From: Candidatus Magasanikiibacteriota bacterium | GTDB lineage: Bacteria; Patescibacteriota; Patescibacteriia; Magasanikbacterales; GWA2-37-8 | Length of the DNA: 64,000 nucleotides | NCBI GenBank assembly: GCA_016182085.1 | Contig: JACOYB010000009.1 | Span: forward strand, 1,393 to 65,392 | Direction: 5' to 3' | Shown: positions 1 to 64,000 of the stretch, piece by piece | How positions within the stretch are numbered: position 1 is the stretch's first letter | How the letters are laid out: each line of letters opens with the position of its first letter | Notes under the pieces: model-generated | What the model was told of the DNA's origin: nothing | Databases searched by the model: none | Seen by the model: only the letters and a program-made list of their open reading frames with translations | Program-made: the position numbers and the translations under genes

Positions 1-692
1 GCAGCACTGATAATTTTGATGAAGTAGTAAAGGAATGTCTGTTGCTTACCGATGGCGATTGTATTGGCGCAGGCAGTGTATTGTCTGTAATATCCCAGCC
101 AAACAGTGGTGCTCCCGTGGCCCGCAATAAAGGTTTTGCTATGTCCAAAGGTGAGTATGTAATTTTTTGGGATGCAGACACCTTGGCTCATCCGCAGATG
201 CTGCAAAAAATGTTTGCTTATTTACAAAAACATCCGGACGCAAGTTATGCCTATAGCCAATTTAAATTTGGCTGGAAAACCATAAAAAGCCGGCATTTTA
301 ATGCGGATAAATTAAAACAAGTAAATTATATAGACATCACCTCGCTTATCCGCCGTTCCACCCTCAATTGTCATCCTGAACAAAGTGAAGGATCTCTGTC
401 CAGTAACGCTGTCATTCCGACCGCAGTGGAGGAATCCCTTTCGCGCACGTCTTGTCCTTTCGACGTACACTTAAAACGTTTCCAAGATTGGGATCTGTGG
501 CTCACAATGTTAGAACAAGGTAAAACCGGAGTTTTTATCCCCGAAGTCCTCTATGAAAAAGTTGTAGGCAGCAGAGAAGGTATAAGCACATGGTTGCCAA
601 GCTTCATGTATCAATTGCCATGGAAGACCAAGCAGGTTAAAAAATACGAAGAAGCCAAACAAATTATTATAAAAAAACACCATCTGTCCTAA
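1..692 (+). CDS. Family 2 glycosyltransferase, 5' end truncated by window edge; carries an in-frame hairpin-repeat insertion at about 366-466
   Basis: Reading frame is open from nt 3. GT2-like motifs are present (STDNFDEVVKE, DGDCIGAG, ...VIFWDADT...). The segment 'NCHPEQSEGSLSSNAVIPTAVEESLSRTSCPFDVH' is encoded by the dispersed 'gtcatcctga…gaaggatc' repeat. Confidence 0.7.
   Translation, partial: STDNFDEVVKECLLLTDGDCIGAGSVLSVISQPNSGAPVARNKGFAMSKGEYVIFWDADTLAHPQMLQKMFAYLQKHPDASYAYSQFKFGWKTIKSRHFNADKLKQVNYIDITSLIRRSTLNCHPEQSEGSLSSNAVIPTAVEESLSRTSCPFDVHLKRFQDWDLWLTMLEQGKTGVFIPEVLYEKVVGSREGISTWLPSFMYQLPWKTKQVKKYEEAKQIIIKKHHLS
366..466. repeat. Dispersed hairpin repeat (gtcatcctga…gaaggatctctgtc family), two tandem arms, inserted in-frame in the GT2 gene
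   Basis: Sequence 'ttgtcatcctgaacaaagtgaaggatctctgtcc…gtcattccgaccgcagtggaggaatcccttt' matches the other copies listed below. Confidence 0.7.
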
Positions 693-699
693 CTGTCAT

Positions 700-740
700 C
701 CCGAGCGAGTCCGTAGCCGACGAGGGATCTATACCTATTA
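700..740. repeat. Solo copy of the hairpin repeat (ctgtcatcccgagcgagtccgtagccgacgagggatct)
   Basis: Same core 'tgtcatccYga…gggatc' immediately after the GT2 stop codon. Confidence 0.6.
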
Positions 741-918
741 AAGAAAAATTTAACCTATGGTCATAGATATAGAATTAACTTTAAATAGATTTGGTTTTGG
801 CAAAATCGCCGAAAACAAATTTCAGTTATTTTGCTTTCGTTTTTCTAAATGGAAAATTCCTGGTAAATATTCTATTTCGTTTGAAATAAACTGGAAGAAA
901 AAAATTTAATAATTTATT

Positions 919-1263
919 ATGAACCTAGAAGAAATCCAGAAAAAAATAATTGCCTTTCGCGATGCGCGTGATTGGAAGCAGTTTCATACGCCAAAAGACA
1001 TGGCCATTTCTTTGGCGTTAGAAGCGGCCGAAGTATTAGAACATTTTTAATGGAAAAACGAAGCAGAAATTGCCGAGTATTTAAAAACTAACAAAGAAGG
1101 TATCGCCGATGAACTGGCCGATGTTCTGTGGTGGGTGTTGCTTATGTCCCATGATTTGGGTATTGATATTTTAGAAGCATCGGAAAAGAAGATAGAAAAA
1201 ACTGCGTTAAAGTATCCGGTGGAGAAATCCAAAGGTAAACATACAAAATATACGGAGTTATAA
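919..1263 (+). pseudogene. MazG-like nucleotide pyrophosphohydrolase (YpjD-like) interrupted by an in-frame TAA at 1048-1050
   Basis: Translation: MNLEEIQKKIIAFRDARDWKQFHTPKDMAISLALEAAEVLEHF*WKNEAEIAEYLKTNKEGIADELADVLWWVLLMSHDLGIDILEASEKKIEKTALKYPVEKSK… This is the typical MazG pattern (RDW..FH.PK…E.GEL.E.FQW…ELADVL). The stop sits exactly where the conserved Gln (CAA) of 'FQW' is expected. Confidence 0.6.
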
Positions 1264-1450
1264 ACTGTCATCCGCTCGTTAACTGTCATCCTGATCTAGA
1301 GTTCTGGGGAGAAGGATCTCTGTCCGTTAATTCCCCGCTTGTCCCGATTCTCGAGAATCGAGGATCCTCGACCGCGGTCGGGAGGCGTCTGGGTAGGGGT
1401 GGGTTGGTCTGTTTAGTTGTCATCCCGACCGCAGTGGAGGGATCCCTTAA
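1264..1450. repeat. Compound cluster of the hairpin repeats plus G+C-rich palindromes
   Basis: 'ctgtcatccgctcgtt', 'actgtcatcctgatctagagttctggggagaaggatctctgtccgtt', the perfect palindrome 'cgattctcgagaatcg', 'cctcgaccgcggtcgggagg', and 'ttgtcatcccgaccgcagtggagggatccctt'. Confidence 0.6.
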
Positions 1451-1464
1451 CCTATTAAAATGAT

Positions 1465-1662
1465 ATGATAGTAAAAAGAAAAAAAGGATATTATGTCCTA
1501 TCCGTCCCGACTTTGCCTTTGGCGGCAAAGTCGCGGATCCGCGATTTTGCTCGAGGCAAAATCGGGAAAAAAACCCGCAAAAACCTAAGCGGGCCATACA
1601 AAACCCGCGCCGAGGCGATTAAACGGCTAGGGCAGGTTGAGTTTTTTAAGCATAGGAAATAG
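1465..1662 (+). CDS. Small basic protein (65 aa), paralog of the 2914..3048 ORF, containing a 63-bp palindromic insertion (1504-1566)
   Basis: DNA is about 85% identical to 2914..3048 outside the insert. The insert 'gtcccgactttgcctttggcggcaaagtcgcggatccgcgattttgctcgaggcaaaatcggg' is three consecutive palindromes and is in frame (21 codons). Confidence 0.4.
   Translation: MIVKRKKGYYVLSVPTLPLAAKSRIRDFARGKIGKKTRKNLSGPYKTRAEAIKRLGQVEFFKHRK
1504..1566. repeat. 63-bp triple-palindrome mini-insertion
   Basis: cgacttt/aaagtcg, cgcggatccgcg (perfect palindrome), gattttgc/gcaaaatc around ctcgag. It is absent from the paralogous copy at 2914..3048. Confidence 0.6.
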
Positions 1663-1700
1663 TTTTACAAGTATAAGCGAGTAAAATATAGATAATAATT

Positions 1701-2243
1701 TTGAAATACAAATATTGTATGATTTTAGGAGAAAAAAATTACGCGTACATAGATGGAGCTAATTTACATAAAGGCGTAAAAAATAGTGGTTGGAATTTAG
1801 ATTATAAAAAATTTAGAGTTTGGTTAAAGGAAAAATATGGTGCGCGACAGGCGTACCTATTTATTGGTTTTGTTCCAAAAAACAAAGATTTGTATACATA
1901 TCTTCAAGAGTGTGGTTTCATTTTGGTTTACAAAGATATTACTTATGGTGGCGATGGTTGTATAAAAGGCAATTGTGATGCGGATCTTGTGCTGCATGCC
2001 ATAAGAGATGCGTATGAAAATAATTTTGAAAAAGCAATTTTGGTTTCAAGTGATGGAGATTATGCGGGCTTAGTTAAATTTCTTCAGGAGAAGAAGAAAT
2101 TTGCGGCAATTCTTTCGCCTTCTTTGCCGGAAAAATGCTCTATTCTGCTTAAGAGAACAAGCGCGCCTATTGCGTATCTGATTGATAAAAAAAGTATTTT
2201 AGCCATAAAAGAAAAAACCCCCGATGCGGACGGAACCGCATAG
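1701..2243 (+). CDS. NYN domain (LabA-like) predicted ribonuclease
   Basis: Motifs IDGANL…KGNCDADLV…ILVSSDGDYAGLV are typical of NYN/LabA proteins. The start may be the internal Met at 1719. Confidence 0.65.
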   Translation: MKYKYCMILGEKNYAYIDGANLHKGVKNSGWNLDYKKFRVWLKEKYGARQAYLFIGFVPKNKDLYTYLQECGFILVYKDITYGGDGCIKGNCDADLVLHAIRDAYENNFEKAILVSSDGDYAGLVKFLQEKKKFAAILSPSLPEKCSILLKRTSAPIAYLIDKKSILAIKEKTPDADGTA

Positions 2244-2401
2244 GGGTCTTTTTCGTAGTAATTACCTATAATATATCAGAATTCTTGACAAATGTCAATA
2301 GTTATCCCCAGGTATTTTTAACTATTATATTAGTAATAAATTGCTTGTAAAAGGGGTGGGGAGAGGGTAAAATGAATAGTGTTTTTTAAGAAAAAATATT
2401 T

Positions 2402-2803
2402 ATGAAATTAACAAATAAACAGCGGGAAGAATTGTGGGGCGAAATCGGGCCATATTCACAATTAAATTTAAAAATCGAAACAAGGATATTGGACGATTCG
2501 GTTAGTCGTGTTTTTGTAATTGTGGAATCAGAAATCAATCCGTTTACGTTTGAGTTTGTCAAGAAAAATAGAGACAAGTTTACAGGAGATAAAATTATTT
2601 TAAAGTCGCTTTTGGATAACGGTATTTATGAAGGAGAGACATATGGGTATGTATCGTGTATATATTTGAAAGAGTTAATCGCGGAAAAAGATAATTTAAC
2701 AGGAAATGACGAAGCGTTTGAGATTGCCAATAAAATTTTGGAAGCGGTTCAGGAAACGATTATAAAAATGCACGAGTTCGTCATGAGAGAAATTAAAAAA
2801 TAA
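2402..2803 (+). CDS. Hypothetical protein
   Basis: 133-aa ORF with a coherent hydrophilic sequence; no recognisable motif. Confidence 0.35.
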   Translation: MKLTNKQREELWGEIGPYSQLNLKIETRILDDSVSRVFVIVESEINPFTFEFVKKNRDKFTGDKIILKSLLDNGIYEGETYGYVSCIYLKELIAEKDNLTGNDEAFEIANKILEAVQETIIKMHEFVMREIKK

Positions 2804-2913
2804 TTTAATCAAGATGGCAATCATTTTAAGTATGATGGATTTGAAATGGGGCAGTATGATAATGGCGAAGTGACGGTTTTTGATGGGATTCGGAAGTAAT
2901 TAATTATAAACGT

Positions 2914-3048
2914 ATGATAGTCAAACGCAAACAAGGATATTATGTCCTGTCCAAAAAAACCCGCAAAAATCTAGGCGGGCCATACAAAACCCGCGCCGAG
3001 GCGGTCGCACGCTTGCGGCAGGTTGAGTTTTTTAAGCATGCGAAATAA
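2914..3048 (+). CDS. Small basic protein (44 aa) immediately upstream (5 nt) of the DpnI-like gene; paralog of 1465..1662
   Basis: MIVKRKQGYYVLSKKTRKNLGGPYKTRAEAVARLRQVEFFKHAK. Not in the ORF track (below size cutoff). Found because it is a direct DNA repeat of 1465..1662. Confidence 0.4.
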   Translation: MIVKRKQGYYVLSKKTRKNLGGPYKTRAEAVARLRQVEFFKHAK

Positions 3049-3053
3049 ACTTT

Positions 3054-3824
3054 ATGAATTTATCTTTTGAAACAAAATTAGCCGATAAATATACAAGTTC
3101 CTCTCAAAAAATAAGAGTTTTGACAGAGGATTGGGTGGATAGACAAGTTTATTGTCCAAATTGTGGATATTTGGATATTGATAAATATAAAAACAATAAG
3201 CCGGTGGCTGATTTCTTTTGCTCGAATTGCAGAGAAGATTATGAATTAAAAAGTAAAAAAGATTCTGTCGGGACAAAAATAGTTGATGGTGCTTACAAAA
3301 CAATGATTGAAAGATTACAAAGTACAAATAATCCCAATTTTTTCCTACTCAACTATGATTTACGAGATTTTTCCGTTTTGAATTTTTTCGTTATTCCAAA
3401 ACATTTTTTTGTTCCAGATATTATTGAAAAGCGTAAGGCATTATCGCAAACAGCAAGACGGGCCGGTTGGATTGGTTGTAATATCTTACTGAAAAGTATA
3501 CCTGAAAGTGGGAAAATATTTTATATTAAAAATGGAAAAACTGAAGAGAAGGATAGGGTGCTTAAAAGTTGGCAAAAAACCTTATTTTTAAGAGAAGAAA
3601 AAGAAATTGCGACAAAAGGCTGGTTGCTTGATATAATGCGATGTGTTGAGAGTCTTGGGAAGAAAGAATTTGTGCTTGACGATATCTATACTTTTGAAAA
3701 AGAATTAAGTAAACTACATCCCGAAAACAAACATATTAAAGATAAAATGCGTCAGCAATTACAAATATTGCGAGATAAAGGGTATTTGGAGTTTGTGGGC
3801 AGGGGAGTTTATAGGACAAAGTAG
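3054..3824 (+). CDS. DpnI-family (type IIM, methyl-directed GmATC) restriction endonuclease
   Basis: Catalytic triad at DpnI positions D53/E64/K66, 'VADFFCSNCREDYELKSKK'. A four-Cys cluster (C34,C37,C56,C59) is present. C-terminal 'IKDKMRQQLQILRDKGYLEFVGRGVYR' resembles a winged-helix domain. Length 256 aa matches DpnI. Confidence 0.75.
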   Translation: MNLSFETKLADKYTSSSQKIRVLTEDWVDRQVYCPNCGYLDIDKYKNNKPVADFFCSNCREDYELKSKKDSVGTKIVDGAYKTMIERLQSTNNPNFFLLNYDLRDFSVLNFFVIPKHFFVPDIIEKRKALSQTARRAGWIGCNILLKSIPESGKIFYIKNGKTEEKDRVLKSWQKTLFLREEKEIATKGWLLDIMRCVESLGKKEFVLDDIYTFEKELSKLHPENKHIKDKMRQQLQILRDKGYLEFVGRGVYRTK

Positions 3825-4381
3825 TATGACCATTAATCTTTCAGCAAAATTAGCAAAGGTTATACTGTGTTTAAATCCATTCGCGAGATTAAAAGTGATG
3901 TGCAGAGGGTATAGCGAAGATTTGGATAATTTTACTGAGCTTGTCTGGGATGATGATAAGTATTTGGATTTTTACGACAAAGAAACATACCCACAACTTC
4001 AGTTGGGGTTAATATAGGAATATGAAGTTAAAAAACTTTATCGAATATTTAAAAATAATCCAAAAAATACATGGCGATAACGCAGAAGTTGTTATGGCTG
4101 ATTTTATTCCTGTCGTTGAGCCAGTTTTATTAAATTCCCATACAGGGAAACCATGTGTTGTGGTAACTGATGAAAAGTAAGATAGGGTATGAAGTATAAG
4201 AAAATTCAATTAGAATACGACAAAATATATTCTTATTTCAAAAGAACCTGCGAGCAGTTTGATTTGTTAGAATGGAACGGAAAAAGATTGGATGTCTGGA
4301 GTAATGATAAGATTATCGAAACTTATAAGTATAAAGATTTAAAAGTTATTAATATTTTTTAAATTTTGTTCTGAAATAATT

Positions 4382-5164
4382 ATGTCCACAGCAAAAGAAA
4401 TAAAATGGTTGCTAAGCACAGGTATATTATTTGCGATTTTATTTTTTAGCGGATATTTATATCTAACAATATATTTTATTGATCTAGCTGTTCCAATAAG
4501 TGATTTATCAATAGCGGAGGTGGCTCTCATGGGCTTTATTCCTTCCATGCTTTCAATTCTAACAGCGCTTATTACATTCTTATTTTTTATCCTTATTTCT
4601 GCCATAATTTTCCGCATTTTTAAAACAAAAGTAAAGGCAAAAATTAAAGAAAGATTCAAAAAAAATTATTTCAATTTTCTAATAATTGGAATTTGTCTTT
4701 TACCCTTTACAATTTATTTTTGGGCATCTTTTAATAATACACGTGGTTATCCATATAATTATATCCCAATATCAAAAAGGACAAGTCGACCAATTGTTTC
4801 AGTTTCTTATAAATCATCTTTAGTAAGTAATTACGCGCCACTAGTCGTGACAAACCAGATTGACAAGGGTACTAGCACAAAAAGCAATAGTCAGGAGGAG
4901 GTTAAAAATTATGATGCAGTATTTTTTAAGGACATTTTTATATTATACTTTGAAAGTAAAGACAGCTATTTTTTTAAAGCTAGAAAAGACTTGTTCTATA
5001 CTAGAACATCTATAACCTTTACTGAAAGTGGGAATACGACAATAATTCCAGTTGGCTTTTATAATGATATTAATAGTGGCTTTATTGTAATTCCCAAGAG
5101 TAATATTCTAGCATTAATTTATTTAGAAAACGATTTGGAAAAAGATTTTGATTTTAAAAAATAA
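4382..5164 (+). CDS. Hypothetical membrane protein (N-terminal TM helices)
   Basis: Hydrophobic N-terminal half; no recognisable motif. Confidence 0.4.
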   Translation: MSTAKEIKWLLSTGILFAILFFSGYLYLTIYFIDLAVPISDLSIAEVALMGFIPSMLSILTALITFLFFILISAIIFRIFKTKVKAKIKERFKKNYFNFLIIGICLLPFTIYFWASFNNTRGYPYNYIPISKRTSRPIVSVSYKSSLVSNYAPLVVTNQIDKGTSTKSNSQEEVKNYDAVFFKDIFILYFESKDSYFFKARKDLFYTRTSITFTESGNTTIIPVGFYNDINSGFIVIPKSNILALIYLENDLEKDFDFKK

Positions 5165-5233
5165 CATGTCAAATACTACCCCAGTAGCAGGTTGCGCGGC
5201 AATCGCTACGGGGCGAGCACCCCCACAAATTAT

Positions 5234-6004
5234 ATGTCTGAGTATTATACAGCTCAACGCACTAAAAATATCTACGACCCCCTAAAGCACGGCAAGCCGG
5301 CTTCAGGGCAAGCCTTCAAACTCTCTCGCTCAAAGATAGATCTTTTTTTAAACTGTCCTCGCTGTTTTTATTTTGACCGCCGCCTCGGTGTCGGTCGGCC
5401 GCCGGGATTTCCTTTTGCCCTCAATTCGGCTGTGGATCATCTTTTGAAGTTGGAATTTGATATACATCGCGTAGCTGGCACCAAGCATCCTTTGATAGAA
5501 AAATATGGTGTAGATGCTATGCCTGTGGCTCACAAAGACTTGGAACAATGGCGACATAACTTTACCGGTATTCAATATCTGCACGAATCCACCAATTTAT
5601 TGGTATTTGGCGCGATAGACGACCTTTGGCAGAACTCCAAAGGCGAGTATATTGTGGTGGATTACAAAGCTACCTCCAAAGACGAAGCCATTATCGAGCT
5701 CAACAAAGAATGGCAGATTGGGTACAAACGGCAAATGGAAGTTTATCAGTGGCTGCTACGCCAGAACGGCTACAAAGTATCCGACACTGGTTATTTTGTC
5801 TATTGCAACGGCCAGACAGACCGCAAAGCTTTTGATGGCAAGTTAGAATTTGATGTTACTTTAATTTCGTACAAGGGCAATGATTCTTGGGTGGAGAAGG
5901 CGATAAAAGACGCGCACAAATGTTTGAACAGTGATAAGATACCTAAATCAGGTTCGGAGTGCGATTATTGCAGTTATGTAGCGGCGATAAATAGTAAAGA
6001 GTAA
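5234..6004 (+). CDS. PD-(D/E)XK nuclease, Cas4/RecB-like, with a CxxC…CxxC cysteine cluster
   Basis: 'IDDLW…EYIVVDYKATSK' carries the D/ExK motifs. N-terminal 'CPRCFYF' and C-terminal 'ECDYCSY' cysteine pairs are present. G+C is somewhat above the flanks. The in-frame upstream extension to 5192 is probably not translated. Confidence 0.55.
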   Translation: MSEYYTAQRTKNIYDPLKHGKPASGQAFKLSRSKIDLFLNCPRCFYFDRRLGVGRPPGFPFALNSAVDHLLKLEFDIHRVAGTKHPLIEKYGVDAMPVAHKDLEQWRHNFTGIQYLHESTNLLVFGAIDDLWQNSKGEYIVVDYKATSKDEAIIELNKEWQIGYKRQMEVYQWLLRQNGYKVSDTGYFVYCNGQTDRKAFDGKLEFDVTLISYKGNDSWVEKAIKDAHKCLNSDKIPKSGSECDYCSYVAAINSKE

Positions 6005-6006
6005 GT

Positions 6007-6633
6007 ATGTTCGGTCTCACCAAATCAGAACTAAAAATCCTAAAAAAACTTTCTACCCCCATAAAAATTCAGGATTTTTTGGATACTATGCCGGTGAATT
6101 GGGAAAAGAAAGGGGAGACCTATATGTCTCCGCGCCGAAGTTTAAAGGCGAAAAAGATGCATTGTTTTGAGGGCGCGCTTTTTGCCGCTTTAGTTTTGTG
6201 GGTTCATGACGAACCGCCGCTGGTAATGGATTTCCAAAACAAAGGCGACGATGATCATGTGATTGCGGTATATAAACGCAATGGATATTGGGGCGCGATA
6301 AGCAAAACCAATCATTCTACTTTGCGCTATCGTGATCCGGTATATAAAACTACTCGCGAATTGGCCATGTCTTACTTTCATGAATATTGGAACAATAAAA
6401 GCGGCAAAAAAACTTTGGTTGCATTTTCCACTGAGCCGTTTGACTTACGAAAATATGGTAAAAAATGGATAACGGCCGAAGAAGAACTATTTAGCATGGT
6501 AGATGATATAGACAATGCGCCGCATACGCAAATTTACCCAAAAAAGAACCTTAAGTTTATTCGTCGGGCTGACAAAATGGAGAGGCGAGCGGGTAAGCTT
6601 ATTGAATGGAAAAAAACTCATCCTAGAACATAG
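6007..6633 (+). CDS. Hypothetical protein; possible Cys/His hydrolase
   Basis: 3-nt gap after the preceding nuclease gene, so likely co-transcribed. 'HCFEGALFAA…DDDHVIAVY' suggests a Cys/His pair (speculative). Confidence 0.35.
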   Translation: MFGLTKSELKILKKLSTPIKIQDFLDTMPVNWEKKGETYMSPRRSLKAKKMHCFEGALFAALVLWVHDEPPLVMDFQNKGDDDHVIAVYKRNGYWGAISKTNHSTLRYRDPVYKTTRELAMSYFHEYWNNKSGKKTLVAFSTEPFDLRKYGKKWITAEEELFSMVDDIDNAPHTQIYPKKNLKFIRRADKMERRAGKLIEWKKTHPRT

Positions 6634-6687
6634 GATAGATTAGTTGTATAATTAATAAAGAGCGTTTTATTAATCTAATTTGTTTAT

Positions 6688-6978
6688 ATGGATACCAAGC
6701 ATCTAAAAGACAAGCTGGCTTCCGGGGAAGATGTAATGATAATTGATGTTCGAGAGCATGATGAATACGAAAAAGGCGAAAAAATGGACGAAGCTACCAA
6801 TATACCGATGGGTCAGATGTTTATTGAAGCTTCGCAAGGAAAATTGCCAAAAGATAAAAAAATTATCACAGTTTGCAAAAGTGGAACTAGATGCGAAATT
6901 GTGGCGCGTGAATTGAAAGCTAAGGGCTATGATATTGAACACTTAGAAGGCGGAATGGATGCTTGGAAAGCAGCTTAG
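6688..6978 (+). CDS. Rhodanese-like single-domain sulfurtransferase
   Basis: IIDVREHDEY…active-site loop 'CKSGTRC'…GGMDAWKAA. Confidence 0.75.
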   Translation: MDTKHLKDKLASGEDVMIIDVREHDEYEKGEKMDEATNIPMGQMFIEASQGKLPKDKKIITVCKSGTRCEIVARELKAKGYDIEHLEGGMDAWKAA

Positions 6979-6981
6979 TGT

Positions 6982-7449
6982 ATGGCTCTTAAAACAAACC
7001 ATGTTGTCATACCGTTGATTACAATTGCTACGATCAGTCTCGGTAGTCTGGTTACTTCTTTGGGTATGAATTGGTATAGCACAATTAAACTTCCGGCGTT
7101 TACGCCCCCCGGCAGCTTTATTGGCGCAGTTTGGACAGTTTTATTTATTTTGGCTACACTTTCCGCTCTTATAGTTTGGAATAAAGCTTGGAGAAAAAGA
7201 AAAAATATAATTGGCATTGCTTTTGTTTTAAACATTTTGCTTAATGTTGGTTGGAGTGTTTTATTCTTCGGGCTGCATTTAATTGGTCCGGCAATTTATG
7301 AATCGGCTTTGCTGGGCGTGTCGGTTTTAGTGTTAATAATTCTAATTTGGCCTGTTTCTAAATTAGCTGTTTGGCTTTTGGTGCCTTACATGGTTTGGGT
7401 CTCTTTCGCTACATTTTTAACTTATACCATTTGGTCTCTTAATAAGTAA
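6982..7449 (+). CDS. tspO: TspO/MBR family (tryptophan-rich sensory protein)
   Basis: Five TM helices; WY..L.KP.FTPP; W-rich; 155 aa. Confidence 0.6.
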   Translation: MALKTNHVVIPLITIATISLGSLVTSLGMNWYSTIKLPAFTPPGSFIGAVWTVLFILATLSALIVWNKAWRKRKNIIGIAFVLNILLNVGWSVLFFGLHLIGPAIYESALLGVSVLVLIILIWPVSKLAVWLLVPYMVWVSFATFLTYTIWSLNK

Positions 7450-7451
7450 CT

Positions 7452-7844
7452 ATGCAAATTCCCGAGAGTGAATTAATAATCACGTTTGCTAGATCATCCG
7501 GAGCGGGCGGGCAAAATGTAAACAAAACTTCCACCAAGGCTATTATTCATTGGCCGGTAGGGAAGTCTTTTGTGTTATCTGAAGAACAAAAACAAAGAAT
7601 AAGAATTGTGCTGGCTAATAGAATAAATAGTGAAGATGAAATGGTGGTAATGTCGGAAGAGGAACGTTCTCAACCACAGAATCGAGAATTGGCAATTGCT
7701 AGGCTGCAATCATTGGTAGATGATGCTTTACACGTGCCAAAAGTACGTCGAGCCACTAAGCCAACCAGATCTTCCAAAATAAAACGCCTTGAATCAAAAA
7801 AGATACGTTCTCAGATAAAAGAGGGGCGACGAAATGTTGAATAA
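7452..7844 (+). CDS. arfB: Alternative ribosome-rescue factor ArfB (peptidyl-tRNA hydrolase, GGQ motif)
   Basis: 'ARSSGAGGQNVNKTSTKA' GGQ motif plus a basic C-terminal tail; about 130 aa. Confidence 0.7.
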   Translation: MQIPESELIITFARSSGAGGQNVNKTSTKAIIHWPVGKSFVLSEEQKQRIRIVLANRINSEDEMVVMSEEERSQPQNRELAIARLQSLVDDALHVPKVRRATKPTRSSKIKRLESKKIRSQIKEGRRNVE

Positions 7845-7851
7845 TTACCCA

Positions 7852-8222
7852 ATTGTCATCCTGAGCAGAGCGAAGGATCTCTGTCCGTTATATTATGCCA
7901 AATCACAATTATTATGTTTATATAATAGCCAGTGTAAGTTTCGTATTATATATAGGAGTAACAAATGACCTTATTAGAAGAGTTGAAGAACATAAGGATG
8001 GAATTGTTGATGGTTTTACTAAAAAGTATAAATGTAAAAAGTTAGTTTATTATGAAAGTTTTTTTCATGTGGAGGATGCTCTTAAAAGAGAAAAAGAATT
8101 AAAAGGTTGGAAAAGATTTAGAAAAGTTAATTTAATAAATATTGGTAATTCGCGGTGGGTAGATTTGTATGATCAACTTACGAGTTGAGACAGAGATCCT
8201 TCACTGCGTTCAGGATGACAAA
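7852..8222. mobile_element. Candidate minimal element: GIY-YIG gene bracketed by 33-bp terminal inverted repeats
   Basis: Left arm at 7853-7885 is 'ttgtcatcctgagcagagcgaaggatctctgtc'. Reverse complement of 8189-8221 is 'ttgtcatcctgaacgcagtgaaggatctctgtc'. Identity is 26/33, and all differences fall in the central 7 nt. The ORF 7895..8188 fills the interior with gaps of 9 nt or less. Confidence 0.5.
7895..8188 (+). CDS. GIY-YIG nuclease family protein (UPF0213/YhbQ-like)
   Basis: YYVYIIAS…LYIGVTNDLIRRVEEH is the GIY-YIG signature. Confidence 0.65.
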   Translation: MPNHNYYVYIIASVSFVLYIGVTNDLIRRVEEHKDGIVDGFTKKYKCKKLVYYESFFHVEDALKREKELKGWKRFRKVNLINIGNSRWVDLYDQLTS

Positions 8223-8227
8223 CTACT

Positions 8228-8470
8228 ATGTATTATGTATATATCCTGGAATGCGTAGACAAAACATTGTATACTGGTATAGCTACGGATTTAGCGCGCA
8301 GGGTAAAAGAACATAATACCTCCAAATTGGCGGCCAAATATACCCGCGGTCGCCGGCCGGTAAAAATTGTTTATACAAAGAGGTTTCGCAATCGGTCTAA
8401 TGCTTCTAAGGCCGAAGCCAGGATAAAGAAAATGACGAGAAAAGAGAAGTTGAAGTTAAGCATAGAATAA
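8228..8470 (+). CDS. GIY-YIG nuclease family protein (second tandem copy)
   Basis: MYYVYILEC…LYTGIATDLARRVKEH. Confidence 0.7.
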   Translation: MYYVYILECVDKTLYTGIATDLARRVKEHNTSKLAAKYTRGRRPVKIVYTKRFRNRSNASKAEARIKKMTRKEKLKLSIE

Positions 8471-8546
8471 ATTTGTCATTCCCGCCGGAGCGGGAATCCA
8501 GACAATTGTATTGGATACTGGATTCCCATTGCGATGGGAATGACAA
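8471..8546. repeat. Hairpin repeat, subfamily B ('gtcattccc…gggaatccag.caattgt.tggattccc…gggaatgacaa')
   Basis: Near-identical architecture at 55165-55232. Overlaps the annotated 5' end of the helicase ORF. Confidence 0.65.
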
Positions 8547-8575
8547 CCGAGAGAATAAATAATTTCTTAAACTGT

Positions 8576-10234
8576 ATGACTCAAGAGCAAGCGCTGGACA
8601 TACTTAAAACCGGCGCTAATGTTTTTTTAACCGGCGAACCTGGAGCGGGTAAGACGCATACTATAAACGAGTATGCGCGTTATTTGCGTGCCCGCAACAT
8701 AGAGCCATCTATTACCGCTTCTACCGGTATTGCGGCTACGCATTTGGGCGGAATGACCATTCATTCTTGGAGCGGTATTGGCATACGTAAATATTTGGAT
8801 GGGTATGAATTAGATAAAATAAGCTCTACTGAATATCTTGCCAAACGCATTCGCCGGGCGAAAGTATTAGTAATAGACGAAGTGTCCATGTTATCTCCCG
8901 AAACACTGGATATGGCTGACGCGGTGTGCCGCAACATACGTCAAAATGGCGATGCGTTTGGCGGTTTGCAAATTATTTTTGTCGGTGATTTTTTTCAGTT
9001 GCCGCCGGTTGTAAAAAATGAGAATAATTCACAATTACAAACTTCGCTACTTCAGAATAATAAACCCAGGTTTGCCTACGCTTCATCTGCTTGGCAAAGA
9101 GCCAAGCCTGTAGTTTGTTATCTTACCGAACAGCACCGTCAGGATGATGATATATTTTTACAAATTCTTTCGGCGGTTCGGGCTAATACTGTTAATAATG
9201 ATCACTTGTCTGAAATTGAAAAAAGAAAAGTACGCGATGAAAATTTCGCCAGTAAAGCTGTAAAATTATATACCCATAATATAGATGTGGATCGCACCAA
9301 TGATGCCATGCTTGCCACGGTTGTAAACAAACCAATGACGTTTGAAATGACAAGTAAAGGTTCGTCGGCGCTGGTGGCCACTCTTCAAAAAGGTTGTTTG
9401 TCGCCATCTAGTTTAATACTAAAAGTTGGAGCCAAAGTTATGTTTACAAAAAATAATCCTAAAGAAGGCTTTGTAAATGGAACATTGGGAATTGTGGAAG
9501 GGTTTGAACGATATATGAATTTGCCAATCATTCGCACTCATGACGGCCGGCAAATTATGGTAGAAAAAATGGAGTGGAGTGTGCAAGAAAACGGTAAGGT
9601 GCGGGCCGAGATCTCGCAGATTCCATTACGTTTAGCCTGGGCTATAACCGTGCATAAAAGCCAAGGAATGAGCCTGGAAGAAGCGGTAATGGACCTAAGC
9701 GACGTATTTGAGTTTGGGCAGGGATATGTGGCTTTGTCGCGCGTACGGCGCCTAGCCGGCCTGTATTTATTGGGTTGGAATGAGCGGGCGTTTCAGGTGC
9801 ATCCGGAAGTACTAGAAAAAGACAAAGATTTTAGGGTTAGTTCGGAGGCAAATGTAAATGTGTTTTCCGGTATTCCCAAAGAAGAACTAAGTAAGATGCA
9901 TAAAAATTTTGTTAAAGCGTGTGGGGGAGATGAAGTTGATTTGAGTTTGCAAACAGGTGAAGACGATGCACAATACGAACCTATTACTCGCCAAAATTAC
10001 GCAGAAGGATTAGGAAAGAAAAAGAAACCAAAAGCAAAAGGGTCTGGTTACGCAAAAATCAGGGAAAAGCATCCAAATGCGTATAAATCATGGAGTGCAG
10101 AGCAAGACGAAGAATTGAAACAGTTTTTTGCGAGCGGCGTACCCATTGAACAGCTCGCGGAAACATTTGGACGTAAAGAAGGCGCTATATCTATGCGGTT
10201 GATTAAATTGGGACTTATGGAAGGGGAGTTATAA
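8576..10234 (+). CDS. PIF1/RecD-like P-loop DNA helicase with a C-terminal HTH-like tail
   Basis: Walker A 'GEPGAGKTH'. 'IIFVGDFFQLPPV' is the PIF1 signature. C-terminal 'WSAEQDEELKQFFASGVPIEQLAETFGRKEGAISMRLIKLGL' resembles a sigma-70 region-4 HTH. The upstream in-frame extension to 8534 is encoded by the repeat. Confidence 0.7.
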   Translation: MTQEQALDILKTGANVFLTGEPGAGKTHTINEYARYLRARNIEPSITASTGIAATHLGGMTIHSWSGIGIRKYLDGYELDKISSTEYLAKRIRRAKVLVIDEVSMLSPETLDMADAVCRNIRQNGDAFGGLQIIFVGDFFQLPPVVKNENNSQLQTSLLQNNKPRFAYASSAWQRAKPVVCYLTEQHRQDDDIFLQILSAVRANTVNNDHLSEIEKRKVRDENFASKAVKLYTHNIDVDRTNDAMLATVVNKPMTFEMTSKGSSALVATLQKGCLSPSSLILKVGAKVMFTKNNPKEGFVNGTLGIVEGFERYMNLPIIRTHDGRQIMVEKMEWSVQENGKVRAEISQIPLRLAWAITVHKSQGMSLEEAVMDLSDVFEFGQGYVALSRVRRLAGLYLLGWNERAFQVHPEVLEKDKDFRVSSEANVNVFSGIPKEELSKMHKNFVKACGGDEVDLSLQTGEDDAQYEPITRQNYAEGLGKKKKPKAKGSGYAKIREKHPNAYKSWSAEQDEELKQFFASGVPIEQLAETFGRKEGAISMRLIKLGLMEGEL

Positions 10235-10246
10235 TTATTTATTTCT

Positions 10247-10873
10247 ATGCGCGAGCAAGAACCATCATTACACAATAAAGATCATTTATTATCAGATCGA
10301 GAGCTTTCAAACCTTGAAATTATTGATCAGATAATGACCGGTAACGACGATAAGCGCCTTCAGCAGCTCAGGGATTTTTTATTAAAGGAAGGTATGAGTA
10401 AAGAGGATATTGAAGGTTCTATTGCTGCGCGACGCCTGAGAGAACAAATCCATAAAGAAGATCGGACTCAGCTTGAAGAGCGTTTAAAAACTCATCCACT
10501 ACCAACGAGCGAAGAGCTTTCAATGGGTGCTTTTGCAGAGGTCATTGAACGGCCAATCAGAAATGCCGTCCTTACTTTGAGACGCAAGGGTTATAATACG
10601 GCTAGTTCTGGTTTTGGGAATTTCAACTATCAAACTCTTCAGTTAAATAGTCCTCAATTTAAAGATTTAGATACGGCGGTAGTTAAAAAATTAGAAGCGC
10701 TCGGAGTCAAAGTGGGTGATGGGAGCTTAAATTTTAAATGCAATCAATCAGATCCAATTAAAATTATGAATATCTGGGATACCATTGCCGCTGCCCTCCC
10801 TTCTTTGGGTGAACCGTCGCCCGACTCGCCGCTCCCAGCTTCTCAAACATTTAGAAATAAATTTAATTTATAA
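10247..10873 (+). CDS. Hypothetical protein
   Basis: 208-aa ORF, 12 nt after the helicase stop. Confidence 0.35.
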   Translation: MREQEPSLHNKDHLLSDRELSNLEIIDQIMTGNDDKRLQQLRDFLLKEGMSKEDIEGSIAARRLREQIHKEDRTQLEERLKTHPLPTSEELSMGAFAEVIERPIRNAVLTLRRKGYNTASSGFGNFNYQTLQLNSPQFKDLDTAVVKKLEALGVKVGDGSLNFKCNQSDPIKIMNIWDTIAAALPSLGEPSPDSPLPASQTFRNKFNL

Positions 10874-10944
10874 AAAATTATTTTATAAAGAGCCCTTTGC
10901 CTTTATAGAAGCTTTTTGTTATCCTTGTAGCAAGGAGGGGGAAA

Positions 10945-11568
10945 ATGCATACCATCAATATCATTGCCGCGGTTGTTACTGTGGTTGTGGCACTGGTCGC
11001 CTTTGTGCGCATGTGGTGGTGCATGCGTAATGAAACAGCTCGCCCCAATGTGTTTACTTGGGTCGTCTGGGCAATCCTGGCTACCGCGCTTCTGAAAAGC
11101 GAGTGGGAAGCAATTGGCGCCACCTGGGCGCTGTCGCTTCTTATCAATGACCTGATTTGTATTTCAGCCACCGCTATAGCGCTGTCTGTGATCGCAATAC
11201 GGAATCTAAAAGCAGGCAAGAAGCAGACCAAGAAAGATTGGTTAAAGAAAAACGCGGTTGAATTGTCTTGCCTGGTAGCAATCATGTTGGCTACCGTTGT
11301 TTGGTGGCTAACCTCGTCAGCGCTTATCGCGCTTATCTGCTATCTGGCAATTGATTTCATAGCTGTAGTGCCTACACTGTATGCGGTCTGGCAGGATTAT
11401 AGAGTTGAAGATGCATGGGAATGGGTCCTGTTCCAGGTGGCCAACACAGCGGTGATCTTGACCGTGCCAGCATTCACCTTCGAGCATTTGGCCTATCCAA
11501 TCACGGTATGCCTTATTGCTTTGGTAGTTAACATGGTGCGTGGGCTATCGTGGTGGATGGATGTATAG
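10945..11568 (+). CDS. Hypothetical polytopic membrane protein (higher G+C than neighbours)
   Basis: RBS 'aggaggggg' upstream; five or six hydrophobic helices. The antisense ORF 10878..11285 is judged spurious. Confidence 0.4.
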   Translation: MHTINIIAAVVTVVVALVAFVRMWWCMRNETARPNVFTWVVWAILATALLKSEWEAIGATWALSLLINDLICISATAIALSVIAIRNLKAGKKQTKKDWLKKNAVELSCLVAIMLATVVWWLTSSALIALICYLAIDFIAVVPTLYAVWQDYRVEDAWEWVLFQVANTAVILTVPAFTFEHLAYPITVCLIALVVNMVRGLSWWMDV

Positions 11569-11588
11569 TAATACTGGCAATCTCTAGA

Positions 11589-13052
11589 TTAACGAGATGC
11601 CAGTAAAGGAGTTTTGCCGGTCCTCGTGGCCGGCTTCGTGTTTGTAAGAAGAAAAGTAAATAGGATAATCCCCATTACGTGAAATAAAGCTGGAGAAGTT
11701 AGGTTGATTATAAGCAGCGCAATTAGTGTTACGAGTAAACCTCGTTGTTTATATATAAGCTTTAAGCAGTACGCAATAAGCGCCAACCAAACAAGCAAAC
11801 CAATAATTCCCACCTCGGCTATAATTTCCAAATAGCCCCAATCAAAATGGGGGGTAGTAATATTCTGTTTAAATACCGGACTATATACCGTAACGGTATC
11901 ACCCAAACCATTTCCCAAAATTGGTTTGTCTTGAATTTTTTCCATAATTTTTGGCAGCAGCAGCATACGGCTCAGCGAACTATCTTCGGTTTGCGGCATG
12001 GCAATGCTTTGCAAGCGTATTCCCAAATATTCCAAGCCCAAACTATCACCTTTAGTGGCGGCAACATGAGTAAAAATAAAAATTGATATAAAAATTACAA
12101 AGGCGCTGCCGGAATATAAAAACCATTTTTTCCAGTTTTTAAAAGAAAAAAGAAGTAAAATACCGGCAAACAAAGACATGAAATAAATACGGGTAAGATT
12201 GATCGTAAGAATGGCCAGCAGCATGCCCGCGGAGATTTGCGACAAACCGAGGCTGATATTTTTTTTGGTTGTAATAAACAGTTGTTTGGAAAATAGATAT
12301 AAAAATATCGGTATCATGAGCAGCTGTTCATTAAGTACGATTCGGAAGAAACCCGTGTTAAAGTTTGTAATTTTTCCGCCGGCTACATCTCTAAACCAGT
12401 GATAATAACTGTCCTGCAAGATAAATATGCCGGAAGAAAATCCGACAAGTGTAATATAGGTAAAAATAAAGTTGCCTATAATCGCGGCAAAAACCATATT
12501 AACACTAGTGCTGCGGAAAGTTACCGAGGAGAGTAGTTGTTTAAGTGGAAAATAGTATAAAAAGAATAGGTAGGGAATACAATCGGCTAGAATTAGTTTT
12601 GGATTGTTGCCTAGCAGGTAGCCTTGTACAGCCGATACTGCTACGGCGGTATAAAGTGCGGCCAAAATTAAAAGTATTGGCTTATTTTCAATAAATAACT
12701 TCCATTTTTTGTCGCGAACGGCATGAAAAACAAAAATACCGGCGGCAAATACCAGAAGTATGGTGCGCAGTGATATATTTTTTATCTCTAAAAAGTTCCC
12801 CGCTCCGCCTAAAATCATTTCCGCGGCAATAATTATCCAGCCGCGCATGTCTTTTTTGATTAAAAAATAAACGGCCGCGGCGAGTATGGCTCCGGAAATA
12901 ATCCAATTTATGATGCTGGCCTCATAGAGCGGCGTGCCCGGGCTGAAGAAATAAGAAAAAATGCGGATTGTGAAATATATCATCAGTCCGCCGAGAATTT
13001 GTTTGGTAGATAGTTCTAAGTTTTGCAGCTTTATTTTTAGTTTTGAAAACAT
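11589..13052 (-). CDS. O-antigen ligase/polymerase-family membrane protein
   Basis: More than 10 TM segments. 'HFDWGYLEIIAEVGIIGLLVWLALI' is an O-antigen ligase (Wzy_C)-like motif. Confidence 0.5.
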   Translation of the reverse strand: MFSKLKIKLQNLELSTKQILGGLMIYFTIRIFSYFFSPGTPLYEASIINWIISGAILAAAVYFLIKKDMRGWIIIAAEMILGGAGNFLEIKNISLRTILLVFAAGIFVFHAVRDKKWKLFIENKPILLILAALYTAVAVSAVQGYLLGNNPKLILADCIPYLFFLYYFPLKQLLSSVTFRSTSVNMVFAAIIGNFIFTYITLVGFSSGIFILQDSYYHWFRDVAGGKITNFNTGFFRIVLNEQLLMIPIFLYLFSKQLFITTKKNISLGLSQISAGMLLAILTINLTRIYFMSLFAGILLLFSFKNWKKWFLYSGSAFVIFISIFIFTHVAATKGDSLGLEYLGIRLQSIAMPQTEDSSLSRMLLLPKIMEKIQDKPILGNGLGDTVTVYSPVFKQNITTPHFDWGYLEIIAEVGIIGLLVWLALIAYCLKLIYKQRGLLVTLIALLIINLTSPALFHVMGIILFTFLLTNTKPATRTGKTPLLASR

Positions 13053-13112
13053 GCGAGCGTTATATATGCAAATTATAGCATTTTTTATTTAATAAGGAAA
13101 ACAAAAAACTTA

Positions 13113-14036
13113 TTAAAGCAGATGAACCTGGTCAAAGTTTTTATAGCCATTTGCAAAAACGCCAGCGCTCATGACAATTTTTCCTTCCAGTTGCAACTCT
13201 AAAACTTTTATAGCATGTTGTCCGCAGCCGATAAAGATATTTCTATGTTCTATAAGTACGGTGCCTGGTTCCAGGGTTCTTTCTGCCCTGGCAATTTTTA
13301 ATAATTTTAATCGTTTATCTGCCCACATGCACCAAATACCCGGCCAGGGAGTATAGGCTCGGTACAGGTTATAGATTTGGTCGGCAGTTTGGGAAAAGTC
13401 AATGCGGCCGTCATCTTTATGTATAAGTTTAGTAAATGTTGCTAAACTATGATCTTGTACTTGGGGGATAATCTCTCCTTCCATATATTCCGGCAGGGTA
13501 TTTAAGAGTAGCGTAGAGCCCGCGGCGGCCATTTTATGGCTTAACGTGGTAAAAGTGTCATCTGCACCTATCGTTACCCCCTCTTCAGACAAAATGGGGC
13601 CATGATCTACCTGTTCATCCATAAGCATTATCGTAACACCGGTTAGCGTTTCGCCATTTTTAATGGCTTCTTGAATAGGCGAGGCGCCGCGGTATTTGGG
13701 CAGCAATGATCCGTGTACATTGATTATGCCTTTGGAAAACGAATCAATGATGCTTTTAGGAATGATGAGTCCGTATTGGGCTACCACAGCTACAGATGAA
13801 TCGGTTAGTGAAGTAAGGGAAAAATTTTTTAAAGTCTCCGGTTGTTTTATAGTTAAATTATGCCGTAAAGCCAATTTTTTTACCGCTGACTGCTCCAAAA
13901 TTTGTTTGCGTCCGACTTTTCGGTCCGGCTGGGTAAAAACCATTTCCACGGAAAACTTGGGATCTTGCAAAAGTCCTTCCAAAATAACGGCCGCAAAATC
14001 TTGCGTGCCAAAGAAAACGATTTTAATCTTGGACAT
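13113..14036 (-). CDS. fmt: Methionyl-tRNA formyltransferase
   Basis: KIVFFGTQDFA…INVHGSLLPKYRGASPIQ…DHGPIL. Confidence 0.85.
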   Translation of the reverse strand: MSKIKIVFFGTQDFAAVILEGLLQDPKFSVEMVFTQPDRKVGRKQILEQSAVKKLALRHNLTIKQPETLKNFSLTSLTDSSVAVVAQYGLIIPKSIIDSFSKGIINVHGSLLPKYRGASPIQEAIKNGETLTGVTIMLMDEQVDHGPILSEEGVTIGADDTFTTLSHKMAAAGSTLLLNTLPEYMEGEIIPQVQDHSLATFTKLIHKDDGRIDFSQTADQIYNLYRAYTPWPGIWCMWADKRLKLLKIARAERTLEPGTVLIEHRNIFIGCGQHAIKVLELQLEGKIVMSAGVFANGYKNFDQVHLL

Positions 14037-14081
14037 ATTATGCTTGAGTTAAGATTAAATACCGACAAAGTATAGAGAAGT

Positions 14082-14576
14082 TTATTTGGCAGTTTCTTCA
14101 AGCGTGTGCAATTGTTTGGCTTTGGAAATAAAGAGAGTGCCGTTTAGATGATCTATTTCATGCTGGCAGATTCTGGCAAAAAAACCAGCGGCCGCAAATT
14201 CAATCTTCTCTCCTTCGGTATTTAAGGCCGTGACCTTTATTTTTTTATATCGCCTGACTTTGCCATATACTTTTGGCACGGATAAACATCCTTCTTCATC
14301 CCAATCACGCAGTATAGATACTTTTTCAAATGTTGGGTTTATTAAAACCAAATCCGTTTTTTTATCCGGCGTGAAATCTTTGGCGATTACGCACAGTTGA
14401 ATTGGTTTGGCTGCTTGGATAGAAGCAATGCCAACGCCGTTTTTGACATACATGGTTTCTATCAAATCAGCCGTAAATTTTTTTATAGCGTCCGACTTTA
14501 TTTCTGCCATGGTTAACTCGCGAGAAGGTTTGTATAGAAGGGGGTATTCTGATTCTTTTGGCACTTTTAAGAGCAT
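14082..14576 (-). CDS. def: Peptide deformylase
   Basis: GVGIASIQ, EEGCLSVP and QHEIDHLNG motifs. Confidence 0.85.
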   Translation of the reverse strand: MLLKVPKESEYPLLYKPSRELTMAEIKSDAIKKFTADLIETMYVKNGVGIASIQAAKPIQLCVIAKDFTPDKKTDLVLINPTFEKVSILRDWDEEGCLSVPKVYGKVRRYKKIKVTALNTEGEKIEFAAAGFFARICQHEIDHLNGTLFISKAKQLHTLEETAK

Positions 14577-14577
14577 A

Positions 14578-16515
14578 CTAAGAAAAAGATAAGATTGAAT
14601 TAGGATTAGGGTCTATTTTCCAATTATCCGGTATATGAGAAAGCAGCAGTTTAGTATTTTTTTTGTAATTTTCGTACTTTATTTTGGCTAGTAGTATTTG
14701 CCAGTATTGCCCATTATGGCGATAAGGAGAAGCTTCCCAAGGCCCCATTATTGTAATATCTTGGCTATTTTTGGTCAATTGTGTTAGTTTGGCAGCGATT
14801 TTGCGTGTTTCGGCTAATAAGGCCTCTTCTTTGGGATTCCCAGCCGTAATTTTTACAAGAAATTTGAATGGCGGATAGCCCAGTATACGTCTTTCGTCTA
14901 GCTGTTGCCCGTAAAAGGCAGTTGGGTCAAAAAGGGAAGTAAATACCAAGTGTTCGGGGTGGCTGGTCTGCACCACTAGTTGTGAATCGGCAGGTAAATT
15001 AAATTGAGCATCACGCAACTGTTGCCAAAGATTTTCAGAAATTTTGTATTCTGGAATAAAAAGCGAAGAGTCTGCATCCAGAAAAGCGAGTAATTTTATT
15101 TTGCTCCAATCAAGGCGAGTCCAGGCTAGCTGAGTGCCGATAATTATTTTATCTGCCCCGTACTGAGTCGGACTTGCGGCTCTAGTACCGGGGTCTGCCT
15201 TTGTATCTAGTTTTTTCAATTCGGTTTCATCGCTATCTATGCGAATAATGGGCCGAGTATCATTTTTCGGAACAATTTTTTTGATAAGTTCTTCGGCAAG
15301 CTGCGTGCCGGCGCCAAACATATTGATATTTGTACCTTGGCATTTTTTACATTCCAAGGACATATTTTCCGAGTACTGGCAGAAATGACAGCTTAGTCGT
15401 CCGGTATCTTGGTGATAGGTGAGAGAAAAATGGCAGTTCGGACATTTTAAGACATTGCCGCAATCTTGGCAGCCCACATAGCTTAGGGTGCCGCGGCGAT
15501 TGATAAAGAGAAAAATATCGCCCGTTTTTATTTTTTGAAATGCTTCCAGCAGATCGTGGCTCATCAGAGAAAAGTTTTTTAACCGCCTTTGCGCGCGCAT
15601 ATCCACGATTTGAATTTCTTTTCGTATGGGTTTTATATCAATATGGCCGCCGGCGTATACTTTTTTTTGGGCAAAAAATAGGGTTTCCACGGTAGGCGTG
15701 TGGGATAGCAAGGTGAGTTGAGCGCCGTGACTGGTGGATAAAAACAAAGCCGCATCGCGCGTGTGGAGGCGTGGAGCCATATCCCAGCTTTTATAATTTG
15801 AATTGCCTTCGTCATCCAAAATAATATGCCGCAAATTAAACCACGGTAAAAACAAAGCGGCTCTGGTGCCGATAATGATGTTTTTTTCACCTCGCCAGAT
15901 TTCCAGCCACCCGGTAAACAGCTCCTTTTCGTTGAGTTCGCTGGTAATTACAGTCGTTTTTTCCAAAATATTATTTGGAAGAATTGCCTTGATTTTTTCT
16001 ACCGATCTTAATTCTGGAACTAGGAACAAGATTTGCGAATCCGCATATTTTAATTTTTCTAGGATACTGTTAGTTTTTTCCTCCGTGTTGTTATAGACAA
16101 ATAATTCAGGCTTATGTCCGGTTTGTTTGGTGGAAAGTGTTGGGTTCGTATCCGGAGAAAAATCTTCGGATTGTAATTTTTGCAGTTTTCTTTTTTGCAG
16201 CGGAATTAAATTGTTTTTTAATAAAAATCCCAAAGATACATGGTAAAATTCGGAAATATCGGTTAAAAAGTTTAATTGTGCTTTAGATAGTATTGGTTTT
16301 TTAAAAACTATTTCGGTAATAGGTTTTAATTTTAAATTTTTGTTCGCGGCGCTTGATTCCAAATTAAAAACTACCCCAAATTCTTCTTTATTACGAAAAG
16401 GGATTTTTACGAGCTGTCCGATTTGGATCGTATCTCGGTACTGCTCCGGTACTATGTAATCCAAGAAAGGCAAGGATAGCGGCACTCGCTTGGCCGGAAT
16501 AATTTGCACGATCAT
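14578..16515 (-). CDS. priA: Primosomal protein N' (PriA helicase)
   Basis: Helicase motifs plus zinc fingers 'CQDCGNVLKCPNCHFSLTYH…CHFCQY…CKKCQG'. Gene order priA-def-fmt is conserved. Confidence 0.8.
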   Translation of the reverse strand: MIVQIIPAKRVPLSLPFLDYIVPEQYRDTIQIGQLVKIPFRNKEEFGVVFNLESSAANKNLKLKPITEIVFKKPILSKAQLNFLTDISEFYHVSLGFLLKNNLIPLQKRKLQKLQSEDFSPDTNPTLSTKQTGHKPELFVYNNTEEKTNSILEKLKYADSQILFLVPELRSVEKIKAILPNNILEKTTVITSELNEKELFTGWLEIWRGEKNIIIGTRAALFLPWFNLRHIILDDEGNSNYKSWDMAPRLHTRDAALFLSTSHGAQLTLLSHTPTVETLFFAQKKVYAGGHIDIKPIRKEIQIVDMRAQRRLKNFSLMSHDLLEAFQKIKTGDIFLFINRRGTLSYVGCQDCGNVLKCPNCHFSLTYHQDTGRLSCHFCQYSENMSLECKKCQGTNINMFGAGTQLAEELIKKIVPKNDTRPIIRIDSDETELKKLDTKADPGTRAASPTQYGADKIIIGTQLAWTRLDWSKIKLLAFLDADSSLFIPEYKISENLWQQLRDAQFNLPADSQLVVQTSHPEHLVFTSLFDPTAFYGQQLDERRILGYPPFKFLVKITAGNPKEEALLAETRKIAAKLTQLTKNSQDITIMGPWEASPYRHNGQYWQILLAKIKYENYKKNTKLLLSHIPDNWKIDPNPNSILSFS

Positions 16516-16604
16516 ATTCGAAATGAGTGAATATAAAGTTAGATATATTTAACTTTATATAAGCGAATGAGAATAATGCGGCTTTAGCCCCTATACGCCA
16601 ATCA

Positions 16605-17396
16605 TTAAAGGGCAAAATTTGCCGTGAGATAGCCTACGCCAAACGGAGCTTCATAGGCGTAAGATTTGTAGTTGCTAGAAACACCCTGAAGAATGCCCAT
16701 GAGAATTAAAAATGATCTAAAACCACATTCGGTGGCATTTGTTACCATCGTCTTATCCATTTGCAGCATGCCGGCCAAATTATGACCAGCCAAAAGTTCT
16801 TGGATTTTTTTATCAAATTCCGGTCCGGCGGGGTTGTATCCGGCCGGCGCGTCGGTAATTAAAGCGTGCGATAAATCTCCGGAAGCAATGACGGCTACGC
16901 GTTTGTTTGTTTCAGAAATTTTTTCCTTTATTAAATTACCAAAGGCCACATGTGTTTTCCAATCTAAGTCACAAAAACCGATCGGAATTATTTTGATATT
17001 TTTTAAGTGAGGGGTTAAGTAAATAAGGGGTACCGATGTTCCATGATCAAGATTTGGTTCGCTAATCATCGTAGCCGGTATATGTTCTTGATTTGCCGAT
17101 TCGCGAATTGAAGAACTTAGGTATGTTTCACCATGAAATTTTATCTTTGTGCCCAAATCGCCAAACGCGCGCAAATCGGTTTGATAGGTAGGGTTAGCGT
17201 TAAGGGTAAAGGCCTCTTTAAACGCGTGGCCGTGCGGAGAAATGATAATTAAAATTTCAGGATGAGTAATATATAAATCTTTTTCCATTTGCTCCAAGCC
17301 TATTTTGGTTTTTTCCAACTTTTTCACCGCGCTGTGGCCGATGCTGGGAAGAATAAGGGGCGGGTGAGGGGTGATACCGGCAAACACTAAAGACAT
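16605..17396 (-). CDS. Class III extradiol dioxygenase-like (LigB/DODA/MEMO1 superfamily) protein
   Basis: 'GITPHPP', 'ISPHGH', 'LDHGTSVPL' and 'ASGDLSHAL' parallel the His-containing motifs of YgiD-like enzymes. Confidence 0.45.
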   Translation of the reverse strand: MSLVFAGITPHPPLILPSIGHSAVKKLEKTKIGLEQMEKDLYITHPEILIIISPHGHAFKEAFTLNANPTYQTDLRAFGDLGTKIKFHGETYLSSSIRESANQEHIPATMISEPNLDHGTSVPLIYLTPHLKNIKIIPIGFCDLDWKTHVAFGNLIKEKISETNKRVAVIASGDLSHALITDAPAGYNPAGPEFDKKIQELLAGHNLAGMLQMDKTMVTNATECGFRSFLILMGILQGVSSNYKSYAYEAPFGVGYLTANFAL

Positions 17397-17404
17397 ATAA
17401 TAAA

Positions 17405-19588
17405 TTAGTTGCTAGTTATTTTTACATTACCGCTTGAAATCCATTTGGCCATTTTGCTTGCTTCTTGGTCCTTACCTTTGCCGCCCATCGTAATAATCGT
17501 ATATTGTTTTTTAGTTTTAACGGATTCTATTACCATCATGGTAACCACGCCGGCCTCATCGGTAGATCCGCTTTTACTGGCGATAATTTTATAATTTTTT
17601 GTTCCCGCCGGAGCGTAAATTGTAGGGCTAGTGACCGTATGTTTGGCGGCTTTACCCGCTTCTTTAAATGTATAACCAGTTTTGGCTAGGGCAGTTTTTA
17701 TAGTGGCATTTTCCAAAACTTTGGTTATGATTTTTAAAGTATTGCGCGGGGTTGATTTGTTCTTAGCGTTCAAGCCGGTAACATCTACAATTGTGGTGTC
17801 ATCCGCGCCCCAGTTTTCCAATCTGGTTCTGATGTTTTCAATAAATGCGGTTTCCGAAGATGCACTGGAATTTTGAGCCATCATCCGAGCGGTATTATTG
17901 GTGGAACCGATAAGCATCGCACTAAATATGTCGGTATTAAGCAGGGTAGCACCATTTTTTAAAGGTACGTTTCGGCCGGATGATTTTTGTTTGGCGCTGG
18001 AAAATACGGATGATTTGGTAAGACTGAAATCTTGATTTAAGGCTTCGTATGCAACCAGCAGCTTGGTTAACGATGCCGAAGAACGAGCTTGATCTATATT
18101 TTTTCCGGAAATAATGCGACCGCTTGGGTATTCGGCAACCAAATATGCCGGAACCGAAGTTTTGAACAGGTCGTCAACTTTTACTTCGCTGTCTCCCAGA
18201 TATTTATTGCGAGAAGAAATAAGACTGCCGTTTATAAAGATAGGCTCGGCTTCCAAAATATTTACCAGGGTAATTGGGGCTACCACCAGGACATTTTCTC
18301 GTTTATATCCCAAGGCCGCGAATGTATCAACATCGGCAATTAAACGTTTCTTTCCATTTTCTATAACATATACATTACTGCTATCTTTTGTTCGTAACAA
18401 GGTGCCGTCTTTGAAATTAAGCGGAAGGTTGGCAACCTCTATATTTTTTATGTCTTTCAAGGTATGTTTTTCAACCGCTAAATTTTTATAATTTGTCGCA
18501 ACAATGCTTTTATCGGTAATTGGATATAAAACACTATCTTTGAGCAGGTAGTAGGTATTGTTAAGATCGGTAATTTGGTACACGATGCCTTGAGGCGCGG
18601 CAGTCTCGGTGGTAATAACAGAGCCTAGAGGGTAGCCGGCAATATCCGCGTCAGTTATGTCTATGAATTCATCTGGGTTATAACCCATTTTTCTGACAAC
18701 TTCAGCCGAAGCAAACGGACGCAGCGCATCATAATCTAACAGATAAAAACCGCCTGGAGTTTTAAGAATTGAGTAATTTGGAAAGGAAATTTCCGTACCA
18801 GTTTGATAATTGCTTAGTTCGGAATCGGGGACAGCCACAATCATTTTTGGGTCCGCGCGGCTAAGAAGCGTAGCTTGATTTTTAAATTTGCGTTTTACGT
18901 TATTTTGAATAAGCCAAACTTCGCTTGTTAATTCTGAACGCAACAAACTGCCGTTTGGATAAATTTGCGTGAACCAGGTATTCCAAATACGCCAGAAATT
19001 TTTATTGCCATGCAAGTGTGGGGTGTAGGTGTACAAAAAAGCCGTTGCCCAGCTTTGCGGAATAATAATCTGATTATCTATGGTGGTATTTTGATCTTTT
19101 TTCTTAACAAATGAACGATCGCTATTATTGTAGTACCAGCGGATAATACCGGCTGCGTTATCTACTTGTTTGCCAAAACCTTTGAATTTTAAAACATTCG
19201 GATCGCTGAGCGAACAGCTGTCGCAAACCCCGTAACCGGCAGCCCAATCCAGTTGCTTTTGAGTCGGCGCGTCATCGGTTACAAGGCTTTGTTCTTTTTG
19301 TAGCGTTACCAAAATATATTTTGGATTTATCTGGTATTCCAAAGCGGTTTGGTGGATAATTTCCGCGGCTGATTTTATTTGGCCGTTTAAATCCTCAGTC
19401 CTAAGAGTAGAAAGATAACTGCCTCTGTCTTCTAAAAATTTTTGTACATCACCCAAGCCCCAGTTGGCTGTGCTCTGCATTTCTTCATCGGAAATAATAA
19501 ATTGCGGGTTGAATTCTACGGCTGCTAGAGCGGCGGAAGAGGGAAGGAGAAGGAGAGCGGTGATAAAAAAAGTGATAATTTTTTGCAT
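17405..19588 (-). CDS. Secreted protein: large N-terminal region of unknown function plus C-terminal serine-type D-Ala-D-Ala carboxypeptidase (S11/PBP5-like) domain
   Basis: Signal peptide MQKIITFFITALLLLPSSAALA. 'ASLTK' (SxxK), 'STNN' and 'KSGST' (KTG-like) in the C-terminal 250 aa. Confidence 0.55.
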   Translation of the reverse strand: MQKIITFFITALLLLPSSAALAAVEFNPQFIISDEEMQSTANWGLGDVQKFLEDRGSYLSTLRTEDLNGQIKSAAEIIHQTALEYQINPKYILVTLQKEQSLVTDDAPTQKQLDWAAGYGVCDSCSLSDPNVLKFKGFGKQVDNAAGIIRWYYNNSDRSFVKKKDQNTTIDNQIIIPQSWATAFLYTYTPHLHGNKNFWRIWNTWFTQIYPNGSLLRSELTSEVWLIQNNVKRKFKNQATLLSRADPKMIVAVPDSELSNYQTGTEISFPNYSILKTPGGFYLLDYDALRPFASAEVVRKMGYNPDEFIDITDADIAGYPLGSVITTETAAPQGIVYQITDLNNTYYLLKDSVLYPITDKSIVATNYKNLAVEKHTLKDIKNIEVANLPLNFKDGTLLRTKDSSNVYVIENGKKRLIADVDTFAALGYKRENVLVVAPITLVNILEAEPIFINGSLISSRNKYLGDSEVKVDDLFKTSVPAYLVAEYPSGRIISGKNIDQARSSASLTKLLVAYEALNQDFSLTKSSVFSSAKQKSSGRNVPLKNGATLLNTDIFSAMLIGSTNNTARMMAQNSSASSETAFIENIRTRLENWGADDTTIVDVTGLNAKNKSTPRNTLKIITKVLENATIKTALAKTGYTFKEAGKAAKHTVTSPTIYAPAGTKNYKIIASKSGSTDEAGVVTMMVIESVKTKKQYTIITMGGKGKDQEASKMAKWISSGNVKITSN

Positions 19589-19741
19589 AGAAAATAAGGG
19601 AAAATAACAGGATTTCTTAATACCTAATTATAACACACTTTGCTTTGGCGCTCAATCTCTTATTTTTAGCCAAAAAATTGACTTTTATATATAAATTTGT
19701 TTATATATTCGCACGGATTTTACCGTAGAAGGACGTGTGCC

Positions 19742-20449
19742 ATGTTTGTTTCCTCTCTCGTTACGTTCAATCTGGCGGGGTTGTGCGATCTTCCGTCAGA
19801 TCTGGGGCGGTCGCTATCTGCTGGTGAGATCAGTCATATCCTTGAAGTGTGTGGAGCGCTTTGGCTCCATGATGGTGATGCTCATAGGCCGCATGCGGAA
19901 CTTACTTCAGGTAAGTGCAGCGATGGGTTTGTGAATGTGCAACAAGCACTTTGCCACACTCCAATCGCCGAGATCTTGGCTGACCAGCTGATGCTGAAAG
20001 TGAGTGATGTCTACCATGGCCCAGTAGATTGGGTTGCGGGTTCGGATCATGCCGCAGCCACCCTTTCGTATAGCGTTGCCGTCAGAAACCGTGCCAGGCA
20101 CGATTTTACGGAGAAGGGGGATGGCAAATCTCAGAAGTGGAGCCGGTTCAAGATCGGTCCGGGCGAAGCGGTTCTGCAGGTGGAGGAGTTGATCACCACA
20201 CTCTTGACGATGGAGGCCGTGCGAAAAGGTATTCGCGCCGCTCATGAGTGGAATATTACCTTTACTCCGGTTGTTGGAGTTTTGGTCAATCGATCTTCGG
20301 CACAGGAGTTTGAAGGAAGTCCGATCGTATCTCTGGCTACATACGATATCAAGACTTGGGAACCATCTGATTGTCCGTTGTGCGCGGCTGGTTCCAAGCG
20401 TGTGCGACCCAAGGCCAACTGGGTTGAGCTTACTGGTCGAGCTACCTGA
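19742..20449 (+). CDS. Orotate phosphoribosyltransferase-like type I PRTase (divergent PRPP loop), G+C-rich
   Basis: 'AELTSGKCSDGF', 'PVDWVAGSDHAAATLSYSVAV' and 'VLQVEELITTLLTMEA' align with PyrE regions. The Gly of the canonical TAG(T/S) is replaced. RBS 'agaagga'. G+C far above the genome background. Confidence 0.5.
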   Translation: MFVSSLVTFNLAGLCDLPSDLGRSLSAGEISHILEVCGALWLHDGDAHRPHAELTSGKCSDGFVNVQQALCHTPIAEILADQLMLKVSDVYHGPVDWVAGSDHAAATLSYSVAVRNRARHDFTEKGDGKSQKWSRFKIGPGEAVLQVEELITTLLTMEAVRKGIRAAHEWNITFTPVVGVLVNRSSAQEFEGSPIVSLATYDIKTWEPSDCPLCAAGSKRVRPKANWVELTGRAT

Positions 20450-20492
20450 CGAGCTGGCAACTAGAGTCTGTTTAGAATCGGAGGGTTTAATG

Positions 20493-20559
20493 AAACTGCC
20501 CGTCGATTCGTTAGATTTTTATAATAGAAATTTAGCGAATCGGGCAGTTTTTGTTTTTT
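20493..20559 (+). terminator. Intrinsic terminator after the OPRT-like gene
   Basis: Stem 'aaactgcccgtcgattcg' … 'cgaatcgggcagttt' followed by 'ttgtttttt'. Confidence 0.55.
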
Positions 20560-20651
20560 AGAAATTTTGACATACCTTTTTACTTGCTATAGACTTCTTT
20601 CACAAGAAGGGCTTACAACAAGCCCATCACAATTTGGGGAGGTATTTTGTC

Positions 20652-21350
20652 ATGATGCAATCGCGTTTGACTGCCAATCATGTTGTTCTAGCCGCCGACA
20701 CCCTTACACTCGAGCAGTGTTTGCGGCTCGGTCCGCTCATCGGCAATCGCGTCTACGCCGTCAAGATCCATGTCCTGTGGGATCGGCATGGGCCATCGGT
20801 CGTCAATCAGCTCAAGGAAGCTGGTTTCCGTCGGGTTTGGGTGGACCTAAAGCTGCACGATACCTCGGACACTGTCGCATTGCGCGCGAAAGAGGTGGCT
20901 GAGGCTGGAGGTGATATTGTGAGTGTGCACATATCTGGCGGCAAGAGGATGATGCAGGCTGCGAAGAAGTCAGGGATTAAGGTCTTCGGCATCACCATCC
21001 TTACCTCGCTTGAAGAGCGTGAGGTGATGGAGGTCTACCGTAGCGACGTGCTGCAGAACGTGATGTCGCTTGCGCTCAAGGCAAAGCAAGCGGGGATCGA
21101 TGGGGTCGTCTGTTCACCGCGAGAAGTTGTGGTGCTTGCTAGCTGGAACGAACTCGCTGGTCTCAAGTTCGTCACTCCCGGTGTTCGTTCGCCGGGAAAG
21201 GAAGTTCATGATCAGAAGCGTGTGGGTACGCCAGCCAAGGCCAGGGAGGACGGTTCCAACCTTCTTGTCATGGGTCGTCAGCTCACGGAGGCGGAAGATC
21301 CGGTTGTTGAGCTGGATCATGTCGAGGGGGAACTCAGCCTGCCCTCGTGA
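20652..21350 (+). CDS. pyrF: Orotidine 5'-phosphate decarboxylase
   Basis: 'DLKLHD' (DxKxxD), 'GGKRMMQAA', 'ILTS', 'GIDGVVCSPRE', 'VTPGVR', 'DQKRVGTP' and 'LVMGRQLTEAEDP' align with PyrF. RBS 'gggagg' 8 nt upstream of the ATGATG. G+C-rich. Confidence 0.8.
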   Translation: MMQSRLTANHVVLAADTLTLEQCLRLGPLIGNRVYAVKIHVLWDRHGPSVVNQLKEAGFRRVWVDLKLHDTSDTVALRAKEVAEAGGDIVSVHISGGKRMMQAAKKSGIKVFGITILTSLEEREVMEVYRSDVLQNVMSLALKAKQAGIDGVVCSPREVVVLASWNELAGLKFVTPGVRSPGKEVHDQKRVGTPAKAREDGSNLLVMGRQLTEAEDPVVELDHVEGELSLPS

Positions 21351-21481
21351 GGTACACTTCGTCGGTTGTTCTGTCGCTACAAGAAGTGATAGAACAGTCA
21401 GCAAGGTCTCCTGTTGTTGCTGTGCTAAATATTTATTAATTTAGTAGAGCAACGGAGATCTTGAAAATAGGAATTATAAAT

Positions 21482-21516
21482 AAACCGCTCAATTTCTCGA
21501 GCGGTTTATTTATTTT
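21482..21516. terminator. Bidirectional intrinsic terminator between pyrF (+) and clpB (-)
   Basis: 'aaaccgctc aatttct cgagcggttt', then 'atttatttt' on the + strand and U-rich sequence on the - strand. Confidence 0.6.
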
Positions 21517-21543
21517 AATTTCCGAGTATGTATGAAAAATACC

Positions 21544-24177
21544 TTAGTGCTTTTCCAAAACAATTTTATTTCTTCCCGCGCTTACCTTTACCATATCGCC
21601 AGGTTTAAACCGTTTTTCAATCAAATCCATGGCCAGTAAATCCAGAAGTTCCGTTTGAATAACTCGTTTCAGCGGTCTGGCGCCATAATTTTCATCAAAA
21701 CCTTTTTTAACCAAATATTTTTCGGCGCTGGCATCAATCTCAAGCGTAATTTTTTGTTGCAATAATCGTTCCTTTACTTTTTCCAGCTGCAATTTTACAA
21801 TGCGGGAAATATCTTTTTCAGTTAAGGAATGGAAAATGATAATATCATCTATACGGTTTAAGAATTCCGGTTTAAAATGGTTTTTTAACCCCTCCATGAT
21901 TTTTTCTTTCATGGTTTTTTCGTTACGGTTTGTTTCGCTGCCATTGAAACCAAATTCACCCTTTTTATTCCAATCAAGAATTAAATTGCTGCCAATGTTG
22001 CTGGTCATAATTACCACCGTATTTTTGAAGTTTACTTTTCTTCCTTTGGCATCGGTCACATGGCCGTCATCCAAAATTTGCAACAAAATATTAAAGACAT
22101 CCGGGTGCGCTTTTTCAATTTCATCAAAAAGTATGACCGAATATGGTTTGCGGCGTACAATTTCCGTAATTTGGCCGCCTTCCTCAAAGCCTACGTATCC
22201 GGGAGGGGAGCCGATAATTTTGGAAACTGCGTGTTTTTCCATATATTCACTCATATCCACGCGGATCATGGCATTTTCCGTATCAAACATAAATTCAGCC
22301 AGCGCTTTGGCAAGTTCGGTTTTACCAACACCCGTTGGGCCTAGAAAAATAAACGACCCGATAGGGCGGTTTGGTTCGGCAATACCCGCACGCGAACGGC
22401 GAATAGCGTTGGAAACCGCTTTTACCGCTTCTTCCTGGCCCACCACTCGTTTGGCCAAATCATTTTCCATGTGGGCTAATTTTTCCGCTTCGGTCATCAG
22501 CATTTTGTATACCGGAATGCCGGTCCAGCGAGCCACAACCCTAGCAATGTCTTGTTCGGTAACTTCTTCCTTTAGAATGCCGCTGCTTTTTTGAATATTA
22601 GCGAGCTTGATTTCTTCCTGGCGCACCTCGGCTTCCAAAGCCGGAATTTTTCCATACCTAATTTCGGCTACTTTTTGCAAGTCGCCACGGCGTTCCTCAA
22701 TTTCCGCTTTTTGGCGGATTTCCTCAATTTCTTTTTTATGTTTATGAATGCTGGTGATAATTTCTTTTTCATTTTTCCATCGGGCCTCCAGTTCGGTGCT
22801 TCTATCTTTAAGTTCCGCCAGGTCTTTTTCAATTTTTTCCAATCGTTCCTGAGCTTCCTTTTCTTTTTCTTTTTTTAAAGCGCGTTTTTCAATTTCCAAT
22901 TTCATCATGGCCCGTTTCATTTTATCTAGTTCATCGGGCATGGAGTCTATTTGCAAACGCAAAGCGGAAGTCGCTTCATCTATTAGGTCTATAGCTTTGT
23001 CCGGCAAGAAACGATCAGCAATATAGCGCTGCGACAAATCCACGGCCGCCAAAATCGCCGTATCGGTAATACGCACACCATGATGCACTTCGTATTTTTC
23101 TTTAATTCCGCGCAAGATAGCGATAGCATCATCGCGAGATGGCTCGTTTACCATTACCGGTTGGAAACGTCGCTCCAAGGCCGCGTCTTTTTCTATGTAT
23201 TTTTGATATTCTTTTAGAGTCGTAGCGCCAATCGTATGCAGTGTGCCGCGAGATAGAGCTGGTTTAAGCATATTGGATGCGTCCATTGATCCTTCGGAAG
23301 AGCCGGCACCAACAATCGTATGCAGTTCGTCAATAAACAAAATTATTTTGCCAGCAGATTGATCTATTTCTTTTAACACGGCCTTAAGACGGTCTTCAAA
23401 TTCACCGCGGAATTTGGTGCCGGCAAGCAAGGCGCCAATATCCAGCGTGATTACTTCTTTATTTTTTAATGATTCCGGAACATCGCCGTTTACAATTCGT
23501 TGCGCCAAACCTTCGGCAATAGCTGTTTTACCGGTTCCAGGTTCACCGATAAGTACCGGATTATTTTTTGTACGGCGGCTTAAAATTTGAATAACACGGC
23601 GAATTTCATCGTCGCGGCCAATTACGGGATCAAGTTTTTCTTTGTATGCCAAATCAGTTAAATTTTTTCCATACTTTTCCAAGACATTATATTTACTTTC
23701 GGGTTCCGGACTATCTACTTTTTGGTTGCCGCGAATGCCGGCCAAAACTTTTAAGGTTTCATCGTAGTTTACAGTGTTAGCTGCCAGCAAGTCGTGTATT
23801 GGATTATGGCCAACTAAAAAAGATAAGAACAAATGTTCCACGCTAATATATTCATCTCCCATTTTTTTGGCTTCACCGACGGCAGTTTGGAAAATATAAA
23901 TCATGCCCTGGCTAAGCAAGATTTGGCCAATGCCGCCAGCAGGCATAGCGCCGGGCTGTTTAGGCAATTTGTCTATCAAACTTTGCGCGCCGGCTTTAAG
24001 GGCAATGATATTGGCATTGAATTTATGTAACACTGAAACAACTACACCATCGGTATCTTCCAGTAAGGCAAAAAATAGGTGGGGAGGTTCAATTTGGCTT
24101 TGCCCGTTTTCATAAGCGATTCGGGCGGCATTTTGGATAATTTCTTGGGATTTATTTGTAAAGTTTTGGGGAATCAT
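21544..24177 (-). CDS. clpB: ATP-dependent chaperone ClpB
   Basis: N-domain, two AAA+ modules ([16 protein letters not shown]) and a long coiled-coil M-domain; about 877 aa. The GTG at 24219 in the ORF track reads through the operator-like palindrome, so the ATG at 24177 is preferred. Confidence 0.85.
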
Positions 24178-24212
24178 ATATAGGGGGTAGTTAAGTAAAG
24201 AGTAGGGAGTAG

Positions 24213-24239
24213 TTATCACTCTATAGATAGGAGTGATAA
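24213..24239. promoter_or_regulatory. CIRCE-like inverted repeat TTATCACTC-N9-GAGTGATAA upstream of clpB
   Basis: One mismatch per arm relative to the HrcA operator consensus TTAGCACTC-N9-GAGTGCTAA; about 36 nt upstream of the preferred clpB start. Confidence 0.45.
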
Positions 24240-24305
24240 CAGTATAGCATCTTGTTAAATCATGTCAAGTTTGATAGTATTTTCATTATATTCTAGCATA
24301 ACCGC

Positions 24306-25007
24306 ATGGCAAATACGAATAAAAAAATCATTCCAGAACATATAGCTATAATTTTAGATGGCAATCGCCGTTGGGCCAAAGAAAGAAGCTTGCCTACTTT
24401 TTTTGGCCATAAAAAGGGTATGGAGAATGCCAAAAAAATAGTTATATACGCGCAAAAAGTTGGGATAAAAATTATTACCATGTTTGCCTTTTCTACGGAA
24501 AATTGGTCGCGTTCGGAAAAAGAAGTAAATTATCTCATGAAGCTTTTTGAAAATTATTTGGATAAATACATTGATGAGTATCATAAACGCGGCATAAAAT
24601 TCAGGCATATTGGCGCGTTGGAAAAATTACCTGTGTCGCTGCAAAAGAAAATTAAAAATGCCGTTGAGTTAACCAAAAATAATACAGGCATTGTTGCTAA
24701 TTTGGCTCTAAACTATGGTGGCCGAGATGAGATAAAAAGAGCTGTGCAAAAATTGATAAGTGAGGGAGTGAAAGCTGGTGATATTACTTTAGATTTAATT
24801 AGTGAAAGTTTGGATACGGCTGGATTACCAGATCCAGATTTAATTATTCGTACTTCTGGTGAACAGAGAACTTCTGGTTTTTTAATTTGGCAGGGCGCAT
24901 ATAGCGAACTGTATTTTCCGAAATGTCATTGGCCGGATTTTGATGAAAAAGAATTTGATAAAGCAATAAAAGAATTTAATAAGAGACAAAGACGGTTTGG
25001 AAAGTAA
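24306..25007 (+). CDS. uppS: Undecaprenyl-diphosphate synthase
   Basis: 'HIAIILDGNRRWA', 'FAFSTENWSR' and 'IRTSGEQRTSGFLIWQ'. Confidence 0.85.
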   Translation: MANTNKKIIPEHIAIILDGNRRWAKERSLPTFFGHKKGMENAKKIVIYAQKVGIKIITMFAFSTENWSRSEKEVNYLMKLFENYLDKYIDEYHKRGIKFRHIGALEKLPVSLQKKIKNAVELTKNNTGIVANLALNYGGRDEIKRAVQKLISEGVKAGDITLDLISESLDTAGLPDPDLIIRTSGEQRTSGFLIWQGAYSELYFPKCHWPDFDEKEFDKAIKEFNKRQRRFGK

Positions 25008-25013
25008 TTTTAT

Positions 25014-26330
25014 ATGAATAACCCAGAAAATCCTCAAGAATTATTAGAATGCTTTGACGAACAAGGTGTTATTATCGAGCCTCATACCCGTACGGAAGTG
25101 CATGCTAAGCCTTTACAGTATTGGCACGGTGTCGTCAATGTTTGGCTTGTAAATAGCGCTGGTGAGTTGCTATGCTCAAAACGTGCCGAAAATTTGTCTG
25201 GCAATCCGGGGAAATGGCAAACTTATTTTGGCGGACATATAAAAGCCGGGAAAAGTTTTAAAGAAAATGCGGTGTTGGAATTAAATGAAGAGGCGGGTGT
25301 AGAGATTGATCAAAATAACTTATTTTTAATTGCAAAAGGTACGAACGATGCGGATAAGCATTATTTTGAAAGTTATGCGTATTTATTTAATGGTTCAGTT
25401 AATGATTTGAAATTTAATGATGGAGAAGTAACTGAAGCCAGGTGGTATACAATGGGCAATTATTGGGCAGAAAGAAATAAAAATTTAGAAAATTGGTGCA
25501 ATGGCTGTAAACCTGAGAATCAGGAATTGATTAAAAATTGGTTAGCCTTAAGTACACAAATTTTAGGTATAAATGTTAGCAATATATCTAAAAAAAGTGC
25601 TTTGGAAAAAGTAGTTGAGTTTTTAAAATCGGATAATCAATATAAAATATTTACACCAAATCCGGAAATGGTAGTAAAAGCACAAAAAGACGAATATTTT
25701 AAACAAGTTTTAAATAGCGGTGATTTGAATTTGTGTGATGGTATGGGCCTGCAGATTTTTACTGGAATAAAACGAATTCCAGGTGTAGATTTTATGTTAG
25801 AAGTTTGTAAGTTAGTGGCGGAGCAGGGGAGAGGAGTCTATTTATTGGGTTCTGGAAATGACAAGGTGGTACAAGGTGCTTGCCAAGAGTTAAGCAAAAA
25901 ATTTCCTAATTTAAAAATATCTGGGTATAACAAAGGGCCGGTATTGCAAGAGGTTTGTCATTCTGAGCAGAGCGAAGAATCCCTCTTGTCCGAACGAAAG
26001 GGATCCTTCACGTCCGTTCAGGATGACAGCGTTATTGTAAATGAGATTAATCAATCTGGAGCGGCAGTTTTATTTGTCGCCTTTGGCATGGGTAAGCAAG
26101 AAAAATGGATTTATGAAAATTTAAGCAAAATGCCGAATGTAAAAGTGGCTATGGGAGTGGGTGGAGCATTTGATTTTATATCTGGAAAAATAAACCGCGC
26201 CCCTTTATTTTTACGTAAGTCTGGGTTAGAATGGGTCTATCGTTTGATCCGGGAACCAAAGCGAATCGGCAGGATTTTTAACGCGACTATTAAATTTTGC
26301 TACCTGGTATTTAAGAGAAAAATATTATAA
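25014..26330 (+). CDS. Fusion: N-terminal Nudix-like domain (degenerate box) plus C-terminal WecB/TagA/CpsF (GT26) glycosyltransferase; carries an in-frame hairpin-repeat insertion
   Basis: Nudix-like 'GGHIKAGKSFKENAVLELNEEAGV' (REx2EE reduced to LEx2EE). GT26 motifs 'NPEMVV…CDGMGL…', 'LLGSGNDKV' and 'GVGGAFDFISGKINRAP…WVYRLIREPKR'. Repeat-encoded segment 'CHSEQSEESLLSERKGSFTSVQDDS' (nt 25955-26032). Confidence 0.6.
   Translation: MNNPENPQELLECFDEQGVIIEPHTRTEVHAKPLQYWHGVVNVWLVNSAGELLCSKRAENLSGNPGKWQTYFGGHIKAGKSFKENAVLELNEEAGVEIDQNNLFLIAKGTNDADKHYFESYAYLFNGSVNDLKFNDGEVTEARWYTMGNYWAERNKNLENWCNGCKPENQELIKNWLALSTQILGINVSNISKKSALEKVVEFLKSDNQYKIFTPNPEMVVKAQKDEYFKQVLNSGDLNLCDGMGLQIFTGIKRIPGVDFMLEVCKLVAEQGRGVYLLGSGNDKVVQGACQELSKKFPNLKISGYNKGPVLQEVCHSEQSEESLLSERKGSFTSVQDDSVIVNEINQSGAAVLFVAFGMGKQEKWIYENLSKMPNVKVAMGVGGAFDFISGKINRAPLFLRKSGLEWVYRLIREPKRIGRIFNATIKFCYLVFKRKIL
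25955..26032. repeat. Hairpin repeat (back-to-back arms) inserted in-frame in the Nudix-GT26 gene
   Basis: 'tgtcattctgagcagagcgaagaatccctcttgtccgaacgaaagggatccttcacgtccgttcaggatgacag'. Confidence 0.7.
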
Positions 26331-26334
26331 TTTT

Positions 26335-27288
26335 ATGGCTGAAAAGTTTAGACCAGATTTTCTTTCTGCAACTCCAGATATTCAAGTTGGCCCGTTAGCT
26401 AACGATGAATACGGAGAAGGATATTTGGTGCGTGTGGGTAACCTGGAAGGTCTGCCGGAGCATGTTAAAGAGCAAGTTCCTAATGGCTTTGTTTTAAAAG
26501 AGTATAAATCATTTGTAGCAAATTATGGCACAGGCCTAATGACTGGAGGGGGTATATTTTCTCTTGTGCCAGGCCCAGAGCGGAATTTTGTATTAAGTTT
26601 GAAAGCCGCGATAGAAAATTTTGCGCGAAAAAATAAGCGTTTTCCTTCCGAAGAAGAAGTTAGAGTAGAAATTGTTGCGGACTCATCCTTTCAAGATCAA
26701 TTTGGCGGTAGGGCCGCCTGCAAAGATCTTTACTATCGAACTTACACTAAAGCGGCTGAAGCAGAACTATTACGTAGACACACAGTTATAAAAAACTATT
26801 TTGCTAAATCTTTACCCGACCTTGTTGTGCCAACACGTATTTTTATAGATAATGATGTGAAAGTTAAAGAAAAACGTATATATGAACTTCAGCCCCGCGT
26901 AGAGGCCGTGCCCTTTAAAAAATCAGAAGGAGCAGGGGTATTTGATTCAGAAACAGGACGAACAATGATAGGGTGGGATGTGGGGGAAGCATTTATTCAA
27001 CGTATTAAAGAAAAATTTCCAAAAAAGATACCTTTATTTAAAAAAGAGCTTATTACTTTTATTGAACAAATAAAAAAAATGCCTTCCGAAACAGGCTATC
27101 TGCCTTATGATTGTGCCCACCTTTCTAATCTGTTATTCACAGAAAATGGATTAAGACTAGCGGACACAAATGCGGTTATCCCGATTCCATCCGAACCATC
27201 TGAGGAGGAAAAAGAGCATATTGAGATATATATGGAACACTTTAACCACGATATAAAAACACTGGAGTTATTAGAGGCAAGACTGTAA
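26335..27288 (+). CDS. Hypothetical protein
   Basis: 317-aa ORF; a weak kinase-like 'HLSNLLF…LADTN' stretch (speculative). Confidence 0.35.
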   Translation: MAEKFRPDFLSATPDIQVGPLANDEYGEGYLVRVGNLEGLPEHVKEQVPNGFVLKEYKSFVANYGTGLMTGGGIFSLVPGPERNFVLSLKAAIENFARKNKRFPSEEEVRVEIVADSSFQDQFGGRAACKDLYYRTYTKAAEAELLRRHTVIKNYFAKSLPDLVVPTRIFIDNDVKVKEKRIYELQPRVEAVPFKKSEGAGVFDSETGRTMIGWDVGEAFIQRIKEKFPKKIPLFKKELITFIEQIKKMPSETGYLPYDCAHLSNLLFTENGLRLADTNAVIPIPSEPSEEEKEHIEIYMEHFNHDIKTLELLEARL

Positions 27289-27310
27289 ATTATGATTATT
27301 TAATATTTTT

Positions 27311-28828
27311 ATGATCAAAACCCGTTTTGCACCCAGCCCCACCGGATATTTACATGTAGGAGGTCTACGCACCGCTTTGTATTCATATTTATTTGCCAAA
27401 AAACATGGTGGTAAATTTTTGTTGCGCATAGAAGATACGGATAGAGAAAGGTATGTGGCCGACGGCGTGGCAAATATTTTAAAATCACTGTATTGGGCAA
27501 GTGTTGTGCCCGATGAGGGTGTCATCCTGAGTGAAGCGAAGGATCCCTCTCGTTCGGATAAAAGGGATTCTTCGGCAAAGCCTCAGAATGACAATTTGCG
27601 AATTACTCAAAAGGGTGAAAATGGACCATATACACAATCAGAACGTTTAGATATATATAAAGAATACGCACAAAAGTTACTTGATGCTGGACATGCATAT
27701 TATTGTTTTTGCAGCTCCGAAAGATTAGAAAAATTACGAGCCGATCAACAGGCCAAAAAAATGCCAACGGGCTACGATGGTCTTTGCGCAAAACTTGACC
27801 CAACAGAGTCTAAACAAAAAGCAGAGGCAGGAGAAAAACATGTAATGAGACTTAAAATGGACAAGCACGGCGAAACTGTTTTTAATGATTTGATTCGCGG
27901 AGAAGTGCGTTTTAAAAATGAATTGGTAGACGATCAGGTACTAATAAAATCAGATGGTTTTCCTACTTATCATTTTGCGGTGGTGGTAGATGATCATTTA
28001 ATGGGTATTACCCATATTATCCGCGGCGAAGAATGGATAAGCAGCGTGCCAAAGCATGCTCAACTATATAAATACTTTGGTTGGGAAATTCCCGAGATGG
28101 CTCACTTGCCACTATTGCTTAACCCAGATAAATCCAAGCTCAGCAAACGCCAAGGTGATGTAGCTGTAGAAGATTATATGAAAAAAGGTTATTTACCAGA
28201 AGCGCTGGTAAATTTTGTGGCATTTTTGGGTTGGAATCCGGGCACAGAAAAAGAAATGTATACAATGGAAGAATTAGTTAAAGATTTTGATTTAGCCAAA
28301 GTCGGTAAAACCGGCGGGGTTTTTAATATTGAAAAATTAGATTGGTATAACAAACAATATATTAAAAATTTATCCAACGCAGAGTTGGTAGAAAAAGCCA
28401 TGCCTTGGCTGGAAGAAGCGGGGGTAGGCGGCCGTCCAATTCTAGAGAAAGCCGTGTCATTGGAAAGAGAAAGAATTACAATTTTGTCCGAATTGCCGGA
28501 AGCAATTAAATTTGTTTTTGAGCTGCCAGATTATAAAGCTGACACACTAGTCTGGAAAAAAAGTTCAAACGAAGAGGTAAAAAATATTTTGCCAAAACTT
28601 ATAGAATTTTTTGATACAGTTGATGAAAACGATTGGGATAAACAAGTTTTAGAAGAAAAAACCAAAATTTGGATAGCTGAGAAAGGATTCTCTGTTGGTT
28701 CTGTACTCTGGCCAATGCGCGTGGCATTATCTGGACAAGAAAACTCCCCGGGTCCTTTTGAAATTGCCGAAGTTTTAGCCAAAAAACAAACAATTACAAG
28801 ACTTCAAATTGCCTTAGAAAAGTTATAG
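27311..28828 (+). CDS. gltX: Glutamyl-tRNA synthetase with an in-frame hairpin-repeat insertion (nt 27518-27596)
   Basis: 'RFAPSPTGYLHVGGLRTAL' HIGH region and 'KLSKR' KMSKS variant. The insert 'VILSEAKDPSRSDKRDSSAKPQNDN' lies between the conserved '…DEG' and 'PY.QS.R' positions. Confidence 0.85.
   Translation: MIKTRFAPSPTGYLHVGGLRTALYSYLFAKKHGGKFLLRIEDTDRERYVADGVANILKSLYWASVVPDEGVILSEAKDPSRSDKRDSSAKPQNDNLRITQKGENGPYTQSERLDIYKEYAQKLLDAGHAYYCFCSSERLEKLRADQQAKKMPTGYDGLCAKLDPTESKQKAEAGEKHVMRLKMDKHGETVFNDLIRGEVRFKNELVDDQVLIKSDGFPTYHFAVVVDDHLMGITHIIRGEEWISSVPKHAQLYKYFGWEIPEMAHLPLLLNPDKSKLSKRQGDVAVEDYMKKGYLPEALVNFVAFLGWNPGTEKEMYTMEELVKDFDLAKVGKTGGVFNIEKLDWYNKQYIKNLSNAELVEKAMPWLEEAGVGGRPILEKAVSLERERITILSELPEAIKFVFELPDYKADTLVWKKSSNEEVKNILPKLIEFFDTVDENDWDKQVLEEKTKIWIAEKGFSVGSVLWPMRVALSGQENSPGPFEIAEVLAKKQTITRLQIALEKL
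27518..27596. repeat. Hairpin repeat (back-to-back arms) inside gltX
   Basis: 'gtcatcctgagtgaagcgaaggatccctctcgttcggataaaagggattcttcggcaaagcctcagaatgacaa'. Confidence 0.7.
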
Positions 28829-28829
28829 G

Positions 28830-28858
28830 GCAACAGTAAGCAATTAGTATGGTATAAT
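28830..28858 (+). promoter_or_regulatory. Extended -10 promoter (TGgTATAAT) upstream of the M23 peptidase gene
   Basis: 'tatggTATAATat' at 28850-28858; weak -35 'gcaaca'. Confidence 0.35.
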
Positions 28859-28882
28859 ATCTCACAGATATAAGCTCTGGTA

Positions 28883-30049
28883 GTGAGGGCGCCTGTTTTT
28901 GTTTATGCGCAAACACCTGCCGTGTCCCAAGAAATCGCCGAATTAAACAAGCAAATTGCCGAGAAGAAAGAAAAAATAAGACAACTTGAAGAAACCATAG
29001 CCAAGTACAATAAAAATATTGAGAAAAAACAAACCGAAGCTCAGTCGCTTAAAAATCAACTGAGTATTTTAGATAACCATATTGCCAAGGCTGAAGCCGA
29101 TCTGGTATTAACCGAAGAAAAAATAAAACAGGCGCAACTTCAAATTGAAGCGCTGCAGTTAACTATCGCGGCCAAAGAAGCGACACTTCTAAAACAAAAA
29201 GATATCGTCACCAAAATAGTGCAGGGTATAAACGCGGATAAGGAAAAAAATTATCTGGAAGTTTTACTTACCAACGATAGTTTTGCGGATTTCTACGATC
29301 AGCTGCAATACACGGTAAAGATATACAAGGATATGGGGAAATCCGTAAAAGTATTGCGTTTGGTAAAAGAGGATTTGCAGAAAAAAAGAGACCAGTTAGA
29401 AGCTACTAAAAAAACATACGAAGATTTAAAAACAGATTTGGAAGAAAAAAAATCACGATTAGAAACTCAGTCAGACGCCAAAAGTCAGCTGCTTATATCA
29501 ACCAAATCTTCGGAAATGCAATATCGTACGCTGCTTTCTAGTTTAAAACAACAATACCAGGCGGTAATTAACGAACAGCGCGCCTACGAAGATCAGGTAA
29601 GAAAGAAACTGGAAGAACAAAATAAATTAAGTACAAGCATTGATTCCTTTGCCTGGCCCGTGCCGAATCGTACAATTACGGCCATGTTTCACGATCCGGA
29701 TTATCCGTTTAGAAATGTATTTGAGCATAGCGCCATAGATATCCGCGCTTCGCAAGGTACGCCGGTAAGAGCCGCAGCATCGGGGTATGTGGCCCGTGCC
29801 AAAACCTGTACCGCCTCTACTTGTTATGCGTATGTTTTAATCGTTCATACAGGCAATTTATCCACCTTGTATGGCCACCTAAGCCGCATAGATGTCGCTG
29901 GAGATCAGTTTGTAAATAAGGGTGATATTATTGGTTTTTCCGGCGGTAAGCCCGGAACTGTAGGCGCCGGGCCATTTGTAACCGGCCCTCATTTGCATTT
30001 TGAAGTGCGTTTAAACGGAATTCCGGTTGATCCGCTGGGGTATTTATAA
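28883..30049 (+). CDS. M23 family metallopeptidase with N-terminal coiled coil (EnvC-like)
   Basis: Long heptad-rich N-terminal domain. C-terminal 'HTGNLSTLYGHL…GPHLHFEVRLNGIPVDP'. GTG start. Confidence 0.7.
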   Translation: MRAPVFVYAQTPAVSQEIAELNKQIAEKKEKIRQLEETIAKYNKNIEKKQTEAQSLKNQLSILDNHIAKAEADLVLTEEKIKQAQLQIEALQLTIAAKEATLLKQKDIVTKIVQGINADKEKNYLEVLLTNDSFADFYDQLQYTVKIYKDMGKSVKVLRLVKEDLQKKRDQLEATKKTYEDLKTDLEEKKSRLETQSDAKSQLLISTKSSEMQYRTLLSSLKQQYQAVINEQRAYEDQVRKKLEEQNKLSTSIDSFAWPVPNRTITAMFHDPDYPFRNVFEHSAIDIRASQGTPVRAAASGYVARAKTCTASTCYAYVLIVHTGNLSTLYGHLSRIDVAGDQFVNKGDIIGFSGGKPGTVGAGPFVTGPHLHFEVRLNGIPVDPLGYL

Positions 30050-30140
30050 TTACTAGGGGTGAATAAAAAGAAAAGAATTTTCTTTTTTGAAGCCCGACCT
30101 ACCCGCTAATGCAAGCATAGCGTTGCGGGCGGGCGTAATT

Positions 30141-31187
30141 ATGAAGAAAATTAAAGTCGGAGTTCTGATGGGAGGGCCGTCATCGGAAAGAGAAGTGTCG
30201 CTCGTAACCGGTAAAGCCGTATTTGATAATTTAGACAGAAAAAAATACGCGCCAGCAGTGGTAGAAATGAAAAAAGACGGTACTTTTTGGTTACATAAAA
30301 AACCCGCCCGACCGAACGGAATCGGTCATTCGGGCGGGCGCAAACTTGATTTACAAAACAAAGACAGAAATCTATTTGATATTATTTTTATTGCCATGCA
30401 TGGCTCGCCCGGAGAAGATGGAGGCGTGCAGGGGATGTTGGAAACTTTGAACATTAAATACACGGGTCCGGGAGTCCTTGCCAGCGCCTTGGCCATGAAT
30501 AAAGTTTTTTCAGCGCAAATTTATTTTGCCAACAATTTGCCATATCCAAAATTTATCCATTTTAAATATGACGGCTGGAAACGTGAAAGCGCGCAAATTA
30601 CGGAAGAAATTAACAACATAGGATTTCCGATAGTAATAAAGCCGGTAAGCGAAGGTTCGGCCGTGGGGGTGAGTATTGTAAAATCTAACAATGGCTTAAA
30701 AAAAGCAATTGATAAAATAATTAAAAAATTTCCTTGGCTGATGGCCCAAAAATTTGTGGCCGGCCAGGAAGCAACCTGTGGGGTTTTGGAAAAAAATGGT
30801 ACAATAATGGCGCTGCCGCCCACGCATATTCTGCCAAAGATGGGAGAATTTTACGATTATAAGTCAAAATATAAAACTGGAGGCTCGACTCATATTTGTC
30901 CCGCGGATTTTGATGAACAAATAAATTTGGAAATACAAAAATTAGCCGTGCAAGCGCACAAAGCCTTGGGTTGTCGCGGCATGTCTAGAACCGATATTTT
31001 TGTGGGGGATGACCCCGATACTAGAGTCGCAGGAGCGACTCAGTACGGGGCAGGTAAAAAATTATATATCTTGGAAACTAATACCATTCCGGGCATGACA
31101 CCAACCAGCTTGTTCCCCGAAGCTGCAGGCAAGGCCGGTATCAGTTTTTCACAAATGCTCGATTATATTATTAAGACAAGTTTATAG
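30141..31187 (+). CDS. ddl: D-alanine--D-alanine ligase
   Basis: 'KIKVGVLMGGPSSEREVSL…MHGSPGEDGGVQGMLE' plus ATP-grasp motifs. A G+C-rich palindrome-encoded segment 'KKPARPNGIGHSGGRKL' sits near 30300-30340. Confidence 0.8.
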   Translation: MKKIKVGVLMGGPSSEREVSLVTGKAVFDNLDRKKYAPAVVEMKKDGTFWLHKKPARPNGIGHSGGRKLDLQNKDRNLFDIIFIAMHGSPGEDGGVQGMLETLNIKYTGPGVLASALAMNKVFSAQIYFANNLPYPKFIHFKYDGWKRESAQITEEINNIGFPIVIKPVSEGSAVGVSIVKSNNGLKKAIDKIIKKFPWLMAQKFVAGQEATCGVLEKNGTIMALPPTHILPKMGEFYDYKSKYKTGGSTHICPADFDEQINLEIQKLAVQAHKALGCRGMSRTDIFVGDDPDTRVAGATQYGAGKKLYILETNTIPGMTPTSLFPEAAGKAGISFSQMLDYIIKTSL

Positions 31188-31189
31188 AT

Positions 31190-33337
31190 ATGGCAAAGCC
31201 AGTCACGCATAATTTACATAAACTTTTTAATCCAAGCTCTGTTGCTATTTTAGGAGCTTCGCGCGATGAAAAAAAGATCGGCAATATAGTGCTTAGAAAT
31301 ATCGTTAATTCCGGTTTTAGAGGCAAGATTTTTCCGGTCAATCCAAATTCCAAAGATATAAACGGATTAACATGTTATGGCAGTTACGCGAAATTGCCGG
31401 AGATTCCGGATTTGGCAATTTTGTCACTGCCTTCGGATTTAGCTTTAGAACTTTTAGAACCGATTGCCAAAAAAGGCACAAAAAATATTATCATATTCAG
31501 CGCCGGTTTTAAGGAAATCGGCCCTGAAGGAGAAAAAAAAGAAGAGGAATTGCGCGCGGCCGCGCAGAAATTTGGTTTAAATATATTGGGTCCGAATTGT
31601 CTTGGCTTTGCCAGCACTTTAAGCAGTTTAAATGCCACATTTAGCAGAGTCGGCGGAGCCAGAGGCAATTTAAGATTTATATCTCAATCCGGAGCGCTGG
31701 CTTCCGGAATTTTTGATTGGGCCAGACAAAATACTATTGGTTTTAGCGAGTTTATTACGCTGGGCAATAAAGCGGTGTTAAATGAAAATGATATTTTGCA
31801 GTATTGGTTAACTAAACCCAAAACCAAAATAACTGATCCGGGTTTATCCAGATGCCAGCCTATAGGGTTATATTTGGAATCAATAGATGAAGGACAGAAA
31901 TTTTTAGAATTAGCCTCTAAAGTTTCGTTTACCGATCCGATTTTTATCTTAAAACCCGGTAAATCAAAACATGCGCAGCAAGCCATTCGCTCCCACACCG
32001 GATCAATGGCCGGGGATGATGCGGTGCAAGATGCGGCATTTGCGCAAGCCGGCATAATTCGGTGTGAGGGTGTGGAAGATATGTTTGATTTGGCAAAAGT
32101 TTTCTCTTGGGAGAATGCCCCGAAAGGGCCGAGGGTAGCCATAGTATCCAATGCCGGCGGACCGGCGGTTATTAGTACTGATGCTTTAGAAAAAGAAGGT
32201 TTAGAACTTGCGGCGTTAAGTAAAAATACAAAAGTAAAATTAGAAAAGAATTTGCCGCGCGCCGCAAATGTGGCAAACCCGGTTGATGTTTTGGGCGATG
32301 CTCTGGCAGGCAGATATCATGAAGCCATAGAAGATGTTTTGGTGGAAAAAGGCGTAGATGCGCTTGTGGTAATTTTAACGCCGCAAATAATGACCGAAAT
32401 AGAAACCACCGCGGATCTGATTGGCAAATTATCCGCAAAATACGGCAAACCCGTAGTGTGTTCGTTTATGGGAGCCGATCTTATTCATACTGCTGAAGAA
32501 ATTTTAAATAAATATAAGATCCCATCGTTTAGATTCCCGGAACGGGCTATAAAGGCCTTGGCAAAAATGTGGCAATGGCGATCGGTAGCTGAAAAACAAA
32601 AAGCGCAAGTAAAACAGAAAAAACAAAAGCTGGTTTCTAAACATAGCACAAAAAAAATCAACGCCATAATCCAATCTTTGGAAAAAAATAACAAAGTACT
32701 CTCGGCAGCTCAAGCCGACGAGGTATTAAATACGTTTGGCATTAAAACGCCAAAGTCCGCAACTATTAATAATTTAGAAGAAGCGCGTAATTTTGCGCAA
32801 AAAAATAAATGGCCGGCAGTGCTTAAAATTTCTTCGCCATTTTTGATGCATAAAACCGAAGCGGGAGCCGTAATTAAAAATATAAATAATAATGAACAAT
32901 TAGAAAACGCATGGACAAAAATTACGGCCATAGTAAAAAAATTACCGAATAAATCAAACTGTTTTATACAAATTCAACAGCAGATCGGCGCGGGAGTGGA
33001 AGTTATTGCGGGCATTAAACATGACAGCAGTTTTGGCAACGTGCTTATGTTTGGCGCGGGTGGAATACTCGCCGAACTAATAGGGGACAGTAATTTAAAA
33101 ATGCTGCCAATTGATAGAAAGCGCGCCTTAGAACTTATATTTTCATCAAAAGTATATAAACTACTCGCCGGATTTAGAAATCAAAAATCGTACGCTGTAG
33201 ATAAATTAGCAGATTTGCTTATGCATTTGGGAAATCTGGCGCAAACAACAGATCGGTTTAGTGAAATTACGATCAATCCGATTATAGTTACCGAAACCGA
33301 TGCCTGGGCCGTAGATCCAAGAATCATAGTCAGATAA
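31190..33337 (+). CDS. ADP-forming acetyl-CoA synthetase (NDP-forming acyl-CoA synthetase, fused alpha/beta)
   Basis: CoA-binding 'VAILGASRDEKKIGN', succinyl-CoA-synthetase-like ligase domains and a C-terminal ATP-grasp; 715 aa. Confidence 0.7.
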   Translation: MAKPVTHNLHKLFNPSSVAILGASRDEKKIGNIVLRNIVNSGFRGKIFPVNPNSKDINGLTCYGSYAKLPEIPDLAILSLPSDLALELLEPIAKKGTKNIIIFSAGFKEIGPEGEKKEEELRAAAQKFGLNILGPNCLGFASTLSSLNATFSRVGGARGNLRFISQSGALASGIFDWARQNTIGFSEFITLGNKAVLNENDILQYWLTKPKTKITDPGLSRCQPIGLYLESIDEGQKFLELASKVSFTDPIFILKPGKSKHAQQAIRSHTGSMAGDDAVQDAAFAQAGIIRCEGVEDMFDLAKVFSWENAPKGPRVAIVSNAGGPAVISTDALEKEGLELAALSKNTKVKLEKNLPRAANVANPVDVLGDALAGRYHEAIEDVLVEKGVDALVVILTPQIMTEIETTADLIGKLSAKYGKPVVCSFMGADLIHTAEEILNKYKIPSFRFPERAIKALAKMWQWRSVAEKQKAQVKQKKQKLVSKHSTKKINAIIQSLEKNNKVLSAAQADEVLNTFGIKTPKSATINNLEEARNFAQKNKWPAVLKISSPFLMHKTEAGAVIKNINNNEQLENAWTKITAIVKKLPNKSNCFIQIQQQIGAGVEVIAGIKHDSSFGNVLMFGAGGILAELIGDSNLKMLPIDRKRALELIFSSKVYKLLAGFRNQKSYAVDKLADLLMHLGNLAQTTDRFSEITINPIIVTETDAWAVDPRIIVR

Positions 33338-33346
33338 TATTAAGGT

Positions 33347-35050
33347 ATGCAACCATTTAGCGTAAAAATTGGCGGAGAAGCGGGGTTTGGCATCATGTCC
33401 TCTGGTTTGATTTTTTCTAAAGTTGCGACTCGTTCCGGCTACCATGTATTTAATTATATGGAGTACCCCTCCATCATTAGAGGCGGGCATAATGTAATGC
33501 AGATAATGGTATCGGAAAAATCGATTGCGGCTTCATACAAGCATACGGATTTTTTAATTGCTTTAAATCAGCAAACCATAGACCTGCATGTTTCAGAGCT
33601 TTCACTAAACGCTGGTTTGATGTATGACTCTGCAACGTGCGTGCTGCCAAAACTCCCCAAAGGAGTAACTGTTTTTGATATTCCGATTGATAAAATAGTC
33701 AGAGAAATTGGCGGGTCGTTTATTTTTAGAAATACTATAGCGATCGGCGCAGCCGCGGCGCTGGTTGGAGGCGATATAAAAATTTTGAAAGATTTGCTAG
33801 CGGAAGGGTTTGCCGGTAAATCAAAAGAACTCATAGAGAAAAATTTTCGCGTTGCCGAAGCCGGATATAACTACGCGCGCCAGCAGTATGCTAATAAAAC
33901 CAAGCCAATACTTGCGATAAAAAAGAAAAAACAAAAACAAATGGTAATAGCCGGCAATGACGCGATCGCTCTGGGTTCAATTGCTGCAGGCATGCAATTT
34001 GCCGCTATTTACCCTATGACGCCGATTAGCAATATTTTACATACTTTGGCGCCACTACAGGAAAAATATAATTTTATTTATAAGCAACCCGAGGATGAAA
34101 TCTCGGCCATTAATATGGCTATTGGCGCTTCGTTTGCGGGAGCTAGGGCCATGACTGCGTCTGCGGGCGGGGGATTTTGTTTGATGAGTGAGGGCTATGG
34201 CTTGGCGGCTATGACCGAAACCCCGCTGGTTATTATAGAAGGTATGCGCGGCGGTCCGGCTACGGGTTTGCCAACGTGGACCGAACAGGGTGATTTACGA
34301 TTTGTTTTGCATGCGCATCAAGGCGAGTTTCCAAGAATTGTTTTGGCAGCCGGTGATGCGAACGAAGCATTTCATCTTACCATGCAAGCGTTTAATTTGG
34401 CAGATAAATATCAAACCCCGGTAATAATTATTGTTGACAAACAAGTGTGCGAAAGTCATTTTAGCGTTAGTCCGTTTGAGTATAATAAATATATAGCAGA
34501 CAGAGGAAAATTTACGGTTAAAAAACAAGCAAGCTATAAACGCTATGCTCTCAGTAAAGATGGCATATCATTGCGCAGCATTCCAGGTGTAGGCAATCAT
34601 ATTGTCGTCAATTCCGATGAACATAATGAATTGGGGTATTCCAATGAAGAGGCTAAAAATAGATTGGATCAGATGAGTAAGCGTATGCAAAAATTGGCTA
34701 CCTGTGCCAAAGAAGATCTAGCTAAGCCGGAGTTGATCGGGCCAAAAGATGCGGATGTAACAATAGTATCCTGGGGCAGCAATAAAGGCGCAATCTTAGA
34801 GGCCATGAATGATTTTGATAATGTAAATTTTTTACATCTGACTTGGATCAGTCCGTTTCCAACCGAGGCCGTGAAAAATATTTTGCATAAAGCAAATAGA
34901 ATTTTAAATATAGAATGTAATTCTACGGCACAGATGGCCGGACTTATTAAAGAAAAAACCGGCATTGGCATAAAAGATAATTTATTAAAATACGATGGCC
35001 GGCCGTTTTTCCCGGAAGAAATCATCGCGAAAATTAAAAAAATGTTGTAA
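33347..35050 (+). CDS. 2-oxoacid:ferredoxin oxidoreductase, fused gamma-alpha subunit
   Basis: N-terminal gamma domain 'KIGGEAGFGIMSSG' followed by an alpha/transketolase-like domain. Confidence 0.7.
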   Translation: MQPFSVKIGGEAGFGIMSSGLIFSKVATRSGYHVFNYMEYPSIIRGGHNVMQIMVSEKSIAASYKHTDFLIALNQQTIDLHVSELSLNAGLMYDSATCVLPKLPKGVTVFDIPIDKIVREIGGSFIFRNTIAIGAAAALVGGDIKILKDLLAEGFAGKSKELIEKNFRVAEAGYNYARQQYANKTKPILAIKKKKQKQMVIAGNDAIALGSIAAGMQFAAIYPMTPISNILHTLAPLQEKYNFIYKQPEDEISAINMAIGASFAGARAMTASAGGGFCLMSEGYGLAAMTETPLVIIEGMRGGPATGLPTWTEQGDLRFVLHAHQGEFPRIVLAAGDANEAFHLTMQAFNLADKYQTPVIIIVDKQVCESHFSVSPFEYNKYIADRGKFTVKKQASYKRYALSKDGISLRSIPGVGNHIVVNSDEHNELGYSNEEAKNRLDQMSKRMQKLATCAKEDLAKPELIGPKDADVTIVSWGSNKGAILEAMNDFDNVNFLHLTWISPFPTEAVKNILHKANRILNIECNSTAQMAGLIKEKTGIGIKDNLLKYDGRPFFPEEIIAKIKKML

Positions 35051-35056
35051 ATCGCT

Positions 35057-35914
35057 ATGACTACTGTACAAAATTTAAAAACTCCTAATGCGTGCAATTG
35101 GTGTCCGGGATGCGGCAATTTTGGCATTTGGACAGCAGTTAAGGAAGCCGCGGCTAAGGAACGCTGGAATAATACCAACAGCGTGATTGTGGCTGGCATC
35201 GGTTGCCATGGTCATATTAATAATTTCATTGAACTGAGCAGTTTTGAGGGGCTGCACGGCCGGGCTATACCGGTGGCTTCGGCTATAAAAATGGTGAACC
35301 ACAGGCTAAATGTAATGGTTTTTACCGGGGACGGAGATTGTTTGGCTGAGGGCGGTAATCATTTCATGCATGCGGCTCGCCGTAATCAAAATTTGACGGT
35401 TATTTTGCACGATAATGCTATTTATGGCCTTACTACCGGACAAACTTCGCCGCGTTCTCCGCACGGCTTTAAATCAAAATCAACTCCTATGGGGAATTTG
35501 GATGAACCGATTAACCCGCTTACGCTGGCCATATCTGCCGGAGCCACGTTTGTCGCCAGAGCATATTCAGGTGATATTCCTCGTCTCACAGATTTAATTA
35601 TTCAAGCAAATAACCATAACGGTTTTTCGGTGTTGCAGATTTTACAGCCATGCGTAACGTTTAATAAAATCTATTCACATACCTTTTTCCAGGAAAATAC
35701 GTATCATTTGCCCGCAAGTTATAATCCGCAAGATAAAACCGCGGCCTTTGCCAAAACCTTGGAGTGGGGAGAAAAACAAATTCCGGTCGGCGTAATTTAT
35801 AAAGAAGATAGGCCGTCGTACGAAGATCAAGTGCCGCAAATTAAAGCCGCGCCTCTTATTTCGGTAGCCGCGAAAAAAAGAAATATCAACGAAACATTGG
35901 AAACATTTTTATGA
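35057..35914 (+). CDS. 2-oxoacid:ferredoxin oxidoreductase beta (TPP-binding) subunit
   Basis: 'CPGCGNFGIW', 'GIGCHG' and 'GDGD'. Confidence 0.8.
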   Translation: MTTVQNLKTPNACNWCPGCGNFGIWTAVKEAAAKERWNNTNSVIVAGIGCHGHINNFIELSSFEGLHGRAIPVASAIKMVNHRLNVMVFTGDGDCLAEGGNHFMHAARRNQNLTVILHDNAIYGLTTGQTSPRSPHGFKSKSTPMGNLDEPINPLTLAISAGATFVARAYSGDIPRLTDLIIQANNHNGFSVLQILQPCVTFNKIYSHTFFQENTYHLPASYNPQDKTAAFAKTLEWGEKQIPVGVIYKEDRPSYEDQVPQIKAAPLISVAAKKRNINETLETFL

Positions 35915-36378
35915 AGAAGATTCTATTAATATACGCTACGCATTCCGGCAGCACCTTTGTAGCCGCGCAAATCATGAAGGAAATTTTGTCAGCCGATTTT
36001 GAAGTGGTAATGCAAAATGCCTTGGAGTCAAAACCCGCAGATATAAAAAATTATGATACGGTTATTTTAGGTTCCCCAAGCTGGTTTAGCAGAGGAGAAG
36101 AGGGAATGCCATCCGAAACCATGCTGAAATTAATGGATGTTTGGGGCAAACAGAATTTATCCAACAAGCATTTCGCGGTATATGGCTGCGGTGACGATAG
36201 TTATATGACTTTTTGCGGCGCGGTAGATCATCTGGAAAATTTTGTAAAAAACGTAAAAGGCGAATTTATTCTACCATCACTTCGCCTTAACGGCTTCTTT
36301 TTTGACGTGGATAAAAACGTAGAACAGGTAAAAAAATGGGCCGCTGATCTAAAAGTTAAAGCCAGCGCGATCTGGTAA
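35911..36378 (+). CDS. Flavodoxin
   Basis: 'KILLIYATHSGSTFVAAQ' FMN loop; overlaps the previous stop codon. Confidence 0.7.
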   Translation: MKKILLIYATHSGSTFVAAQIMKEILSADFEVVMQNALESKPADIKNYDTVILGSPSWFSRGEEGMPSETMLKLMDVWGKQNLSNKHFAVYGCGDDSYMTFCGAVDHLENFVKNVKGEFILPSLRLNGFFFDVDKNVEQVKKWAADLKVKASAIW

Positions 36379-36557
36379 AGATTTTAAGAAAGTTGTGGTA
36401 ATTGCGGGTAGAAATAGGGGAGAGGCCCTTTTCAATTTCGCAGTATTCTAAAAAAGTGGGGATGTGGAAGGTGACGGGTTGATTGGATTTGTGCATAAGC
36501 TTGTATTAACCGTATTTTTATTATATCATAAAATATTATACGACGTATCTTAATTTT

Positions 36558-36707
36558 ATGAGTAGTTTCTTAAAAACCCGTGCGGCCACATTATTTTGGG
36601 GATTTGCGGTAACGTATTTTTTTACCGGCCATATTGTTACTTCCCTTAAGATTTTTGCCGTTATGGCAATTGGCAACACGCTTATCATGTGGAAGTTAGT
36701 AAAATAA
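36558..36707 (+). CDS. Small hydrophobic protein (49 aa)
   Basis: MSSFLKTRAATLFWGFAVTYFFTGHIVTSLKIFAVMAIGNTLIMWKLVK. The track only lists the antisense frame. Confidence 0.25.
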   Translation: MSSFLKTRAATLFWGFAVTYFFTGHIVTSLKIFAVMAIGNTLIMWKLVK

Positions 36708-36781
36708 GGAGGTCTATTTGACATAATTATCTTATATGTTAATCTTTGTATTTAAGACAAAAAAACACCAGGGAGGCATCC

Positions 36782-37159
36782 ATGAATTGGCGCGAAGTTG
36801 CAAACCGTGATGATGTGGTGGGCGGGGAGATTGAGACCCAAGAAGGGGAGTTCGTCTTCCGCGGCCCGATCGCATCTGTAGAAGTTCGTGATGACGGCCT
36901 GGTCTATTTCCAGGTTGCCTGGGCAGCCCAGAAACCGATCAGCATGGAAGGCGGATGGGTGAAGCATGAGACCACGAGCTTCGTGGCGAGTGCAGATGTT
37001 TCGGTGGAAGATATCGGTGAAGGCAAACTTCACTTCCGGACTTCGTTTGCGGAGTCTGGTACTATCTTCCTGAAGGGGAGTGGTAACAAACTTGATCCAC
37101 GCAGGGTTCGTGGCCTGCGGGTTTGCAAGAGTCACAAAAGACATGCCAAGGCTTCTTGA
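36782..37159 (+). CDS. Hypothetical protein (G+C-rich island 2, ORF A)
   Basis: RBS 'cagggagg' 6 nt upstream; downstream hairpin 'acacctttaattaggtgt' plus T-run near 37258-37290. Confidence 0.4.
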   Translation: MNWREVANRDDVVGGEIETQEGEFVFRGPIASVEVRDDGLVYFQVAWAAQKPISMEGGWVKHETTSFVASADVSVEDIGEGKLHFRTSFAESGTIFLKGSGNKLDPRRVRGLRVCKSHKRHAKAS

Positions 37160-37428
37160 GGATGAGTTTGGGCAGCCATTGTAGGGGGAAATCAGTAAGG
37201 CCGTCCAAATTGCTTTGATTATAAAAGTTGTAGTTAAAGCAATGACGGTCTTAATAAAACACACCTTTAATTAGGTGTATTTTATTATTTAAAATTGCAA
37301 AACCACCGCCCCGAACTCATCTTTGCAGATAAAATCGGAAACGGTGGTTGAAAGAATCCTCGACCGGCATCACTTGTTCCATAGATCAAATGTCCGAATA
37401 GCTAAGATTCTAGTTGGTTATTGCGTAC

Positions 37429-37740
37429 TTACTCAACGGCCTGGATAGCGTCCAGCGAGCCGAGAAGTCTGGCGATGAAGAGATCTTCGGCAGCTCCGCT
37501 GAAGTGCTGAGAAAGTTCGATCGTGATGGTGCGATCGGCGTTTCCCCGCCAGTCTCCGTAGCTGCCCACAGAGGTGAGCAATTCGTCGTCCTCAATTGAG
37601 GCCGGCGCCAGGTAGTTCTCGCTCATCCGAAGTAGTTCTCTGACAGCGCCGGTTGCGCCATGTTTGAACTGCAGTCTCAACTTACGACTGCCCTTGCGCG
37701 CCTTCCTCAGTTCGGCAAACATCTGCTCTCTCGTATTCAT
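37429..37740 (-). CDS. Hypothetical protein (island 2, ORF B)
   Basis: RBS 'ggag' before the ATG at 37740; convergent terminator hairpin 'aaccaccg…cggtggtt' near 37300-37360. Confidence 0.4.
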   Translation of the reverse strand: MNTREQMFAELRKARKGSRKLRLQFKHGATGAVRELLRMSENYLAPASIEDDELLTSVGSYGDWRGNADRTITIELSQHFSGAAEDLFIARLLGSLDAIQAVE

Positions 37741-37890
37741 ACACATCTCCGAGGTGGAATGGAATTTGTTTGTGCAGTGAACAAGGCAGGATAGTACCAT
37801 ACTTTTTGCCCCAGGTCAATTAAAACCAGCAATCATGATTGACAATAATAATTAATGTGTTAGTCTTATTTACCAGGAGAAGGAGCTATT

Positions 37891-38244
37891 ATGAAATGGA
37901 AAAAGGTTGATCGGGTAGATAAAGGGATTACCATAACCGGAAATCATGGTGTTCCGCCCACAAGATGGTGGAACCACTGGTGGCTTGCGCTCTTCGGCTG
38001 GAAGACAATTGTCACGTTTAGTCTTCCTGATGAGGTGGCGACAAGCGGGTACCGTGTTGGCTTCACGACCAAAGACGGTAAGTCATGGTGTAAGCGCACA
38101 ATCGCGCACGATAAGTTCTTTAGCATGAAAATTGGGTACGAGGATTGCAAGTTCTGGGTCAAAGCGGCCCGCAATCCCGAACAGCCCGATACCGATGGCG
38201 CAGTGATTTTGCCCGAGCTCATCAGCAGAGGGCCTCTTCACTAA
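37891..38244 (+). CDS. Hypothetical protein (island 2, ORF C), Trp-rich N-terminus
   Basis: RBS 'aggagaaggag'; terminator 38316-38346. Confidence 0.4.
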   Translation: MKWKKVDRVDKGITITGNHGVPPTRWWNHWWLALFGWKTIVTFSLPDEVATSGYRVGFTTKDGKSWCKRTIAHDKFFSMKIGYEDCKFWVKAARNPEQPDTDGAVILPELISRGPLH

Positions 38245-38315
38245 GATGCAGCCATCTTTTCCAAGACGTACCCACCGCAAGGCGTTTTGGAAATAAAAAA
38301 ACTTGCGGTTTGAGC

Positions 38316-38346
38316 AAAAACAACCTTCATGAGAAGGTTGTTTTTG
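38316..38346 (+). terminator. Intrinsic terminator
   Basis: 'aaaaacaaccttc atga gaaggttgttttt'. Confidence 0.6.
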
Positions 38347-38464
38347 CTAGCTCTTTAATTATTGTTAAAATTCCTAGTAGGGAGTTTTTTGATTTTAAGT
38401 CTGTATGTATTTTTACAAAAAATTATGCTATTCTAAGTGCGGTAGAATATAACATCATTTATAT

Positions 38465-38818
38465 ATGGGTAAGAAATCATTTGAAACAGGAGGTTTGTTG
38501 CCACAGAAACAGACAAGCGAAGAGAATAATGAGAATTTGGAACTTGAGAAATACGCTACCGGAGAAATAGCAAATAGTGAGATTGCCGCCAAGGAATTTG
38601 CCAAGTTTGGTTTTAAAGTGGGTGATAGGGTAGAGGTTGCAGGAAGTTTAATGGAGCCGTATGAGGGCACTATTGAATATTTTGAAGTTGAAGAGGTTGG
38701 GGCGAGAAGCGTATCTTATCGTGCCTATGTAAAGGTAAAAGGTGCAGAGGATCTATATTATTTTACATTACAAGCAATAAAACATCCTTCTTCGGCAATA
38801 AGGGTAACTAAAATTTAA
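38465..38818 (+). CDS. Hypothetical protein
   Basis: 117-aa ORF. Confidence 0.3.
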   Translation: MGKKSFETGGLLPQKQTSEENNENLELEKYATGEIANSEIAAKEFAKFGFKVGDRVEVAGSLMEPYEGTIEYFEVEEVGARSVSYRAYVKVKGAEDLYYFTLQAIKHPSSAIRVTKI

Positions 38819-38852
38819 TAGGTTATACACGGTTGCGAAATACCACCAGTGC

Positions 38853-39797
38853 TTATTTTTCAAATAACGGATGAAAATCATGGTGTGTTTTTTCTGCAAA
38901 TTTATCGGAAGCATGCACATAACGAGTGGTTGTGTCTAGAGATTCATGTCCCAAAAGTATCTGAATCGCTGCCGGATTAGCCCCGTTTTCAGCCAAATAA
39001 GTGGCAAAACCATGTCTTAGCGTATGCGCGCTAATCGGAAGGTTTATATCTAGTAATTCTCGATATTTTTTTATTTTAAATTGTAAATAGTTAGTTGAAA
39101 TTTTTTTATTTTTTTCATTATTATTTCGGCCGCGGTAGGGGACAAATAGCATTTCAGAAGTGCTGTTGCGTTTTGCCATGTAATTTTTTAAATGAGTAAC
39201 AGCTCTAGGGGTTAAATAGGCAAAGCGCTGTTTTTTACCTTTCCCAAGTATGTAAACACGTCCGGTTTGATCAATCTGGTTAACTTTTAGCGACAATAAT
39301 TCTGATATACGCATGCCGGTGGCAAATAATGTTTCTAACATAGCGCGATTGCGCAAAGCCACACGCTCGTCATCCTCATATTTCATCGGAGCTTCAATGA
39401 TTTTTATCAACTCTCCAAATTCAGGAATTTGCGCGTGTTTTTTTATATTTTTTATTAGTTTTACGGCGCCGGATGAAACAGGCGGATCATGATCCATATC
39501 TTCCATAAATTTTAAGTACGATCGGAGGGCTGACAGCATTCGATTTATGGAATAGCTGCTTAATTTTTTATTTGTTTTTTCCCCGGAAACAGATGTTTTG
39601 CGATCAGATGACGCCAAGTAGGCTTTATAGCGTAAAATATCAGTTTTATTTATTCTGTTAAAGGGTGTTTTTATATCTTCGTTTAAAAAAGTTTCAAAAG
39701 TATTTAAATCGCGTTCATAGTTATACGCAGTTTCTTCCGAGAAGTTATTTGCTTTTAAGTTTAAAATAAAATCATCTAAATAGGGAAGTTGGTTCAT
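38853..39797 (-). CDS. Tyrosine site-specific recombinase (XerC/XerD/phage-integrase family)
   Basis: 'HTLRHGFATYLAENGANPAAIQILLGHESLDTTTRYVH' carries the R..H…R..Y catalytic signature; N-terminal core-binding domain. Confidence 0.8.
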   Translation of the reverse strand: MNQLPYLDDFILNLKANNFSEETAYNYERDLNTFETFLNEDIKTPFNRINKTDILRYKAYLASSDRKTSVSGEKTNKKLSSYSINRMLSALRSYLKFMEDMDHDPPVSSGAVKLIKNIKKHAQIPEFGELIKIIEAPMKYEDDERVALRNRAMLETLFATGMRISELLSLKVNQIDQTGRVYILGKGKKQRFAYLTPRAVTHLKNYMAKRNSTSEMLFVPYRGRNNNEKNKKISTNYLQFKIKKYRELLDINLPISAHTLRHGFATYLAENGANPAAIQILLGHESLDTTTRYVHASDKFAEKTHHDFHPLFEK

Positions 39798-39903
39798 ATT
39801 TTGCTTAAATTAGGCATATTGAATTGAGTGTAAGAGATATTATACTCAATTATATACCTCGGTGCAGCTAGGGTCAATAATGCTTATCCACACCTTTCTC
39901 CCT

Positions 39904-40926
39904 CTACTTCCAATACACCTTTTCGCCAAAACGAAGATCTATATATTCCTTTGGTTTTATGGTTGGTAGAATCTGTTTAAAGGTATCTATTTGCGCGTCC
40001 AGGTTATTTTTTGGTTGGAAAATAATACTCCAGGATTCTTTGGTATCAATTACCATTCCGGCATTTACATCGTCTAAAACGAAGAATTTAGGCGCTGCCC
40101 TCCCCTGCTCGGCCAACTCTCGCTGCCAAGTAATGGCCGAGGTAATAAATTCAGTTGGTAAAATACCAGATTTCTTTAATTCAATTTCAAGATTTCGTCT
40201 GTCATATATTAAGGGGTATGTGCCAAATAGTTTTCGGATTTTTTCATAATTTGGCACATGTTTAACTGAGGATGTCGTAATAATTGGCGTGGAAGTGGTG
40301 CTGGAAGTAAACGAAATGCTTAAACTGGTGGTGGTTGTGGTTTCTTTTAAAAACTCTCCGGCCTCAACATCTGTTAAATATTTGATTGCGGTTCCTTCGC
40401 TATCCAATAAGAAATATTTCTTACCGTTATCATAAATAATAGAGGAAATTTTTTCCTTAACTTCTATATTCAATTCATTAGGAAATACTTTTGTAACCCG
40501 AACGCTTTCCAAGGATAATGTATCATATAAATCCTTTGAAATACTGCCTTCATCAACAAAGAAATAGTTATTTAAAGGAAGCCTGCTTTTCTTGTTTAAA
40601 TACTTTTGAAATACGACTTGATCCAATTCTGCCCTGGTATTATTTTCCAGTCCAAAATAATTAACTTTATTAATTCTAAAGTATGGTAAATATGCCAAGC
40701 AAGCCGCCCAGGATATAAATAAAATAAGAAGTATAATCAACTTTAGCTTGGGACTTCTCTGCTTCTGTCTTCGTTCCGCTTTAAATGGATTTGATTTATA
40801 ATGTAATGACTGGTTTGGAACGGCAACAGAGTATTGTTTTTTTCTAAAAAGGCGTAAAATTTTTTTACGCCAGCTTACGTGGGGCTTATATTTTTCAAAA
40901 GCGTGTTCAGAACGGAAATGCTTCAT
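39904..40926 (-). CDS. FtsQ/DivIB-like (POTRA) membrane-anchored protein with a Ser/Thr-rich linker
   Basis: One N-terminal TM, a POTRA-like region 'KVNYFGLENNTRAELDQ…' and low-complexity 'TTTTSLSISFTSSTTSTPIITTSS'. Confidence 0.4.
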   Translation of the reverse strand: MKHFRSEHAFEKYKPHVSWRKKILRLFRKKQYSVAVPNQSLHYKSNPFKAERRQKQRSPKLKLIILLILFISWAACLAYLPYFRINKVNYFGLENNTRAELDQVVFQKYLNKKSRLPLNNYFFVDEGSISKDLYDTLSLESVRVTKVFPNELNIEVKEKISSIIYDNGKKYFLLDSEGTAIKYLTDVEAGEFLKETTTTTSLSISFTSSTTSTPIITTSSVKHVPNYEKIRKLFGTYPLIYDRRNLEIELKKSGILPTEFITSAITWQRELAEQGRAAPKFFVLDDVNAGMVIDTKESWSIIFQPKNNLDAQIDTFKQILPTIKPKEYIDLRFGEKVYWK

Positions 40927-40937
40927 GTGTGGATAAG

Positions 40938-42179
40938 TTAAAGTTTTTTGAATCCGGTATATTTACGCAAAGCCCTTGGTATGAGTACGCTGCCATCTTT
41001 TTGTTGGTGATTTTCTATAAGCGCCAGAGGGAATCTGCTGGACACAATGGCTGTGCCATTTAGGGTGTGCGCAAATTCATTTGAACCATCTTCTTTTTTG
41101 TACTTTATATTTAACCGGCGCGCTTGATAATCCGTGCAATTGCTGGTGCTGGTAATCTCTCCATAATCATTTTTCATGGTCATCCAAGCCTCTATATCAT
41201 ATTTGCGATAAGCAGGGCCGCCCAAATCGCCACTAGCAACGTCTATTACTCTATAAGGTAACTCTAGTCCATCACAAATCTTTTGTTCTAATTTAAGCAG
41301 CTCTTGGTGCATTTTTTCACTATCTTCTGGTTTGCAATAAACAAACATTTCTAATTTAGTAAACTGGTGCACGCGGTATAATCCTTTGCTTGTTTTGCCA
41401 TAAGCGCCAGCTTCGGTGCGGAAACAATGTGATACAGCCGCGTATTTTTTTGGTCCTTTGCTTAAATCAAGCACCTCGTCGGCATGATAGCCTCCCATGG
41501 TAATTTCGGCGGTGCCGATAAGGCTAAGATCGGTATTTTCTACGGAATATACCTGGGTTTCGGTGCCGCGTGGATTAAAACCAATACCGGTTAGAATATC
41601 ATTTTTGGCTAAATCGGGGGTTTCTATTAGAGAAAAACCCTGTTTTTCCAAGATGTCCATACCGTACTGGATAAGCGCTTGATTGAGACGCACCAATTTA
41701 TTTTTAGCAAAGTAGAATTTTGAAGCGGCTACTTTGGCTCCTCTTTCAAAATCTATTAAATCTAAATTAAGCATCAGTTCGTCATGGTCTTTTGGTTGAA
41801 AAGAAAACTTGGGCGGATTGCCTTCTTTGGCCACTACTGTATAATCCTCTTCCCCGCCTATTGGACTTTCCGGATGAGTAAGATTCGGGACTCTTAACAA
41901 GAGTTCGCGATATTTAGTTTCTGTTTCTTCGGCATTTTTTTCTAAAACGGTAATATCGTCCCCCATTTTGCGGAGTCTGGCGATATCTTCTTCGCTAGGC
42001 TTGCCCTTTGATTGGCTTTTTCTTTGCGCTCGCAATGCTTCTACTTCCTGTTGGGCTGCGCGTCTTTGTTCATCTAGTTTAAGCAGCTCATCTACATCCA
42101 AATTAACATGCCGATTTTTGCAGTTCTCTTTTATCAGTTCTTTGTTTTCACGGATGAATTTTATGTCTAGCATATACAA
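40938..42179 (-). CDS. serS: Seryl-tRNA synthetase
   Basis: N-terminal coiled-coil arm and class II motifs. Confidence 0.85.
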   Translation of the reverse strand: MYMLDIKFIRENKELIKENCKNRHVNLDVDELLKLDEQRRAAQQEVEALRAQRKSQSKGKPSEEDIARLRKMGDDITVLEKNAEETETKYRELLLRVPNLTHPESPIGGEEDYTVVAKEGNPPKFSFQPKDHDELMLNLDLIDFERGAKVAASKFYFAKNKLVRLNQALIQYGMDILEKQGFSLIETPDLAKNDILTGIGFNPRGTETQVYSVENTDLSLIGTAEITMGGYHADEVLDLSKGPKKYAAVSHCFRTEAGAYGKTSKGLYRVHQFTKLEMFVYCKPEDSEKMHQELLKLEQKICDGLELPYRVIDVASGDLGGPAYRKYDIEAWMTMKNDYGEITSTSNCTDYQARRLNIKYKKEDGSNEFAHTLNGTAIVSSRFPLALIENHQQKDGSVLIPRALRKYTGFKKL

Positions 42180-42180
42180 T

Positions 42181-43209
42181 TTACGGTTTGATATATTTTA
42201 ATAGGACTTTTTTATTGCTTTTTGATTGAATAAGTTTTTTGTTCAAGGGTAACATATCTGCTTTTAAAGCTTCTGTATAAGTAAACCAGCTATAATCTGA
42301 ACTTTCTGAAGGCGCAAGTTTTAGCTTGCCGGATTTTATCGTACAAACACACATAAAAAGATGTACCTGATAAGCATCTTCTTTGACCAAGGTTGTAACA
42401 ATATCAGGCATCTGCTGCCGTATCTGTACTTTAAAACCAGTTTCTTCCAGCACTTCATTGTGCAGCGTTTGGACAAATGTTTCTCCACCCTCTACGCCTC
42501 CGCCGGGAAATTCCCATTTATCATTAAATTCCGGACGAAAATCTCGGCGTTTGGTCATAAGCATTTTGCCATCTTTTACAATAATTCCGGCGGCGCAGAT
42601 AAGCTGATACGGCTGATAATTTTTCATTAAAAAATATTTTAACTGAATGGCCATCTTTCCTCTCTGACTTACGATATTTTTTTCAAGCAGCGGCATTTCC
42701 GCAAATAGTTTTTTCATTGGCGGGTAATAAAAGATAGAGGCATAGCCCATATTTTCTTGCACATGCGGAAGCATTTTTTTAGCTATAATCCCATCGGTTC
42801 TGCCTTTAAAAATAGTGAAACTATTAGTCGTTGGATTATATAAACATCCGGAAGTTTCAAAATAAGCCGCGCGCTTTTTATCTGGAACCCCCTCTAATTT
42901 TTTTAACACCGCATTGTTTCTCTCTATGGCCGTAGCTCCTAATCGTTTTGCCTTTACTCCCGGCTCTCCGTTTAAATAATCAATAAATAATCCGGTATCT
43001 TCGGCAACGGTAAGTAAACCTGTTTTTTTAGCAAAAAACTGCGCTTTTTCCAAAGCATTTTCCCAGGTAGTAGCATGGGGTTCATCCACCTCTACCCCAT
43101 TCAGCTTAAGATCTGTAAGACTAACAAACTTAAAATGCAGGTCCGCAAGTTCAATCGTTATTTCTTCAAACTTAGCTTTGTTCGTTGTGGCAATAAGGAT
43201 TTTTTTCAT
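42181..43209 (-). CDS. Fusion: RdgB/HAM1 non-canonical NTP pyrophosphatase plus Nudix hydrolase
   Basis: 'KILIATTNKAKFEE…EDTGLFIDYLNGEPGVKAKR' (Ham1) followed by Nudix box 'GGGVEGGETFVQTLHNEVLEETGF'. Confidence 0.65.
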   Translation of the reverse strand: MKKILIATTNKAKFEEITIELADLHFKFVSLTDLKLNGVEVDEPHATTWENALEKAQFFAKKTGLLTVAEDTGLFIDYLNGEPGVKAKRLGATAIERNNAVLKKLEGVPDKKRAAYFETSGCLYNPTTNSFTIFKGRTDGIIAKKMLPHVQENMGYASIFYYPPMKKLFAEMPLLEKNIVSQRGKMAIQLKYFLMKNYQPYQLICAAGIIVKDGKMLMTKRRDFRPEFNDKWEFPGGGVEGGETFVQTLHNEVLEETGFKVQIRQQMPDIVTTLVKEDAYQVHLFMCVCTIKSGKLKLAPSESSDYSWFTYTEALKADMLPLNKKLIQSKSNKKVLLKYIKP

Positions 43210-43613
43210 ACTTCCAGTAAGGCTGCGCGTAGTTTAGAACTCTTATATATTTCCGGTTTAAACGCTTCCAGGCGCACGATCTGTACATGTTTTTTTACAA
43301 CATCTTGCAGTTTGTCGGTAAAAAATTTTTGATCGTATCCGAGTACGATAATATCAGGATCTTCATCGATAATCACCTGATATTTATCTCCGGTATTTCC
43401 TAACCGTATTTTATCGGCAATTTGCAATTTTTCCAAGTTCTTTAAGCGCTGTTGTTCATTAAATAGCGGTTGTTGGCCTTTTACTTGCTGCACGGTAGCG
43501 TCTCTGGCCACAATTACCGTAAGATGATCGCCTTGTTTTTTTGCTTCAGTAAGAATATAGGCGTGACCCGGGTGCAGTATATCAAATGTACCGAATGCCA
43601 AAACTTTGCGCAT
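43206..43613 (-). CDS. Cytidylyl/adenylyltransferase-family protein (HxGH nucleotidyltransferase)
   Basis: 'GTFDILHPGH' resembles TagD/RibL-like enzymes. Confidence 0.55.
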   Translation of the reverse strand: MRKVLAFGTFDILHPGHAYILTEAKKQGDHLTVIVARDATVQQVKGQQPLFNEQQRLKNLEKLQIADKIRLGNTGDKYQVIIDEDPDIIVLGYDQKFFTDKLQDVVKKHVQIVRLEAFKPEIYKSSKLRAALLEV

Positions 43614-43616
43614 ATA

Positions 43617-45077
43617 TTATTTCTCCGGTTTTAAAGTTGGAAACAGAATTACCTCCTTTAGGTTTTGTACGTCCATGAGAAGTTTTATAAGCCTGTCTAT
43701 ACCCATGCCCAGACCAGCCGTAGGCGGCATGCCATGTTTAAGGGCTGTAACAAAATCCTCATCATACGGCATGCTTTCCTCATCCCCCGCTTCGTGCAAT
43801 CTCTCTTGTTCTTTAAATCTGGATTCTTGATCTATAGGATCATTAAGTTCTGAAAAGCCATTACAAAGTTCATTTCCACCCACGCAAACTAGCTGCAGAC
43901 GTTCCACATATCTAGGATTATCGGCTTTACGTTTAGCCAGCGGTGACAACTCCACCGGATGGTCTATCATAAAAATTGGATTAATAATTTTTGGCCGCGC
44001 AAACGTTTTGTATATTTCATCCACCATTTTTCCATAACCTGTATTTGCGTCTACGCCGTCTATATTTAATTTTTTAATCTTTTTATATAAAGAAGTTTGA
44101 TCCGGAAATTCTTCAATATCTATATCTGCGTACTGTTTAATAAGCTCACGCATAGTTTTGCGCGGATAGGGCGGAGTAAAATCAACTTCCGTATCCTGAG
44201 CCTTAAATTTAAGAGGCAAGCCGGCAGTAGTGATTACCTTTGGTAATAATTCTTCAACTAAATCCATTAAATCCTCGTAATTTGCGTAAGCCCAGTAAAA
44301 CTCAACTTGGGTAAATTCAGGATTATGGTTGTTGTCTATACCCTCATTTCTAAAACACTTGGCAATTTCATAAACTTTTTCAAACCCGCCAACAATCAGG
44401 CGTTTTAGATATAATTCCGGCGCAATTCGCAGATATAAAGGAATATCCAGCGCGTTGTGATGCGTGCTAAACGGTTTGGCCAGCGCCCCGCCGTATAAAG
44501 TCTGTAACACGGGGGTCTCAACTTCAAAAAATCCTTTACTGTCAAAATAATTTCTGATTTCACGAACAATAACGCTTCTTACCTTGGCAATTTTCATTGA
44601 CTCTTCATTCGCGATAAGATCCAAGTATCTCTGGCGATATCTGGTTTCAATATTTTGCAAGCCGTGGAATTTTTCCGGAAGCGGTAAAAGTGTTTTGCTA
44701 AGCAGGGTATATTTTTTTACTAAAACCGTAAGCTCGCCTTTGTGGGTGATAAAAAGGTCGCCTTCTATGTGTAAAAAATCTCCTACATCAAAATACTTGA
44801 TAAAAAATTTATAGGTTTCCTTACCTAGTTCTTTTTCAGAAAAAGCAAGCTGTATGTTGCCGCTCCCATCTTTTATATGAGAAAAAGCAATTCTTCCCAT
44901 TTCTCTTTTGGAAATAAGTCGGCCCGCAACTTTTACCGGGGTATTTTCCGGTTTTTGCAAAGCATCTTTTACGGAGATTCGCTCTTCGGTATGGCTTGGA
45001 TATGGATTGACGCCAAGAGCGCGAAGATGTTCCAGTCGTTCCAGTCTGACTTTATCCTCCCTGATTTCATCTGACAT
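43617..45077 (-). CDS. lysS: Lysyl-tRNA synthetase (class II)
   Basis: OB-fold N-terminal domain, 'FRNEGIDNNHNPEFT' and 'GGNELCNGFSELNDP'. Confidence 0.85.
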   Translation of the reverse strand: MSDEIREDKVRLERLEHLRALGVNPYPSHTEERISVKDALQKPENTPVKVAGRLISKREMGRIAFSHIKDGSGNIQLAFSEKELGKETYKFFIKYFDVGDFLHIEGDLFITHKGELTVLVKKYTLLSKTLLPLPEKFHGLQNIETRYRQRYLDLIANEESMKIAKVRSVIVREIRNYFDSKGFFEVETPVLQTLYGGALAKPFSTHHNALDIPLYLRIAPELYLKRLIVGGFEKVYEIAKCFRNEGIDNNHNPEFTQVEFYWAYANYEDLMDLVEELLPKVITTAGLPLKFKAQDTEVDFTPPYPRKTMRELIKQYADIDIEEFPDQTSLYKKIKKLNIDGVDANTGYGKMVDEIYKTFARPKIINPIFMIDHPVELSPLAKRKADNPRYVERLQLVCVGGNELCNGFSELNDPIDQESRFKEQERLHEAGDEESMPYDEDFVTALKHGMPPTAGLGMGIDRLIKLLMDVQNLKEVILFPTLKPEK

Positions 45078-45091
45078 AATGCTTAAAACGT

Positions 45092-45565
45092 TTATTTAAT
45101 TTCTAAAATTTCGTATATTTGTTTCCCGGCTGGGGTTACCACCGATACTTCATCTCCTACCGCATGGCCAATAAATGTCCCGCCAAGCGGAGATTCGTTG
45201 GAAATTTTTCCCTGTAACGGGTTCGCCTCTTGTGGGCCAACAATTGTGTATGATTTTGTCCTATCGCCTGTTTTCACGGTAATATTACTGCCCATCTGCA
45301 CTTTCCCGCCCTGCTTTTGGCCAACAGATTCTACAATCTCAGCATTATCTAAAATACGCTGCACATCTTGCTTTCTGCCCTGTGCCCAAGCCATTTCTTC
45401 CTTGGCTTGGTGGTATTCGGCGTTTTCCGACAAGTCGCCATGTTGTTTAGCTTCATCTATACGTACGGCAATCTCGGGGATCTTGGTATTTTTTAAATAT
45501 TCAAGTTCGTTTTGCAAGTCTGCCAAGCCTTTGGGGGTGAGATATTGGGTTTTTTGATTTAACAT
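45092..45565 (-). CDS. greA: Transcription elongation factor GreA
   Basis: 'GDLSENAEYHQAKEE' and a C-terminal FKBP-like domain. Confidence 0.8.
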   Translation of the reverse strand: MLNQKTQYLTPKGLADLQNELEYLKNTKIPEIAVRIDEAKQHGDLSENAEYHQAKEEMAWAQGRKQDVQRILDNAEIVESVGQKQGGKVQMGSNITVKTGDRTKSYTIVGPQEANPLQGKISNESPLGGTFIGHAVGDEVSVVTPAGKQIYEILEIK

Positions 45566-45644
45566 ATTTTCGCTAATTTTATCGTTTTTATCTTTGATTT
45601 AGATAGAAAAATTATATCATAAAAGCTTGGGTTTGGTAAAGAAA

Positions 45645-47615
45645 TTAATTTAAGTATTTTTTCCCCCACCAGAGCAAGAAATCACGGGCAATTGGCTGCG
45701 CGGTGGTACTTCCTTCCTCCCCTTCTTCAATCAGCACGGTAACTACAATTTCAGGGTTGTTTGCTGGAGCAAATGAAGTGAACCAGGCATGATTATCTTT
45801 ATTTGAATTCCACTGAGCCGTACCTGTTTTTCCGCCGCTTGCAAACGGCAGCACCCGCATAAGTCCGCAACTGCCGTATACTACACAATCTTTCATCCCC
45901 TGGCGAACGATGCTTAAGTTCTCGGCAGAAACGGGTACGTCGTATTTTTTGAAATCTAAAGAGGTTTTAGTATGAGTTACAGGTTCTTCCAGTTGCAGAC
46001 CCAAATGAGGTTGTATTACTTTACCGCCATTTGCCACGGCCGCAGTCCATACGGCTACTTGAAGCGGAGTTACGAGTAAATCCCCCTGGCCAATGGATAT
46101 ATTGTAGGTATCACCGACAAACCACTGCTCACCCTTAGTTTTAAGTTTCCATTCTTTGCTTGGTAGAAAACCGGCAGCTTCTCCGGTTAAATCTATTTCA
46201 GTTTTTTTAGAAATTCCAAACGCGGTCATATACTTCGCAATTCTATCAATCCCTAAGCCCACGAAATTTTTATATCCGCCGCCTACGTAGTAGAAAAAAG
46301 TATTTACCGACCAAGCTATGCCCTTATATACATTGGTAGTGCCATGACCGCCGACTTTCCAATCTCTGAATATTCTATCTCCCAATTTTAATCCGCCCGT
46401 ACTTAAAAAGGCTGTGGTGGGAGTGATTATTTTTTCCTGCAAAGCGGCGGCGGCCATAACCAGCTTTATCGTAGAGCCGGATGGATAAGTACCTCCGATA
46501 GCCCGATTAAATAGCGGATGATCGGTATTTTGAGTGTATTCACTGTATTTTTTTTGAGTTATACCTCCGGAAAAATCATTATTATTAAAGGCCGGCAGGC
46601 TGACCATGGCCAAAATTGAACCATCTCGCGGATCCATAGCCATTGCCGCCGCGCGTTTCTTGCCTGTTTTGGCCAGCATGTTTTTTGTGAGCTCCTCCAA
46701 TTTTTTTTGCGCTTCCAAATCAAGCGTTAAGATCAAATTTTTTCCTGGATGCGGCGGATCTTCGGCGAGCACGCTTTGTTCCCGGCCAATAGCGTTTACT
46801 TCTACCTTTTTAAGTCCGTATTTGCCGCGCAACGCGGATTCATAGCTTTTTTCCAATCCAACCTTGCCGATATTATCAAATGGCAAGTATTCTTCTGTAT
46901 CTTTTAGACCCTCTATTTCTTGATCATTTAATTTGCCTAAGTACCCAAGAAGGTGAGAAATACTTAAGTTGTGTTCCAGGGTGCTTGTGGAAGAAATATA
47001 TTGGCGTTTACTGCCTTTTTCAATGGAAATACCGGGAAGTTGTGAGCTTTGGATGTATAACTTTAACGCGGATTCGTAGTCCAAGTTTTCTTTAATAACC
47101 AAGGAAGCGTAGCTGTATGAACTGTATTTCTTTAACATTTCCGTAATTTGTTCTTCGGGTACGCCGCTTAAACTGACTACTCTCTCAATAACAGTTTTGC
47201 GTTTGCCGGCATTTCTAGGCAGGTCTTGAGGAATCAAAGCTAGAGAAAAATTAGGCACGTTTTCTACAAGCTCCGTATGGAATCTATCATAGATAATCCC
47301 CCGTTCCGAAAGAATTGGCCGCAACCTAATTCTATTTCCTTCGGCCAGATCGCGATAATAACCGCCCTTTACCGTTTGCAGATAAAATGTTTTGCCAAAA
47401 AGCATCCCAAGCCCGGCAATAACGATAAGCATCATGATAAAAATATTCTTTCGAGGAATGCTCGTACCTAAGTATGTTTTGGTATGTGATAAGGAAATTT
47501 GTTTGCCGGTCTGGCGTTCAAAATTAAAAGATTCCTCAACCCAGTTGTGGCTATACTTTCCATCTAAATCTCCACGTTGAATTTTTTCTTCGGAAATATC
47601 AAATATTTTTGCCAT
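45645..47615 (-). CDS. mrdA: Penicillin-binding protein 2 (elongasome transpeptidase)
   Basis: 'GSTIK' (SxxK), 'SVN' and 'KTGTAQ'. Sits downstream of mreBCD. Confidence 0.8.
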   Translation of the reverse strand: MAKIFDISEEKIQRGDLDGKYSHNWVEESFNFERQTGKQISLSHTKTYLGTSIPRKNIFIMMLIVIAGLGMLFGKTFYLQTVKGGYYRDLAEGNRIRLRPILSERGIIYDRFHTELVENVPNFSLALIPQDLPRNAGKRKTVIERVVSLSGVPEEQITEMLKKYSSYSYASLVIKENLDYESALKLYIQSSQLPGISIEKGSKRQYISSTSTLEHNLSISHLLGYLGKLNDQEIEGLKDTEEYLPFDNIGKVGLEKSYESALRGKYGLKKVEVNAIGREQSVLAEDPPHPGKNLILTLDLEAQKKLEELTKNMLAKTGKKRAAAMAMDPRDGSILAMVSLPAFNNNDFSGGITQKKYSEYTQNTDHPLFNRAIGGTYPSGSTIKLVMAAAALQEKIITPTTAFLSTGGLKLGDRIFRDWKVGGHGTTNVYKGIAWSVNTFFYYVGGGYKNFVGLGIDRIAKYMTAFGISKKTEIDLTGEAAGFLPSKEWKLKTKGEQWFVGDTYNISIGQGDLLVTPLQVAVWTAAVANGGKVIQPHLGLQLEEPVTHTKTSLDFKKYDVPVSAENLSIVRQGMKDCVVYGSCGLMRVLPFASGGKTGTAQWNSNKDNHAWFTSFAPANNPEIVVTVLIEEGEEGSTTAQPIARDFLLWWGKKYLN

Positions 47616-48147
47616 ACATGCGCGCGTTTCTGGCCGAGGAGTGTAAATATTTTAAGAATTTTAAATCAAAAAGATACATCAAAAATAGTAGAATCGAGGA
47701 AAGCAGCACTTCCCAGCCCGTATCTGCCAAAATTTCTTTATACGGTAATCCGGGAAGATTGTAAAAGTAGTTATAGATCGTTAGGAGAAGTATAAATAAT
47801 ATGCGGTATAAGGTAATCCCTAAAGTTGCGGACAGCAGTATCATATATACCGAACGGTTGGTAAGGATATGAAGCTGAAACCAGTTAATTGTCAGAAGGC
47901 TAGCCAGGAGCGCGGAAGTGCCAATGCCAAATGGAATACTGCTTAGCAGCTCCGAAAAGTATGATATAACGAGGCCTAGCCAAAAAATTTTCTTATTGGG
48001 GGCGACAATGAGCAGTAACAACAAGATGACAAAAATAATGTTGATGTGGTTAAAAGGGTATGGCAAAAAATTAACGATAAATATATGCGTTGCCAGAATC
48101 AGGGTTACATATATACAAAGCATGATTACCTTCCATACTATCTTCAT
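47599..48147 (-). CDS. mreD: Rod shape-determining protein MreD (membrane)
   Basis: Position in the mre operon; polytopic membrane protein. Confidence 0.45.
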   Translation of the reverse strand: MKIVWKVIMLCIYVTLILATHIFIVNFLPYPFNHINIIFVILLLLLIVAPNKKIFWLGLVISYFSELLSSIPFGIGTSALLASLLTINWFQLHILTNRSVYMILLSATLGITLYRILFILLLTIYNYFYNLPGLPYKEILADTGWEVLLSSILLFLMYLFDLKFLKYLHSSARNARMYGKNI

Positions 48148-48159
48148 AGGCGGGGAATA

Positions 48160-48960
48160 TTAGTTGGATATCAGGATGCTAACAATGTGGAGTTTGGAAA
48201 GATCGGTGCTGGGTGTAAGTACGGCTTGTTGAAACGGCTGGTAGGCTTCGTTCTCGGCTACAGCCACCTCGCCAATGAGCAGGCCTCGGGGGATGTTTTG
48301 TTCCATGCCCGAAGTAATGATTTGGTCGCCAATGAGCACGGTTTCGTTTCGAGGTATGAAATTCATGCGTATACTGAGTCCGTAACCGCCTTCTACAACT
48401 CCCAAACTGCCATCCTTATTTAAAATTGTGGCGGCAATTTTGCTTTGATTATCGTTAATCAACCGCACCATGGAAATATTTTTTTCAACTTTGGCAATAG
48501 TGCCCACCAAAATCCCCTCTCCAGCAATAACCGGTTGGCCAATTTTTACCCCAGCCTCTTCGCCGGCAGTAATAATTATCATTTTTTCCACGCTACCCGT
48601 GTTTCTTCCCACCACTTCCGCCATGACATGAGCAAAACTACGTTCACTAAGAAAGTTTAATTGTTTTTTTAATTCGGCATTTTCTTGCTCCAACACCTTT
48701 AACTTTGCTTTATCCACCTCGGAATTCTGATTTTTTTCTAAACATGCATTATAATTATCCATGACAGCCTGTTTGTTGGAAACGTATTTAAATGAATCTT
48801 GAAAAGCAAAACGCCAGCCGGTGATTTTGCTGGAGATTGGAATGATTACGGCTTGTACGCCTTGCTCCAAAAATTTTAACCACCCCAAATAATGGAAACC
48901 AATGAGCAGAGCTAAGATAAAACCTAAAAAAAAATAGTTTCTAACCTTAAATCGAAGCAT
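48160..48960 (-). CDS. mreC: Rod shape-determining protein MreC
   Basis: N-terminal TM plus coiled coil 'LKVLEQENAELKKQL', beta domain. Confidence 0.65.
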   Translation of the reverse strand: MLRFKVRNYFFLGFILALLIGFHYLGWLKFLEQGVQAVIIPISSKITGWRFAFQDSFKYVSNKQAVMDNYNACLEKNQNSEVDKAKLKVLEQENAELKKQLNFLSERSFAHVMAEVVGRNTGSVEKMIIITAGEEAGVKIGQPVIAGEGILVGTIAKVEKNISMVRLINDNQSKIAATILNKDGSLGVVEGGYGLSIRMNFIPRNETVLIGDQIITSGMEQNIPRGLLIGEVAVAENEAYQPFQQAVLTPSTDLSKLHIVSILISN

Positions 48961-48973
48961 ACGTTATGATGAT

Positions 48974-50029
48974 TTATAGCGGTGAGTGTTTTTGATTCTG
49001 ATTTTTTATGGAGATTTCACTAAGCAGTTCCTCTTCGTCAAGGAGTATGCCCGCGCCTCGCACCACCGAAGTAAGCGGATCATCAGCGATACGGACGGGA
49101 ATTTCTACGGCTCTGGCAATAAGCTGATCAAAACCTCGTAAGAGCGCGCCACCGCCTGAAAGCACAATGCCTCGCTCATGAATATCGGCAACCAGTTCTG
49201 GCGGCGTAGTTTCCAAAACGCCTTTTATATTTTCAATAATTGCTCTGAGAGATTTAGCGATCGCTTCACGAACTTGCGAATCATTAATCATTACTTCTTT
49301 TGGCAAACCGGAAACAAGATCGCGGCCGCGCATTGGAAAGTGCATTGGCTCATTTAATTCTATAGCTGAGCCGATTTTTATTTTTATTTCCTCGGCTTGT
49401 TTCTCGCCCAAGAGTAAATTAAAGTAATCGCGAGCATACTGAATAATATTTCGGTTTAATTCATCTCCGGCTACGGGAATAGAACGCCAGGTAACAATGC
49501 CGCTTAAAGAAATAACCGCGATCTCGGCCGTACCGCCGCCAATTTCTACGATAAAATTACCAATCGGTTCTCGGATTGGCATACGCGCGCCAATCGCCGC
49601 GGCCATAGGTTCCTGGATTACTATTACTTCCCTGGCACCGGCATTAGTGGCCGCGTCGGTAATGGCTTTTAATTCTACTTCAGTAATTTCCAGAGGCGCC
49701 CCAACCACGACGCGCGGGCGAGTCATAAAATTCATGTTATCTTCGTATACTTTATCAATAAAGTACTTAAGCATTTTTTCCGTAACTTCAAAGTCAGAAA
49801 TAATGCCGTTGATGAGCGGTCTGGTAGTGAGAATATGCGGCGGGGTTTTACCCAACATTTCCTTAGCTTCGTTTCCTACAGCTAAAATTTGTTCGGTTTT
49901 AGTATTGACAGCCACGACACTCGGCTCGTTTATTACCACTCCCCGGCCCTTAACATACACAAGCGTATTTGCGGTGCCTAAATCAATGCCGATATCCTTT
50001 CTTAATTTTCCTAAAATGCCTTCAAACAT
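48974..50029 (-). CDS. mreB: Rod shape-determining protein MreB
   Basis: 'DLGTANTLVYVKGRGVVINEPSVVA' actin-fold motifs. Confidence 0.85.
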   Translation of the reverse strand: MFEGILGKLRKDIGIDLGTANTLVYVKGRGVVINEPSVVAVNTKTEQILAVGNEAKEMLGKTPPHILTTRPLINGIISDFEVTEKMLKYFIDKVYEDNMNFMTRPRVVVGAPLEITEVELKAITDAATNAGAREVIVIQEPMAAAIGARMPIREPIGNFIVEIGGGTAEIAVISLSGIVTWRSIPVAGDELNRNIIQYARDYFNLLLGEKQAEEIKIKIGSAIELNEPMHFPMRGRDLVSGLPKEVMINDSQVREAIAKSLRAIIENIKGVLETTPPELVADIHERGIVLSGGGALLRGFDQLIARAVEIPVRIADDPLTSVVRGAGILLDEEELLSEISIKNQNQKHSPL

Positions 50030-50043
50030 AACTTGTCGTAATT

Positions 50044-50433
50044 CTATCTATTAGTATATTTTCGGTTGGTAAAAATTATTCCTTCTATAGCGATAAAAAT
50101 TAAAATTAGCAAAATCGCGCTCCACCAGGCAAATAAATCTATTTGTAGTAAAAATAACCCGGCCACGATGATTCCGGCCACGAGCAATCCCTGTCTGAAT
50201 GTGGACTTCACGTGGTGAAAAACAACCTGGTCATCCTTAAGGATTATTTTTTTGATAAGGAACCCTATGACGGAAAATGTGCCGGCCAGAGCCAGAAAAA
50301 GACTGCAATAAAAAAATAAAAAACCAAAAAATCCGGCTTGGGTGGGGTCTGTGCTGTTTAAGACAAAGAACCAAGCCAACCAACAGATAAACGCCCCAAT
50401 AGACATTAAAATTAGGTAATATCGCAGGGTCAT
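50044..50433 (-). CDS. Small membrane protein
   Basis: Three or four hydrophobic helices. Confidence 0.3.
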   Translation of the reverse strand: MTLRYYLILMSIGAFICWLAWFFVLNSTDPTQAGFFGFLFFYCSLFLALAGTFSVIGFLIKKIILKDDQVVFHHVKSTFRQGLLVAGIIVAGLFLLQIDLFAWWSAILLILIFIAIEGIIFTNRKYTNR

Positions 50434-50527
50434 AGTGTGTTACGGGTCGGGTTCTAATAGACACTACCCGACCTGATTCTGATGAATCAATTTTAGCTGT
50501 GTTTTGCCAGTTTGGCAAGTCGCCTGT

Positions 50528-50824
50528 TTAAAATAAATATCGCACCTTTTCTATGCTTTGCGCGCCCAATTTATTGTTTGCGAGGGCTACGATTTTTTTC
50601 TCGTTTAGCTTTATTTCTTGGGCCATTACCGAGCTGAGGCAAGTTATAGCGATGGTTTTATCTTTAAAATAAACAGCCTGAGCGAATTTTTTCGCGTTAA
50701 CCCCGAATAATTCCCGTATGGTTTCGTTTGTTTTTTCTACAACAAATGTCGCAGCCACTTGTTTGCCGACCGGTGTTTGTCCCATGTGTTTTTTTAAAAT
50801 TTCTCCCAAAGATTTCATGGACAT
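50528..50824 (-). CDS. DUF721/DciA-like protein (putative replicative-helicase loader)
   Basis: 'MSMKSLGEILKKHM…VYFKDKTIAITCLSSVMAQEIKLNEKKIVALANNKLG…IEKVRYL' fits the DUF721 pattern. Start is trimmed to avoid overlap with the upstream helicase gene. Confidence 0.5.
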   Translation of the reverse strand: MSMKSLGEILKKHMGQTPVGKQVAATFVVEKTNETIRELFGVNAKKFAQAVYFKDKTIAITCLSSVMAQEIKLNEKKIVALANNKLGAQSIEKVRYLF

Positions 50825-50828
50825 ATAA

Positions 50829-53771
50829 TTAGGCTCTAAATTGACAAATATCTCTAAAATCACAGCGTTTGCAAACATGAGGGCTCGGCGTGGCGGTGAA
50901 ATCCTGCGAATTAATCTTATCAATGGCCATAACAACTTTTTCTTTTAATTTTTCTATGTCTTTTTCATTTCCTAAAAAGGAAACTTTTAAATTATCGTTG
51001 AGATAAAAATACGTGAGACGTTCCGGCGCGCCGATGTTTTTATATTCGGGCAGTTCATTGACTGCTATTTGATAAAGCAACAATTGGTCCTTATCTTCGC
51101 TCTCAAGTTTTTCTTTGCCATTTCCAGTCTTGTAATCTATAATTTCCAGCTGTCCGTTTGGAAGCTGGTCTATCCTGTCAATGCGGCCATTTACCAAATA
51201 ATTTCCGATTTTTATTTTAAACCATCCTTCCAGAGAAATTGGGATGGTCCAATTATCCTTTTCAGTATTATAAAAGGTCTGTAGAATTTCTTTGCCCAGT
51301 TTATAATATTCCTCTCGTTGCGCTTTGCTTTTATACCAATCGTCAATCCAAGCCGCTTCATAAAAATTAAACAACTCCTGCAGACTTGGCGCTTTTACGC
51401 CATTACTTGATGGCTCCACTTTTTCCGGCAGAGCAAATAACGATGTTTGCGTAGCCCTATTTAAGTCTTTTAACCGTTCATAAAATTTTTGTAAGGCAGA
51501 GTGAATGCTTTGGCCAAAACTGAAACTGGCATTGCCTTTGGTGGGGATTTTCAAAACATGCGCCAATTTATATTGATACGGACAAGTGCGATAGGATTTT
51601 ATTTGGGAAAAAGAAAAAACTTTTGGCAGTTCATAGATAAATTCACCCTTTTCTTTATTTTTTGAAGGAATTGAGATTTTTAAAGGCTCTTTTTTTCCCG
51701 CCTCTTTTTCTAACACGCTAAACTCTATCTCTGGCAGAAAACGGGAGATTTTTTTTGTTTTTACGCCGCCATAATCATCGGCGCTGGTTAGATATAATCG
51801 TTCTTTGGCTCTGGTCATGGCCACATAAAACAACCTGCGCTCTTCTTGATAATGACTATCACCGCTCGGCATCTGTTCTTTAATAAGCGCCGCCGGAATT
51901 TCTATCGGTTCGCCGCGGCGGCGTCCGGGAAATCTGTCTTCTACCAAGTTCACGACAAAAACATATTTAAATTCCAACCCTTTGGATTTATGCACCGTAA
52001 TGATATTTACCGAATCGGGAGTTTCGGTTGGTTGATACATGGCGCCTAAATCGCCGGATTCCATGATGTAGTTTAAGTGCTCTAAGAAACTCGCAACATG
52101 CGCTCCGGGTGTGGAATTTTCAAAGCCGCCCATATATTCAAAAAATTCTTTCAACTGGTAAATTTGCCGAATCACTTCCCTGTTTTGATCTACCTCCTCT
52201 TTGGCCAAATATTCCAACAGGCCGCTATCCTGAAGAAAATGAAAAAGTACGGTAGTTGGTTTCTCATTTTTGGCGTTCTGCATTCCCGCATGGATAACAG
52301 TTAACAATTTATCTGCGGCGGCGATGCCATTTGACGACAAGCCAAACTCCACCGCTCGTTTTAAGGCTTCATAGAAAGAAATACTTTTCCTTTTCGCGTT
52401 AAAAGTTATTTTTTGAATATCGTGATCATCCATTTTCCAGATCGGCATCAGCAGCAACCGAAAAATCGCGCTTGATTCCCGATAATTATCCAGCAGTTTA
52501 AAAAAATTGATGCAGTCCAGCACTAGCGGTTGGCGATACAAGCCTGATGCCGCCAGAAATTCGTATGGTATCCCCGCCTTTTCCAGCGCCGAAATAAATG
52601 GTTCGCTATGGTTATTGGCGCGCACCAGGATCGCAAAATCATCCCAGGCCGCTTCTTTATCCGTATCTTTTATTTTCTTAATTTCTTCAATGACCGAACG
52701 TACCTCTTGATCGAGTGTGGCAGAATGCAGATGCACCACGCTTTTACCTTTTGAAGCTGAAGTTTTGCTTGAATTTACGAGTTTTTTATTTACCTGCAAT
52801 TTTACTTCCAGCCTATCTGGATTATTATGCTGTATTAATTTATACGCGCTATCCAAAATTTCCTGGCGGGAACGATAATTTTCATTCAATACAATCTCTT
52901 GGGCTTTGGGAAAATCATCCTTGAATCGTAAAATATTAGACACCGAAGCGCCTCTAAACGCATAGATACTCTGATCATCATCACCTACTACCGTAAGTTG
53001 TGAATTTGAACCCGTAAGCAGCCGTACCAATTGATATTGCGCCCAATTTACGTCCTGAAATTCATCCACTAAAATATATTTGAATCTATTTTGAAGCAGT
53101 TTCAAAATTGCCGGACGTTCTTTTAATAATTTAATGGTATAAAAAATAAGATCGGCAAAATCCAGATAATTATTGTCCAAAAGCAATTGGTTGTAAACAT
53201 GGTAGGCGTTTGCAAGTTCAGCCAAGCGATTTTTCTCTTCAATTTCCGCGTTGTCCGTATCGGCTTGCAACTCTTGAACATAACGCAAATAATCGGCCGG
53301 TGTAATTAATTCGTCCTTGCATTTTTGAAAGTGAGAAATGAGGGTATGGATATGATTGGTCGGATTTCCAAGCGAACGATAATAATCCAAGTTAAATTTA
53401 TCCAAATTTTGCCGTACCAGCAGCCAGGCATCTACTTCGGTAAGCAGCTTAAATTTATTGCTGATACCGATATCTAATCCATACTCCTCTAGAATTTTTT
53501 GGCAAAAGGAGTGAAACGTGGAGATTTGCAGATCTACATAACCAATCCCTACTTCCGCGTCCACCCTATCAAACATCTCTGCCGCGGCCTTTTCGGTAAA
53601 CGTGAGCGCTAAAATTTCACTGGTCTTGGCCAGTTTATTTTGTAGAATATGAAAAATTTTTTGAGTAATTACCGTGGTTTTACCGGTACCTGCGCCCGCG
53701 ACAATAATAAGCGGTCCGGATACGTATTCTACCGCCTGTTTCTGTGAGGGATTTAATTTATAATTAGCCAT
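50829..53771 (-). CDS. UvrD/PcrA-family helicase fused to a C-terminal Cas4/AddB-like PD-(D/E)XK nuclease with a Cys cluster
   Basis: 'AGAGTGKTTV' Walker A and UvrD motifs. C-terminal 'CPYQYK…IIDYKTG…CKRCDFRDIC' gives the C…CxxCx5C pattern. Confidence 0.7.
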   Translation of the reverse strand: MANYKLNPSQKQAVEYVSGPLIIVAGAGTGKTTVITQKIFHILQNKLAKTSEILALTFTEKAAAEMFDRVDAEVGIGYVDLQISTFHSFCQKILEEYGLDIGISNKFKLLTEVDAWLLVRQNLDKFNLDYYRSLGNPTNHIHTLISHFQKCKDELITPADYLRYVQELQADTDNAEIEEKNRLAELANAYHVYNQLLLDNNYLDFADLIFYTIKLLKERPAILKLLQNRFKYILVDEFQDVNWAQYQLVRLLTGSNSQLTVVGDDDQSIYAFRGASVSNILRFKDDFPKAQEIVLNENYRSRQEILDSAYKLIQHNNPDRLEVKLQVNKKLVNSSKTSASKGKSVVHLHSATLDQEVRSVIEEIKKIKDTDKEAAWDDFAILVRANNHSEPFISALEKAGIPYEFLAASGLYRQPLVLDCINFFKLLDNYRESSAIFRLLLMPIWKMDDHDIQKITFNAKRKSISFYEALKRAVEFGLSSNGIAAADKLLTVIHAGMQNAKNEKPTTVLFHFLQDSGLLEYLAKEEVDQNREVIRQIYQLKEFFEYMGGFENSTPGAHVASFLEHLNYIMESGDLGAMYQPTETPDSVNIITVHKSKGLEFKYVFVVNLVEDRFPGRRRGEPIEIPAALIKEQMPSGDSHYQEERRLFYVAMTRAKERLYLTSADDYGGVKTKKISRFLPEIEFSVLEKEAGKKEPLKISIPSKNKEKGEFIYELPKVFSFSQIKSYRTCPYQYKLAHVLKIPTKGNASFSFGQSIHSALQKFYERLKDLNRATQTSLFALPEKVEPSSNGVKAPSLQELFNFYEAAWIDDWYKSKAQREEYYKLGKEILQTFYNTEKDNWTIPISLEGWFKIKIGNYLVNGRIDRIDQLPNGQLEIIDYKTGNGKEKLESEDKDQLLLYQIAVNELPEYKNIGAPERLTYFYLNDNLKVSFLGNEKDIEKLKEKVVMAIDKINSQDFTATPSPHVCKRCDFRDICQFRA

Positions 53772-53922
53772 ATCTTCTACCTGTTTAGCACAATAAAAAC
53801 AGCCTTTTGGCTGTGTTTATTATAAGCGAAATGAGTGAGAGAAGCAAGAAATTTATTTCATTGATTCCGAGCGAACGAGTTTATACCGAAGGTATAGTTT
53901 AACTACGTTTTTTTGACAATCT

Positions 53923-54111
53923 TTACCCCCGTTTATCAATACATTCACAACCGCAGCTTTCATCACAACCGCAACAACGCACGCATACACTTTCGTTACA
54001 TAAACAAGAGTCGTTCATTTCCTCCAGCATAGTTCTACATTGTTGGCATTTTTCCATAATTTTTAATGTTGAGCTCAAGTATGAAAATGTGTTTTCATAC
54101 CTGCGAAACAT
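53923..54111 (-). CDS. Small cysteine-rich peptide (11 Cys in the last 44 aa)
   Basis: …MEKCQQCRTMLEEMNDSCLCNESVCVRCCGCDESCGCECIDKRG; the start may be the internal Met at 54057. Confidence 0.35.
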   Translation of the reverse strand: MFRRYENTFSYLSSTLKIMEKCQQCRTMLEEMNDSCLCNESVCVRCCGCDESCGCECIDKRG

Positions 54112-54142
54112 GCTAAAAGTTGATTAAATAAATTAAGTTTGT

Positions 54143-54691
54143 TTATATTTTTATTTTTGCTTTATCATTTTTAATAAAAATATCGCCTACGTCATAATTC
54201 ATTTTTTGCGGCTGCTGTTCCGGTCTGTATAAAACAACCCGTACATCCATTTTTGATAGTTTTATTTCTGAGTTATGCCGACTTGCTTTCTGTAAAGCAA
54301 AATCCTGCATAGCATGATAATTAGCGATCTGTTCTTTGTCAAGGTTTTGCAGCGGCATCCCCAAAGCTCCAAATACCACTACTCCGCCTTCTTTCTCATA
54401 TATACTCTGCAGTGTTTTTAGGGTGGGTAATAAATTTTGCTCTATAAAACCACTTGTATCATTTGTAATGATGGTAGGAATTTTTTCCAAAAGAAGCCCT
54501 TGGGCAAGCTGACCGCTAAAATATGATTTTCCCACATTTGCATCGTCAATATCCAATCCCCCCACTGCTACGGCAACATACTTTTGAGATTCAAGCAGTT
54601 CTTTAATACGACGCGCAGTTTCTTTCAAACCATCCTCAAAAGAGAATTCTTTTACCTCTTTGAATTTCTCACGGGAATTGCCTGTTTCCAT
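54143..54691 (-). CDS. Hypothetical protein
   Basis: 182-aa ORF immediately upstream of the Cys-rich peptide on the same strand. Confidence 0.3.
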   Translation of the reverse strand: METGNSREKFKEVKEFSFEDGLKETARRIKELLESQKYVAVAVGGLDIDDANVGKSYFSGQLAQGLLLEKIPTIITNDTSGFIEQNLLPTLKTLQSIYEKEGGVVVFGALGMPLQNLDKEQIANYHAMQDFALQKASRHNSEIKLSKMDVRVVLYRPEQQPQKMNYDVGDIFIKNDKAKIKI

Positions 54692-54692
54692 A

Positions 54693-55109
54693 TTATGGTA
54701 ATTTACGATACTTTTTTACAACTTTTAATTTATTTAATTCCCTATCAATAACAGCTTGCAGCTTAGCATAATCCACGTCTTGCGCGTTTTTAAGGTTTGC
54801 CATCTGCTCTTCGGCTCTGGCCCGCGCTTCTTCGGCTTTATCTATATCTATTTCGGCCACTCTCTGCGCGTGATCTGCCAAAATTACAATTTCATTTTTG
54901 CCTCTTACTTCCAAAAATCCTCCGGAAACCGCCATCTGCTGCTGGCCTTCTTTATCCTTAAATTTTAATTCACCGGCTTTGAGAACAGAGATAAGCGGAA
55001 TATGATTTGGCAGAACCGTAATCTCACCCTCCATAGTAGGAATAGTAACTTGAAAAATTTCATTTTCGTAAATTGTTTTTTCCGGTGTTACGATTTTGAA
55101 TTTTAACAT
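54693..55109 (-). CDS. atpC: F-type ATP synthase epsilon subunit
   Basis: Beta-sandwich plus helical hairpin; operon position. Confidence 0.8.
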   Translation of the reverse strand: MLKFKIVTPEKTIYENEIFQVTIPTMEGEITVLPNHIPLISVLKAGELKFKDKEGQQQMAVSGGFLEVRGKNEIVILADHAQRVAEIDIDKAEEARARAEEQMANLKNAQDVDYAKLQAVIDRELNKLKVVKKYRKLP

Positions 55110-55119
55110 AAGTTTTTAG

Positions 55120-55300
55120 TTTGTCATTGTGACTACAACCTTTTGGTCTACACGTTCCCGTAGTTGTCATTCCCATCGAAATGGGAATCCAGTCGACAAT
55201 TGTCTGGATTCCCGCTTTGGCGGGAATGACAATATATGGACAAAGATTCCTCACACAAGAGCCTGCCCTGAGCTTGTCGAATGGGTTCGGAATGACAGTG
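55120..55300. repeat. Cluster of hairpin repeats (subfamily B plus partial copies) between atpC and atpD
   Basis: 'gtcattcccatcgaaatgggaatccagtcgacaattgtctggattcccgctttggcgggaatgacaat', plus flanking 'ttgtcattg…' and '…ttcggaatgacag'. Confidence 0.65.
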
Positions 55301-55304
55301 AATG

Positions 55305-56708
<1,404 letters not shown>

Positions 56709-56725
56709 TTAATTAAACTTCTTGG

Positions 56726-56802
56726 TTGTCATCCTGAACGGAGTGAAGGATCTCTTTTGTTCGGACTGGAGGGATTCTTCGCAAAGCTTCAGAATGACAA
56801 TT
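56726..56802. repeat. Hairpin repeat (back-to-back arms) between atpD and atpG
   Basis: 'ttgtcatcctgaacggagtgaaggatctcttttgttcggactggagggattcttcgcaaagcttcagaatgacaa'. Confidence 0.7.
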
Positions 56803-56810
56803 GAAAAAAT

Positions 56811-57710
56811 TTACTCTAGCGCCATTGCCCCACCGGCGATTTCTGCAATCTCTTGGGTGATGCCCGCTTGTCTGGCTTTATTAAATGTTAGATTCAGTTC
56901 GCTTATCATATCTTTGGCTGCTTCGGATGCGTTTTTCATAGCTACCATGCGGCTGCTATGTTCGCTGGCCGAAGATTCTAACATTGTTTGATAAATTTGG
57001 GTTTCTACCAGTCTTGGTAAAATTATTTTTAAAACATCCAGTCTATTTGGCTCAAATAAATAATCAGTTAGATTATTTTTAACAACAGTTTTATCATCAG
57101 ACAATTCGGTTATCTCGGCTAGAGTTTTTTCCAAATCCGATTCGGATATTGGCAAAACTTGTCTTAGTCTGGCTGTTTGCACCAGCGCTGATTTAAAATC
57201 CGTATAAGCGACAATTACTTTGTCATAGGATTTCTTCTCATAAGCATCTATTACCATTTTGGCAATTGGCAGCGCGTCGTCAAAATTTGGCGTATCAGTC
57301 ATGTTGGTAAAGGCAGCGGTAAGATTGTAGCCCATTTTTTTGGCAAAATCAGCACCTTTCTTACCAATACCAACTACATCAACCGCGGCTTTTTCTCTAG
57401 TCATTTGCGCGGCTGTTTTCTTGATAATATTGGCATTAAAACTGCCGCACAAACCGCGATTAGAGGTAATAATAATCATTAGGATTTTTTCTACTGGCCT
57501 GGTAGCTAAAAGCGGCACTTGTTCTTTTTGAGTTTTGGAAAGATCAACCAAAAGTTCCCAAGCCAAACCGGCATAGGCGCGCGTGTCTATAGCCGCGTTT
57601 ACCGCTTTGCGCATTTTGGCAGCCGCAATCATCTCCATGGCTTTGGTAATTTTTTTGGTACTGCCAATGGATTTGAGACGACGCTTAATTACTTTTGTAT
57701 TAATTGCCAT
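56811..57710 (-). CDS. atpG: F-type ATP synthase gamma subunit
   Basis: Terminal coiled-coil helices; operon position. Confidence 0.85.
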   Translation of the reverse strand: MAINTKVIKRRLKSIGSTKKITKAMEMIAAAKMRKAVNAAIDTRAYAGLAWELLVDLSKTQKEQVPLLATRPVEKILMIIITSNRGLCGSFNANIIKKTAAQMTREKAAVDVVGIGKKGADFAKKMGYNLTAAFTNMTDTPNFDDALPIAKMVIDAYEKKSYDKVIVAYTDFKSALVQTARLRQVLPISESDLEKTLAEITELSDDKTVVKNNLTDYLFEPNRLDVLKIILPRLVETQIYQTMLESSASEHSSRMVAMKNASEAAKDMISELNLTFNKARQAGITQEIAEIAGGAMALE

Positions 57711-57773
57711 AGGTCATGATACATAATACTCACAGCATGATGCTCAGATGTATCGTGCTGCGTGAATTGTGAT

Positions 57774-59270
57774 TTATGATTTAAATTGTCCGCAAGCATC
57801 TTTTAGTTCAGCTTCTACTTTTTCATCCCACTCACCCGCTTCTAATTTCGCTAGCAGCACTCCTTTTGATTTTTCCAAAAAGGCATGCAAGCCATTTTCC
57901 CATTCCTTCATATCTTTTACAGCTACAGCGCTAGCAAAACCATTACTTACCGCATAAATTACTGCCACTTGTTGAGAAACAGAAACTGGCTCATACTGTG
58001 GCTGCTTCAATACTTCGGCTAGTCTCTGGCCAAGGTCAATCTGGTTTTTTGTTTCTGCGTCCAAATCAGAAGAAAATTGCGCAAAGGCTTCCATTTCACG
58101 GAATTGGGCCATAGCTAATTTTAATTTACCAGCAACTTTTTTCATTGGTTTGATTTGAGCGGCTCCGCCAACGCGTGATACAGACACGCCTACATTTAAA
58201 GCCGGGCGAATACCTTTGTAGAATAAATCTGTTTCCAAGAAAATTTGACCATCGGTGATGGAAATTACGTTGGTTGGAATATAGGCAGAAATATCACCGG
58301 CTTGAGTTTCAATAATAGGAAGCGCGGTAATAGAGCCTCCGCCGGATTCTTGATTGCGGCGGCAAGATCTTTCTAGTAAGCGGGAGTGTAAATAAAATAC
58401 ATCACCAGGGTAAGCTTCACGGCCCGGTGGTCTGCGAAGCAAGAGAGAAATTTCGCGGTATGCCCAAGCTTGTTTAGTCAAATCATCATACACACACAAT
58501 ACATCTTTACCTTTATCCATAAAGTATTCGGCCATTGCTACACCAGAGTACGGAGCGATATAAGACATGGCAGCTGGCTGGGATGCGCCGGCTACAACTA
58601 CGATTGTATATTCCATTGCACCAGCTTCTTTTAGTTTGGCCACAATACGAGCAACTTTGGATTCTTTCTGACCAACAGCCACATAGACACAAATAATATC
58701 TTTACCTTTTTGATTAATAATTGCATCTATTGCCACCGCGGTTTTACCGGTCTGGCGGTCGCCAATGATAAGCTCGCGCTGACCGCGGCCGATGGGAATA
58801 AGAGCGTCAATCGCTTTGATGCCGGTCTGCAATGGCTGAGTTACCGGTTCTCTAGTCATTACACCCGGAGCGATTTTTTCAATTGGCGCAAACTTACCGG
58901 TTTTGATTTCTTTGCCTCCGTCTATGGCTTGGCCAAGCGGGTTTACCACCCTGCCTACCAGCTCGTCTCCAACCGGTACAGACAAAATTCTGTTTGTTCG
59001 TTTTACCGTATCCCCTTCTTTAATATGTCGGTATTCGCCGAGTAACACACAGCCAATGGTTTCTTCTTCCAGGTTTAAGGCTAATCCGTAAGTTGTTTCT
59101 TCACCGGATCCAAACTCAATCATTTCACTCGCTTGGCATTTGGAAAGCCCCGAAAGACGAGCGATGCCGTCGCCTACTTCTATAACTTTGCCGGTTTCTT
59201 CTTTTTCGGTTTCTTTTTGGAAGAGTGAAATATTTTTCTTAATCTCTTCAACAATGTTATTTGTGGACAT
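57774..59270 (-). CDS. atpA: F-type ATP synthase alpha subunit
   Basis: 'GDRQTGKTA' P-loop. Confidence 0.9.
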
Positions 59271-59285
59271 ATTCGGTAGTTTAAT

Positions 59286-59675
59286 TTATTTGATTAAGGC
59301 TTGTTTTAATTTGTATAATTGGGTTTTGAGACTGGCATCATGGACCGTATCATCAATTTTTATTCGTATGCCGCCAAGTATTTGTTTGTTTATTTTTTGG
59401 GTTATTTCAGATTTGGCGCCAAATGTATTTATAATCTTTTCCCTGGTTTTCTCGTCAAGTTCGCGCGTAGTTTCTACTTCTATGGTTTTTATACCCGACT
59501 GTTTTTTAGAATAGCTGATAAAATCTTCAAGAATATAGTCTATTTTTTTAAGTTTATTGTACTTTTGCAGCGTAATAAAAAACTGTTTCACAACTTGCGG
59601 CAAGCTTTCCGCCGGTAAACTTTTCGTAACTTCGTACAGGGCTTTGGCAAATTGTAAATTACTTTGCTTTCGCAT
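59286..59675 (-). CDS. atpH: F-type ATP synthase delta (OSCP) subunit, short form
   Basis: Operon position; helical; 129 aa. Confidence 0.6.
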   Translation of the reverse strand: MRKQSNLQFAKALYEVTKSLPAESLPQVVKQFFITLQKYNKLKKIDYILEDFISYSKKQSGIKTIEVETTRELDEKTREKIINTFGAKSEITQKINKQILGGIRIKIDDTVHDASLKTQLYKLKQALIK

Positions 59676-59676
59676 A

Positions 59677-60234
59677 TTATTTTAGACTTTTTACCGCTTC
59701 GTCAATTATTTTATTGTCTGCTGCAGCATCTATTTTTGTGCCTAAAATTTTCTCGGCAGCAGCCACGATCAAATTGGCAGTTTGTTCCTTTATTTCGTCA
59801 AGCGATTGATCTCGTTCGGTTTTAATATTTTTTCTGGCCTGTTCCACAAGCTGTTCAATTTCCTTTCTGGTTTTTTCCTTCAACAGTTCGGCGTTTTGCA
59901 AGGCTTCAGCTTGAGCTTTTTCCAAAACTTTATTTGCGTCTACTTTGGCCTGATCTATCTTTTCCTGATATTTTTTTTCGCTCATGCCTAAGTTAGTTTC
60001 AATTTTTCTCGCATTTTCAATGCTGTCATCAATCATCTTCTGTCTCTCGGACATTTTTTTGGTCAGTGGTTTTAGAATTAAAAACCATAAAATTAATGCT
60101 ACTAAAGCAAAGTTAATAAGCTGAAAGATAAATAGGGTGCTATTTATGCCAAGCGAGGCAAGCACTCCGGTTTCAGCCGCGGCTTCGGCAGTTTTTCCGG
60201 TTATTTCTGAGGCGTGAGCAATATCTATAAACAT
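59677..60234 (-). CDS. atpF: F-type ATP synthase subunit b
   Basis: N-terminal TM plus long charged helix. Confidence 0.7.
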   Translation of the reverse strand: MFIDIAHASEITGKTAEAAAETGVLASLGINSTLFIFQLINFALVALILWFLILKPLTKKMSERQKMIDDSIENARKIETNLGMSEKKYQEKIDQAKVDANKVLEKAQAEALQNAELLKEKTRKEIEQLVEQARKNIKTERDQSLDEIKEQTANLIVAAAEKILGTKIDAAADNKIIDEAVKSLK

Positions 60235-60315
60235 AGAGCTACTAAGTATTTATTGGTTGAAAAATTATCTCGTCAAGCTCGGCCTTGTATTTCACAAGCC
60301 CGAACCGATACGAAA

Positions 60316-60537
60316 TTATTTTAAAGTAAAAACTACCACCAAAGCGTAAATGGCGATAGCTTCCGCAAAAGCGGCGCCCAAGAGCATCGGTACGAATAAC
60401 TTATCAGAAGCTTCCGGATTGCGGCCGATAGCTTCCATGGCTTTTGCCACTAGTAAACCGATAGCTATAGCCGGACCAAATCCGCCGATAGCCATTGTTA
60501 AACCCTTTGCCAGAGCTAACACTGATTCGTGTTCCAT
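60316..60537 (-). CDS. atpE: F-type ATP synthase subunit c
   Basis: Two-helix hairpin, 'GRNPE' loop, 73 aa. Confidence 0.8.
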   Translation of the reverse strand: MEHESVLALAKGLTMAIGGFGPAIAIGLLVAKAMEAIGRNPEASDKLFVPMLLGAAFAEAIAIYALVVVFTLK

Positions 60538-60661
60538 ATTTGACCTTTCCGATATCAGAGCCGGACGAGGAGGCTTGAATGTTAACCTCGCGGATAATAT
60601 CTTATTTAAATTAATTGCCTCAAATTAAGAAACTTTGTTTTAATTTTTTAATTTGAAATAA

Positions 60662-61441
60662 TTAATGTTTTTGTCCGTGTGGTTTAGTGGTCATGACCGT
60701 TAGATAAACCAGCGTAAGCATCGTGAAAACACTAGCTTGGATTAAACCAACCAAAAGTTCCAAAAGCATAAACGGAGCTGGCACCAAAGCGGCTGCGATA
60801 CTGCTAATAACGGAAATCAAAACTTCACCGGCAAAGATATTGCCGAACAGTCTTAAGGACAAAGATAAGACCTTGGCCATTTCACTGATTATCTCTATAA
60901 CTCCCACGACCAGCTCTACAACAGCTGTAAAAATTGCAACGGGCCCTTTGGTTAGGCTTTTTACAAAGGTTCCAATTTGGATGAATTTATTTAAGTGAGT
61001 GAAGATACCAACCGTAAACAACCCAAATAAGTGCGAAGAAACTACCGAAACAAGAGCCATGGCCACAGTTAAGTTTAGATCCGTATTGGCAGGTCGCAAC
61101 AATGGCGATTCCCCTACTGTAATACTTCCGGTACCCGGCAATAATCCCAGCCAATTTGATAATAAAATAAAGAAGAAGATTGAGCCGGTAATAGGCAAAA
61201 ATCTCATGGTTTTTTTGCGATCACCCGTGACTTGGTCAAAATAAACAAAAAGTTTTTCTAAAAAATATTCTAAGAAGTTTTGTGTTTTACCCGGTTTAAG
61301 TTTTATATTGCTGCGGATGATAAAACCCAAGATTAGAAAAAAGACAATAGCCAGCCATGTATTTATAATTGTGTTAGTAACGGGAAGCTTTCCAATGTGG
61401 AATAAAACTTCCGGAGCTAGGGTTGGGATATGTAATTCCAT
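60662..61441 (-). CDS. atpB: F-type ATP synthase subunit a
   Basis: Polytopic; conserved Arg in 'LSLRLFGNIFAGE'. Start is trimmed to avoid overlap with atpZ. Confidence 0.75.
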   Translation of the reverse strand: MELHIPTLAPEVLFHIGKLPVTNTIINTWLAIVFFLILGFIIRSNIKLKPGKTQNFLEYFLEKLFVYFDQVTGDRKKTMRFLPITGSIFFFILLSNWLGLLPGTGSITVGESPLLRPANTDLNLTVAMALVSVVSSHLFGLFTVGIFTHLNKFIQIGTFVKSLTKGPVAIFTAVVELVVGVIEIISEMAKVLSLSLRLFGNIFAGEVLISVISSIAAALVPAPFMLLELLVGLIQASVFTMLTLVYLTVMTTKPHGQKH

Positions 61442-61457
61442 AACTAAAGTAGGTTTT

Positions 61458-61805
61458 CTATAAATGATCTTCCGGTTTCTTTTCTTTCTTGCCGGCATCG
61501 TTTAATCTCTTGTATTGCGCGCCGTAATTTTTTGCTTTTTTGTGAATGATCTTGGCGGAAATTAGAGCCGCAAGGACAAATGCCAAAATGATAAAAAGAG
61601 GCGCGGTGTTATATTTCTTATCAATATACTGGCCAATCAGCACTAAGATTACAACCGGTACGGCTATGGAGGCGCCAAAATCACCTATAATTCGCAGAGC
61701 CAATAGATAGTAATCTCGGCTCGCCGGTTTCGGTAAATTTTCTTCGGGCATACAAAATGCACTTAAGAACGCGACTATTTTACATATATTTTTTTCTAAA
61801 GTCAA
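61458..61805 (-). CDS. atpZ: AtpZ/AtpI-family small membrane protein
   Basis: 'LRIIGDFGASIAVPVVILVLIGQYIDKKYNTAPLFIILAFVLAALISAKII'; first gene of the atp operon. Confidence 0.5.
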   Translation of the reverse strand: MTLEKNICKIVAFLSAFCMPEENLPKPASRDYYLLALRIIGDFGASIAVPVVILVLIGQYIDKKYNTAPLFIILAFVLAALISAKIIHKKAKNYGAQYKRLNDAGKKEKKPEDHL

Positions 61806-61928
61806 GTATTTTTACGGGTGGATTGTTATTGATAAAACTGTAGTTACAGAATCCAGCGCCCACACACTGCTATTTTTGTTTATTTTGGCTAATTTTAAAC
61901 TAAAAATAGATAAAATCTTGATAAAGTA

Positions 61929-61957
61929 TTGACAAAACACGAACTTATTGTTACTAT
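61929..61957 (+). promoter_or_regulatory. Sigma70-like promoter TTGACA-17-TACTAT driving the island-3 acidic ORF
   Basis: TTGACA at 61929-61934, 17-nt spacer, TACTAT at 61952-61957; RBS 'aaaggag' before the ATG at 62040. Confidence 0.5.
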
Positions 61958-62039
61958 TCTTCGTTATGTAGAAGCGGCACGCAGGGGGTGTGCAACTTCT
62001 CATAATAGACCCTAAACGGCGAAAGGAGCCGTTTTCCCG

Positions 62040-62396
62040 ATGACCGACTACCACACGGATGATGATCCCGAACTTTTTGGTCTGGAGATCGCAGGCCTTT
62101 TGGCCTGCTTCGCCGATACCGGAACCCTTCCTTCGCTAGAAGACGAGGGGGCAGAGATCACGATCAGCGAGTTTTCCGACGCTGATCTGTTCAACTGGGA
62201 GGTCGAACACGCGGTCGACACTGCCGTTGTCGTGCCGGAGCCCGCTGGGCTGAAGGCAGCAACTGCGGAACCGACCAGCGTGGATGATGGTTGGGAGATG
62301 GAAAACCCGGGTGACACCGAGGAGAATACCCAGGTTGATCGCCCGCGTCACATGATCATTACGGCAGAAGGGCCCCGTCTGGTCCACCACGAGTAA
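62040..62396 (+). CDS. Highly acidic hypothetical protein (about 29 D/E vs 4 K/R in 118 aa), G+C-rich
   Basis: MTDYHTDDDPELFGLE…; strong RBS and promoter; followed by hairpins at 62423-62485 and 62509-62543. Confidence 0.4.
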   Translation: MTDYHTDDDPELFGLEIAGLLACFADTGTLPSLEDEGAEITISEFSDADLFNWEVEHAVDTAVVVPEPAGLKAATAEPTSVDDGWEMENPGDTEENTQVDRPRHMIITAEGPRLVHHE

Positions 62397-62508
62397 TTGG
62401 GTGTGCCGGCGCGAAGCCTCTGTTCGCCGCCGCACTACCGCTTTCAAGATAAAAAATATTTGTCTTGTAAAGCGGTGGCGGCGAACTTCACAAAGAACAG
62501 ATATAACA

Positions 62509-62543
62509 AAAACCCTCCGACGTAACGTCGGAGGGTTTTTGTT
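62509..62543. terminator. Intrinsic terminator (A-tract/stem/T-tract, probably bidirectional)
   Basis: 'aaaaaccctccgacg taa cgtcggagggtttttgtt'. Confidence 0.65.
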
Positions 62544-62802
62544 ATATTGACCATTTACTTAAAAATATGGTACGAATTATTTAGGAGGGAATAACATGAA
62601 CTTTGCCGAGGGATTGATTGGAACGGCCCTGGAAATCTTCCTGAACTGGATGGCGCTCATGTACCGTATCCGGGAGCTCGTCCGGATTGACCTCTTCCCC
62701 TTGTCCTCCTAGTTAGTACCTTGTGCCGGGCTTCACGCCTAGCACGTCGTCCTAGAGAGGGTAACAACCAGCCGGCGTCACACACTGTTGTGACGCCGCA
62801 AA

Positions 62803-62840
62803 ACAAAAACAGCTTTCAACTTAAAGCTGTTTTTGTTTTC
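62803..62840 (+). terminator. Intrinsic terminator
   Basis: 'acaaaaacagcttt caactt aaagctgtttttgtttt'; preceded by a second hairpin 'ggcgtcaca…tgtgacgcc'. Confidence 0.6.
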
Positions 62841-62894
62841 AACAATTGACCCATTTTATATAAGTATGCTAGTTTACATACAGGAGGTAGTAGT

Positions 62895-63155
62895 ATGAAG
62901 AAGCACGCGACTTTCTTTGAGAACCTGGTGGATTGGATTGCGGAGACGCGGCGCACGGTGCAGCTAAACGAGGTGTTGGAAGAACTTGCTTACTGGGTGG
63001 GACAGTTCGTTATTGCGGTGAGCAGAGAGCTTACCCCCGAAGGTTTGCAGAAGTTCTTCAGCGGTTTGAGCGGCGGGTATATCAATACGATGGACCTAAA
63101 CATCGACCTGGATGGAATGCATGCCGATGAACTTCTCTGCAAGAAAAGCAGGTAG
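62895..63155 (+). CDS. Hypothetical protein (island 3)
   Basis: RBS 'acaggagg'; 86 aa. Confidence 0.35.
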   Translation: MKKHATFFENLVDWIAETRRTVQLNEVLEELAYWVGQFVIAVSRELTPEGLQKFFSGLSGGYINTMDLNIDLDGMHADELLCKKSR

Positions 63156-63266
63156 GTCACCCCTACTCCGCAAGGTCTTCGCCTCGCCCGAAAATTCGGA
63201 GCGAGGCAATGCATTTTTATAGGAGAAATGAATTAAGTTTAATTTTTTAAATATTACTGACACCCC

Positions 63267-63295
63267 TTGACAAAAGGGGTGTTTTGGTGTATACT
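63267..63295 (+). promoter_or_regulatory. Near-consensus sigma70 promoter TTGACA-17-TATACT, with a palindrome overlapping the -35
   Basis: 'caccccTTGACAaaaggggtg' ('cccctt'/'aagggg' arms), then 'ttttggtgTATACT'. Confidence 0.55.
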
Positions 63296-63421
63296 GCTGG
63301 GTTGCTCTTTTAATGACCGATGGTACCTGTCGAGGGAGAAAAATACGTTAAATTAGCATATTTTTCCCCCTCGGCACCAAATTTTCGCCGAGATAACCAG
63401 TTTCGCGAGAGGAAAACCGCC

Positions 63422-63790
63422 ATGAACACCCTGTCCAAGATCGTCACCATCCTGACCCTGGTCGCTCTGATCCTGGCCATGGCCGTCAACCCGGCCTACG
63501 CCGACCGTTCGGTGGTCCGCATCCGCAAGAACGGCCCGCTCACGCAGAAGCACCGCAACGCGATCAGCGAGATCGAGCACATCATGCGCCGGTCGGGCGA
63601 CAGCCAGAAGCGGCCGACGAAGTTCTCATACTCCTGCAACCAGGGGAACGAGAAGATTCGGCAGATCGTCGCCACCTTCCCCGCGGACGAGCAGTTCATC
63701 CTGTCGGACGAGTGGGACGGCGAGTGTTTCTTCTACATCCCGCCGACCCGGAAGGTCAACAAGGCGCCGGTGATGGTCGCCAAGAAGTAG
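63422..63790 (+). CDS. Small secreted protein (signal peptide MNTLSKIVTILTLVALILAMAVNPAYA), very G+C-rich
   Basis: RBS 'gagaggaaaa'; a leader of about 120 nt with a 15-bp stem ('cgagggagaaaaata' … 'tatttttccccctcg'); terminator 63838-63870. Confidence 0.45.
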   Translation: MNTLSKIVTILTLVALILAMAVNPAYADRSVVRIRKNGPLTQKHRNAISEIEHIMRRSGDSQKRPTKFSYSCNQGNEKIRQIVATFPADEQFILSDEWDGECFFYIPPTRKVNKAPVMVAKK

Positions 63791-63837
63791 CAACACCCTG
63801 GCCAAGGCCGCGCAAGCGACCAAGGCCGAGACAGCCC

Positions 63838-63870
63838 GAAGCCCGCACATCAGCGGGCTTCTTTATTTTT
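63838..63870 (+). terminator. Intrinsic terminator
   Basis: 'gaagcccgc acatca gcgggcttc tttattttt'. Confidence 0.65.
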
Positions 63871-64000
63871 AAAAAGAAATATTAAATAATTTTTTAGCGT
63901 TTTCTGTAGTCGCAGCTTCAACTTCGGCAAATTCTATCTGTTTCAACTGCGCGATTTTTTTAATAGTTTCCCGTATCATCGGCGGATCGCATCTTTGCCC

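Follow-up and report, generated by a model that had tools for sequence, protein, structure and literature searches.

The short palindromic repeats scattered through the DNA analysed here probably belong to the superfamily of GTC-tagged palindromic repeats, with giy1, a resident gene for a small GIY-YIG protein, as the likely partner nuclease that would spread or maintain their units. This DNA, called the window below, is a stretch of 64,000 nt from a Candidatus Magasanikiibacteriota bacterium (contig JACOYB010000009.1, positions 1,393-65,392 of the forward strand, assembly GCA_016182085.1).

Hairpin units and their architecture

The motif GTCATYCYGA matches the window 14 times against 0.25 expected, a count reached in 0 of 100 shuffles, and ATTCCC-N8-GGGAAT matches it exactly four times, at 8478, 8522, 55169 and 55208. 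Each position at which the first-pass annotation had placed a copy does carry one, and the copies that we located bear out its view of one repeat family that is both genic and intergenic. It had also distinguished two subfamilies. A and B do exist, but there are more than two types, including long-loop variants and a family C with units of the form GTCCCGA...GGATC. The copies between genes are the following (gene identities in the window were checked with Pfam):

695-729, + strand: long-loop unit directly after the GT2 stop codon, intergenic
1267-1444, + strand: intergenic cluster of four parts, given in the next four lines
from 1267, + strand: truncated head
1285-1318, + strand: long-loop A unit
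1341-1366, + strand: family-C unit
1419-1444, + strand: last unit of the cluster
8475-8544, no strand: B inverted dimer of two dRS3/NTS-like units, directly 3′ of giy2; single-stranded DNA fold of -21.3 kcal/mol, z = -6.6
55166-55230, no strand: B inverted dimer between atpC and atpD; fold z = -6.0
55245-55296, - strand: long-loop unit GTCATTCCGA...GAGGAATC between atpC and atpD
56728-56798, + strand: 71-nt A composite between atpD and atpG; fold z = -2.5

A unit consists of a (T/C)GTC tag that stays unpaired, followed by a stem with AT first, a short loop, the return arm of the stem and, last, ATC. All window copies have the GTC tag, a stem beginning with AT and the C behind the palindrome, and all window units have GTC upstream of the stem and ATC after it. 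GTCAT is preceded by T in all copies of the window and by T or C in most copies of other genomes. B units have an 8-bp stem (ATTCCCGC/GCGGGAAT), a 4-nt loop and a CCAG tail. A units, whose stem also begins with AT, have nine stem positions, two of them conserved G.A mismatches; their loops measure 3-4 nt or as much as ~30 nt, and their tail after ATC is CTC or CCC, not CCA. Two inverted units and a short conserved spacer make up a composite, which is oriented, 64-96 nt long and of REPIN- or MITE-like architecture. The left unit of a composite is consistently of the CCT/AGG type and the right one of the TCT/AGA type, which makes composites heterodimers, and the three A composites of the window visibly differ in the sequence of loop and centre.

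Arm pairing in subfamily A is maintained by compensatory change. Among 60 distinct A units, 94% of stem cells are paired versus 84% in shuffles, with 58 double-sided stem changes versus 14 ± 8; only four changes are one-sided, and full Watson-Crick swaps make up almost all pair substitutions, with few G-U intermediates. Slid controls were only 19-51% paired. In a wider unit set, the arms are complementary in 248 of 258 units, across nine stem variants. Single A units are predicted to fold no better than shuffles (DNA parameters, z about 0); composites and dimers fold stably (z = -2 to -6.6).

An Rfam search at gathering thresholds returned no match and, in E-value mode, only sub-threshold, chance-level matches to WsnRNA46 (E 0.13) and mir-515 (E 0.13). 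The window holds no tRNA genes. A CRISPR array was considered and rejected, the spacing in the window not being regular.

Repeats of this kind are known as CGTC/TGTC-tagged REPs, which include dRS3 of Neisseria and RPE-6 of Rickettsia conorii (both CGTC-1) as well as RPE-4 (CGTC-4) (Di Nocera, De Gregorio and Rocco 2013, PMC3733652). By definition, a CGTC-tagged REP has an 8-9 bp stem whose first pairs are A-T and T-A, a loop of 4-5 nt and the tail CCA (PMC3733652). The window repeats share with this group the unpaired (C/T)GTC tag, the AT-first stem, the short loop and a 3-nt tail; they are likewise often inverted dimers, and often heterodimers. Most window copies are intergenic and an in-frame minority, usually dimers of 20-30 residues, is intragenic, as in the published set, where in-frame intragenic dimers encode 20-30 residues, tRNA synthetases included (PMC3733652). 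The B units also fit dRS3, with their four exact ATTCCC-N8-GGGAAT matches, 8-bp stem, 4-nt loop and CCAG tail. On the other hand, subfamily A departs from the group in its two G.A mismatches, some much longer loops and its CTC/CCC tail. The reported hosts are Proteobacteria, Chlorobi, Bacteroidetes, Spirochaetes and Thermotogae, and no dedicated enzyme was found (PMC3733652), whereas the host here is a Candidate Phyla Radiation bacterium in which units flank a GIY-YIG gene.

GIY-YIG genes beside the repeats

Two different GIY-YIG genes stand in tandem among the units:

7855-7879, + strand: left A unit flanking giy1
7895-8188, + strand: giy1, 97-aa single-domain GIY-YIG gene (only PF01541, 1.4e-13), candidate Ssn-type partner of subfamily A
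8195-8219, - strand: right A unit flanking giy1, inverted
8228-8470, + strand: giy2, 80-aa GIY-YIG gene of UPF0213/YhbQ type, in tandem with giy1 (PF01541, 3e-17)

For giy2, the PDB matches were 1ywl (8e-17) and 1zg2 (1e-16); an NCBIfam search of giy1 and giy2 returned no family. Other transposases were not found among the ~60 window ORFs scanned. Inverted units lie on both sides in 12 of 15 giy1-homologue loci, and the flanked loci include Ignavibacteriales, Mucilaginibacter and Alphaproteobacteria genomes together with several unclassified metagenome contigs. The repeat-flanked arrangement is also present in three syntenic relatives. In L229 there are two giy1-homologue copies that lie in different contexts, although their flanking units and the sequence near the gene are identical. 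In four genomes, giy1 occupies a shared TspO / RF-1 / giy1 / giy2 / PIF1 locus, and comparing the window gene with its orthologues one by one gives dN/dS values of 0.09-0.12, which indicate purifying selection. Judged by its synteny, giy1 behaves as a resident gene; neither this nor the visible differences among the three A composites give a sign of recent mobility in this lineage, a point that we count against our main explanation. We also count against it that we know of no GIY-YIG nuclease that catalyses transposition.

A biochemical precedent comes from Chenal et al. 2025 (PMC11893778), who renamed the family NTS/SRM and tied it to small GIY-YIG single-stranded DNA nucleases (Ssn) such as SsnA, whose binding and cutting depend on the three bases before the palindrome and on the C that directly follows it. 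The window hairpins have the same conserved upstream GTC and the C right after the palindrome. Also shared are the repeat-gene-repeat order, with a small GIY-YIG gene of a single domain in the middle (94 aa in that system, 97 aa for giy1), the presence in some genomes of hundreds of copies that lie dispersed, and the wide phylogenetic spread. Unlike that system, the window has a second GIY-YIG gene in tandem, giy2 of the UPF0213 type. The published degenerate SRM pattern has 0 matches in the window. Two B units differ from the 28-nt NTS consensus (PMC11893778) by 2 and 4 substitutions, mostly in the loop and first base, which exceeds the one-mismatch NTS tolerance. Since the SRM pattern misses the window copies, current Ssn-related motif counts are probably underestimates. 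By a word search, Chenal et al. 2025 (PMC11893778) mention neither Patescibacteria nor copies that are intragenic or in frame.

The nuclease activity of giy1 and the chemistry of transposition are proposed here by analogy. Like SsnA of N. meningitidis, giy1 would bind the single-stranded hairpin and cut a few bases upstream of the tag; as REPINs do on single-copy RAYT transposases, units and composites may depend on this resident, vertically inherited gene for their spread or maintenance in trans. New copies would land mostly between genes, and those inside genes would survive only if the frame is kept, no stop falls in frame and a loop of the protein tolerates 20-30 extra residues. Such a survival filter would account for the intact GT2, NUDIX-WecG and GluRS genes described below. 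Which GIY-YIG gene serves which subfamily is likewise presumptive, and the pairing of giy2 with subfamily B is a candidate suggested by their adjacency in this one window.

It is conceivable, though in our judgement unlikely, that the hairpins mainly serve the host as RNA stabilisers, attenuators or DNA-structure sites, for instance by adjusting how strongly the atp cistrons are expressed relative to one another, their spread being a by-product and the GIY-YIG neighbour incidental. Two sites do lie between cistrons of the atp operon, the composites fold stably, and classical REPs are mostly downstream of ORFs and thought to be RNA elements (PMC3733652). The B dimer also bears a weak resemblance to a Wolbachia sRNA model (25.5 bits, E = 0.13, far below the gathering score), but no Rfam family was hit at threshold. 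The scarcity of G-U intermediates among the stem swaps and the binding of the motif by SsnA as DNA, not RNA, speak against this explanation, as does the recurrence of the GIY-YIG link across phyla; for the elements within the coding sequence of four genes, a regulatory role is not evident. A regulatory use and spread by a partner nuclease are not mutually exclusive, and both can hold.

Copies inside genes

The in-frame copies and the host genes that they interrupt are the following:

3-692, + strand: GT2 glycosyltransferase host gene (PF00535 and PF10111), its 5′ end cut by the window edge
370-394, + strand: A hairpin unit GTCATCCTGAACAAAGTGAAGGATC in the GT2 ORF, read as (C)HPEQSEGS; GT2 homologues are without the insert
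411-436, + strand: second unit GTCATTCCGACCGCAGTGGAGGAATC in the GT2 ORF, same orientation, read as VIPTAVEES
1504-1566, + strand: 63-nt family-C palindromic dimer in the small ORF 1465-1662, in frame; the paralogue at 2914-3048 is the empty site
25957-26027, - strand: 71-nt A composite in the NUDIX+WecG gene (25014-26330), in frame, reverse orientation
27521-27592, + strand: 72-nt A composite in the glutamyl-tRNA synthetase (GluRS) gene (27311-28828), in frame, read as VILSEAKDPSRSDKRDSSAKPQND

The GT2 and NUDIX-WecG inserts had been pointed out in the first-pass annotation; to these we add the GluRS composite and a fourth in-frame insert, at 1504-1566, which belongs to the third family. As that annotation had held, genic copies are read through in frame; those in GT2, NUDIX-WecG and GluRS are free of stops and read as extra loop segments, and the comparison with relatives that it had proposed shows the inserts missing from orthologous genes. 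The genic copies are therefore insertions. Reassigned stop codons were rejected as the cause of the open frames (TAA, TGA and TAG all terminate window ORFs), as were inteins and introns, the window showing no such features and the inserts being just 19-29 residues long.

In GT2, the insert reads NCHPEQSEGSLSSNAVIPTAVEESLSRTS, as quoted in the first-pass annotation. Homologues match the protein in two stretches, query residues 26-119 and 150-228, and an alignment shows ~29 extra residues in the window protein; this placement comes from a representative-library search, the PDB alignment being too weak. One relative (P0133) has VIPTVVEESLS where the window protein has VIPTAVEES. The NUDIX+WecG composite is read as CHSEQSEESLLSERKGSFTSVQDD; aligned with TagA (5wb4), the WecG part has a gap of 22 residues, and the insert is missing from the orthologues in L173 and L174. 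The family-C dimer is a clean 63-nt insertion relative to the empty site of the paralogue, without target duplication at this one resolved site.

The GluRS protein is ~19-20 residues longer than orthologues of 76-85% identity and than T. thermophilus GluRS, and its HIGH and KMSKS motifs are intact. Its AlphaFold model has a mean pLDDT of 90.9, with values below 50 only at insert residues 82-91, and the insert is modelled as a low-confidence protruding loop. The insert is also found in an independent run and assembly (L172), the frame being preserved through a 3-nt indel between the two. The same element occupies the same GluRS codon in two non-sister lineages. The GenBank annotation of this protein (P0001) is 507 aa long and 100% identical over the 505 residues compared; its annotated start differs by 2 residues from that of the window ORF.

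Palindromic selfish DNA in frame within many unrelated housekeeping genes, apparently compatible with fold and function, recalls the RPE-1 type of Rickettsia. RPE-1 elements, as far as the summary of Ogata et al. 2000 and 2002 in PMC10969869 goes, measure ~100-150 bp, encode a longer conserved peptide and occur only in Rickettsia; by that account, the window inserts are shorter. Ten translated inserts were without an NCBIfam hit up to E = 10, in a library that may not hold RPE models.

The first-pass annotation had further suggested that the family has adapted so that at least one frame yields a translatable peptide. The census of genic copies points the other way. A mean of 1.59 of six frames is free of stops in 92 metagenome composites, versus 1.93 ± 0.11 in composition-matched shuffles, of which the lowest of 200 reached 1.61; composites are less translatable than random sequence because their conserved termini have TGA in one frame on each strand. 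Intergenic copies have no more open frames than genic ones. Long ORFs contain 19% of units versus 69% of random sites, and 22 of the 92 scan-derived composites (24%) versus 65%; the larger figure of 26 of 97 composites (27%) counts in four genic copies that were known beforehand from the window, L172 and L174. Within the window, 4 of 10 repeat loci are genic at a coding density of 88.5% (P = 3e-4). Genic copies are thus depleted ~2.5- to 3.5-fold in a census that, being based on ORFs, is blind to pseudogenising copies. Nor is there a bias to one frame and orientation: four of the six classes are used (11, 7, 4 and 4 copies), none preferred, and each of the three window genes has a different combination.

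Such depletion with mixed frames is the pattern expected if selection removes all insertions that shift the frame, add stops or hit a structured part of the protein. Genic copies are tolerated passengers, not sequences designed for translation; the filter that we propose as the cause of their distribution is part of the mechanism suggested above. That selection has instead shaped the family so that one frame or more encodes a harmless or useful peptide, letting copies colonise coding sequence, seems very unlikely to us. Four stop-free, in-frame inserts within 64 kb, the composites in long ORFs of independent assemblies, the GluRS frame kept through an indel and the hydrophilic character of the encoded segments would fit such a history; the deficit of open frames, the TGA-bearing termini, the genic depletion and the absence of a dominant class speak against it.

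The clean insertion without target duplication, together with the inverted doublets, also recalls REPINs and IS200/IS605 elements. REPINs have a GTAG tag and an HUH tyrosine transposase (RAYT) as partner and are essentially extragenic (Bertels and Rainey 2011, PMC3116915; Bertels et al. 2017, PMC5581495). The window system resembles them in its tagged-hairpin inverted doublets with a short spacer, its long persistence within a lineage and a resident partner gene that is apparently single-copy, vertically inherited and flanked by the same hairpins. Even so, and although our view of the genome is limited to 64 kb, we regard it as highly improbable that these are ordinary REPINs moved by a RAYT, an HUH tyrosine transposase of the IS200/IS605 type, whose gene lies in another part of the genome. 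Their tag reads GTC instead of GTAG; the flanked neighbour in the 12 of 15 loci is a GIY-YIG gene, not a RAYT; no scanned ORF of the 64-kb window has a Y1_Tnp domain; and CGTC-type repeats are reported without RAYT partners.

That the genic copies are assembly artefacts or marks of pseudogenes is scarcely credible: short-read assemblies do break at repeats, giy1 contigs of other samples end at one and a neighbouring MazG-like ORF has an in-frame stop, but misassembly, a doubt already raised in the first-pass annotation, is unlikely because the GluRS insert recurs in L172 and in-frame composites occur in 22 independent metagenome contigs, and, moreover, GenBank annotates the identical GluRS gene, the GluRS model is confident outside the insert and the three host ORFs are intact, with catalytic motifs and full-length domain matches.

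Novelty and implications

The repeat kind itself, including in-frame dimers in tRNA synthetases, is already known. New here are the host phylum, the spread of the subfamily-A unit, almost unchanged, over at least 12 phyla, and the finding that non-sister lineages share one element at one and the same codon of GluRS. A more speculative reading, which we hold to be doubtful, is that composites and GIY-YIG nuclease form a REPIN-RAYT-like partnership, driven by a GIY-YIG ssDNA nuclease in place of an HUH transposase, and that the shared GluRS codon reflects homing-like copying, site-directed and nuclease-driven, or recombination-mediated lateral spread of a 70-nt element into an essential gene. 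If true, the composites would be a distinct class of mobile DNA, moving between related genomes inside coding sequence.

The analysis gives a clear negative, with no sign of the repeats evolving to be translated. For annotation, the elements explain recurrent low-complexity protein segments (VILSEAKD, CHPERSEGS, SLRMT and similar) and many spurious small ORFs. An oddity of raw sequence is tied to the CGTC-tagged REPs and to the Ssn nucleases, and both frameworks are extended: repeats and a candidate nuclease are present in the Candidate Phyla Radiation, whose genomes are very small, and even an essential tRNA synthetase carries an insert.

Repeat copies in the window and their published relatives

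The pattern GTCATYCYGA matches 14 times on the two strands of the window, against 0.25 matches expected from dinucleotide-preserving shuffles, and none of 100 shuffles reached that number. Every location named by the first-pass annotation carries a repeat copy. Pfam supports the two host genes cited there, GT2 and NUDIX + WecG/TagA/CpsF (GT26), and we found a copy in one more gene, that of glutamyl-tRNA synthetase (GluRS).

Repeat copies and the atp genes around them
370-394 and 411-436: A units in the first ORF (GT2)
695-729, 1285-1318 and 55245-55296: long-loop variants
1267-1444: repeat cluster
8475-8544: B inverted dimer, directly after giy2
25957-26027, reversed: A composite inside NUDIX + WecG (25014-26330)
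27521-27592: A composite within the GluRS gene (27311-28828)
55166-55230: B inverted dimer between atpC and atpD
56728-56798: A composite between atpD and atpG
54693-55109, 55305-56693 and 56811-57710, all minus strand: atpC, atpD and atpG (Pfam)

Read with its flanks, every subfamily A unit has the layout (T)GTC-AT-YCY-GA-(short inner stem + loop)-GA-RGR-AT-C; subfamily B reads TGTCATTCCC-N8-GGGAATCCAG. Three A copies (27521-27592, 25957-26027 reversed and 56728-56798) are the same oriented composite: the unit on the left is GTCATCCTGA..GAAGGATC, the centre, CYCTYTYGTTCGGAYNRRAGGG, is conserved, and the unit on the right, GATTCTTC..TCAGAATGAC, is inverted. The arms never vary, being CCT/AGG on the left and TCT/AGA on the right; the composite is therefore a heterodimer.

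Folded as single-stranded DNA and compared with shuffles, B dimers gave z = -6.0 and -6.6 and A composites z = -2.0 to -3.6. The two G.A mismatches in their stem leave single A units at z about 0, no better folded than shuffles. Despite this weak folding, comparison of copies shows that the pairing of A-unit arms is constrained. Across 60 distinct A units, drawn from many genomes, standard pairs occupy 94% of stem cells (84% in shuffles), 58 stem cells are changed on both sides (14 ± 8 in shuffles), and a control that shifted the partner by 1-3 columns gave 19-51% pairing. In a set with three variable stem positions left free, the arms were complementary in 248 of 258 units, in nine variants.

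A third GTC-tagged palindrome family, GTCCCGA...GGATC, has a copy at 1341-1366 and a 63-nt tail-to-tail dimer at 1504-1566, which keeps the frame of the small, basic ORF around it (1465-1662; MIVKRK.GYYVLS...). A paralogue 1.4 kb away (2914-3048) is a clean empty site; compared with it, the insert is exactly 63 nt, begins with GTC and has no visible target-site duplication. The neighbouring MazG-like/dCTP-pyrophosphatase-like ORF (919-1263, +) has an in-frame TAA at 1048-1050, spanned by its Pfam domain, where homologues 4qgp and 6sqw have Gln (F-Q-W), a single CAA to TAA change. TAA serves as a stop elsewhere in the window, and here it may mark a pseudogene, stem from a sequencing error or be read through.

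The window repeats are largely explained as palindromic repeats with a GTC tag, akin to dRS3, RPE-4, RPE-6 and NTS, of which a minority are tolerated in frame within genes. By its GluRS, which is 100% identical to a GenBank protein, the window belongs with a Candidatus Magasanikbacteria MAG (Patescibacteria / Candidate Phyla Radiation; contig of 72,247 nt). The Neisseria Transformation Sequence (NTS), CGTCATTCCCGCGMAVGCGGGAATCYRG, includes the dRS3 repeat ATTCCC-N8-GGGAAT, and a broader class, the "Ssn-related motifs" (SRM), has also been defined (Chenal et al. 2025, PMC11893778). All four window B units match dRS3 exactly, and two are 2 and 4 substitutions away from the NTS. Di Nocera et al. 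(2013, PMC3733652) had earlier grouped a CGTC-tagged REP superfamily, the tag often being TGTC, with AT-first stems of 8-9 bp, loops of 4-5 nt, a CCA tail and frequent inverted dimers; it includes Neisseria dRS3 and Rickettsia conorii RPE-6 and RPE-4, and a dedicated transposase was not found. Window A units have the same architecture: the tag is TGTC, the stem opens with AT, and ATC follows it. In Rfam, the B dimer region 8457-8565 weakly matches WsnRNA46, below threshold (Wolbachia sRNA 46; 25.5 bits, E 0.13, gathering score 65.3). Since Wolbachia is among the genera rich in related repeats, that model may itself rest on such a repeat.

Copies inside genes

Comparison with orthologues and homologues confirms that the segments in GluRS, WecG and GT2 are insertions, as they have no counterpart there. 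Against Thermus thermophilus GluRS, the alignment runs to residue 71 and resumes at 75, with query residues 72-101 unmatched; the nearest of 120 homologues, at 76-85% identity outside the loop, are 19-20 residues shorter within it, and in the insert-free orthologue L173 the DNA is continuous across the insertion site. WecG shows a gap of 22 residues with TagA (5wb4), and its syntenic orthologues in L173 and L174 are without the inserted segment. In GT2, query residues 26-119 and 150-228 are matched as two separate stretches in nearly all of the best 150 representatives, and the homologue alignment (A1) has ~29 extra residues. The GluRS HIGH (HVGG) and KMSKS (KLSKR) motifs are intact, and an AlphaFold model (45 sequences, mean pLDDT 90.9) falls below 50 only at insert residues 82-91, the tip of a protrusion between strands 69-75 and 96-101. 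Misassembly of this insert is unlikely because an independent assembly, L172, reproduces it. The fusion of NUDIX to WecG is seen in the window genome only; the syntenic orthologues (L173:9001-9726 and L174:9265-10008) are WecG alone, of 241 and 247 aa.

The L172 protein (P0014) carries the same composite at the same GluRS codon (L172:255-323; window 27521-27592), with a centre 3 nt shorter. The two proteins stand apart in a neighbour-joining tree, and outside the loop the window GluRS is 75.6% identical to P0014 and 85.2% to the insert-free P0002. Near the insert, in windows that begin at codons 50-90, nucleotide identity is 0.80-0.93 with L172 against 0.50-0.76 with L173; at codons 120-170 and 230-280 it is 0.59-0.81 with L172 against 0.77-0.91 with L173 (10001-11464), and over much of the remaining gene both pairs are about equally similar. 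This pattern suggests either a recombination patch across lineages or two insertions at one site. A longer variant lies seven codons downstream in P0046 (L174), other inserts occur in the same loop (P0030, P0036, P0113), and the GT2 loop is also repeatedly hit (P0123, P0133, P0166).

The first-pass annotation had proposed a family adapted to give translatable peptide. In-frame read-through of the genic copies stands, but the adaptation is not supported. A single A unit has four of six frames open, the chance level for eight codons; on each strand, one frame contains TGA. Composites (92, from metagenomes) average 1.59 open frames against 1.93 ± 0.11 in shuffles of the same sequences, and even the lowest of 200 shuffles, 1.61, lies above them. 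Copies are also depleted in genes: 58 of 307 A units (19%) fall in ORFs of at least 200 codons, against 69% of random sites, and 22 of 92 scan-derived composites (24%) in ORFs of at least 150 codons, against 65%. With the window, L172 and L174 copies included, 26 of 97 composites (27%) are in long ORFs, against 65% of random sites; 24% is the unbiased figure because four of the added composites were already known to be genic. Within the window, 4 of 10 repeat loci are genic at a coding density of 88.5% (binomial P = 3e-4).

Nor are genic composites biased to one frame and orientation: four classes are used, with 11, 7, 4 and 4 members. The window genes read VIL..QND (GluRS), CHS..QDD from the reverse element (WecG), and CHP.. 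then VIP.. (GT2). Intergenic copies show no constraint on length modulo 3 (23, 28, 20), and in genic copies the remainder simply tracks which terminal frames are open. Genic copies thus have the pattern of a filter, not design, and an ORF-based census is blind to gene-destroying copies. More than half of published intragenic CGTC-tagged REPs are dimers encoding 20-30 residues, tRNA synthetases included (PMC3733652).

GIY-YIG genes beside the repeats

SsnA is a 94-aa single-domain GIY-YIG nuclease that binds and cuts NTS and related motifs only as single-stranded DNA; cutting is set by three bases upstream of the palindrome and binding by the C just after it, and the repeats typically flank ssnA (PMC11893778).

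GIY-YIG genes of the window
7895-8188 (+): giy1, 97-aa ORF between units 7855(+) and 8219(-); GIY-YIG domain only (PF01541, 1.4e-13)
8228-8470 (+): giy2, 80-aa ORF directly after giy1; GIY-YIG (3e-17), UPF0213-like (PDB 1ywl, 8e-17)

As giy1 sits between inverted units, it has the published repeat-gene-repeat arrangement, and we regard it as a candidate Ssn-type GIY-YIG nuclease. Homologues of giy1 were found by tblastn in 4 of 171 loci from unit scans and 9 of 120 from the composite scan, all fetched only for containing the repeat. Inverted units lie on both sides in 12 of 15 cases, with examples from Ignavibacteriales, Mucilaginibacter, Alphaproteobacteria and several metagenome contigs. One locus (L229) holds two copies whose flanking units and near-gene sequence are identical, although their wider surroundings differ. 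The link between giy1 and the repeats holds across phyla.

The order TspO / RF-1-domain / giy1 / (giy2) / PIF1 helicase is conserved in three related Magasanikbacteria genomes, where inverted units again bracket giy1; dN/dS against each orthologue is 0.09-0.12, with dS about 0.8-0.9. Judged from these comparisons, giy1 behaves as a resident gene, inherited vertically and under selection, like RAYTs for REPINs. No HUH or IS transposase was found among the ~60 long window ORFs put to Pfam, the sole recombinase there being Xer-like (38853-39797).

In one relative (L297:6001-6324), the giy1 ORF runs into the right-hand flanking unit (...LDRDPSLRSG*), and the repeat therefore provides the stop codon. 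At its longest, the ORF of the PIF1-like helicase begins within the B dimer, at an ATG (8534-8605, MGMTT...), but translation probably starts downstream of it; N-terminal ORF overlaps with such repeats were warned about by Di Nocera et al. (PMC3733652). Genes for a DpnI-like restriction enzyme (Dam-replacing family) and a PD-(D/E)XK nuclease (3054-3824 and 5192-6004), which lie a few kb upstream of giy1 and giy2, may form a small variable defence region; in L297:1-1054, a DpnI fragment lies beside an N6/N4 methyltransferase.

Distribution of subfamily A

A scan of 596 Gb with GTCATYCTGAR-N7-GAAGRATC, for which we estimate ~35 chance matches under uniform base composition, gave at least 120 matches, and the 80 listed records span at least 12 phyla. 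Among the matches listed are Acidobacteriota, Chloroflexota, Bacteroidota (with Ignavibacteriales, Kapabacteria and Rhodothermales), Bacillota, Patescibacteria, Verrucomicrobiota, Planctomycetota, Cyanobacteria, Gemmatimonadota, Fibrobacterota, Omnitrophota, Nitrospirota, Synergistota and Pseudomonadota, a wider spread than the five phyla listed for CGTC-tagged REPs in 2013 (PMC3733652). The pattern also occurs in 51 viral contigs. Two IMG/VR viral contigs carry regular arrays, one of five A units ~87 nt apart (L019:8595-8969) and one of four (L036:8924-9389).

The published degenerate SRM pattern has no match anywhere in the window. What is new is the host phylum of this repeat kind, Patescibacteria (Candidate Phyla Radiation), and that subfamily A is widely shared yet missed by the published search pattern.

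Follow-up and report, generated by a model that had tools for sequence, protein, structure and literature searches.

The DNA examined here, called the window throughout, is a stretch of 64,000 nt from Candidatus Magasanikiibacteriota (assembly GCA_016182085.1, contig JACOYB010000009.1). Two open reading frames (ORFs) for GIY-YIG proteins, g1 and g2, are present in the whole 64-kb window, and they lie next to each other among copies of a tagged hairpin repeat. The features of this region are as follows.

7853..7885, + strand: left arm, an A-type Ssn-related hairpin motif with its tag facing away from g1
7895..8188, + strand: g1, a 97-aa single-domain GIY-YIG protein of the Ssn family, predicted to be a site-specific ssDNA endonuclease
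8189..8221, - strand: right arm, an A-type motif with its tag facing away from g1
8228..8470, + strand: g2, an 80-aa UPF0213/YhbQ-like GIY-YIG protein
8473..8546, no single strand: B-type doublet between g2 and the Pif1 gene, consisting of two near-canonical Neisseria-type NTS hairpins with the tags outermost
8464..8472 and 8552-8560, + strand: 9-bp direct repeat AGAATAAAT, the copies of which enclose the B doublet plus 5 nt

The two GIY-YIG genes and the cassette arms

Both ORFs match the Pfam GIY-YIG domain PF01541 (g1: E 1.4e-13, residues 5-78 of 97; g2: E 3e-17), and the initial annotation of this region was right to treat them as real. Among 37 homologues, the catalytic residues Y9, Y19, R29, H33, E66, and N85 of g1 are invariant or nearly so, and its AF2 model (pLDDT 92) has the GIY-YIG fold. 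With the SsnA orthologue of N. gonorrhoeae, g1 shares 44% identity over 86 aa (E 3e-25), and hhalign gives a probability of 99.9 for this pair. The reference in these comparisons is a 94-aa gonococcal ORF (L186:1189-1473) that lies among NTS repeats, rather than the meningococcal protein; it carries Y6, Y17, and E64, matching the residues of N. meningitidis SsnA (PMC11893778). Another homologue, which has an exact copy of the published NTS consensus on either side, is 46% identical to g1. Chenal et al. (2025, Nat Commun 16:2388, PMC11893778), who described the Ssn nucleases together with NTS and Ssn-related motifs (SRMs), assigned proteins to the family by blastp against SsnA (E < 1e-10) with cd10448 (GIY-YIG_unchar_3) as the top domain. 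Judged by its sequence, g1 is a member of the Ssn nuclease family. The NCBIfam search returned no model for g1 or g2, and the fold and sequence search of the PDB with g1 returned no Ssn structure. Over the three genomes in which the cassette is filled (the window, L003, and L005), the dN/dS of g1 is 0.09-0.12 with saturated dS; g1 is under strong purifying selection.

The neighbouring g2 aligns nearly full length with the solved UPF0213/YhbQ members 1ywl (E 8.3e-17) and 1zg2 (E 1.4e-16), whereas g1 matches the same two structures more weakly (6e-6 and 0.022, respectively). The match of g2 to gonococcal SsnA (E 5e-8, 31% identity) falls short of the E < 1e-10 limit of the Ssn family. The g2 protein is strongly conserved across Patescibacteria (70-83% identity), the adjacency of g1-type and g2-type genes is restricted to this clade, and among g2 homologues canonical arms were found at 0 of 76 loci and any arm nearby at 3 of 79. 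On these comparisons, g2 is a conserved resident neighbour that stands outside the repeat system. The initial annotation had proposed two genes, each bracketed by repeats; this does not hold for g2, which is of the other subfamily, the upstream arm of which is the right arm of g1, and the downstream doublet of which is absent from L003 and L005, where the g2 stop directly abuts the Pif1 start. From these alleles, the B doublet 8473-8546 is taken to be a lineage-specific insertion.

The two cassette arms are 33 nt each, 88% complementary, and 303 nt apart. The left arm reads, in order, a TTGTCAT tag, the stem strand ATCCT-GA-GC, the loop AGA, the stem strand GC-GA-AGGAT, the tail C, and the extension TCTCTGTC. 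The inverted arms abut g1 exactly as had been annotated, with 9 nt between the left arm and the g1 start and 0 nt between the g1 stop and the right arm; between the right arm and the g2 ATG there are 6 nt (ACTACT), where 5 nt or less had been given, and the palindrome annotated downstream of g2 is real with limits of 8473-8546 rather than 8471-8546. Changes in the arms of L003 and L005 compensate for each other (ATCCT/AGGAT to ATTCT/AGAAT, and GC/GC to AC/GT), and pair 5-21 is Watson-Crick in 25 of 25 unique A arms, with three pair types. The pairing of the A arms is proposed from this covariation, as ssDNA folding gives it no support: for lone A-type arms no stable ssDNA hairpin is predicted (-2.8 kcal/mol, z about 0). 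Sequence identity of the right arm is 33/33 in L003 and 32/33 in L005, while about 50% of the synonymous sites of g1 differ over the same genomes (synonymous divergence about 0.8); the right arm is constrained, being near-invariant despite the synonymous divergence of g1. In L005 and in other g1 homologues, the ORF extends into the right arm (...DPSLRSG).

The arms of the B doublet at 8473-8546 are 29 nt long, 83% complementary, and 16 nt apart. They form the hairpins GTCATTCCCGC-CGGA-GCGGGAATCCAG on the + strand and GTCATTCCCAT-CGCA-ATGGGAATCCAG on the - strand, with predicted ssDNA folds of -10.6 and -6.5 kcal/mol (z -5.1 and -3.5), and the entire doublet folds at -21.3 kcal/mol (z -5.7). 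No Rfam family reached the gathering threshold; the B doublet gave weak sub-threshold matches to WsnRNA46 and FtrB. The 9-bp repeat AGAATAAAT may be a target-site duplication of this doublet. The true start of the Pif1 gene is at 8576.

Dispersed arms and their association with g1 homologues

The motif TTGTCATYCY occurs 12 times in the window, against 0.52 expected from dinucleotide-preserving shuffles. A first version of the arm detector gave 55 matches vs 53 in shuffles and was dropped; the tag-plus-stem version that replaced it, a tag-plus-hairpin detector, gave 19 matches, 17 of which are true arms. In 200 mononucleotide shuffles it averaged 4.4 matches and never exceeded 9. The arms away from g1 and g2 are located as follows.

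368..440, + strand: A-type arm 370-394 and C-type arm 411-436, in the same orientation
693..731, + strand: long-loop arm GTCATCCCGAGCGAGTCCGTAGCCGACGAGGGATC, directly after the stop of ORF 42-692
1283..1447, + strand: arm cluster with a long-loop A variant (1285-1318) and a C-type arm (1419-1444)
25955..26032, no single strand: A-type doublet, in frame in the WecG/TagA domain of ORF 25014-26330
27518..27596, no single strand: A-type doublet, in frame within gltX (...EGV-ILSEAKDPSRSDKRDSSAKPQNDN-LRI...)
55164..55232, no single strand: B-type doublet, intergenic, with NTS-like arms 55166-55189 (+) and 55207-55230 (-)
56726..56802, no single strand: A-type doublet, intergenic, a long imperfect hairpin

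The dispersed arms are mostly found in head-to-head pairs of 77-79 bp, and these pairs look like a cassette from which the ORF has been deleted, with two extended arms fused head to head. The solo copies listed in the initial annotation (25955-26032, 27518-27596, and 56726-56802) are genuine inverted arm pairs, as is 55164-55232, and their proposed likeness to a derivative without its ORF is borne out at 25955-26032, where the left/right arm order of the cassette is kept, the plus arm being of the cassette left type and the minus arm of the cassette right type. The doublet 56726-56802 has a predicted ssDNA fold of -12.5 kcal/mol (z -2.5). The arms at 368-440 lie in frame within the GT2 glycosyltransferase ORF 42-692. 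A truncated tag is present at 1266, just 5' of the 1283-1447 cluster, and a degenerate extra arm on the - strand near 55289, by the doublet 55164-55232.

The long-loop arm at 693-731 is of the same type as the arms around the g1 homologue in locus L006, a 64%-identical homologue labelled 'Udaeobacter'. Cross-phylum transfer from this source was considered and rejected, since the GltX of the same contig is 75% identical to that of the window; the L006 contig is probably a mis-binned Patescibacteria contig.

The association of gene and repeat was surveyed at 80 g1-homologous loci, drawn from many phyla. Next to g1 homologues, tagged hairpins show a 50-65x enrichment and face outward on both sides: arms on the + strand reach 3.48 per kb upstream and arms on the - strand 4.92 per kb downstream, against a background of 0.073 per kb per strand. 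Therefore, the link between gene and repeat that had been proposed from the window is real and general. The canonical layout, with arms on both sides, is found in 30 of 75 loci; the figure given in PMC11893778 for genes flanked by SRMs is 42%. Left and right arms are 82% alike within a locus and 57% alike between loci, a result matched in 0 of 2000 permutations. This comparison was chosen over a correlation of protein with arm distances because linkage alone would yield such a correlation.

The published SRM pattern, HGTCWYN(0-2)YYVSBRHN(0-5)WNVSBRGN(0-2)RNCYNB, has no match in the 64-kb window and matches arms by g1 homologues in 11 other loci. The mismatch lies in the loop positions of the B arms and in the G-A-interrupted stem of the A arms; the tag, stem ends, and tail fit. 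Since the A arms are missed, surveys based on this pattern undercount the Ssn-repeat family. IMG/VR contigs contained 17 g1 homologues, four of them with arms near the gene; with so few homologues, phage carriage is not a main route.

Empty and filled sites and the origin of the cassette

Clean sites without the cassette were found at six related loci, where a release-factor-like (RF-1-domain) gene is followed by 4-5 nt and then by g2. Arms and gene either co-occur or are both absent, and neither is present in these six loci. In 199 of 200 bootstraps, L094, which is empty, groups as sister to L003, which is filled; the gene-by-gene identities around the locus are mosaic, and gene content is variable. 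The filled cassette occupies the same locus in three genomes and is single-copy in the 64-kb window; its junctions are not alike among the three, which counts against the Ssn-cassette reading. Precise loss, repeated gain, and allelic exchange are all possible sources of this presence and absence.

The doublets behave in a similar manner. At the gltX doublet, the L166 and L168 alleles are empty, the net insertion being 57 nt, or 19 residues of GltX, and L167 has the same insert; the same gltX position holds different inserts in different lineages. Where the doublet 25955-26032 sits, the WecG orthologues of L166 and L168 are shorter by 18 aa. As far as these alleles indicate, the cassette and the 78-bp pairs are insertion-polymorphic, even inside essential genes. 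The comparison of empty and filled sites suggested in the initial annotation has thus yielded clean empty sites and no consistent target-site duplication, with none at the cassette or the gltX doublet and no constant one found.

We consider it likely that 7853-8221 is an Ssn cassette, in which g1 lies between outward-tagged inverted copies of its own recognition element, and that it was spread by recombination or repair. The recognition element of g1 would be the GTCAT-tagged hairpin, present in inverted copies with the tags outermost. From its characterised homologues in Neisseria and Wolbachia, g1 is predicted to bind the arm only when single-stranded, on the strand 5'-GTCAT-hairpin-ATC, and, if it shares their activity, to nick a few nt 5' of the tag, which would place the nick just outside the cassette on either strand. 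The cassette and the arm pairs behave as insertions, with cleanly empty sites in related genomes and surrounding genes of mosaic ancestry, and the cassette would have been inserted in front of the resident, unrelated UPF0213-type g2. Since its arrival, g1 has been retained at one locus under purifying selection, as REP-associated RAYT genes are. The likeliest means of spread would be homologous recombination or repair that is provoked by the nuclease or guided by the repeat. GIY-YIG nucleases are hydrolytic and have no known strand-transfer or ligation activity; because such enzymes cut DNA by hydrolysis and are not known to join the ends again, classical transposition appears less likely.

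It is doubtful, on our reading, that the cassette is an autonomous mini-transposon whose transposase-like enzyme, g1, cuts out the arm-gene-arm unit, inserts it again, and acts in trans to move the 78-bp ORF-less derivatives, the two forming a true IS/MITE pair. What survives of the mini-transposon proposed in the initial annotation is that arms and gene are always jointly present or absent and that empty sites exist; a transposase, a consistent target-site duplication, and multiple copies in the 64-kb window were not found. The cassette ends in 33-nt inverted repeats, the predicted nick sites lie immediately beyond them, the doublets form imperfect palindromes that retain the left/right arm order of the cassette and the CTCTGTCCG extension, and presence/absence polymorphism with clean empty sites is seen for the cassette and for the B, gltX, and WecG doublets. 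Lineages that differ in the insert at the same gltX position would agree with such an element, and the empty L094 beside the filled L003 would fit precise excision or site-specific reinsertion. However, no DDE, HUH, serine, or tyrosine transposase lies between the arms, where the sole ORF is a 97-aa GIY-YIG domain with hydrolytic chemistry, and on each DNA strand only one arm of the inverted pair is in the cleavable orientation. A consistent target-site duplication is lacking at the cassette and the gltX doublet, there is one copy in the 64-kb window, and the same locus is occupied in three genomes with a dN/dS of about 0.1 and saturated dS. Homologous exchange would account at least as well for the mosaic flanks.

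Equally tentative is the idea that Ssn cassettes and ORF-less doublets form a genuine mobile-element class driven by a bare GIY-YIG single-strand nuclease. Nicks made by it next to the outward tags would let host replication or recombination duplicate, delete, or swap the unit scar-free. If true, this would explain the empty site nested beside a filled one and the repeated in-frame colonisation of one gltX loop, and it would solve the long-standing puzzle of how CGTC-tagged REPs, dRS3, and some Rickettsia palindromic elements spread.

A domesticated host function is a further possibility that we regard as rather unlikely. Here, g1 would trim or restrict incoming ssDNA in transformation, or steer recombination or repair, as has been put forward for Neisseria, and the spread of the repeat would be a by-product. 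Relatives with empty sites manage without g1, no tie between g1 and competence genes was found within the window, and the in-frame insertions in gltX and the transferase genes resemble a cost, not a service. Nevertheless, SsnA modulates transformation of N. meningitidis (PMC11893778), g1 has long been kept at one locus under strong purifying selection next to a near-invariant right arm, and the region is mosaic in ancestry and variable in gene content.

An RNA-level element, in which the arms would be terminators, stabilisers, or a regulatory hairpin of g1 and the tandem G-A mismatches would mark an RNA motif, is highly improbable. The arm pairing covaries, a terminator-like match (7865-7884) overlaps the left arm, and arms within ORFs get transcribed; however, no Rfam family is above threshold, promoter and terminator matches are not commoner than in shuffles, and the arms are found on either strand and also within coding sequence, where a terminator would be lethal. 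In addition, RNA is not bound by SsnA (PMC11893778). That a common intergenic repeat came to lie by chance beside two unrelated small nuclease genes is scarcely credible: it is true of g2, the bracket of which is the right arm of g1 plus a lineage-specific insertion, but is refuted for g1 by the 50-65x enrichment, the strict orientation, and the co-varying left and right arms over 80 loci.

Comparison with known systems

The initial annotation had stated that no system of this kind was described; the system of Ssn nucleases and SRMs is already in PMC11893778, where the IS-like layout of repeat, gene, and repeat and the parallel with REP/RAYT were pointed out as well. The pairing of gene and repeat was therefore published in 2025, and what is new is the comparative evidence for mobility: empty and filled sites are documented for the g1 cassette, whereas the mobility of Ssn repeats is a hypothesis only in PMC11893778. 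According to that study, Ssn enzymes bind and cut nothing but ssDNA, are specific for one of the two strands, and cut a few nt on the 5' side of the motif. The likeness to this system includes a single-domain GIY-YIG protein of about 95 aa, hairpins flanking g1 whose 5' tag is GTCAT and whose 3' tail is ATC, the same repeat dispersed through the genome, and B arms that share the stem and flanks of the Neisseria NTS. Several differences stand against this: the host belongs to Patescibacteria (Ca. Magasanikbacteria); the A arms of g1, with a 5+2-bp stem, tandem G-A mismatches, and a 3-nt loop, are missed by the published pattern; and the arms of g1 point outward while the repeats of the gonococcal locus point inward, which counts against the Ssn-cassette reading.

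With the g1 unit, the Ssn system reaches into the candidate phyla radiation, and its arms there are of a type unseen by the published pattern. Natural empty and filled alleles exist of the cassette and of doublets of two kinds, including one in frame in an essential aminoacyl-tRNA synthetase. These alleles make it possible to test whether an Ssn nuclease disseminates its own repeats, in the way supposed for RAYTs and REPINs.

Di Nocera et al. (2013, PMC3733652) defined the superfamily of CGTC/TGTC-tagged REPs, to which Neisseria dRS3 and Rickettsia RPE-4 and RPE-6 belong, by an unpaired tag, an 8-9-bp stem starting from AT, a 4-5-nt loop, a tail near CCA, and occurrence mostly as dimers; no dedicated enzyme for it was found in that study. 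The repeats of the window likewise have an unpaired (C/T)GTC tag and stems starting from AT, occur mostly as dimers of unlike units, and are in some cases intragenic. The B arms (8475-8498, 8521-8544, 55166-55189, and 55207-55230), with a TGTC tag, an 8-bp ATTCCCGC/ATTCCCAT stem, a 4-nt loop, a CCA tail, and dimeric arrangement, are CGTC/TGTC REPs by this definition. The A arms share the tag, the AT start, and the dimers and depart from the definition in having an interrupted stem and a loop of 3 nt; with interrupted stems or long loops, the A and C types are outside the four families of PMC3733652.

The analogy with REP/RAYT drawn in the initial annotation is apt. In both cases, a single-copy, vertically kept nuclease gene has its own tagged hairpin on either side in inverted orientation, the mobile form elsewhere is a doublet of inverted arms (REPIN), and recognition of ssDNA is expected. 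The RAYTs are HUH/Y1 transposases; they act through covalent intermediates, and the REPs that they recognise are GTAG-tagged. In contrast, g1 is a hydrolytic GIY-YIG protein of unrelated fold with the tag GTCAT, and it does not belong to the REP/RAYT system.

The IS200/IS605 family resembles the cassette as a small element with hairpin ends that are read on ssDNA and with possible scar-free loss. Its members have two different hairpin ends on the same strand, a Y1 HUH transposase, and a defined tetra- or pentanucleotide target. Unlike ends on the same strand, such a transposase, and a defined target are not seen at the g1 cassette. GIY-YIG homing genes (I-TevI and Seg) are comparable in that a nuclease is present or absent at the same site with signs of flank exchange. 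Homing enzymes of this kind have a separate DNA-binding domain and cut double-stranded empty alleles, whereas g1 is a bare catalytic domain beside the element's own repeat, with relatives that cut ssDNA only. The g2 protein is alike in sequence to UPF0213/YhbQ (1ywl, 1zg2), and its relatives are without repeats.

The in-frame repeats in gltX, WecG, and GT2, which leave the reading frame intact, are similar to the Rickettsia palindromic elements that Ogata et al. reportedly described in protein-coding genes in 2000. The two differ in host phylum and in repeat sequence; nevertheless, with RPE-4 and RPE-6 being classed as CGTC REPs, the Rickettsia palindromic elements and the in-frame repeats of the window may be the same phenomenon.

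Layout of the locus and anatomy of the arms

Two GIY-YIG genes, g1 and g2, are found between an RF-1-domain gene and a Pif1-type helicase gene. The host is Candidatus Magasanikbacteria (Patescibacteria), with a genome G+C content of 40.6%. A six-frame search of the window detected no other GIY-YIG ORF. The features of the locus and the dispersed arms, which are tagged hairpin repeat units, are as follows.

7452-7844: RF-1-domain gene, upstream of g1 and g2
7853-7885 and 8189-8221: 33-nt inverted repeat (left and right arm) bracketing g1, 88% complementary
7895-8188: g1, 97 aa, Pfam GIY-YIG match
8228-8470: g2, 80 aa, Pfam GIY-YIG match
8473-8546: 74-nt palindrome after g2, two 29-nt arms (B pair)
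Downstream of g1 and g2: Pif1-type helicase gene
25955-26032: arm pair
27518-27596: arm pair
55164-55232: arm pair
56726-56802: arm pair
370, 411, 695, 1285 and 1419: single arms

The left arm, g1, and the right arm are referred to as the cassette. The g1 start codon is 9 nt past the left arm, the right arm is 0 nt past the g1 stop, and 6 nt separate the right arm from the g2 start. The initial annotation described g1 as lying between 33-nt inverted arms that are dispersed in the window, and the counts agree: there are 17 arms, far above chance, most of them in 77-79-bp head-to-head pairs whose outer ends are the conserved TTGTCAT. The mechanical ORF call puts the Pif1 start at 8534, within the repeat, and alignment with relatives puts it at 8576. 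The g1-bearing short-read (Logan) contigs (L001, L002, L004) stop about 30 nt or less past the g1 stop; therefore, assemblies break at the right arm.

All arms follow one plan: (T/C)TGTCAT, a stem opening with the AT of this tag, a loop, and a complementary stem that closes with AT and is followed by C. In B-type arms, GTCATTCCCGC-CGGA-GCGGGAATCCAG, the stem is 8 bp long, and the predicted ssDNA hairpins are stable (-10.6 kcal/mol with z -5.1, and -6.5 kcal/mol with z -3.5). The A-type arms flanking g1 are GTC-ATCCT-GA-GC-AGA-GC-GA-AGGAT-C, and no stable fold is predicted for such an arm alone (-2.8 kcal/mol, z about 0). In a set of 25 distinct A arms drawn from 11 sources, Watson-Crick pairing holds at one variable stem position in 25/25, with three pair types and against 10 expected for independent columns; two further variable positions are paired in 24/25 and 21/25, and, across three genomes, orthologous left arms are told apart by compensatory changes. 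As judged from this covariation, pairing in the A-type arm is maintained despite the weak predicted fold of the single arm. Whole pairs fold as long imperfect hairpins. The B pair region (8457-8565) gave weak, sub-threshold Rfam matches to the Wolbachia sRNA WsnRNA46 (E 0.015) and to Francisella FtrB, families that may themselves overlap Ssn-related repeats. Elsewhere in the window, the reading frame of a MazG-like ORF (919-1264) is interrupted by TAA at 1048-1050 (EHF*WKN), a position usually occupied by Gln in the family motif; this may represent a pseudogene, a sequencing error, or read-through.

Presence and absence of the cassette and the pairs

The order RF-1 gene, arm, g1, arm, g2, Pif1 is common to the window and two related genomes, L003 and L005 (g1 88% and 80% identical to that of the window, respectively). 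At six other related loci g2 starts 4-5 nt after the RF-1 stop, with no g1 and no arm; therefore, an arm-bounded unit of about 375 bp is present or absent as a whole. These empty sites give partial support to the transposon suggested in the initial annotation, which is nevertheless not established. Bootstrapping of a Pif1 protein tree gives 199/200 for a sister pair of L094, which is empty, and L003, which is filled, and 182/200 for a group that joins the window and L005; for g1 itself, the window is closer to L003. Gene-by-gene identities along the locus are mosaic, and the exact cassette junctions are unlike among the three filled genomes. One gain with descent thereafter does not account for the history of the cassette: the pattern requires precise loss, more than one gain at the same site, or recombinational allelic exchange. 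Where the cassette is present, purifying selection acts on g1 (dN/dS 0.09-0.12 at dS about 0.8), and the right arm is kept (33/33 and 32/33 identical).

The cassette is located in a recombination-prone stretch. From 6634 to 7451, between a conserved ORF of 208 aa and the RF-1-domain gene, gene content varies among close relatives: rhodanese and TspO in the window, GSDH and TspO in L003, GSDH in L005, and none in L094. In L005, two extra arms, one of A and one of C type, are found upstream of the left arm (3850-4000), and a partial arm is found within 62 nt of sequence between the right arm and g2 (4325-4385); arms accumulate beside the gene there.

The pairs are also polymorphic. Neither L003 nor L005 has the B pair, and in both the Pif1 start directly adjoins the g2 stop; in the window the pair has the 9-bp repeat AGAATAAAT on both sides. 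In gltX (27311-28828), the 78-bp pair at 27518-27596 lies in frame within the catalytic domain of glutamyl-tRNA synthetase and adds a net 57 nt compared with the closest orthologues, which lack it. Nearly the same insert, with about 30 nt of downstream sequence in common, is present in a more remote orthologue (P0254, locus L167), and P0270 and P0286 have inserts of other kinds at this position, which is either a hot spot for insertion or a loop that tolerates it. A 234-kb contig labelled Candidatus Udaeobacter (DATION010000002.1, L006) encodes a GltX 75% identical to that of the window and a g1 homologue 64% identical to g1; the contig probably comes from a member of Patescibacteria and was placed in a Verrucomicrobiota MAG by a binning error.

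The pair at 25955-26032 lies in frame within a WecG-type transferase domain (net +18 aa), and a GT2 transferase ORF contains two single arms in frame. The ORF at 25014-26330 is a NUDIX domain fused to a WecG/TagA glycosyltransferase; the relatives L166 and L168 have a stand-alone 240-aa WecG. The 25955-26032 pair consists of left-type and right-type arms of the cassette in the same order, and the extension CTCT(T)GTYCG, found beside g1, is common to all A pairs. The A-pair structure is that expected of a cassette that has lost its interior, and the pairs, as the cassette, appear to be mobile.

Association of arms with g1 homologues and family membership

A tag-plus-stem detector was applied to 80 loci with g1 homologues (47-64% identical) from species-representative genomes of many phyla. 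Plus-strand arms occur at 3.48 per kb within 150 nt upstream of the gene and minus-strand arms at 4.92 per kb within 100 nt downstream, against a background of 0.073 per kb per strand more than 500 nt away. The order plus-arm, gene, minus-arm is present in 30/75 loci. Arm likeness is 82% within a locus and 57% between loci (a contrast reached in 0/2000 permutations). Since the downstream arm often abuts or overlaps the stop codon, many database proteins end in ...DPSLRSG or ...LRFAQDDK. Among 79 metagenome loci of g2 homologues, canonical flanking was found in 0/76 and any nearby arm in 3; therefore, the earlier claim that each gene is bracketed fails for g2. The g1-type and g2-type genes are adjacent in this clade only.

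The reference for SsnA, a GIY-YIG ssDNA nuclease, was the 94-aa gonococcal orthologue, encoded among NTS repeats on the N. gonorrhoeae chromosome (L186); it has Y6, Y17, and E64, matching SsnA as published (PMC11893778). g1 is 44% identical to it (E 3e-25), a g1-homologue profile matches it with probability 99.9, and g1 is 46% identical to a protein with the exact NTS consensus on both sides. Against gonococcal SsnA, g2 gives no better than E 5e-8; against solved UPF0213 proteins it gives E about 1e-16, and g1 only 6e-6. These similarities place g1 in the Ssn family and g2 outside it.

Proposed mechanism and the published Ssn system

By analogy with characterised relatives, g1 would nick ssDNA a few nucleotides 5' of each tag, and on either strand the predicted nicks would lie immediately beyond the cassette or pair. 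More tentatively, the nicks and repeats may provoke or guide recombination or repair by the host, through which the units would spread. This is preferred over transposition because no DNA-rejoining activity is known for GIY-YIG enzymes, only one arm per pair would be cleavable on a given strand, and target duplication of constant length was not seen. These readings draw on a genome visible only as a 64-kb window and on mostly metagenome-assembled comparison sequences.

SsnA of Neisseria meningitidis, which is 94 aa long and has GIY-YIG as its single domain, binds the NTS repeat, CGTCATTCCCGCGMAVGCGGGAATCYRG, solely as ssDNA and solely on that strand, and cuts a few nucleotides upstream of it (PMC11893778). 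Among its homologues across bacteria, 71% have at least one related motif and 42% have motifs on both sides; Chenal et al. 2025 likened the repeat-gene-repeat layout to an insertion sequence and to the REP/RAYT pair, and did not demonstrate mobility (PMC11893778). Di Nocera et al. 2013 described such repeats as CGTC- or TGTC-tagged REPs, with AT-starting stems, a CCA tail, mostly dimeric arrangement, and some units within genes, and identified no enzyme dedicated to them; Neisseria dRS3 and Rickettsia RPE-4 and RPE-6 are members of the class (PMC3733652). The B arms of the window have stem and flanks in common with NTS. At gonococcal ssnA (L186, 1050-1660) the nearest NTS repeats point inward, on the minus strand upstream and on the plus strand right after the stop, whereas arms in the window and most of the 80 loci point outward. 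The initial view of a wholly undescribed system is outdated since the publication of the Ssn system and its Ssn-related motifs (SRM) in 2025 (PMC11893778). g1 and its arms belong to this system, and the feature is real and already explained in kind; what is new here is a member of the Ssn/SRM system from a new phylum, whose arms include a variant missed by the published pattern.

Follow-up and report, generated by a model that had tools for sequence, protein, structure and literature searches.

A probably laterally acquired pyrE-like and pyrF islet in an insertion hotspot between clpB and a peptidase S11 gene of a Candidatus Magasanikiibacteriota bacterium

The window analysed here is a stretch of 64,000 nucleotides from a Candidatus Magasanikiibacteriota bacterium (contig JACOYB010000009.1, positions 1,393 to 65,392), a member of the Patescibacteria (CPR) with a small genome. 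Between a peptidase-S11 PBP-like gene and clpB it carries pyrF and a gene resembling orotate phosphoribosyltransferase (OPRT) genes, termed pyrE-like in the following. Flanks and gene content agree with the first-pass annotation, which had described the region as a G+C-rich island of foreign composition. The features of the locus are:

19627..19655, minus strand: resident promoter-like site of the PBP (peptidase S11) gene, TTGAGC-17-TATAAT with TG, from the promoter scan
19679..19741, plus strand: promoter-like stretch and 5' leader of the pyrE-like gene, with TTGACT, an AT-rich -10 and a GAAGGA ribosome-binding site; G+C 0.30
19742..20449, plus strand: pyrE-like gene, 235 aa, predicted divergent OPRT; G+C 0.53, GC3 0.53
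20492..20561, plus strand: putative intrinsic terminator ending the pyrE-like unit, comprising a long imperfect hairpin and a downstream T-run; dG -32 kcal/mol, z = -8.0
20567..20595, plus strand: promoter-like site of pyrF, TTGACA-17-TAGACT, kept in L002 and L078
20596..20651, plus strand: 5' leader of pyrF, with a small hairpin (GGGCTT/AAGCCC) and a GGGGAGG ribosome-binding site
20652..21350, plus strand: pyrF, 232 aa, predicted type-1 orotidine-5'-phosphate (OMP) decarboxylase; G+C 0.57, GC3 0.64
21402..21463, plus strand: 62-nt imperfect hairpin 3' of pyrF; dG -32 kcal/mol, z = -8.4
21476..21513, both strands: putative bidirectional intrinsic terminator common to pyrF (plus) and clpB (minus), with 15-nt perfect arms

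The insertion site is bounded on the left by the resident promoter-like site of the PBP gene and on the right by the bidirectional terminator, where the clpB terminator is found in every relative. A GATTGAG...TGnTATAAT block precedes the PBP gene in the related loci L002, L078, L076 and L081 and in L083, whose site is empty. In front of the pyrE-like gene, TTGACT lies at 19679-19684; the -10 rule of the consensus scan called no promoter there, so we infer promoter function for this stretch, which is identical in L002 and deleted in L078. The two terminators noted by the first-pass annotation were both recovered, one as a terminator-like hairpin of the pyrE-like unit at 20503-20543 (plus strand in the scan) and one at 21476-21513 on both strands, and terminator-like hairpins at the locus fold far better than shuffled sequence (z -7 to -8.4). 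The fold of the small hairpin in the pyrF leader is weak (z = -2.5), and the leader sequence is kept in L002 and L078. Rfam gave nothing meaningful, either at the gathering threshold for the whole window or at E <= 1 for the island, where no PyrR-type leader was found. Promoter-like sites, as claimed earlier, are present; the region is nevertheless not one single-promoter unit but two monocistronic ones. As far as such signals can be read from sequence, the first unit would run from its promoter through the PyrE-like OPRT gene to the terminator, and the second from its promoter through the type-1 pyrF and the long hairpin to the shared bidirectional terminator, both antisense to the flanking genes.

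PyrF exceeds the curated cut-offs of PF00215 (129.2 bits, cut-off 27) and TIGR01740 (129.8 bits, cut-off 92.3) and just under the stricter one of NF001273 (175.9, cut-off 193). The translation is full length as in other type-1 OMP decarboxylases and contains YAVKIH with the upstream Lys, VDLKLHDTSDT with the DxKxxD motif and VMGRQL with the phosphate-binding GR. It differs notably from this family only in composition and monocistronic context. Both genes at the locus are under purifying selection (dN/dS 0.17-0.24, which is also the range for pyrF). Judged by these motifs and scores, the product of 20652..21350 is a bona fide type-1 OMP decarboxylase with a predicted enzyme activity to match.

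The PyrE-like protein is less readily classified. It has no match to Pfam (PF00156), and it reaches 65.6 bits against TIGR01367 (cut-off 150.25) and 17.2 bits against TIGR00336 (cut-off 106.8). Such values could be expected if the protein had the PRTase fold but acted on a different substrate, served as a regulator or were a relic without activity, and the pair would then not lead from orotate to UMP. We consider this unlikely, because the AlphaFold model (pLDDT 95.8) retrieved only OPRTs among its top 30 Foldseek matches in the PDB, the best being 4paw with a TM-score of 0.83 on the target. The family profile also matches 4paw, the H. pylori OPRT, at E = 6e-15, and aligns with it the SG-x-S loop, the acidic pair plus TT and the C-terminal CPLC motif. 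Furthermore, linkage to pyrF is tight, with a subfamily-1 or subfamily-2 pyrF no more than 2.5 kb from the gene in 55 of 74 species-level GTDB genomes. The PRPP loop, VLQVEELITTLLT, had been noted as non-canonical. Its acidic pair EE and its TT..T are kept at positions that are invariant in the family, and since EE in place of DD is found across this Patescibacteria-wide family, it is not peculiar to the gene in the window, even though it departs from the usual OPRT loop. What does stand as unusual is LL for xG, a minority variant present in 3 of 26 family members and also in L002. The Gly is thus replaced by Leu in the window, in L002 and in two other members, giving TTLLT in this lineage against TTxGT in most members. 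This would suit a protein that is not an OPRT, as would the retention of pyrF without a PyrE-like gene at the site in L078, L082 and L087; however, TTLLT is retained in L002 with a dN/dS of 0.21 for the pyrE-like gene, and other family members with the Leu variant are intact.

The Thermus/Helicobacter-type OPRT (TIGR01367; 4paw, H. pylori HP1257) is the best match of the PyrE-like protein in both sequence profile and fold. The two have in common the SG-x-S loop, the acidic pair plus TT and a C-terminal CPLC-x-x-S. They share only about 24% identity, at a score far under the family cut-off, and the PyrE-like protein is set apart by an N-terminal extension of about 35 aa, by EE for ED/DD and by an invariant signature of its own family, GSDHA and DFTEKG. 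There are 508 homologues, and every named one belongs to Patescibacteria. By homology and modelled fold, the product of 19742..20449 is a divergent OPRT of this Patescibacteria-wide family, and its enzyme activity is predicted on that basis. The large family is labelled 'hypothetical' by NCBI's pipeline because its scores remain under the curated cut-offs, and we flag it here.

The window has a G+C content of 40.6%, or 40.3% once the island is removed. In 300-bp windows G+C is 0.54-0.56 at 19800-20249, drops to 0.43 at 20400-20699, climbs again to 0.56-0.58 at 20700-21299 and has returned to 0.36-0.40 by 21300-21450. The island thus consists of two lobes that match exactly the two coding sequences (0.53 for 19742-20449, 0.57 for 20652-21350), and its three non-coding junctions are host-like (0.30, 0.38 and 0.36). 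The earlier estimate of about 55-60% G+C holds for the peaks but not for the mean, which is 0.528 over 19742-21353. GC3 is 0.53 in the pyrE-like gene and 0.64 in pyrF, compared to 0.38 +/- 0.067 in the 45 other ORFs of the window. From the host codon table and the amino-acid content, values of 0.418 and 0.407 would be expected, so that the excess corresponds to z = 3.6 for the pyrE-like gene and z = 7.9 for pyrF; among control genes, z values of 4.4 and 7.5 mark the 95th and 99th percentiles. The 1.6-kb window from 19801 is the top outlier of the 64 kb in the G+C-normalised dinucleotide signature (z = 6.2) and in tetranucleotide distance (z = 5.9). Coding G+C, GC3 and both oligonucleotide measures therefore agree on a foreign composition. 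The reverse possibility, a genome of about 55% G+C with an outlying AT-rich backbone, does not apply, since the backbone and all relatives are at 0.38-0.43 with the exception of L088 (0.47), whose 12.6-kb locus includes a G+C-rich insert of 3.3 kb.

The same gap between clpB and the PBP gene was compared among relatives. It is empty in L080 (39-bp spacer) and L083 (111 bp). L078 carries pyrF alone, together with a scar in which the 3' arm of the pyrE terminator and the T-run are kept; the deletion is equivalent to positions 19681-20535 of the window. Because half of this terminator is retained, we prefer a loss of pyrE in L078 and dropped a stepwise gain in which pyrF came first and pyrE next. 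A TIGR02127 subfamily-2 pyrF with a GC3 of 0.86 occupies the site in L082, and a second, divergent subfamily-2-like pyrF occupies it in L087. Unrelated small ORFs are found in L076, L081 and L085, and a five-gene insert of 3.3 kb in L088. The pyrF, L085 and L088 inserts are clearly G+C-richer (0.50-0.72) than their hosts (about 0.40), the small ORFs of L076 and L081 only mildly so (0.46-0.48), and the pyrF cargo lies antisense to the flanking genes. L082 had been a candidate for a further empty site and was rejected as such: the PBP gene as called there was a fusion with the shadow ORF of the antisense subfamily-2 pyrF. Such fusions account for PBP genes called at 1072 aa in L082 and 1056 aa in L087, and gene callers can in general join the shadow ORF of an antisense, G+C-rich insert to an adjacent gene. 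Within this clade, insertions make the clpB|PBP gap a hypervariable hotspot.

The hairpin at 21402-21463 belongs to a family of about 66 nt located 3' of cargo genes at the clpB|PBP site of relatives. It aligns across the window, L002, L078, L082, L087 and L085 despite four different cargos, with compensatory changes in 12 of 26 pairs. A covariance model built from this alignment found one copy on which it had not been trained, at 37191-37256 (45.8 bits, E = 2e-11), following another G+C-rich, foreign-looking ORF. No copy was detected in 1.09 Mb around the pyrE-like genes of other Patescibacteria. Metagenome contigs gave at least 120 exact-pattern matches to the hairpin ends; they were discarded as chance, because the covariance model scored 22 bits or less on the 80 loci scored. 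The hairpin family is potentially the sole new element at the locus.

This arrangement recalls integron gene cassettes, which pair an ORF with a downstream imperfect attC hairpin. Here, too, an imperfect hairpin of about 60-70 nt comes after a single ORF; compensatory changes preserve its stem while the cargo varies, and a second copy is located behind another foreign-looking ORF. In contrast to integrons, there is no integron integrase or attI beside the site, which is flanked by clpB and the PBP gene; the hairpin ends in AAGGTCTCC...GGAGATCTT and not in the R''/R' cores RYYYAAC/GTTRRRY; and the units have promoter-like sites of their own and occur as one or two, not in an array. It is conceivable, if rather doubtful, that in this Magasanikbacteria clade single G+C-rich foreign genes were installed and later swapped at permissive intergenic sites as promoter-ORF-hairpin units by a cassette-type capture. 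In such a process the hairpin would remain constant while the genes change, serving as a site of recombination or as a mobile RNA module at the 3' end, and the repeated independent capture of non-orthologous pyrF, with or without pyrE, would indicate strong selection on CPR cells for the steps from orotate to UMP.

According to our preferred reading, to which we assign a probability of roughly 0.8, the region is a laterally acquired islet of about 1.8 kb within a hotspot between the clpB terminator and the PBP promoter. The horizontal origin proposed by the first-pass annotation is upheld by empty or otherwise loaded clpB|PBP sites in relatives and by a gap in protein identity. The exact ClpB is annotated to a Candidatus Magasanikbacteria MAG, and its relatives are graded (99, 93, 91, 90, 89, 83 and 82% identity), whereas PyrE-like identity falls from 93% in L002 to 60% or less and PyrF identity from 85% and 79% to 55% or less. 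Outside the clade the nearest homologues do not exceed 60% for PyrE-like and 55% for PyrF, while many ClpB proteins are found at 82-93%. The insertion is older than the split from L002 and probably also older than that from L078. All named close homologues are from other Patescibacteria, but the donor itself is unsampled; presumably it was a Patescibacteria lineage of higher G+C.

An ancestral gene pair with a high G+C content due to amino-acid content and synonymous-site selection could resemble such an islet. Indeed, GC1 (0.60-0.67) and GC2 (0.39-0.47) are raised, as expected of a conserved enzyme. GC3 of PyrE-like and PyrF exceeds that of the neighbours in about 80% of the 74 Patescibacteria loci, including the pheS-syntenic subgroup with its conserved synteny, so part of the G+C excess of the islet may be a property of the genes instead of a donor trace. 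The dS of pyrF between the window and L078 is only 0.71 compared to 1.7-2.5 in flanking genes, which fits constrained synonymous sites. Inheritance without transfer is nevertheless quite improbable. In L083 and L080 the site carries no insert, and in further relatives it is taken by other cargo, including non-orthologous pyrF genes in L082 and L087, and no Magasanikbacteria homologues fall between 60% and 79% identity, though many genomes have been sampled. Furthermore, the dinucleotide signature is the window's top outlier even after normalisation for G+C, and on the branch leading to the window 13 synonymous changes in pyrF are GC>AT and 3 are AT>GC, as amelioration predicts.

That the assembly spliced DNA from a G+C-richer organism into the AT-rich contig, as had also been considered, can practically be dismissed unless the artefact is common to all assemblies: only the abrupt compositional change speaks for it, whereas an independent Logan contig (L001) is 100% identical over 16,944 bp and spans both junctions, L002 (a different, related MAG with about 91% nucleotide identity) is colinear in one alignment block across the island, L002 and the third lineage L078 carry the same genes in the same place with ordinary divergence, and the junction DNA is AT-rich, host-like regulatory sequence kept among relatives.

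Chromosomal hotspots or 'islets' of horizontal gene transfer between conserved core genes have been described for many bacterial pangenomes. The locus resembles them in its differing cargo or empty state between the syntenic core genes clpB and PBP, in compositionally atypical cargo and in having no adjacent integrase or tRNA. It differs from them in a cargo of one to few genes, in pyr cassettes that lie antisense to the flanks between a resident terminator and a resident promoter, and in the recurrence of probably three non-orthologous pyrF at one spot, with a homologous hairpin beside different cargos. The flanks of the islet contain no mobility gene, tRNA or direct repeat; a tRNA scan of the window found none, no recombinase lies within 17 kb, and no direct repeats were seen flanking the junctions. 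Entry of the cassette by homologous recombination via the flanks was rejected, as clpB and PBP identity beside the junctions is not raised between the window and L078. Phage 'morons' are independent promoter-gene-terminator units of deviant G+C inside prophages, and each of the two genes likewise has a putative sigma-70-like promoter and a putative intrinsic terminator of its own and a G+C content unlike its surroundings. Here, however, the flanks are housekeeping genes and not a prophage. The PyrE-like family has no relatives in IMG/VR viral contigs and blastn of the island against GenBank phages gave no match, so a phage vector is unsupported. All in all, the islet is a real but fairly ordinary gene transfer in an unusually busy insertion site.

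CPR bacteria presumably rely on partners for their nucleotides. With both enzymes, orotate and PRPP would be converted via OMP to UMP, and a host expected to be without the upstream pathway could thereby use external orotate, the presumed physiological substrate. No pyrB, pyrC, pyrD or carAB was found in the 64-kb window, and the pyrimidine de novo pathway is absent from most Patescibacteria (PMC11974145; bioRxiv 10.64898/2026.09.16.751625). A 'PyrD-like' neighbour at 11 loci passes only Pfam DHO_dh (35.7 bits) and is not claimed as PyrD, since it is far under the NCBIfam cut-offs (41.5 against 269). The literature on orotate or pyrE/pyrF in CPR, Patescibacteria or Parcubacteria yielded general statements on incomplete pathways and nothing specific. 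For lateral gain of steps in nucleotide synthesis by a CPR bacterium, the locus offers a clean example resolved to its junctions, and empty, partial and replaced states have all been sampled. Sister lineages have acquired non-orthologous OMP decarboxylase genes in the clpB|PBP gap, at least two and probably three of them, and this speaks for recurrent selection on the final steps of UMP synthesis in these cells.

The whole window has a G+C content of 40.6%. In sliding windows two G+C-rich lobes were detected, with values of 0.54–0.56 at 19800–20249 and 0.56–0.58 at 20700–21299; between them the G+C content dips to 0.43, and outside both the DNA is host-like. The lobes match two ORFs of 235 and 232 amino acids, encoding a PyrE-like protein and PyrF, which start with ATG codons preceded by good ribosome-binding sites. 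Both coding sequences (G+C 0.53 and 0.57, respectively) are surrounded by three non-coding stretches with values of 0.30, 0.38 and 0.36. Their GC3 amounts to 0.53 and 0.64 compared to 0.38 ± 0.067 in the other ORFs of the window, and GC1 is likewise elevated. Correction for amino-acid content by the host's own codon table yields an expected GC3 of about 0.41, so that the excess corresponds to z = 3.6 for the PyrE-like gene and z = 7.9 for pyrF; among control genes these values rank at approximately the 90–95th percentile and above the 99th, respectively. Furthermore, no other part of the 64 kb deviates as strongly as the island in G+C-normalised dinucleotide signature (z = 6.2) or in tetranucleotide distance (z = 5.9). 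According to these composition, codon and oligonucleotide values the G+C-rich island is a real feature rather than a chance fluctuation. The first-pass annotation had described an abrupt segment of foreign composition, which is confirmed here; its estimate of 55–60% G+C applies to the peaks and not to the mean (0.528). An assembly chimera, proposed there as an alternative, was rejected, since a Logan contig (SRR12113430) is 100% identical to the window across 16,944 bp including both junctions, and the colinear locus L002 (CAZUFD010000003.1) of a different, closely related MAG aligns through the island in a single block of ~91% identity (PyrE 93%, PyrF 85%, flanking proteins 74–99%).

The island is composed of two monocistronic units rather than one operon, both antisense to the neighbouring PBP (peptidase S11) gene and clpB.

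Features of the island
19679 onward, + strand: unit 1, promoter-like sequence, TTGACT and AT-rich -10 region (read from the sequence)
19742–20449, + strand: unit 1, PyrE-like coding sequence, 235 aa
20492–20561, + strand: unit 1, terminator-like long hairpin and T-run (dG -32, z = -8.0)
20567–20595, + strand: unit 2, promoter-like TTGACA-17-TAGACT (found by scan), then a short leader
20652–21350, + strand: unit 2, pyrF coding sequence, 232 aa
21402–21463, + strand: unit 2, imperfect 62-nt hairpin 3′ of pyrF (z = -8.4)
21476–21513, both strands: predicted bidirectional terminator with perfect 15-bp arms, common to the pyrF and clpB ends

PyrF contains the motifs DxKxxD and GR and scores above the PF00215 and TIGR01740 cut-offs. 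For the PyrE-like protein a Pfam search gave no match, and its TIGR01367 score was 65.6 bits, below the cut-off of 150. It is one of 508 detected family members, of which all named ones are Patescibacteria (Uhrbacteria, Gribaldobacteria, Jorgensenbacteria and others), labelled mostly as hypothetical by NCBI and as OPRT by JGI. The family profile matches the OPRT of H. pylori (4paw, E = 6e-15), with a C-terminal CPLC motif common to both, and the best 30 PDB matches of the AlphaFold model (pLDDT 95.8) are all OPRTs. The PRPP loop had been noted as non-canonical. Based on the family consensus VLQVEELxTTTGT its 'EE' is family-invariant and hence no peculiarity of this protein, while 'LL' is indeed a minority variant, which recurs in L002 and two further intact members. 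Among 74 species-level genomes pyrF is located at most 2.5 kb from the pyrE-like gene in 39 loci (subfamily-1) and 16 loci (subfamily-2). The dN/dS of the two window genes (0.17–0.24) indicates purifying selection. Family, fold, pyrF linkage and purifying selection thus make conversion of orotate and PRPP to OMP and further to UMP the most likely function.

In 11 of the 74 GTDB loci (e.g. L034, 8005–8964) a TIM-barrel protein of ~319 aa with weak similarity to dihydroorotate dehydrogenase adjoins pyrF/pyrE-like. It reaches 35.7 bits on Pfam DHO_dh and NCBIfam scores far under the cut-offs; it could represent a third, divergent step of the module.

The clpB neighbourhoods of eleven relatives were compared.

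Content of the clpB–PBP gap in relatives
L080, L083: empty, terminator and/or PBP promoter only (39 and 111 bp)
L078: pyrF (subfamily-1) without pyrE
L082: antisense TIGR02127 subfamily-2 pyrF, G+C 0.64 and GC3 0.86 (genome 0.40)
L087: second subfamily-2-like pyrF, 48% identity to that of L082 only, under the model cut-off
L076, L081, L085: small unrelated ORFs
L086: 513 bp, no gene called
L088: 3.3-kb G+C-rich insert, five genes including a sigma-70 factor
L084: synteny lost

In these relatives the gap has a constant position, bounded by the clpB terminator on one side and the PBP promoter on the other (both resident), and differs in content, including single ORFs of unrecognised family (101 aa, 185 aa). 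Therefore, it is a hypervariable insertion hotspot in this clade, with the window island as one occupant. The G+C content of most inserts exceeds that of the host, and it does so markedly for the pyrF, L085 and L088 cargo. Public gene calls give PBP lengths of 1072 aa (L082, 7405–10623) and 1056 aa (L087, 4495–7665) instead of the real ~730 aa, because the G+C-rich pyrF, which lies antisense, gives rise to a shadow ORF that is fused in frame to PBP. An exact match to the window's ClpB carries the annotation Candidatus Magasanikbacteria, and many ClpB relatives share 82–99% identity. By contrast, the identity of homologues drops from 93% to at most 60% for PyrE-like, and for PyrF from 85% and 79% to at most 55%. 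Together with the empty or alternative sites this supports the horizontal acquisition suggested in the first-pass annotation: the island was indeed gained laterally, it encodes known enzymes (PyrF and an OPRT-like PyrE), and its two insulated transcription units lie in a hypervariable intergenic hotspot of a Magasanikbacteria genome.

In L082, L085, L086, L087 and L088 the PBP promoter, just upstream of its gene, has a -35 element (TTGTCAA) that forms a palindrome with the -35 element (TTGACAA) of a divergent promoter-like site. This divergent site points toward the cargo gene, and cargo genes may borrow the resident element.

In a neighbour-joining tree of ClpB, PBP and LigB, L078 branches outside ((L076, L081), (window, L002)). 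Of the pyrE terminator, L078 retains only the T-run and the 3′ arm (13590–13640), abutting the PBP promoter; the deletion scar is clean and the missing part is equivalent to window 19681–20535. From branch position and scar, the pair was probably present before L078 split from the window and related lineages, with subsequent loss of pyrE in L078. Between window and L078 the dS of pyrF is 0.71, about a third of that in clpB, PBP, LigB and PriA (1.7–2.5); dN is not lower, and no raised identity was seen in the junction-proximal flanks. The low dS would be explained either by a lateral exchange that moved the cassette at a later time or by synonymous-site constraint. Synonymous pyrF changes (GC>AT to AT>GC) number 13 to 3 on the window branch, consistent with ongoing amelioration, and 4 to 6 on the L002 branch.

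In the 74 GTDB loci (L002–L075) pyrE-like and pyrF are richer in G+C than their neighbours at all three codon positions; GC3 is higher in 81–83% of loci (mean dGC3 +0.075), and the amino-acid-corrected excess is +0.055 to +0.062 versus -0.004 ± 0.067 in controls. Since this also holds in one subgroup of loci, in which pheS-pheT-gyrB synteny is conserved, part of the GC3 excess may be intrinsic to the genes. The corrected excess of the window genes (+0.10 and +0.23) is well beyond the family-wide level.

Hairpins that can be aligned with the 62-nt one 3′ of pyrF occur at the equivalent place in L002, L078, L082, L087 and L085, following four different cargos, with compensatory changes in 12 of 26 pairs. 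A covariance model detected one copy in the window on which it had not been trained (37191–37256, + strand, 45.8 bits, E = 2e-11), retaining the AAGG...UCUU ends, the fourth-position G-U pair and the UUGCU/AGCAA upper stem. It lies directly 3′ of a G+C-rich single gene with its own promoter-like site (36782–37159) and before a canonical terminator. A weak match is located at 62420–62486; across 1.09 Mb of loci from other Patescibacteria the model found no copy, and scanning metagenomes for the pattern yielded chance matches only. The arrangement of ORF and hairpin at the clpB–PBP site resembles integron cassettes. Nevertheless, integrase, attC cores and array are absent from the site and the genes have their own promoter-like sites, so the apparent integron-like logic is considered a lead, not a finding.

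The copy at 37191–37256 falls within an islet of small monocistronic genes (36720–38830), which adjoins a tyrosine recombinase gene (38853–39797) and is the second-strongest dinucleotide outlier in the window. Each of its three G+C-rich genes (36782–37159, +; 37429–37740, -; 37891–38244, +; GC3 0.56–0.67) comes with a promoter-like site and a terminator of its own. A second G+C-rich region (61930–63870) harbours four small ORFs, each with a TTGACA-type promoter-like site 5′ and a hairpin terminator 3′. The ORFs have no Pfam match, and the region has no rRNA or other Rfam match.

ORFs of the second G+C-rich region
62040–62396: GC3 0.66
62596–62712: GC3 0.82
62895–63155: GC3 0.69
63422–63790: GC3 0.96, signal-peptide-like N-terminus

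A ~74-nt element in two copies (8473–8546, 55164–55232) has 29-nt inverted arms (TTGTCATTCCC...GGGAATCCAG / CTGGATTCCC...GGGAATGACAA), each carrying a short hairpin of its own, and resembles a repeat of the REP or MITE type. The most AT-rich stretch (3001–5200, G+C 0.29–0.33) encodes, in this order, a DpnI-family restriction endonuclease (3054–3824), a 260-aa ORF without Pfam match and a PD-(D/E)XK nuclease, and may be a further acquired block of opposite compositional sign.

Among the 46 larger ORFs of the 64-kb window, to which this search was confined, no pyrB, pyrC, pyrD, carAB or nucleobase transporter gene was present. According to published surveys, de novo pyrimidine synthesis is missing in large part from most Patescibacteria (PMC11974145; bioRxiv 10.64898/2026.09.16.751625), which makes orotate salvage by the host plausible. 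Three aspects deserve follow-up: non-orthologous pyrF genes captured repeatedly at a single site, the GC3 excess across the family, and the hairpin family associated with the cargo.
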